IMG/VR virus record: IMGVR_UViG_2751185968_000013
Direction: 5' to 3' (one strand)
Source: a virus
Lineage: Duplodnaviria; Heunggongvirae; Uroviricota; Caudoviricetes
DNA length: 10,613 nt
Part shown: piece after piece, positions 1 to 10,613 of the stretch
Layout of the letters: each line of letters begins with the position of its first letter
How positions within the stretch are numbered: position 1 is the first letter of the stretch
The notes under the pieces: generated by a model
Databases searched by the model: none
What the model saw: the letters and a program-made list of their open reading frames with translations, nothing else
Told to the model about the DNA's origin: nothing
Made by a program: the position numbers and the translations under genes

Positions 1-165
1 TTTCTGGTGCGTACCGGGCTGAGAGGCGGTGTAAGTGAACTGTAGTTGCCATGTTTTACGGCAATGAGAGCAGAGATAGCGCTGATGTCCGGCAGTGCTT
101 TTGCCGTTACGCACCACGCCTTCAGTAGCGGAGCAGGAAGGACATCTGATGGAAATGGAAGCCAC
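1..165 (-). CDS. insA: IS1 InsA (N-terminal 55 codons, partial; GTG start at 165)
   Basis: Minus-strand translation from GTG at 165-163 gives [55 protein letters not shown], the zinc-finger N-terminus of InsA. The listed + strand ORF 46-255 is its antisense. Confidence 0.85.
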
Positions 166-220
166 GCAAGCACCTTAAAATCACCATCATACACTAAATC
201 AGTAAGTTGGCAGCATTACC
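1..220 (-). mobile_element. IS1-family insertion sequence, partial (left inverted-repeat end plus start of insA; continues beyond window start)
   Basis: Reverse complement of 1-220 reads GGTAATGCTGCCAACTTACTGATTTAGTGTATGATGGTG... followed by the insA reading frame, about 90% identical to the canonical IS1 left end as I recall it. The terminal inverted repeat ends at 220. Confidence 0.9.
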
Positions 221-634
221 AGAAATTTCATGTTTTAACTCATCATTATCTATAATATTTTTATGTGCATTCTCAATATATTTAGATATTGACAACTTCA
301 AAGGAGACTGTTCGTTAATGAAAGTTTTCTCCTGTTCTTTTTCACTTAATGCTAATTGTCCTTCTTCAGTATCCCACCATTTCTCAGCATATGCAGACAC
401 CAATAATTGTGCATATTCGGGTAAGTCACCATTAGATTTTGTTTTTAATTTTATATGATTTTCCCCAATTGCCTCAGCAAAATGCTTCAAAAGGTCTTGC
501 CAACATGGCACACCAAGATAACGACGAGACACACCGGAGCCGACAAATAACACTGGGGATGCTTCGAACTGCTTAAAATGCTCTTCGAGTTTTTTCTTAA
601 AATTCATACGGATACTATCTTTAAAAGAAATCAA
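221..634 (-). pseudogene. SIR2-like (sirtuin/ThsA-like) gene, N-terminal 138 codons only; 3' part cut off by the IS1 insertion at 220/221
   Basis: ORF 194-634 (-) starts at TTG 634 (SD-like AAAGGGG 1 nt upstream; alternative ATG at 607). Residues 27-49 PVLFVGSGVSRRYLGVPCWQDLL and 69-78 GDLPEYAQLL match the SIR2 N-terminal pattern recalled from ThsA (hFxGxGxS...G..W..LL...ndL..AQ). The last 8 codons plus stop (GNAANLLI*) are encoded by the IS1 inverted repeat, so the native ORF continued. GC content is low compared with the P4 backbone. Confidence 0.55.
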
Positions 635-997
635 GCCCCTTTATACTGATTACATTAAGATATTGCGGCTTACACCACCAGTAAATTGGTCAATTTTACG
701 TAAGAAATTTAATTATTTAGATTCAATTAATTATTAGATTAACTAATTGACTATCACTCCTGATGTAGCCGAATTGCTGTACCTTTGTTACGATGTAGGG
801 CTCAATCAAGGGTCCACTCCCCTTTTATAAGTAATCATGACTTTAAATTTAGGCTTAGGTGGAGCATTACTGCCGATTAGGTTCAATAAAAAGGCTTACC
901 TTAGTGAAAACTCGGCTATTTGGCACTGCTGACCAATTCCTCGTTTGAATAAGTCAGCAGCTTTCAATTTAGAGGCGAATGTGCGCTTTTAGATAAC

Positions 998-2266
998 TCA
1001 CTCGCCATTACCCCGATTGATCTTCGCATAGTCAAACGGCGTAATCCCCTTCTCCCGGTTCGCATCCAGAAAATCAGCCCACCACTGCAACATCAGCTTG
1101 CGCTCATCCAGATGTTCCGCTTTATGGATATACGCCGCCCTCACCGAATTGCGTTCCATATGGCTCATCTGCCTTTCCACCGCATCCTTCGACCATAACC
1201 CTGACTCAATCAATGAGCTACAGGCCATAGTGCGGAAGCCGTGGCCGCAAACCTCAACCTTGGTGTCATAGCCCATCACCCGCAATGCACTGTTCACCGT
1301 GTTTTCACTCATGGGCTTACTCGGATCGTGATCGCCAATAAAAATCAGCTCATGTTCGCCACAGAACTGTTTTATCTGCTTCAGGATCGCTAGCGCCTGC
1401 TTTGAAAGCGGCACCAGATGAGGTGTACGCATCTTTGCTCCTCGCTGAGAATGTTTCACACCGGGAATAGGTTCTCGCTCAGGCGGGATGGTCCACATTG
1501 ACGTTTCAAAATCGATTTCTGACCAGCGAGCAAAACGCAGCTCACTGGATCGAATAAAAATAAGCAGGGTAAGTTCGGTTGCCCAGCGGGTTAGTGGCCT
1601 GCCGGTGTATTCATCGATTTTCTGGAGTAATTCCGGGATACGCTTTAACTCCAGCGCCGGACGATGCTGTCGATTACTGGAAGCTACCGCCCCCGCCATC
1701 TCTTGCGCCGGATTGTAATCAATTAACCCGCTTTGCACTGCATAACGCATGATGGCCGTGGTGCGCTGTTGAAGGCGGGAAGCCACTTCAAGACGTCCGG
1801 ATTTCTCCACGGCTTTAATAGGAATTAACAGATCGCGGGTGCCCAGTTCAGCAATATTGTGGGAACCAATTGCCGGGAAGATATTGTCCTCCAGGCTCTT
1901 TTTTACACGATTAGCATGCTCTTCCGACCATTTTTGGTTGGTTACGAGCCACTCTCTGGCAACCTTCTCGAAAGTAATAATCTCTTTCGCCTGCTCTTCT
2001 TTCACAGCACGCTTATGCTCACGAGGATCGATACCAGCAGCTACCAGCTTTCTGGCCTCTTCCCTTTTCTTCCGCGCATCCGCCAGCGAAACATCCGGGT
2101 AAACGCCGAACGCCATCAAATGTTGTTTACCGCCAAAACGGAAACGAAATCGCCAATACTTTGAACCGCCAGGTTTTACAAGTAAGGACATGCCGTCGCC
2201 GTCAACAAGTGAATACTCTTTCTCCTCAGGTTTCGCAGAGCGAACTTTAGTATCCGTTAGGGCCAT
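998..2266 (-). CDS. int: P4-type tyrosine integrase
   Basis: Protein MALTDTKVRSAKPEEKEYSLVDGDGMSLLVKPGGSKYWRFRFRFGGKQHLMAFGVYPDVSLADARKK... with C-terminal catalytic region (HGFR, HMERNSVRAAYIHKAE) typical of P4/CP4-57-family integrases. Start chosen at ATG 2266 with SD GGAAGGAAG 7 nt upstream; the listed ORF start at 2344 is an in-frame extension without SD. Confidence 0.9.
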   Translation of the reverse strand: MALTDTKVRSAKPEEKEYSLVDGDGMSLLVKPGGSKYWRFRFRFGGKQHLMAFGVYPDVSLADARKKREEARKLVAAGIDPREHKRAVKEEQAKEIITFEKVAREWLVTNQKWSEEHANRVKKSLEDNIFPAIGSHNIAELGTRDLLIPIKAVEKSGRLEVASRLQQRTTAIMRYAVQSGLIDYNPAQEMAGAVASSNRQHRPALELKRIPELLQKIDEYTGRPLTRWATELTLLIFIRSSELRFARWSEIDFETSMWTIPPEREPIPGVKHSQRGAKMRTPHLVPLSKQALAILKQIKQFCGEHELIFIGDHDPSKPMSENTVNSALRVMGYDTKVEVCGHGFRTMACSSLIESGLWSKDAVERQMSHMERNSVRAAYIHKAEHLDERKLMLQWWADFLDANREKGITPFDYAKINRGNGE

Positions 2267-2292
2267 AATGGTCTTCCTTCCATTGGTATCTC

Positions 2293-2344
2293 GTGAGTAT
2301 ACAAGCAATATCGAATCGGCAAATATACTCATTAGTATACTCAC
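2293..2344 (-). promoter_or_regulatory. Candidate int promoter/operator: 10-bp inverted repeat GTGAGTATAC (2293-2302) / GTATACTCAC (2335-2344), with a third partial copy TATACTCA at 2324-2331 overlapping TATACT-like -10 hexamers
   Basis: Repeats read directly from sequence, 27-78 bp upstream of the int start codon. Role as an Int or repressor binding site is inferred. Confidence 0.35.
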
Positions 2345-2350
2345 AAGCCT

Positions 2351-2385
2351 GTTGATGTGGGTTGAGTCAGGTTGACTTCAGTTGA
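2351..2385. repeat. Four GTTGA pentamers in exact 10-bp phase (2351, 2361, 2371, 2381); candidate arm-type recombinase binding sites
   Basis: gttgatgtgg gttgagtcag gttgacttca gttgagggga read directly. Located between int and the att core. Function is inferred. Confidence 0.4.
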
Positions 2386-2429
2386 GGGGAAAAGCTGGAA
2401 AAGCCTTGTGTAGCGCGGATTTCAGGCAT

Positions 2430-2455
2430 AAAAAAAAGACCTCAGTTGAGGTCTA
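2430..2455 (-). terminator. Rho-independent terminator (minus strand) between att core and int
   Basis: Minus strand reads AGACCTC-caact-GAGGTCT followed by T8 (+ strand A-run 2430-2437; stem 2437-2443 / 2449-2455). Confidence 0.55.
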
Positions 2456-2467
2456 TTTACATACTTT

Positions 2468-2490
2468 TGGTGCGAAGGCCGGACTCAAAT
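2468..2490 (-). other. att core: tRNA 3'-end-like sequence (minus strand ATTTGAGTCCGGCCTTCGCACCA)
   Basis: Matches a tRNA T-arm/acceptor/CCA end, close to the tRNA-Leu (leuX) 3' end GAGTCCGGCCTTCGGCACCA that forms the P4 att core as I recall it, with one missing G. No full tRNA lies upstream of it; P4-like sequence is on both sides. Confidence 0.6.
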
Positions 2491-2682
2491 ATCAAAATAA
2501 GTTAATGATAAAAAACAAATAATAAAACACAACAATGAAATATGCCCCCTTTTGTGCCCCCACTGTTTTTCTGACCAATCTATTTTCAGCCCATCAATAA
2601 ATCGGAAAGTTAAATAATTTTTAATCAGTAAGTTTGATCCGTAGCCCGGATCCAAACCAGTGCATCTTTTATCCACATAAAA

Positions 2683-2975
2683 AATTTTTTTTCGAAAGAA
2701 CTGTTCACACTGTTCACCATTTAATTTTCTCCTTTTATTTCAGAGTGATAGGTGGTGAATAATGGGTGAAGGGTGAACATTCGATTCTTCACCTCCGGCA
2801 TTCTGCCGGTGTGACTCATACCGGTGATTAATCCCCCGTACTGAAAATCGCACAGGGAGAAAAAAGTTTTTTTTGATTTGATTGTTCACACTGTTCACCT
2901 TTCATTTTTCTCTTTTAATTTCAGTGTGATAACGGGTGAATATACGGTGAAGGGTGAACAGTGGATTGTTCACCT
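2683..2975. repeat. crr-like cis replication region: two ~115-bp direct repeats (period 181 bp) each carrying alpha-binding type I iterons
   Basis: Unit A: TGTTCACA 2702-2709, TGTTCACC 2711-2718, GGTGAACA 2772-2779. Unit B: TGTTCACA 2883-2890, TGTTCACC 2892-2899, GGTGAACA 2953-2960, TGTTCACC 2967-2974. P4 crr is described as two 120-bp repeats separated by ~60 bp containing TGTTCACC octamers. Confidence 0.75.
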
Positions 2976-2992
2976 TCGGGGGAGGTCGGGAT

Positions 2993-3017
2993 AAAAAAAG
3001 ACCGGCAGATGCCGGTC
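2993..3017 (-). terminator. Rho-independent terminator just downstream of alpha (minus strand)
   Basis: Perfect palindrome GACCGGCA-ga-TGCCGGTC (3000-3017) followed on the minus strand by T7 (+ strand A-run 2993-2999), 8 bp past the alpha stop codon. Confidence 0.7.
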
Positions 3018-3024
3018 AGGTGGG

Positions 3025-5358
3025 TCAGGTTGTTGCAGGGTCGTCACATTTTGGCAGCCAGTCGCCGTAGCTTTCCTCTTTCAGTGTCAGGTTGGTCTGT
3101 ATCCCCTGTTTGGTATGGCGCTTCTCGTAATTCAGTCCGTATTCCTTCAGCATCACCGGCAGCCCCAGCCCGAACATTTTCAGACTGAGTACATTCCGGT
3201 AGCCGTTTGCCTCCATGTAGGCCAGATAGGCGTGATAGAGGTATTTACGGTAATTACGCGGGATGATACTGGCGTTCCCCATATACATGCCGCTGGTCTG
3301 CGGCAGGGTTTCCAGATAGCCGATAAAATCAAACGTCGGGTCGGCATCCCGTTTGATGTTCAGCGCCTCGTCTGAGTTCTGCTGGGACTGAAGCAGTGAC
3401 CGGGCGAGCATCGGGTCGCTGAACTTCTGCATCAGGTGACGCACGATGACCGCCAGCTCGCGGGTGATTTTGTCCTTAAGCTGCGGGTCGCGCTCCTGCG
3501 GGGCTATCTGTTCCGGGAAGTGAATAATCACCCGCCGGCGTGACACGCCGCCGCTGCGGTCGGTGAAGCGCATCGGGTTATTGTTCACGGCCAGAATCAC
3601 CGCCGGGATATGCGTGGAGTACGCATCCCGGTATTTCGGGTCCACGGACACCGCATCGCCGCCGGTGATGGCCTTGAGTCCGGCACCGTCGCCGCTCCAT
3701 TTTTCCTGGTCCGGCAGGCGTATCAGTGAGAAGCCAGTTAACGCGGCACGTTCACGCGGGGATTCCAGCGTCTCAATGGTGGCCGACGTGGCGTTATCCT
3801 CCCCGGCCAGCAGGGTGGCGATTTCGGCCATGATACTTTTGCCGCTGCCGCCGGGACCGGTCACCTCCAGAAAGAGCTGCCAGTCGTAGCGGTTTGCCAG
3901 CACCATAAACAGTGCGGCCAGAATCACGTCGCGTTTTTCCGCACGGCCACCGGCGGCACGGTCAAGCCAGCGCCAGAACGCGGGGGCGTGGGTTTCCAGC
4001 GTTTCCCCTTCCACCGGTGGGGTGAAATCCACATCGCACAGGGTACGCATCCAGTGTGACGGACTGTGCGGGTGGAACGTGCCGTTCTGTGTGTCGAGCA
4101 CACCGTTACGAAAGCCAATCAGGCGGCGGGAGGGGGCTTCCTGCTGCGGAATAATCAGCTTCAGGGTGTCCACCACGGAGGCCACCTTCCCGGAGGAGAA
4201 CGGCGCGCGCAGACGCTGAAACAGCCCGGCCACATCCCGGGCAAAGTCCAGTGGCGGCAGCACCTTCCAGACACCATTTTCATAGCGGGACAGAAGCTGG
4301 CCGTTGGCATCGACCGCGAGCGCCTCGCCGTAATGCTCATAGATACGCATGGCCTTTTCGCTGGTACTCATGGCGGAAAACTCTGCTTCGCTCATGGTGT
4401 CGAACGGGCTTTCAGCCGGTGGCCGGATGGCATCGTAAATGGCCTTACGGGTGACCTCCCCGCCGTACTGCGTGAAGGCATCATTCCAGTCACCGAAGAC
4501 CGGCGGCAGGGCAACAACACCTTCACACGCATCTGCGGCTGCGGCGGCTTTTTTCTGGCCGTCACCGCTGAGGTCACGGTCTGCGGCAAGGACAATCTGA
4601 CAGGCCGGATGCTTCTGCCGGGCAAGGCTGGCCAGAGAAAGGAGGTTCACGGAAGAAAGCGCCACCATCACCGTTTCACCGGTCAGGTGATGTACGGTAA
4701 GTGCGGTCGCGTATCCCTCCGCTATCCACAGACGTTTTCCGGCCTGATTCTGTCCTTCAAGGGTGTGACAGGTGCCCCTGACCTGTCCGCCTTTCAGGGT
4801 GCGCTTACGGCCGTCAGCACTGATTAATTGAAGGTTAACCAGTTCGCCGCTGTCGTCATACAGTGGCACCACAAGGTCACCGGCGCGCCAGCTCACGCCA
4901 CCGGCTCTGTGTGTGCCGGTCAGCATCCGGCATTCCCGGCCGGGAAAGCCCTTGCGGGTCAGGTAGGCGTTACCGGTTCCGGGACGGGTTTTTGCCATCA
5001 GGGTTTGTGCCAGTGCGGCGGCGTTCTTCCGGGCAGCGTCTGTTTCAGCAACGGCGGCGGCCGTCACTGCCGGGTCAGCCGGGGGCAGACTGCCGGTCAC
5101 GGCAGCCACCTTTGCGGCCACGTCGGACGGGGAGACACCAAACACCTTTTCAACCAGTTTCAGGCCGTCACCGGCACCACACTGATTGCAGTACCAGGTG
5201 CCGCGCCCCTCCCTGTCATCAAAACGGAAGCGGTCACTCCCGCCACAGACCGGACAGGGCTGATGATGGTTCTTCAGCACCTGAATCCCCAGCGCCGGGA
5301 GAATACGCGGCCAGTGGCCGAGCGCATGGCTGACGGTGGCGGTTACGTTCATTTTCAT
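3025..5358 (-). CDS. alpha: P4 alpha-type multifunctional replication protein (primase, helicase, iteron-binding)
   Basis: 777 aa, the length recalled for P4 alpha. N-terminal zinc-finger primase motif CPVCGGSDRFRFDD...WYCNQCG, Walker A GPGGSGKS in the helicase region, SD AAGGAG 9 nt upstream of ATG 5358. Positioned next to the iteron repeats. Confidence 0.9.
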   Translation of the reverse strand: MKMNVTATVSHALGHWPRILPALGIQVLKNHHQPCPVCGGSDRFRFDDREGRGTWYCNQCGAGDGLKLVEKVFGVSPSDVAAKVAAVTGSLPPADPAVTAAAVAETDAARKNAAALAQTLMAKTRPGTGNAYLTRKGFPGRECRMLTGTHRAGGVSWRAGDLVVPLYDDSGELVNLQLISADGRKRTLKGGQVRGTCHTLEGQNQAGKRLWIAEGYATALTVHHLTGETVMVALSSVNLLSLASLARQKHPACQIVLAADRDLSGDGQKKAAAAADACEGVVALPPVFGDWNDAFTQYGGEVTRKAIYDAIRPPAESPFDTMSEAEFSAMSTSEKAMRIYEHYGEALAVDANGQLLSRYENGVWKVLPPLDFARDVAGLFQRLRAPFSSGKVASVVDTLKLIIPQQEAPSRRLIGFRNGVLDTQNGTFHPHSPSHWMRTLCDVDFTPPVEGETLETHAPAFWRWLDRAAGGRAEKRDVILAALFMVLANRYDWQLFLEVTGPGGSGKSIMAEIATLLAGEDNATSATIETLESPRERAALTGFSLIRLPDQEKWSGDGAGLKAITGGDAVSVDPKYRDAYSTHIPAVILAVNNNPMRFTDRSGGVSRRRVIIHFPEQIAPQERDPQLKDKITRELAVIVRHLMQKFSDPMLARSLLQSQQNSDEALNIKRDADPTFDFIGYLETLPQTSGMYMGNASIIPRNYRKYLYHAYLAYMEANGYRNVLSLKMFGLGLPVMLKEYGLNYEKRHTKQGIQTNLTLKEESYGDWLPKCDDPATT

Positions 5359-5372
5359 GGTGTTGTTCTCCT

Positions 5373-5693
5373 TCAGTGCAGTACCGGCGCTTTTATGTGA
5401 CGGGCACAGAGTTCATCCATCACAACCAGCCCGAGAAAGGACAGCGACGGTGCGGCCTTCAGGGGGCCGGATTCCATTAAATCTTCCAGCAGGGCACAGG
5501 CTATCTGACGCCCTTTTTCCTCACCGTGCTGGCGCAGATAAAAGCCTTCCAGCTCAGCGGCGATGGCCGCCTCCAGTGACTCAAGGGTGAGATGCGGGTA
5601 GCGGTGCTGACGTTCGCACACGGTCAGCCAGGCACAGGCGACAGCACGACGGTAAAGGGCTGCGCGTAAGACGGGCGGTAAGGGTGTTTTCAT
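5373..5693 (-). CDS. Hypothetical protein, 106 aa, immediately upstream of alpha in the same operon
   Basis: ORF with SD GGAGG 7 nt upstream of ATG 5693; stop 15 nt before the alpha start. No recognisable motif. Confidence 0.55.
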
Positions 5694-5828
5694 TTGCTTT
5701 CCTCCCTGTGACAGATGACTGCATTCCGTGCCGGTTGCATTAACTGATAAGGCATATCTGCGTCTCCTGAAGACGTGCGTATCCCTGCGCGAATACGCAC
5801 ATTTAATTTTTCGGGTGTCGTTTTTTAA

Positions 5829-6284
5829 TTACAGATAATTGCGGTAACTGTTATCCGGGGTGATTTCCGGGTCAGGCTCCGTGCGGGGAATTTCCCGCCA
5901 TTCCCGCGCTACCGGTGCTGCCCGGCTGACCGGAACAGTGTCCTGCGGGTAAATATCCAGATATTTCTCCCGCCATTTCTGTAATTCCGGGTCTCCGGCC
6001 ATTTCTTTCAGTACCGCATGCCGGTTTACGGGGCTGCGTTTAAACAGGTCAGGACGGTCACAGGTAAATTCCCGCAGAAAACGCCCCAGCGGGATGTCTG
6101 TGGTGCGCCCGTCGGCGAGGATACGCACAAGGATACTGAATTTACGGCGGTACGGGTTCCAGACAATGTCCGGGCAGCGGTACGGCATTTCCCACGGAAT
6201 ACCGTCTTCCAGAATGCCGACCACGGCCACATCGGGAAAACCGGCAGAACGGTAAATCTCACCGGGCTGGGGAAAATCAAACAT
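5829..6284 (-). CDS. Hypothetical protein, 151 aa (same length and position as P4 orf151)
   Basis: ATG 6284 with SD GGGAG upstream; its start overlaps the epsilon stop (ATGTTTGA). Position between epsilon and alpha, and the length, match P4 orf151. Confidence 0.6.
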   Translation of the reverse strand: MFDFPQPGEIYRSAGFPDVAVVGILEDGIPWEMPYRCPDIVWNPYRRKFSILVRILADGRTTDIPLGRFLREFTCDRPDLFKRSPVNRHAVLKEMAGDPELQKWREKYLDIYPQDTVPVSRAAPVAREWREIPRTEPDPEITPDNSYRNYL

Positions 6285-6564
6285 GCGTCCTGTCTCCCCG
6301 GTCTTTCTGCTGGGCGAGAAAATCGCGGCACAGGCCTTTGGCTTTCAGCTCATTCAGCACAAAATCAATATCTTCATTCAGGTAGCTGAAAATATGCGGA
6401 ATGTAGAGCTGATGCAGGCCGGAGAGTTCACGGTGAATCAAATCACCCCCAACAAACTGGGATACGGCGCTGGCGCGGTTGAGCTTATGGTAAGCCTCAA
6501 TGCTGAGGTGTTCACGGGCGTCATGACGTGCTGAGACGGTCTGAGGGGCTTTTTTATTACGCAC
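6277..6564 (-). CDS. epsilon: P4 epsilon-like derepression protein (95 aa)
   Basis: GTG start at 6564 with SD GGAGG 6 nt upstream gives exactly 95 aa ([10 protein letters not shown]...DRGDRTHV), the length recalled for P4 epsilon. The listed 190-aa ORF 6277-6849 is an unsupported 5' extension. Confidence 0.6.
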
Positions 6565-6754
6565 GGGACACCTCCACCACCGGCAGACGGGCAGCAAGGG
6601 AGAGCACATAGTCACGGACAAGGGAACGGCGGGCACTGCGTTCATCACCGGCCACGGTGCGAAGCATACAGATACGGGGATGACGGTCTGCGCGACGGAC
6701 AGCCGCAAACACAAAGACAAATTCAGGGTGTGAGGGGGTAAGGGTTGTAGCCAT
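6557..6754 (-). CDS. Small ORF (65 aa), first translated gene of the left operon; possible kil analogue
   Basis: ATG 6754 with strong SD AGGAGG 8 nt upstream; stop overlaps the epsilon GTG start (translational coupling). Lies directly downstream of the seqC-like hairpin. The longer in-frame ORF to 7201 lacks any SD. Confidence 0.35.
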
Positions 6755-6784
6755 GATGGCAGCCTCCTGTGAATAGCAAATAAC

Positions 6785-7081
6785 GCTATCGCCGGAGTTC
6801 TCACGCTCGATGGCGATAGCCCAGACGGGGGTGAGAATACCGGCTTCACAGGATACCGGCCAGCCCGGAGGCTGCCCCGCCTGAGCTACCATTGACTCTG
6901 CGGCATAATGAGCGGACGCGGGCAGGATGCACGGAATGCCATCTGCACGACTGACCACACACCACACCATAATCTGGCGCTCTGTGGCATTGATTGCGAC
7001 ACAAAAAAAGACGCGTGGCGCGTCATATGTCGCCTGTGAATTGCTCGGGTTCTCACGCCCGGCTGCCGATTTTGCGGCAGC
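6785..7081 (-). promoter_or_regulatory. Candidate P4-type RNA immunity leader (seqA / CI-RNA seqB / seqC arrangement)
   Basis: Direct repeat GTTCTCACGC at 7049-7058 and 6797-6806 (+ coordinates; transcribed as GCGUGAGAAC), with a partially complementary GTGAGAAT at 6831-6838 between them. The downstream copy sits in the 18-nt loop of a 9-bp stem (GCTATCGCC 6785-6793 / GGCGATAGC 6812-6820). A 7-bp hairpin (7062-7068 / 7075-7081) sits at the predicted transcript 5' end. Confidence 0.35.
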
Positions 7082-7087
7082 GGAAAA

Positions 7088-7117
7088 ACTATATCCGCAA
7101 ATGCCGGAAAAAGGCAA
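7088..7117 (-). promoter_or_regulatory. Candidate sigma70 promoter for the left operon (PLE-like)
   Basis: Minus strand TTGCCT (-35; + 7112-7117), 18-bp spacer, TATAGT (-10; + 7088-7093), just upstream of the immunity leader and downstream of vis. Confidence 0.4.
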
Positions 7118-7152
7118 GCCAGAAAAAGGGAGTTTTTGCAGAGCGGGCATCA

Positions 7153-7419
7153 TCATGCGTCGTACCCCCGTTTGCGTCCGGCAATGCGTCCGGCCATCCA
7201 TGCGGTGACTTCAGAGTGCAGCCAGGCCACATTTTTACCGCCAAGACTCACCTGCGGCGGAAATTCCCCCTTACGGATGAGTTCATAGATGGTCGAGCGT
7301 GACAGGCCGCACAGGTGCATCACTTCCGGCAGACGTAAAAAACGCTCCTGCGTGATGTCCGGCAGCGGCATCAGTGGCGTCACAGGGGCGGGAGACGGGG
7401 AAGAAAAAACAGCTTGCAT
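7153..7419 (-). CDS. vis: Vis/AlpA-family excisionase-like transcriptional regulator (88 aa)
   Basis: Contains [48 protein letters not shown], the AlpA/Vis helix-turn-helix signature. 88 aa matches P4 Vis (orf88). SD GAGG 7 nt upstream of ATG 7419. Confidence 0.8.
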
Positions 7420-7520
7420 CGGGCTACCTCGTTAATGTCCATACAGCACCGGATAAGTCCGTCCGGCTTCGGGTAGCGCTTTATTTTGTGAATATTTTTG
7501 GCAGATGCAACAGGGGGGAT

Positions 7521-7538
7521 TTGTTCCGGCAGTCTTAC
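7521..7538 (-). promoter_or_regulatory. TGT-N12-ACA box (Delta/Ogr-type activator site); candidate late promoter PLL driving vis
   Basis: TGTtccggcagtcttACA read directly; about 110 bp upstream of the vis start. P2/P4 late promoters carry TGT-N12-ACA centred near -55. Confidence 0.45.
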
Positions 7539-7697
7539 AATGGCTGTGTATTTTTTATACATCAGCGCCAGATGGCTTTAAAACGCTCTGGAAGGAGCTG
7601 GAAAAAATTATAGTGAAATACAAATTGTTTTTTCTTATTTATTTCAGTGGATTAATAAAAATAAAAAGTAATAAACAGCACAAAAAGTCTATGAGCG

Positions 7698-7801
7698 GGT
7701 GAACAGTGGTGAACAGACGGTGAACAGTCATTACTGCGATTGTTCACCCTTTAACTTACTGTATTACTTATCTTTTTTCTTATGGTGAACAGAGGTGAAC
7801 A
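7698..7801. repeat. ori-like iteron cluster: six type I octamers
   Basis: GGTGAACA at 7698-7705, 7708-7715, 7719-7726, 7784-7791, 7794-7801 and inverted TGTTCACC at 7741-7748. Flanked by an AT-rich stretch (7601-7690). Lies about 4.7 kb from the crr-like repeats, as in P4 (ori and crr 4.5 kb apart). Confidence 0.7.
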
Positions 7802-7880
7802 GTAAAATATAAAAAAACAAACAGTAAGCCGGTTTTTCCTGCGACCTTTTCCTGGCTTGCCGGTCTGAGGATGAGTCTCC

Positions 7881-7898
7881 TGTGTCAGGGCTGGCACA
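7881..7898 (+). promoter_or_regulatory. TGT-N12-ACA box; candidate Delta-activated Psid late promoter
   Basis: TGTgtcagggctggcACA, centred about 80 bp upstream of the sid ATG, with a CACAAT -10-like hexamer at 7932-7937. Confidence 0.5.
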
Positions 7899-7970
7899 TC
7901 TGCAATGCGTCGTGTTGTTGTCCGGTGTACGTCACAATTTTCTTAACCTGAAGTGACGAGGAGCCGGAAA

Positions 7971-8705
7971 ATGTCTGACAACACCATCCCTGAATATCTG
8001 CAACCCGCACTGGCACAACTGGAAAAGGCCAGAGCCGCCCACCTTGAGAACGCCCGCCTGATGGATGAGACCGTCACGGCCATTGAACGGGCAGAGCAGG
8101 AAAAAAATGCGCTGGCGCAGGCCGACGGAAATGACGCTGACGACTGGCGCACGGCCTTTCGTGCAGCCGGTGGTGTCCTGAGCGACGAGCTGAAACAGCG
8201 CCACATTGAGCGCGTGGCACGCCGGGAGCTGGTACAGGAATATGACAATCTGGCCGTGGTGCTGAATTTTGAACGTGAACGCCTGAAAGGGGCGTGTGAC
8301 AGCACGGCCACCGCCTACCGGAAGGCACATCATCACCTGCTGAGTCTGTATGCAGAGCATGAGCTGGAACACGCCCTGAATGAAACCTGTGAGGCGCTTG
8401 TCCGGGCAATGCATCTGAGTATCCTGGTACAGGAAAATCCGCTCGCCAACACCACCGGCCATCAGGGCTACGTCGCACCGGAAAAGGCTGTCATGCAGCA
8501 GGTGAAATCATCGCTGGAACAGAAAATTAAACAGATGCAAATCAGCCTCACCGGCGAGCCGGTTCTCCGGCTGACCGGACTGTCAGCGGCAACACTCCCG
8601 CACATGGATTATGAGGTGGCAGGCACACCGGCACAGCGCAAGGTGTGGCAGGACAAAATAGACCAGCAGGGAGCAGAGCTTAAGGCCAGAGGACTGCTGT
8701 CATGA
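7971..8705 (+). CDS. sid: Sid-like capsid size determination (external scaffold) protein, 244 aa
   Basis: ATG 7971 with SD GAGGAG 7 nt upstream (the listed ORF start at 7953 is an upstream GTG extension). Length 244 aa matches P4 Sid; first gene downstream of the late promoter box; stop overlaps the delta start (ATGA). Confidence 0.8.
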   Translation: MSDNTIPEYLQPALAQLEKARAAHLENARLMDETVTAIERAEQEKNALAQADGNDADDWRTAFRAAGGVLSDELKQRHIERVARRELVQEYDNLAVVLNFERERLKGACDSTATAYRKAHHHLLSLYAEHELEHALNETCEALVRAMHLSILVQENPLANTTGHQGYVAPEKAVMQQVKSSLEQKIKQMQISLTGEPVLRLTGLSAATLPHMDYEVAGTPAQRKVWQDKIDQQGAELKARGLLS

Positions 8706-9202
8706 TTTACTGCCCGTCGTGTGGACATGTTGCTCACACCCGTCGCGCACATTTCATGGACGATGGCACCAAGATAATGATTGCACAGTGCCGGAATATT
8801 TATTGCTCTGCGACATTTGAAGCGAGTGAAAGCTTTTTCTCTGACTGTAAAGATTCAGGAATGGAATACATTTCAGGCAAACAGAGATACCGCGATTCAC
8901 TGACGTCAGCCTCCGGCAGTATGAAACGCCCGAAAAGAATGCTTGTTACCGGATATTGTTGTCGGAGATGTAAAGGCCTTGCACTGTCAAGAACATCGCG
9001 GCGTCTGTCTCAGGAAGTCACCGAGCGTTTTTATGTGTGCACGGATCCGGGCTGTGGTCTGGTGTTTAAAACGCTTCAGACCATCAACCGTTTTATTGTC
9101 CGCCCGGTCACGCCGGACGAACTGGCAGAAAGCCTGCATGAAAAACAGGAACTGCCGCCAGTACGCTTAAAAACACAATCATATTCGCTGCGTCTGGAAT
9201 GA
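8702..9202 (+). CDS. delta: Delta-like late transcription activator (tandem Ogr-type zinc fingers), 166 aa
   Basis: Two Ogr-like Cys clusters (CPSCG...C..IYC and CCRRC...CTDPGC). 166 aa matches P4 Delta, a covalent dimer of Ogr-like domains. Confidence 0.85.
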   Translation: MIYCPSCGHVAHTRRAHFMDDGTKIMIAQCRNIYCSATFEASESFFSDCKDSGMEYISGKQRYRDSLTSASGSMKRPKRMLVTGYCCRRCKGLALSRTSRRLSQEVTERFYVCTDPGCGLVFKTLQTINRFIVRPVTPDELAESLHEKQELPPVRLKTQSYSLRLE

Positions 9203-9275
9203 GGGCTGCCGGTTAACACCGGCCGTCGCCGCACACCGTATTTTTATTCTTCAGCATGATGAGAAAGAGATAACG

Positions 9276-9848
9276 ATGGAAAGCACAGCCTTACAGCAGG
9301 TCTTTGACACCTGTCAGAATAACAAAGCAGCATGGCTGCAACGCAAAAATGAGCTGGCTGCGGCCGAACAGGAATATCTGCGGCTTCTGTCCGGGGAAGG
9401 CAGAAACGTCAGTCGCCTGGACGAATTACGCAATATTATCGAAGTCAGAAAATGGCAGGTGAATCAGGCTGCCGGTCGTTATATTCGTTCGCATGAAGCC
9501 GTTCAGCACATCAGCATCCGCGACCGGCTGAATGATTTTATGCAGCAGCACGGCACAGCACTGGCGGCGGCACTGGCACCGGAGCTGATGGGCTACAGTG
9601 AGCTGACGGCCATTGCCCGAAACTGTGCCATACAGCGTGCCACAGATGCCCTGCGTGAAGCCCTTCTGTCCTGGCTTGCGAAGGGGGAAAAAATTAATTA
9701 TTCCGCACAGGATAGTGACATTTTAACGACCATCGGATTCAGGCCTGACGCGACTTCGGTGGATGACAGCCGTGAAAAATTCACCCCTGCGCAGAACATG
9801 ATTTTTTCGCGTAAAAGTGCGCAACTGGCATCACGTCAGTCTGTGTAA
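9276..9848 (+). CDS. psu: Psu-like polarity suppression / capsid decoration protein, 190 aa
   Basis: Length 190 aa and position (last late gene before cos) match P4 Psu; the N-terminus MESTALQQVFDTCQNNKAAWLQRKNELAAAEQEYLRLL matches Psu as I recall it. Confidence 0.8.
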   Translation: MESTALQQVFDTCQNNKAAWLQRKNELAAAEQEYLRLLSGEGRNVSRLDELRNIIEVRKWQVNQAAGRYIRSHEAVQHISIRDRLNDFMQQHGTALAAALAPELMGYSELTAIARNCAIQRATDALREALLSWLAKGEKINYSAQDSDILTTIGFRPDATSVDDSREKFTPAQNMIFSRKSAQLASRQSV

Positions 9849-9883
9849 AATTCCCCGAAAATCCGCCCGTTTTTACTGAAAAA

Positions 9884-9923
9884 AGCCATGCATCGATAAG
9901 GTGCATGGCTTTGCATGCGTTTT
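9884..9923 (+). terminator. Candidate terminator of the sid-delta-psu operon
   Basis: 9-bp stem AGCCATGCA (9884-9892) / TGCATGGCT (9902-9910) with a 9-nt loop, followed by TTGCATGCGTTTT. The T-tract is interrupted, so this is a weak call. Confidence 0.4.
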
Positions 9924-10012
9924 CCTGCCTCATTTTCTGCAGACCGCGCCATTCCCGGCGCAGCCTGAGCGTGACTGTGCAACTGCATTAAAACCGCCCT
10001 GCAAAGCGGGCG

Positions 10013-10031
10013 GGCGTGGCGGGGAGAGCAT
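10013..10031. other. cos-like cohesive-end site
   Basis: GGCGTGGCGGGGAGAGCAT matches 16 of 19 positions of the P2/P4 cohesive end GGCGAGGCGGGGAAAGCAC as I recall it. Preceded by the palindrome CCGCCCtgcaaagcGGGCGG (9994-10013) and located downstream of psu, as in P4. Confidence 0.5.
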
Positions 10032-10237
10032 TGCGCGCCATGCCGTGAGGATAATTATTTTATTAATATTCAGCTCATGACGTCTGTAATTGGGAAGAAG
10101 TGAAAAATGCTCATGTAACTTATGAATATTTAACGTTAAACCGATCAAATTCTAGGGTGAAAACATTGCCCGCACGAAGTCAATGGGGTTATGCTTAATT
10201 TTTGAACATGATACATATCCCAAGATAAGAAGCTAAG

Positions 10238-10613
10238 TGAACCGCCCCGGGTTTCCTGGAGAGTGTTTTATCTGTGAACTCAGGCTGCCAGATCATCGTT
10301 TCCGATGGAAGCATAATAAGCTTTTTCTGCTTCTGCCGGAGGGATGTGGCCCAGCCTTTCCAGCAATCGTCGATTATTATACCAGTCCACCCACGTGAGT
10401 GTGGCCAGTTCCACTTCTGCACGGTTTTTCCAGCTCTTACGGTGTATTACCTCCGCTTTGTAAAGACCATTGATGCTCTCCGCCATCGCGTTGTCATACG
10501 AGTCGCCTGTACTTCCTGTTGATGCCAGTAATCCGGCTTCCTTAAGCCGCTGTGTGTAGGCCAGCGATACATACTGAGAACCTTTATCACTGTGATGGAC
10601 CGTGCCGGACGGT
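10238..10613 (-). mobile_element. IS3-family insertion sequence, partial (IS629/IS3411-like end; continues beyond window end)
   Basis: Terminal sequence TGAACCGCCCCGGGTTTCCTGGAGAGTGTTTTATCTGTGAACTCAG starts at 10238, which I recall as the IS629-type inverted repeat. It is followed by the transposase C-terminus on the minus strand. Confidence 0.8.
10280..10613 (-). CDS. IS3-family transposase (OrfB) C-terminal part, partial
   Basis: Minus-strand translation ...PSGTVHHSDKGSQYVSLAYTQRLKEAGLLASTGSTGDSYDNAMAESINGLYKAEVIHRKSWKNRAEVELATLTWVDWYNNRRLLERLGHIPPAEAEKAYYASIGNDDLAA* carries the DDE-integrase signature (HSD..., SYDNA..ES.N). The listed ORF 10280-10486 is just the portion after an internal Met. 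Confidence 0.85.
   Translation of the reverse strand, partial: PSGTVHHSDKGSQYVSLAYTQRLKEAGLLASTGSTGDSYDNAMAESINGLYKAEVIHRKSWKNRAEVELATLTWVDWYNNRRLLERLGHIPPAEAEKAYYASIGNDDLAA

Follow-up and report, generated by a model that had tools for sequence, protein, structure and literature searches.

The minus-strand open reading frame (ORF) at 194-634 is very probably the dead 5' remnant of a PDC-S25-type SIR2 gene, an ordinary pseudogene of a known kind that has no function. The initial annotation of the window (the whole 10,613-nucleotide stretch of viral DNA analysed) read this ORF as a candidate SIR2 defence gene of ThsA-like type that an IS1 element had inactivated, and placed it in the cargo hotspot of a P4-like satellite. 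The family and the inactivation were both borne out; the location and several details of the damage were not. Loci compared with the window are designated by L numbers. The relevant features are:

1..220, minus strand: IS1 end, the leftmost 220 bp of the 768-bp element, with an inverted repeat at 198-220 and the insA GTG at 165
194..220, minus strand: IS1-derived tail of the ORF, 8 codons (GNAANLLI) plus TAG, made of bases of the IS1 inverted repeat
221..607, minus strand: native SIR2 remnant, codons 1-129 of a PDC-S25-type gene, by PADLOC match and DNA identity
608..634, minus strand: in-frame 5' extension of 9 codons from a TTG, where the ORF listing takes the first start after a stop
635..997, no strand: AT-rich spacer between int and SIR2, 37% GC, conserved with intact E. 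coli loci
998..2266, minus strand: P4-family tyrosine integrase (int), 422 aa, Pfam Arm-DNA-bind_3, Phage_int_M and Phage_integrase
2468..2487, no strand: att core TGGTGC-GAAGGCCGGACTCA, a hybrid junction with a left arm like EcPF16 int/leuX and a right arm from P4 (crr, alpha)

The ORF listing gives 194..634(-) as 146 codons from a TTG start with the C-terminus ...NIIDNDELKHEIS followed directly by GNAANLLI and the stop. The composition count is 34% GC for this fragment versus 52% for the whole window, and the int stop at 998 leaves a 363-bp gap (635-997) between the ORF and int. The initial description of an AT-rich frame located 363 bp from int that reads straight into IS1 at 220/221 and takes its last 8 codons and stop from the element was therefore accurate, and the ORF contains each of the motifs that it quoted (PVLFVGSGVSRRYLGVPCWQDLL, GDLPEYAQLL and IIDNDE). 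The spacer at 635..997 is the presumed promoter region of the SIR2 gene. Both PGAP annotation and the family consensus set the start at the ATG at 607 (MNFKKK...), and 34 homologues align from MxFK. The first 9 codons of the listed ORF are, by this alignment, probably an untranslated leader. The family start at 607 means that 129 native codons are left and not the 138 residues first counted.

Family identity was established by a combination of profile and DNA comparisons. The 146-aa ORF has no Pfam match and nothing useful in NCBIfam, so PADLOC and DNA similarity alone named the fragment. It matches the PADLOC PDC-S25 profile at positions 4-131 with E=1.2e-37, and its matches to the ThsA and SIR2 profiles are weak. 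The profile search that had been proposed as a check of the fragment thus succeeded with PADLOC and failed with Pfam. BLAST aligned window positions 221-1000 at 96.7% DNA identity to at least 25 complete E. coli chromosomes that carry an intact gene encoding a 529-aa protein annotated "SIR2 family protein" (e.g. WP_096037622.1). The PDC-S25 match together with 96.7% identity to intact annotated genes indicates that the fragment match is not due to chance. The intact E. coli protein matches the PDC-S25 HMM end to end (residues 1-526, E=1.7e-164) and has a Pfam SIR2_2 domain (PF13289) at residues 138-260 (E=2e-25, 89.9 bits versus a cut-off of 24.5).

Searches with the intact protein lead to defence NADases. 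A phmmer search of the PDB returned KomC (E=1.6e-11) and ThsA (E=7e-8). The AF2 model has a pLDDT of 81.6, and Foldseek superposes its N-terminal ~300 residues on ThsA, DSR2 and KomC (E ~1e-9, probability 1.00); the predicted structure has a SIR2 Rossmann fold. The C-terminal half of the intact protein is helical, has generic helical-repeat matches only and has no SLOG domain in Pfam. A homologue search returned 1567 proteins; nearly all of the full-length ones are 520-530 aa long, so proteins of this family do not normally stop around residue 138. Full-length homologues occur in Vibrio, Aeromonas, Pseudomonas, Marinobacter, Variovorax and Tenacibaculum. Residues G23, G25, S27, N143, D145 and H179 are invariant in 34 homologues with identities down to 35%. 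A housekeeping CobB-type sirtuin was rejected as an identity for the gene; the Pfam match is to SIR2_2 rather than SIR2, the genes lie on mobile elements and the closest structures are defence NADases.

The catalytic core lies in the part of the gene that is missing. The native remnant at 221..607 retains the GxGxS NAD-binding loop (VGSGVS) and is without the catalytic Asn and His, both of which the ancestral gene had. The IIDNDE sequence had been read as a possible catalytic Asn motif at the break point. It sits 7-12 residues before the break and is not that motif; the true one is IITTNWD (N143), followed by KIHGC (H179), and this motif region begins 14 residues past the break. The aligned counterpart of H179 in KomC is H146, which is mutated in PDB 9xvc. 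Gene nucleotides 388-821, which are lost, contain N143, H179 and the entire Pfam SIR2_2 match, and the window ORF accordingly has no SIR2_2 domain. Removal of the catalytic core means that neither remnant can be an NADase.

The element at the break is IS1. Positions 220->198 on the minus strand read GGTAATGCTGCCAACTTACTGAT, which is the IS1 inverted repeat, and window positions 165->1 code for the InsA zinc ribbon (Pfam PF03811 Zn_ribbon_InsA, E=1.3e-20). The complete 768-bp element is present at L008 10415-11182, and 100% identical copies on Shigella boydii and S. dysenteriae plasmids carry the annotation 'IS1 family transposase'. The full element has ~23-bp imperfect inverted repeats, and its called genes match Pfam InsA and DDE_Tnp_IS1. 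A look-up of the exact protein recovered this ORF from chromosomes with the NCBI protein labels Shigella flexneri, S. boydii and S. dysenteriae; the fragment protein is labelled MULTISPECIES [Shigella], and hundreds of Shigella contigs encode it in identical form. Window positions 1-10241 are 99.94-99.97% identical to loci L006-L009. More of the gene and its neighbours, expected beyond IS1 outside the window, are present in these sister genomes. Aligning the intact E. coli gene with the Shigella loci by blastn gives gene nucleotides 1-386/387, the 768 bp of IS1 and then nucleotides 822-1590. With IS1 in place, 434 bp (nucleotides 388-821, residues 130-274) are absent from these near-identical Shigella chromosomes. 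The ORF that follows IS1 (260 aa as called) matches PDC-S25 profile positions 282-515 with E=3.2e-45. Joining the two halves in silico, as was initially suggested, is impossible with this stretch missing.

IS1 usually yields target duplications of 8-9 bp. The duplication that was expected here is absent: the flanking 9-mers differ, with GAAATTTCT on one side and AAAAATCCC on the other. The loss of 434 bp beside the element explains the missing duplication. Judged from sequence, the combination of no duplication and a 434-bp gap is the signature of either an IS1-mediated adjacent deletion or a recombination event involving two copies of IS1. The two IS1 junctions show the same sequence in 13 sister loci, and L018, a contig that ends inside IS1, shares the left one. 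Identical junctions across the sister loci indicate one ancestral event, and the IS1/SIR2 junction is absent from the E. coli complete genomes searched. IS1 would have landed in the gene in a Shigella ancestor, and an IS1-mediated adjacent deletion or IS1-IS1 recombination would then have removed the 434 bp that include N143 and H179. The predicted products left are an N-terminal fragment of 129 codons extended by 8 codons from IS1 and, on the far side of the element, a C-terminal fragment of 255 codons that has lost its context. IS activity is also seen elsewhere in the locus. Another IS3-family element replaces part of the psu-delta region of the satellite at L005 646-1802 (CP160647.1), which represents continuing IS erosion of the whole locus.

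Two other accounts of the remnant were considered. A simple IS1 insertion would have left the gene split but complete between duplicated targets, and restorable by removal of IS1. IS1 is well established to generate such duplications, and the C-terminal remnant does come after IS1 in sister genomes, but alleles with 96.7% identity on either side of the gap have 434 bp that the Shigella gene lacks, and the 9-mers beside IS1 differ. Because 434 is not a multiple of 3, a precise loss of IS1 would still leave a frameshift in a gene without its catalytic core. Simple insertion is highly improbable, and for the genomes that have been sequenced the alignments already refute it. The second account is that the 137/146-aa product is a functional small protein that has been retained, for example as a dominant-negative or regulatory fragment. 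The occurrence of the identical fragment on hundreds of Shigella contigs, the lack of further stop codons and the 7 synonymous versus 1 non-synonymous changes on the Shigella branch (both remnants) would fit retention; however, the same junctions everywhere fit recent clonal inheritance, 7 + 1 changes are too few to infer either selection or decay and the synonymous excess may predate the disruption. The tail of the fragment is derived from IS1 and no natural homologue is so short. Retention of function is very unlikely for these reasons, and a dead 5' remnant is the preferred interpretation.

The location of the gene was resolved by comparison of the window with phage P4 and with the leuX island of E. 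coli EcPF16. The initial annotation put the gene at the int-proximal edge of the P4 cargo hotspot, which lies between psu/cos and the satellite's own int. The att core was located through P4 annotation and alignment. The P4 attP core is annotated at 4078-4097 of P4, P4 homology begins exactly there, and window positions 2468-10012 are 97.9% identical to P4 over the stretch between the attP core and the right cos end. On the left side of the core, the window sequence tracks the EcPF16 spacer between int and leuX. In a three-way comparison the junction is a clean hybrid: the left arm reads TTTACATACTTT here, versus TTTACATGCTTT for EcPF16 and GGAAGTAAGAA for P4, and the right arm reads AAATATCAAAATAAG here, versus AAACATCAAAATAAG for P4, whereas EcPF16 has tRNA sequence at that place. 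The core at 2468-2487 has a 1-nt deletion (TGGTGC-GAAGG) compared to both the attP core of P4 and the 3' end of leuX (TGGTGCCGAAGG), and excision at the junction may be impaired as a result. No tRNA was detected in the window by ARAGORN, and the canonical leuX 3' end was not found there with up to 3 mismatches because of the 1-nt deletion in the core. The int at 998..2266 is also called in sister contigs and has 79% nucleotide identity to the leuX-island int of EcPF16. Its sequence context indicates that it belongs to the island with SIR2 and hsdSMR and is not the satellite's own int.

Sister Shigella genomes contain what the window does not reach. Past psu/cos there is satellite cargo of 359-, 178- and 336-aa genes, followed by the satellite's own 421-aa int and then tRNA-Leu(CAA). 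In E. coli the int-SIR2-hsdS-hsdM-hsdR module is found in the leuX island and also in a tRNA-Phe island. No psu, sid or alpha gene is present in the 47 kb annotated left of int in the E. coli leuX island, an island of ~38 kb if a degenerate core-like repeat at L011:11050 marks its far end. The att core between int and alpha, together with a separate int and cargo beyond psu, identifies int-SIR2-hsdSMR as a second, tandem island. The gene is thus part of an int-SIR2-hsdS-hsdM-hsdR module of a tRNA-associated genomic island that lies in tandem with a P4-like satellite in leuX, having integrated at the satellite's distal att site. Tandem leuX islands mimic the circular P4 gene order, so the position of int next to alpha is misleading.

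Several further features of the satellite were recorded. Within the true psu-int cargo (L013 10971-13548), the 359-aa and 178-aa proteins are PADLOC PDC-M18A/B, and the 336-aa protein has no Pfam or PADLOC match. PDC-M18 is listed as a common P4-hotspot cluster (PMC11754643). Homology to the sister loci stops at ~10237-10241, 9 bp upstream of the PDC-M18A start in those genomes, and window positions 10238-10613 hold the end of an IS3-family element (rve_3/rve_2 C-terminus, minus strand) that is absent from all sister loci. Rfam detects C4 antisense RNA (74.9 bits), isrK (69.7 bits) and the c4-a1b1 target (49.5 bits) at 6809-7094(-); such P4 immunity RNA elements are expected for a P4-type satellite. 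Two 120-bp direct repeats at 2679-2798 and 2860-2979 are P4 crr (cis replication region), each ~80% identical to the reciprocal P4 copy.

The neighbours of the intact gene were compared across hosts. A convergent type I restriction-modification (R-M) system in the order SIR2-hsdS-hsdM-hsdR is kept in every enterobacterial locus examined, a linkage by descent given that these loci share at least 89% DNA identity. Distant homologues are solitary genes: the Aeromonas copy adjoins thrABC, the Pseudomonas copy lies in an integrase island, the Variovorax copy is a moron of a P22-like prophage and the Salinimonas copy lies in a mobile region. The type I R-M system is thus not an obligate partner, and the stand-alone genes fit the single-gene class of PADLOC (PDC-S). 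No HerA gene was found beside SIR2 in any locus examined, and yjgR, a HerA-like gene near leuX, belongs to the core genome rather than to the island. The EcPF16 locus has a TIR-domain protein and a transcriptional regulator just past hsdR (L002 2702-4251). Both are separated from SIR2 by hsdRMS, at a distance of ~6.5 kb, and none of the other loci examined has them. Two E. coli islands have, beyond hsdR (L030 7286-11022 and L001 1-3031), a thymidylate synthase, a MazG-like protein, an XRE regulator and an 'alpha-glutamyl/putrescinyl thymine pyrophosphorylase clade 3 protein'. These genes make up a phage-style thymidine-hypermodification set in a chromosomal island that carries an intact SIR2-hsdRMS. 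A dGTPase-family protein is encoded nearby.

These comparisons bear on two alternative assignments of the gene, as satellite cargo and as part of a composite system. That SIR2 is cargo of the psu/cos-int defence hotspot is suggested by the adjoining P4-family integrase and by genuine P4 hotspots that carry a PDC-S25-type SIR2 as their single-gene cargo (Rousset pFR88; Domainator cluster 'Sir2-like'). This assignment is improbable given the att core between int and alpha, the 421-aa int by tRNA-Leu(CAA) and the PDC-M18A/B and 336-aa genes right after psu/cos in sister genomes, and the intact E. coli loci that lie in a leuX island without psu/sid/alpha or in a tRNA-Phe island. SIR2 plus type I R-M amounts to ~9 kb, which would probably not fit an 11.6-kb P4 genome. 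The initial annotation also allowed for SIR2 as one component of a multi-gene system, for which no evidence was found; the R-M neighbour is not conserved in distant homologues. The specific possibility that SIR2 and the convergent hsdRMS form one multi-gene system, crippled by the loss of SIR2, accounts for the constant gene order in the enterobacterial loci inspected, but those loci are at least 89% identical in DNA and homologues at 36-72% identity in Aeromonas, Pseudomonas, Variovorax and Salinimonas have no R-M neighbour. SIR2 and the hsd genes are convergent rather than co-transcribed, and the PADLOC class is a single-gene candidate (PDC-S). A composite system is correspondingly unlikely. 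A single-gene SIR2 protein encoded in a tandem leuX island is the interpretation adopted here.

Comparison with known systems places the ancestral gene within PDC-S25. The intact homologue matches the PADLOC profile end to end and each remnant matches its own half, whereas the window copy is broken, with residues 130-274 deleted and IS1 inserted. The SIR2 gene of the E. coli M605 P4 hotspot (pFR88) belongs to the same PDC-S25 family (E=4e-85), shares PxLFVGSG, IITTNxD and KIHGCC, and is a single gene on a P4-integrase-associated element. The pFR88 protein is 31% identical to the one encoded here and is truly in the psu-int hotspot, whereas the gene here is in a larger tandem island by type I R-M. 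Rousset et al. (2022) list pFR88 under 'additional tested systems' and not among the validated ones (PMC9122126 Table S2B). ThsA has the same SIR2 fold and the catalytic Asn/His of the intact homologue; it is the top Foldseek match (8btp), and the PADLOC ThsA HMM matches the SIR2 part with E=6e-22. ThsA has a SLOG/STALD signal-binding domain, whereas the family here has a helical C-terminus in its place and no conserved ThsB/TIR partner. Membership of Thoeris was rejected on the missing SLOG/STALD domain and a TIR gene confined to EcPF16, ~6.5 kb off, and membership of SIR2-HerA on the lack of an adjacent HerA in any locus examined.

The DSR proteins provide the best functional analogy. DSR2/DSR1 are single polypeptides in which a helical C-terminal region follows the SIR2 NADase at the N-terminus, the layout also predicted for the intact protein (Foldseek E ~5e-9). 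They are ~1000-1200 aa long versus 529 aa here, and the Dsr1 HMM matches the SIR2 part only (E=1.7e-12). DSR1/2 membership was rejected, and no evidence was found that the intact protein senses tail tubes as DSR does. KomC is the best PDB sequence match (E=1.6e-11), with the catalytic His aligned. KomC is described as a subunit of 264 aa consisting of SIR2 only, which acts together with KomB and dITP signalling (PMC13454610). The gene here has no KomA/KomB neighbours.

The ancestor of the remnant would have been a 529-aa single-gene PDC-S25-type SIR2 protein with a ThsA/KomC/DSR2-like NAD+-hydrolase domain in its N-terminal ~290 residues and an α-helical C-terminal domain. By analogy with these enzymes, the intact protein would most likely sense a phage cue through its C-terminal half and then deplete NAD+ to abort infection. 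Literature searches found no experimental anti-phage or NADase activity for any PDC-S25 member, an incidental listing in an O157:H7 strain as the only report of PDC-S25, and nothing relevant for Shigella combined with defence systems and IS elements. A more ambitious proposal is that an intact PDC-S25 allele encodes a single-protein sensor-NADase with an undescribed helical sensor and that its loss in Shigella was selected rather than accidental. Shigella is an NAD/nicotinate auxotroph, and a suicide effector that depletes NAD+ could, for example, be unusually costly in such a host. This proposal has little chance of being correct as a whole; all that the data show on selected versus accidental loss is one IS1 event inherited by many Shigella genomes.

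An IS1-made pseudogene of a catalogued candidate defence family in Shigella is a kind of finding that is already known, and apart from annotation it is of little significance. The correct label for the "hypothetical protein" that hundreds of Shigella contigs encode is a SIR2 (PDC-S25) pseudogene fragment, and genes that flank an int beside P4 alpha are not satellite cargo on that ground alone. The locus is one more case of IS-driven erosion of accessory/defence genes in Shigella.

Follow-up and report, generated by a model that had tools for sequence, protein, structure and literature searches.

A 10.6-kb viral sequence with the satellite phage P4 immunity region, its antisense RNA and two bipartite target sites

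The locus and its match to satellite phage P4

The window analyzed here, a stretch of 10,613 nucleotides from a Caudoviricetes record (IMG/VR record IMGVR_UViG_2751185968_000013), carries on its minus strand the genes orf88/vis, eta/kil, epsilon, orf151, orf106 and alpha, in the order that they have in the satellite phage P4. Pfam searches support this order, with an AlpA-family product for orf88, Phage_ASH for eta, Derepression for epsilon, DUF5375 for orf106, and a 777-aa alpha protein; Pfam returned nothing for orf151, for Kil on its own (65 aa), or for a 250-aa frame at 7953–8705 within which the 244-aa sid lies. The features of the immunity region are collected in Table 1. Coordinates written from high to low in the text follow the direction of the transcript.

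Table 1. Features of the immunity region, by position in the window.
Feature	Position	Strand	Description
orf88/vis	7153..7419	-	AlpA-family HTH protein; Pfam Phage_AlpA, 74 bits
eta ORF	6557..7156	-	199 aa; Pfam Phage_ASH
PLE promoter	7088..7117	-	-35 TTGCCT 7117-7112, 18-nt spacer, -10 TATAGT 7093-7088
Leader hairpin 1	7062..7081	-	GCUGCCG CAAAAU CGGCAGC, 7 bp; 5' end of PLE transcript
seqA hairpin	7046..7061	-	4-bp stem; a-box GUGAGAA (7056-7050) in 8-nt loop
b-box of site A	7033..7040	-	UUCACAGG, complementary to CI hairpin 2 loop
Intrinsic terminator	7003..7024	-	Stem GACGCG/CGCGUC 7024-7010, then U7 7009-7003
cI gene / CI RNA	6809..6896	-	Rfam C4 antisense RNA (RF01695)
b' box	6845..6853	-	U-CCUGUGAA in CI hairpin 2 loop; pairs with both b-boxes
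seqB (a' box)	6831..6838	-	AUUCUCAC, single-stranded between CI hairpin 2 and closing stem
seqC hairpin	6785..6820	-	Perfect 9-bp stem, 6820-6812 with 6793-6785; a-box GUGAGAA 6804-6798
b-box of site C	6763..6773	-	UUCACAGG 6773-6766, extendable to A6765; overlaps kil SD
kil ORF	6557..6754	-	65 aa, nested in frame in eta

The start codon of eta overlaps the stop codon of orf88/vis (ATGA at 7156–7153), and the two genes are translationally coupled, with orf88/vis upstream, an arrangement that provides context for an anti-immunity route from the late promoter. From this start the eta frame spans PLE, seqA, the terminator, cI and seqC, which the first-pass annotation, made from the sequence alone, had missed. 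In 67 of 75 relatives no stop codon interrupts this frame anywhere in the RNA module, and the chance of about 120 stop-free codons is estimated at roughly 0.003 per locus; a role for eta translation has been described (PMC10111431). The start codon of kil is conserved in 74 of the 75 relatives. Kil had been taken in the earlier reading for the first translated ORF, which does not hold strictly, as eta is read from the upstream late promoter; kil is the first gene whose translation CI would block. The eta/kil frame corresponds to the old "cI/ash" frame of P4 records.

Direct alignment of positions 6700–7160 with the P4 sequence X51522 gives 459 identical positions out of 461 aligned. The sole difference is one dinucleotide swap at 7082–7081, where the window reads CG and X51522 reads GC; because G7081 is invariant in 75 relatives, X51522 is probably wrong at this point or represents a laboratory mutant. 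A blastn search against phage records returned P4 itself, with 99.3% identity across 999 nt. The resemblance extends over about 7.5 kb, with 2468–10012 of the window matching P4 4078–11624 at 97.9%, and the segment from PLE to the start of kil is homologous to P4 coordinates of about 8360–8730. The first-pass annotation had proposed a P4-style module of a CI RNA with seqA, seqB and seqC and had named alignment with the P4 immunity region as a check. That proposal is well supported by the alignment, by three Rfam matches and by covariation among relatives. The term "analogous" that came with it has to be given up, however, since a sequence identical but for one swap is the P4 region itself and not an analogue. 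We put at about 0.95 the probability that the minus-strand locus is P4's own immunity region, working by the published CI RNA mechanism. The P4 immunity locus found here is already known and well studied (Deho, Ghisotti and co-workers); because genetic and biochemical work on it goes back to the 1990s, its recovery adds nothing new to biology. What the case does illustrate is that a classic RNA-based immunity system can be recovered from raw sequence by careful reading.

Outside the immunity region, reference P4 differs from this copy in its integrase and cargo region. The core ORFs are all intact here: int, alpha (777 aa), orf106, orf151, epsilon, eta/kil, vis, sid, delta and psu. The window ends on the left in an IS1 fragment and on the right in an IS3-family fragment, so that this copy may not be an active satellite, and a truncated SIR2-family gene adjoins the integrase. 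A circular contig in which one IS joins both ends of the window was considered and rejected, the left end being IS1 and the right end IS3-family. ARAGORN found no tRNA in the window, and the att core consists of only the partial 3' end of a tRNA-Leu. The same region is present in about 1050 of 5426 complete E. coli genomes, at up to four places per genome, and PGAP annotates no RNA there, only the eta ORF that encloses kil, as "host cell division inhibitor Icd-like". Because the annotation omits the CI RNA, the real regulator is invisible in some 1000 complete E. coli genomes.

Promoter, leader and CI RNA

PLE is the sole sigma-70-like site returned by a promoter scan of 6400–7700. A sigma70 promoter had been placed at this very position of the minus strand (7088–7117) in the first-pass annotation; it is present, and the P4 record X02534, from the 1980s, has the same -10 element annotated. 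The -10 is conserved among relatives as TATAGT or TACAGT. Transcription probably starts at about G7081, which is where the Rfam isrK model begins. The 5'-proximal hairpin of the earlier reading was likewise found (7081–7062, 7 bp); it is 100% paired in 75 relatives, and two of its pairs carry compensatory changes. The seqA hairpin follows, with the b-box of site A situated 9 nt past it.

Between seqA and cI lies an intrinsic terminator, absent from the first-pass annotation and found by an independent scan, whose stem is 96% paired in the relatives and whose U-run is present in all of them. With an intrinsic terminator at the end of the leader, a 78-nt IsrK-like RNA (7081–7004) can be made. 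The Rfam isrK model (RF01394) matches at 7081–7004 with 69.7 bits against a gathering threshold of 50, over model positions 1–77 of 77, and folding of the leader gives two 5' hairpins and the terminator, as in the model. A match to Rfam c4-a1b1 (RF03163) covers 7094–7042 with 49.5 bits against a threshold of 46.7, a small margin, and overlaps isrK as expected. We take the leader terminator (7024–7003) to be the "t1" of the P4 literature. Briani et al. reportedly found in 2000 that t1 is used more when CI pairs with seqA, and that CI is autoregulated in this way.

The cI gene matches the Rfam C4 model at 6896–6809 with 74.9 bits against a threshold of 45 (E = 1.4e-13), over model positions 1–87 of 87. 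Judged from the limits of its stem, the mature CI RNA would extend from about 6891 to 6813, or 79 nt, presumably the same size as the mature CI RNA of P4. Its fold consists of a closing stem of 16–17 bp around hairpin 1 (6874–6861) and hairpin 2 (6860–6839). Taken alone, CI folds with -49.3 kcal/mol and z = -5.4, a stability reached by none of 200 shuffles, and the MFE and centroid structures are identical. In 75 relatives the CI helices (the closing stem and the two hairpins) are 99.8–100% paired, with compensatory changes at 7 pairs. The 3' arm of the closing stem (6830–6814) is followed by C6813, C6812 and A6811, giving an end of the form ...GCUAUCG-CCA that resembles a tRNA acceptor, and C6813 and C6812 are invariant in 76 sequences. 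This tRNA-like fold is absent from the first-pass annotation. The RNA carries the features of an RNase P substrate, an acceptor-like stem and a 3' (R)CCA, and the CI RNA of P4 is listed as one, like the C4 RNA of P1/P7 (PMC5499578). In P4 it is a stable processed CI RNA that confers immunity, the immunity factor being RNA (PMC4825925, PMC5499578), and the C4 and IsrK families are the CI RNA and seqA of the P4 literature (PMC3632133, PMC10111431, PMC4825925).

Downstream of cI, the seqC hairpin is 99.0% paired in the relatives and 3 of its pairs are compensatory. The second copy of the repeated 10-mer sits, as had been described, in the loop of this perfect 9-bp stem upstream of a Shine–Dalgarno sequence: AGGAGG at 6768–6763, followed by the kil ATG at 6754. 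The 5' arm of seqC (6820–6812) coincides in sequence with the 3' arm of the CI stem, and the precursor can therefore form only one of these two structures at a time. When the 337-nt leader is folded whole, the MFE structure is a long-range one without the CI fold, and the separate pieces fold as expected; because the RNA folds co-transcriptionally and is processed, the whole-leader MFE is uninformative.

Complementarity between CI and its two targets

The window holds two copies of the 10-mer GCGTGAGAAC and no more, at 7058–7049 and 6806–6797, and both are exact, as the first-pass annotation had it. About 50 pairs of repeated 10-mers are expected in 10.6 kb (estimated as N^2/2/4^10), and one repeat is therefore unremarkable; what is unusual is to find three mutually complementary copies in a span of 260 nt. 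The core GTGAGAA has 4 matches in the window against 1.1 expected, three of which are the two repeat copies and a reverse complement at 6837–6831. The element at 6831–6838 had been described as "partially complementary" to the repeats; it is present, but the description understated it, as the pairing comprises 7 contiguous base pairs with flanking G–C pairs. A second complementarity of 8–9 bp, absent from the earlier reading, joins the CI loop CCUGUGAA (6852–6845) with UUCACAGG, which occurs exactly twice on the transcript, at 7040–7033 and 6773–6766. This b-box element has 3 matches against 0.39 expected, and none of 200 shuffles reached 3. With b-boxes beside both a-boxes, each target is bipartite (a, then b) and co-linear with b' and a' of CI.

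The duplex of the 20-nt CI core has a predicted energy of -23.9 kcal/mol with site A and -22.6 kcal/mol with site C. Dinucleotide-shuffled targets give about -12 ± 2.5 kcal/mol, and none of 1000 reached the values of sites A and C; the comparison with shuffled controls that the first-pass annotation had suggested is in this sense favorable, the complementarity being better than in all 1000 shuffles. Duplex energy alone is nevertheless not decisive, because the GC-rich core reaches similar energies at unrelated sites, namely about -22.7 kcal/mol at 3144–3183, 4924–4953 and 2814–2848 (alpha/crr). A scan that called for both boxes placed site C (-21.9) first and site A (-19.7) second on the minus strand. 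When CI was cofolded with either target in RNAcofold, the net gain was only -1 to -2.4 kcal/mol, close to zero because loop–loop pairing with intact hairpins cannot be represented.

Covariation across 75 relatives is the decisive evidence that the module exceeds chance. A search with the alpha protein, taking one genome per species, gave 80 loci ranging from Enterobacter to Yersinia, Pectobacterium and Pantoea; in 76 of these, nhmmer located the cI and seqA segments, both upstream of alpha, and the matches per segment number 78 when two P4 reference records are counted. The covariation alignment comprised 75 distinct loci from other enterobacterial species together with the window. Between CI and site A, 99.4% of the cells in this alignment are paired, with compensatory double changes at 12 of the 15 pairs, against 36–49% paired in a control in which the partners were slid along each other. 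Taken box by box, seqB with the seqA a-box is 99.8% paired (6 of 7 pairs compensatory), and b' with the b-box of site A 99.0% (6 of 8). Between CI and site C, 98.0% of the cells are paired, again with 12 of 15 pairs compensatory; here seqB with the seqC a-box is 100% paired and b' with the b-box 96.3% (6 of 8 compensatory), and most of the misses at site C are alignment shifts of one column. The intramolecular helices overall are 99.3% paired, with 11 compensatory pairs. These figures show cleanly that each of the two recognition boxes has co-evolved with both target sites.

Mechanism, competing readings and related systems

By the mechanism described for P4, PLE would be constitutive, with transcription starting at about 7081. 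The leader would form two hairpins, the second of which would expose the a-box GUGAGAA, followed by the b-box UUCACAGG and the terminator. Transcripts that read through this terminator would contain cI, and cleavage of the 5' end by RNase P together with trimming of the 3' end by exonucleases would leave a stable CI RNA of about 79 nt. This RNA is predicted to expose two boxes, the hairpin 2 loop CCUGUGAA and seqB UUCUCAC, which would pair, antiparallel and co-linear, with site A (7056–7033) and site C (6804–6765) on nascent transcripts. Pairing at site A, upstream of cI, would favor termination at the leader terminator and so amount to autoregulation of CI; pairing at site C, downstream of cI, would block translation of kil, whose Shine–Dalgarno sequence is covered by the b-box, and would bring about premature termination downstream. 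As a consequence of pairing at site C, epsilon and the alpha primase–helicase would be switched off, and the satellite would stay dormant, with immunity to superinfection. Transcripts that begin at the late promoter, farther upstream, would escape, because translation of vis and then eta runs through the whole module. The CI/seqA/seqC mechanism has been described (PMC4825925, PMC3632133, PMC10111431), as has the escape of late-promoter transcripts through vis–eta translation (PMC10111431, PMC4825925). The RNA ends, processing by RNase P and PNPase, the assignment of terminators to pairings and the role of Rho are given here as they are proposed in the literature or as they may be deduced from the sequence.

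It is conceivable that the repeats are mere by-products of eta/Ash-family coding, arising from peptide motifs or codon usage and having no RNA function, and the uninterrupted frame (7156–6557), with its Pfam Phage_ASH match and its retention in 67 of 75 relatives, would suit such an origin. Box changes are, however, compensated at distances of 170–290 nt, at 12 of 15 pairs per target and with Watson–Crick pairing kept; protein constraint cannot yield compensatory pairing changes, and a coding-only origin is excluded on that ground. The matches to three Rfam covariance models, the z of -5.4 for the CI fold, and the P4 experiments that show an RNA immunity factor (PMC4825925, PMC5499578) speak against it as well, and we give this explanation practically no weight. 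It is also very improbable that this copy is a decayed, IS-disrupted and transcriptionally dead remnant of P4. Such decay could be read into the IS1 and IS3-family fragments at the ends and the truncated SIR2-family gene by the integrase, but these IS fragments sit between cos and int, in cargo DNA known to vary, and not in the core, where the ORFs are intact, and the immunity region is identical to that of functional P4.

A reading that would add to the CI mechanism is that the 78-nt leader RNA (7081–7004) acts in trans, either as a decoy that would titrate CI or as an activator of the kind shown for Gifsy-1 IsrK, which would remodel the long transcript and thereby allow translation of the ORFs downstream. 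The unit fits Rfam isrK end to end (69.7 bits), and it carries an a-box and a b-box and then a terminator whose U-tail is of the type usual in sRNAs that bind Hfq. In Gifsy-1, the read-through transcript of isrK is itself a trans target of the IsrK sRNA (PMC4825925), and in S. Typhi the IsrK-like element of P4-like prophages was found by TraDIS to be required, with "mechanism unclear" (PMC3632133). Among the relatives, the locus L054 has a site A that mismatches its own CI, which is hard to square with a role as cis target only. At site A, however, covariation with CI (99.4%) is no looser than at site C, as expected of a pairing partner of CI, and this fits a target and a decoy alike. A trans-acting leader RNA seems to us rather unlikely, and the locus is best read as the P4 immunity region in which seqA is a target of CI.

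The layout of the P4 locus recurs in the immI c4 region of P1 and P7 (RF01695), which belongs like it to the C4 family and has a promoter, an upstream target, an antisense RNA and a downstream target, the last covering the RBS of an Icd-like gene as in P4. Both P1/P7 c4 and P4 CI are RNase P substrates (PMC5499578, PMC2190699). The c4 RNA of P1 differs in that it provides a secondary immunity, guarding an antirepressor (icd-ant) under the C1 protein repressor, and in its box sequences; in P4, unlike P1, immunity relies on the RNA alone, which acts on replication genes, chiefly through transcription termination. The a' and b' elements of c4, the P1/P7 RNA that controls icd-ant, are said to have been described by Citron and Schuster in 1990. 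Heteroimmunity between P1 and P7 arises through compensatory box changes, and such changes are likewise seen among P4-like elements. Bipartite boxes are also found in the P1-like phage D6 (UCUCAA with UUGAGA, and CCUUUUGC with GCAAAAGG). The N15-like phage phiKO2 has isrK, c4-a1b1 and C4 matches arranged as in P4, with icd and antirepressor genes behind them, and its boxes too are complementary (UUCCUAC with GUAGGAA, and GCUGAUUGG with CCAGUCAGC); the bipartite complementarity, shared by D6 and phiKO2, is therefore a trait of the whole C4 family, in keeping with the a' and b' elements of P1/P7 c4. In the N15-like linear plasmid-prophages (N15, phiKO2) the anti-immunity locus makes a small processed RNA and differs from the P4 region in controlling antirepressors (icd-antA/antB) alongside a protein repressor. 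Gifsy-1 IsrK/STnc1160 of Salmonella resembles P4 in having an isrK leader and, downstream on the same transcript, a C4-like processed RNA, and differs in that the short RNA activates translation of the long isoform (orf45-anrP) (PMC4825925); the seqA leader of P4, unlike Gifsy-1 IsrK, is described as a CI target that promotes termination.

It is possible, although we hold the idea only tentatively, that the immunity specificity of P4-like satellites is a two-box combinatorial code, in which a and b vary independently and each is matched at both targets. A systematic picture of such a freely recombining, two-box specificity code is the only element of this study that is possibly new. If the b-box has gone unrecognized as a co-determinant and the modules recombine, the coexistence of many mutually heteroimmune satellites would be accounted for; combinatorial assortment of the boxes could then predict cross-immunity among P4-like satellites, and the code, if true, would offer a simple sequence-based scheme for immunity typing. 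Across 76 loci the a-box falls into six types (GUGAGAA, GUGGAAA, GUAGGAA, UUGGCGU, UUUGCAG and UUAGCAG), the third of which is also the a-box of phiKO2, there in a different genome context. The b-box has about 10–16 variants, and a and b together form 33 combinations in the same 76 loci. L054 is a natural hybrid, its site A no longer fitting its own CI.

Mixed and shared recognition specificities

The Mangrovibacter yixingensis locus L054 (L054:2-337) combines recognition elements of two specificity types. Its site A boxes are GUAGGAA and CUCAAUGG, while the boxes of its own CI RNA, UUUCCAC and CCGUUAGA, match those of its site C. L054 is a natural hybrid, in which both site A boxes are of another specificity type than the CI and site C of the same locus; this difference in type implies that recombination joined the two parts somewhere between site A and cI. 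Such a locus would be expected to have lost CI-dependent control at the leader terminator and to have retained immunity at site C.

The same isrK-C4 tandem found in P4-like loci is also present in the P1-like phage D6 and the N15-like phage phiKO2, 5' of icd and antirepressor genes, and each of the two phages has its own matched a-boxes and b-boxes. The phiKO2 a-box (GUAGGAA/UUCCUAC) is identical to one of the P4-like a-types, and this common box makes it possible that the RNAs of a satellite and of an unrelated prophage engage in cross-talk.

Spacer, reading frame and leader hairpin across relatives

Between the leader terminator and cI, P4 and its six nearest relatives within the aligned set (L003, L004, L014, L022, L038 and L042) carry about 40-45 nucleotides more than the other 69 loci. 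Despite this difference in spacer length, 67 of the 75 related loci keep the eta frame open from one end of the module to the other. In a Pectobacterium/Dickeya group (L059, L061, L065, L066, L067, L069 and L071), the upstream frame ends 21-30 nt short of kil owing to a 1-nt difference immediately 5' of the kil ATG; no ORF of the eta type can therefore share a frame with kil in these loci, where the anti-immunity route via eta translation may be different, or may run through another frame.

Direct alignment places C7082 and G7081 of the window against GC in the P4 reference (X51522/NC_001609). Leader hairpin 1 has 7 bp with the window's CG, versus 6 bp with the reference GC, and G7081 is invariant in alignment A2 (75/75 relatives). 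The reference record probably owes its GC at 7082-7081 to an early sequencing error or to a mutation acquired in the laboratory.

Probable chance pairing, and annotation of the immunity RNA

Three sites within alpha and the crr region form duplexes with the CI core of about -22.7 kcal/mol, equal in strength to seqC. A motif search of the window found the GUGAGAA core absent from all three, and these pairings are probably GC-driven chance matches.

E. coli XJ6.1 carries a 99.8%-identical copy of the region (L084; NZ_CP074356.1, 7580-8442), for which RefSeq/PGAP annotates the vis and eta ORFs (the latter as 'Icd-like') but lists neither CI nor the IsrK-like leader as an ncRNA; likewise, in none of the best-matching E. 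coli records listed does an RNA feature lie beneath the match. In this complete genome the actual immunity factor has no annotation.

Presumed att core and ends of the window

For the segment holding the integrase, the matches are to prophages of E. coli that sit at tRNA-Leu, and the P4 match begins at 2468, so that the two overlap by 19 bp (2468-2486), presumably the att core. Because integrase, core and alpha are contiguous, the window has an attP arrangement, unintegrated or packaged, and does not represent a prophage junction.

Matches of the window to Stx phages correspond to the IS3-family element at its right end. That the two ends are halves of one insertion sequence was ruled out, as IS1 lies at the start and an IS3-family element at the end, with no joining; the contig probably broke at repeats, leaving insertion sequence fragments at both ends.

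Positions of features in the window and in two phage loci
Feature	Sequence	Position	Strand	Remarks
IS1 fragment	window	1-229		99% identical to IS1 transposase regions
Truncated SIR2-family gene (defence-type cargo) and 448-aa tyrosine integrase	window	222-2486
Sites pairing with the 20-nt CI core	window	3144-3183, 4924-4953, 2814-2848	minus	by duplex energy
Extra spacer nucleotides	window	6900-6960		alignment A2 columns about 170-218
IS3-family element	window	10203-10613		first ~410 nt of the element
isrK-C4 tandem	L085 (phage D6)	477-687
isrK-C4 tandem	L086 (phiKO2)	610-809

Follow-up and report, generated by a model that had tools for sequence, protein, structure and literature searches.

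The IS629 end that closes the 10,613-bp stretch of DNA analysed here (the whole of which is referred to as the window) is best read as one side of a simple insertion into a P4-like satellite. In the source strain, the satellite's cargo, its integrase and leuX would then follow after the complete 1310-bp element. For the DNA downstream of the window this arrangement is taken from close relatives, and we assign it a probability of about 0.75. IS629 would have hit the satellite just after an AT-rich leader and ahead of the ribosome-binding site and start codon (ATG) of a three-gene, PDC-M18-like candidate defence operon. What is seen here combines an IS insertion of the ordinary sort with an artefact of assembly.

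Locus layout and the satellite core

Draft contig MIIV01000060.1 of assembly GCA_001743015.1 is 10,613 bp long, and the window is the whole of it, read as the reverse complement. Locus L017 (contig 280-10613) shows no difference from the reverse-complemented window across its 10,334 bp. Breaks in short-read assemblies fall in repeats. The breakpoint in IS629, 376-377 nt into the element, recurs in contigs with unrelated flanks, both in the same assembly and in other assemblies. Insertion sequences stand at both ends of the window because draft contigs break in repeats, which is an assembly effect, and the presence of IS1 and IS629 at these ends does not imply an IS-bounded unit.

Related loci were collected by protein look-ups with Psu and the integrase. 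Loci L008-L012 match window 1-10237 at 99.9% identity or more, with three mismatches at most (L012 begins at window 223 and thus comes without the IS1 end). Loci L005-L007, which include CP000036.1 (Shigella boydii Sb227), are equally close to the window, minus about 67 bp near window 492-558. IS1 lies at the identical site in most of the close relatives, and IS629 is found in none of them. On the cargo side, these relatives carry genes for proteins of 359, 178 and 336 aa, followed by a 421-aa integrase, tRNA-Leu(CAA) and then ahr, yjgR and lptGF. The gene order tRNA-Leu, integrase, cargo, cos through to alpha, second integrase and second island is common to several genomes of Shigella type and to four complete E. 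coli genomes. Cargo content differs in the four complete E. coli genomes, with the order unchanged.

In a Shigella-boydii-like genome, two elements appear to have integrated in tandem at leuX (tRNA-Leu), and the window covers a portion of this array. In complete genomes, such an array reads leuX (attL), P4-type satellite integrase, hotspot cargo, cos, psu-delta-sid through to alpha, crr and the attR core. Beyond the attR core lies a second, unrelated island, which carries a separate integrase together with a SIR2 gene and a type I restriction-modification system. The window begins with the IS1 that sits in SIR2 of the second island, crosses attR (2468-2486) and the core of the satellite, and ends in IS629.

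The P4 genome (X51522) aligns to the window at 97.9% identity, over 2468-10012 only, and window 2468 aligns with P4 4078, where the annotated attP core begins. The satellite core genes, assigned by this identity and by Pfam families, occupy 3025-9848 on both strands. The minus strand carries an intact alpha primase-helicase (3025-5358, 777 aa), DUF5375/ORF106, ORF151, epsilon, the Ash/cI region and an AlpA-like ORF88, and the plus strand carries sid, delta (8702-9202) and psu (9276-9848). The cis replication region crr (2679-2979), with two 120-bp repeats and TGTTCACC-type iterons, aligns to P4 crr 4291-4590. With alpha, epsilon, an alpA-like gene, sid, delta, psu, cos and crr present, the element is a P4-like satellite, although the window contains no P4-type integrase belonging to it. 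From core to core, the satellite measures 11,840 bp in L009. As in P4, variable cargo starts straight after cos (Rousset et al. 2022, PMC9122126), and the P4 hotspot has been defined as the interval from psu/cos to int (PMC9122126). Unlike P4, which has gop-beta-cII in this place, the relatives carry a PDC-M18-like three-gene set as cargo. The window's element further differs from P4 in that its own integrase lies beyond the window and that an IS splits the cargo leader.

Two further observations concern this region. In L005 (3750-6083), the alpha gene is broken into pieces of 412 and 363 aa; the satellite core is decaying independently in sister strains. RefSeq lists a 336-nt ORF at window 2490-2830 (minus strand; L001 13490-13825, L004 11467-11802) as 'integrase' or 'hypothetical protein'. 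This ORF lies between alpha and the second integrase, spans att and crr and includes sequence of the crr iterons; it was probably called in error.

A copy of the att core lies at 2468-2486 and aligns to the annotated attP core of P4 (4078-4097), with 19 of the 20 core bases present and one C missing. It is the attR of the satellite and also the junction of the neighbouring island: homology to P4 begins here, and homology to L025, a locus that carries the second island, ends here. The tandem genomes each contain two direct copies of the core, of which the copy at leuX is perfect and the alpha-side copy lacks one C. The arrangement resembles that of leuX tandem islands, with two direct 20-bp core copies and an integrase gene about 200 bp from each. 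The exact 3' end of leuX had no match in the window, and the core copy with its 1-nt deletion was located by BLAST and fuzzy matching. One C is missing from the inner core (TGGTGC-GAAGGCCGGACTC) in all examined tandem genomes, both E. coli and Shigella-type (L001 13472, L003 11384, L009 3191), and the attP of P4 is perfect. This deletion in the attR core could impair excision of the satellite, or could be the mark of a single old origin of the tandem array.

The neighbouring island and its IS1

The window encodes a tyrosine integrase of 422 aa (998-2266, minus strand) with the Pfam domains Arm-DNA-bind_3, Phage_int_M and Phage_integrase. It is 57% identical to P4 Int, compared with 95.6% for the leuX-proximal integrase of the relatives. 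In L025 and L028, an identical 422-aa integrase is found directly at leuX/yjgR without the satellite. The exact match of L025 to the window covers 221-2486, so that it starts right beside IS1 and stops with the att core. The integrase identities, the break in homology at the core and the arrangement in L025 and L028 together mean that window 1-2467 is a second island in tandem. The integrase at 998-2266 therefore belongs to this separate neighbouring island and not to the satellite. An episomal P4, or one in virion order, was also considered for the int gene beside alpha and was rejected on the same grounds, namely the integrase identity, the loss of P4 homology at the att core, and loci L025 and L028.

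The left end of IS1 occupies 1-220 on the minus strand. Its terminus, ...GGCAGCATTACC, falls at 220, and InsA is represented by its first 55 codons (1-165, minus strand); the contig starts within the element. The preliminary description of this DNA had recognised an IS1 end here, and we agree: relatives have complete IS1 copies at this site, and 1-220 matches them at 100% identity. Identity to the annotated IS1A is 90.9%, both the terminal repeat and InsA coding sequence are present, and the full gene in L010 carries the Pfam domains Zn_ribbon_InsA, HTH_Tnp_IS1 and DDE_Tnp_IS1. The same description took both borders of the satellite's hotspot to be IS-bounded. This holds for IS629, which lies within the cos-int interval, but not for IS1, which sits past attR in the neighbouring island. 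A location of the insertion sequences outside the satellite had been named beforehand as evidence against that reading, and for IS1 this is what we found.

IS1 cuts a single-gene defence candidate of SIR2 type (PADLOC PDC-S25), of which an N-terminal fragment remains at 221-607 (minus strand). The ORF at 194-634 (minus strand) matches PDC-S25 in PADLOC (1.2e-37, profile positions 4-131 of 517) and has weak SIR2/ThsA matches; Pfam detected no domain in the fragment. In L025, the integrase is followed by an intact 529-aa SIR2_2 gene (11660-13249) and by a type I restriction-modification system. When L023 is set against L025, IS1 is seen to have been swapped in for 434 bp of the SIR2 gene, and no IS1 target duplication is expected because the insertion came with this 434-bp deletion. 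IS1 thus interrupts, and has inactivated, the SIR2 defence candidate of the neighbouring island. The roughly 67 bp of the SIR2 fragment at window 492-558 that are missing in L005-L007 (around 1284-1293), including CP000036.1, represent an indel in a dead gene. In its layout, the neighbouring island has defence candidates directly after the integrase, like the P4 hotspot.

IS629 between cos and the hotspot cargo

The alignment of the linear P4 record X51522 to the window stops at 10012. The next 19 bases, GGCGTGGCGGGGAGAGCAT (10013-10031, plus strand), form the cos cohesive-end 19-mer and match P4 bases 1-19, the left cohesive end, at 16 of 19 positions. Matches to other E. coli P4-like satellites stop at 10038-10040, which is the end of the conserved DNA. 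The AT-rich leader of the cargo module (10040-10237, plus strand) covers 198 bp with a GC content of 34.3%, compared with 52.1% for the whole window, so that the earlier observation of about 200 bp of AT-rich DNA after a cos-like site was accurate. Leader and cargo have the same GC content in L009, and of 5426 complete E. coli genomes, 7 carry the leader joined to gene 1 with nothing inserted between them. This co-occurrence means that the leader belongs to the cargo module. A promoter scan of 9800-10320 returned no consensus promoter.

The cos 19-mer itself varies between elements. The variant GGCGTGGCGGGGAGAGCAT differs from the P4 sequence GGCGAGGCGGGGAAAGCAC at 3 of 19 positions, and among the examined loci it is found only in elements with PDC-M18-like cargo (L003 and the Shigella-type loci), with the canonical P4 19-mer accompanying other cargo. 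That the cos variant tracks the cargo suggests that cargo swaps bring the cos core along, or that helper specificity differs.

IS629 is an IS3-family element of 1310 bp, with OrfA and OrfB and a programmed frameshift. Its right end occupies 10238-10613 (minus strand), beginning 198 bp beyond the end of the conserved cos DNA. At 10238 the terminal repeat starts with TGAACCGCCCCGGG. OrfB is represented by its final 110 codons, which lie at 10280-10612 on the minus strand and read towards cos. When 10238-10613 was compared with IS629 copies, 376 of 376 bases were covered at 98.9% identity in 172 phage records, several of which carry the annotation 'IS3 family IS629 / IS629 transposase OrfB'. The annotated IS629 of LC567824 is identical at 372 of 376 positions (4 mismatches); the end of its 1310-bp mobile_element 'IS3 family IS629' aligns to window 10238 and its OrfB stop aligns to 10280. 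Both ends of the full IS629 copy have TGAACCGCCCCGGG in common. The window shows the same terminus (TGAACCGCCCCGGGTTTCC...), the same OrfB C-terminus and the same stop position, and it differs from the full element in holding only one end, 376 of 1310 bp, with the contig stopping inside the element. The match far exceeds chance, and the near-identity to annotated IS629, including the terminal inverted repeat, identifies this sequence as IS629, in agreement with the IS629-like IS3-family end that had been proposed to begin at 10238.

The boundary at 10238 is fixed independently by IS-free relatives of 99.9% identity, which match the window through 10237 and then continue with gaaagagcATG. In these relatives the empty target site reads ...gataagaagctaag up to the insertion point and gaaagagcATG after it. 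By alignment to them, IS629 lies 8 nt upstream of the first cargo ATG, within the AAGGAAAGAG ribosome-binding context, and by synteny with them it lies between cos and the satellite integrase, in the hotspot. Some BLAST hits reached 15-36 nt further upstream (10202-10223), which raised the possibility of a longer IS or of a target preference; the flanks at three inspected sites were unrelated, and we attribute these extensions to chance. Across 24 of the 26 collection blocks with the cut OrfB product, the satellite flank occurs only in this contig (two samples). The 38-nt junction had no exact match in species-representative genomes, and the insertion site in the leader was occupied in none of the 5426 complete E. 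coli genomes.

The IS-free relatives of 99.9% identity carry, rightward from cos, the leader, a three-gene operon, a P4-type integrase and leuX. In L009, gene 1 of this operon matches PDC-M18A (6.3e-39) and gene 2 matches PDC-M18B (2.6e-15) in PADLOC. Gene 3 had no PADLOC match in L009, and Pfam detected no domain in any of the three cargo proteins. The relatives thus contain adjoining homologues of PDC-M18A and PDC-M18B, which constitute a candidate defence system. PDC-M18 is among the commonest contents of the P4 hotspot and corresponds to system 4 of Rousset et al. (PMC11754643).

Probable origin and predicted consequences of the insertion

A simple insertion predicts that the far end of IS629 is followed by (T)AAG-GAAAGAGCATGAATGTAGGG and then by the cargo, integrase and leuX. 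Based on the empty site, the target repeat would be (T)AAG, after which GAAAGAGCATG... and the cargo operon would be expected. The far junction would run from the left end of IS629 (...CCAGGATTCCCGGGGCGGTTCA) into (T)AAGGAAAGAGCATGAATGTAGGG. With one contig in two samples, the insertion would represent a single recent transposition of IS629.

The IS629 copy might instead be a rearrangement junction, at which IS629 recombination or an adjacent deletion removed or inverted the cargo, possibly together with the integrase and attL. The DNA past IS629 in the source strain would then be unrelated. The genome is of an IS-rich type, many contigs end in the same IS629 segment, and the 434-bp deletion beside the window's IS1 shows that IS-linked deletions occur at this locus. 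However, the left junction is a clean insertion point in otherwise 99.9%-identical sequence, and the cargo, integrase and leuX stay in order in all relatives with long contigs. As a simple insertion is also the most economical single event, we consider a rearrangement unlikely. A role in adaptive regulation has far less to commend it and is very improbable. IS629 would here supply or complete a promoter, or act as a reversible switch of a costly defence operon. Promoter supply has been described for some IS3-family elements, the insertion lies exactly between the leader and the ribosome-binding site, and the usual 3-4-bp duplication would restore the AAGGAAAGAG...ATG context, which is circumstantial. 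Yet the transposase genes face away from the cargo, and the restriction to a single contig (two samples) is in keeping with a recent insertion, of neutral or mildly deleterious effect, in a genome rich in IS copies.

The preliminary description had arrived at a different picture, in which a P4-like element of int-attP-alpha order has its hotspot split over the two window ends, with IS1 and IS629 flanking unseen cargo and possibly forming a composite transposon. The order int, att core, crr and alpha in the window does resemble the virion or plasmid map of P4, and there is one IS at each end. This order mimics free P4, which explains the misreading. In fact, P4 homology ends at the att core, the integrase has 57% identity to P4 Int, and the same integrase is present at leuX without a satellite, in L025 with an intact SIR2 gene. 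All relatives place the cargo between cos and a second, P4-type integrase beside leuX. It is the window itself that lies between the two IS copies, and the cargo lies to the right of IS629. A composite transposon needs two copies of the same or a compatible IS, as in Tn9 (IS1) and Tn10 (IS10). The window resembles these in having an IS at each end of a segment, but IS1 and IS629 come from different families, are related neither in their ends nor in their transposases, and therefore cannot make up a composite transposon. Furthermore, the segment between them consists of the satellite core and a foreign integrase, contains no cargo and coincides with the contig breaks, as the IS ends are the contig ends. 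We give this split-hotspot arrangement next to no credence. What stands of the preliminary interpretation is the position of IS629 in the variable interval; the IS1 border, the placement of the cargo, the composite transposon and the IS-bounded ends do not.

Under a simple insertion, everything upstream of position -8 would be pushed 1.3 kb away from the cargo, and the operon would be separated from any upstream promoter. The transposase genes of IS629 point from the cargo towards cos. The cargo operon is probably silenced or reduced by IS629, and a hybrid or outward promoter at the cargo-side end of the IS is possible. The satellite would grow from about 11.84 to about 13.15 kb, and at about 13.15 kb its packaging into small P4 capsids may be hampered. 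Elements of this kind seldom contain transposable elements, presumably owing to limits on packaging (2026 survey, PMC13586616). In E. coli, insertion sequences are common within P4-like elements and beside them. In L004, for example, IS1 lies in the integrase. L002 (NZ_CP023834.1, 6745-20389), an E. coli relative of this satellite, has insertions at three points, with IS629-like copies at two of them, upstream of sid and at the second integrase, and ISEc12 directly after psu. Accumulation of insertion sequences in leuX satellites is therefore not unusual. It is hardly probable that IS629 serves as a reversible or promoter-donating switch of the operon, or that the enlargement and the mutated attR fix the satellite. 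If the satellite were locked in place, the defence cargo would become a fixed chromosomal trait of the lineage.

In tandem leuX arrays such as this one, a foreign integrase beside alpha mimics the int-attP-alpha order of free P4, and readers and pipelines may place the hotspot wrongly as a result. Where a window has an IS copy at either end, this may mean no more than that a draft contig stops there. Decay of accessory genes is known in Shigella-type genomes. The present case adds another IS insertion to those known from Shigella-type genomes rich in IS copies. A candidate defence operon has probably been disabled by it, and the SIR2 defence candidate next door has been destroyed by a second IS. 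The damage by IS629 and IS1 fits such decay and implies no new mechanism.
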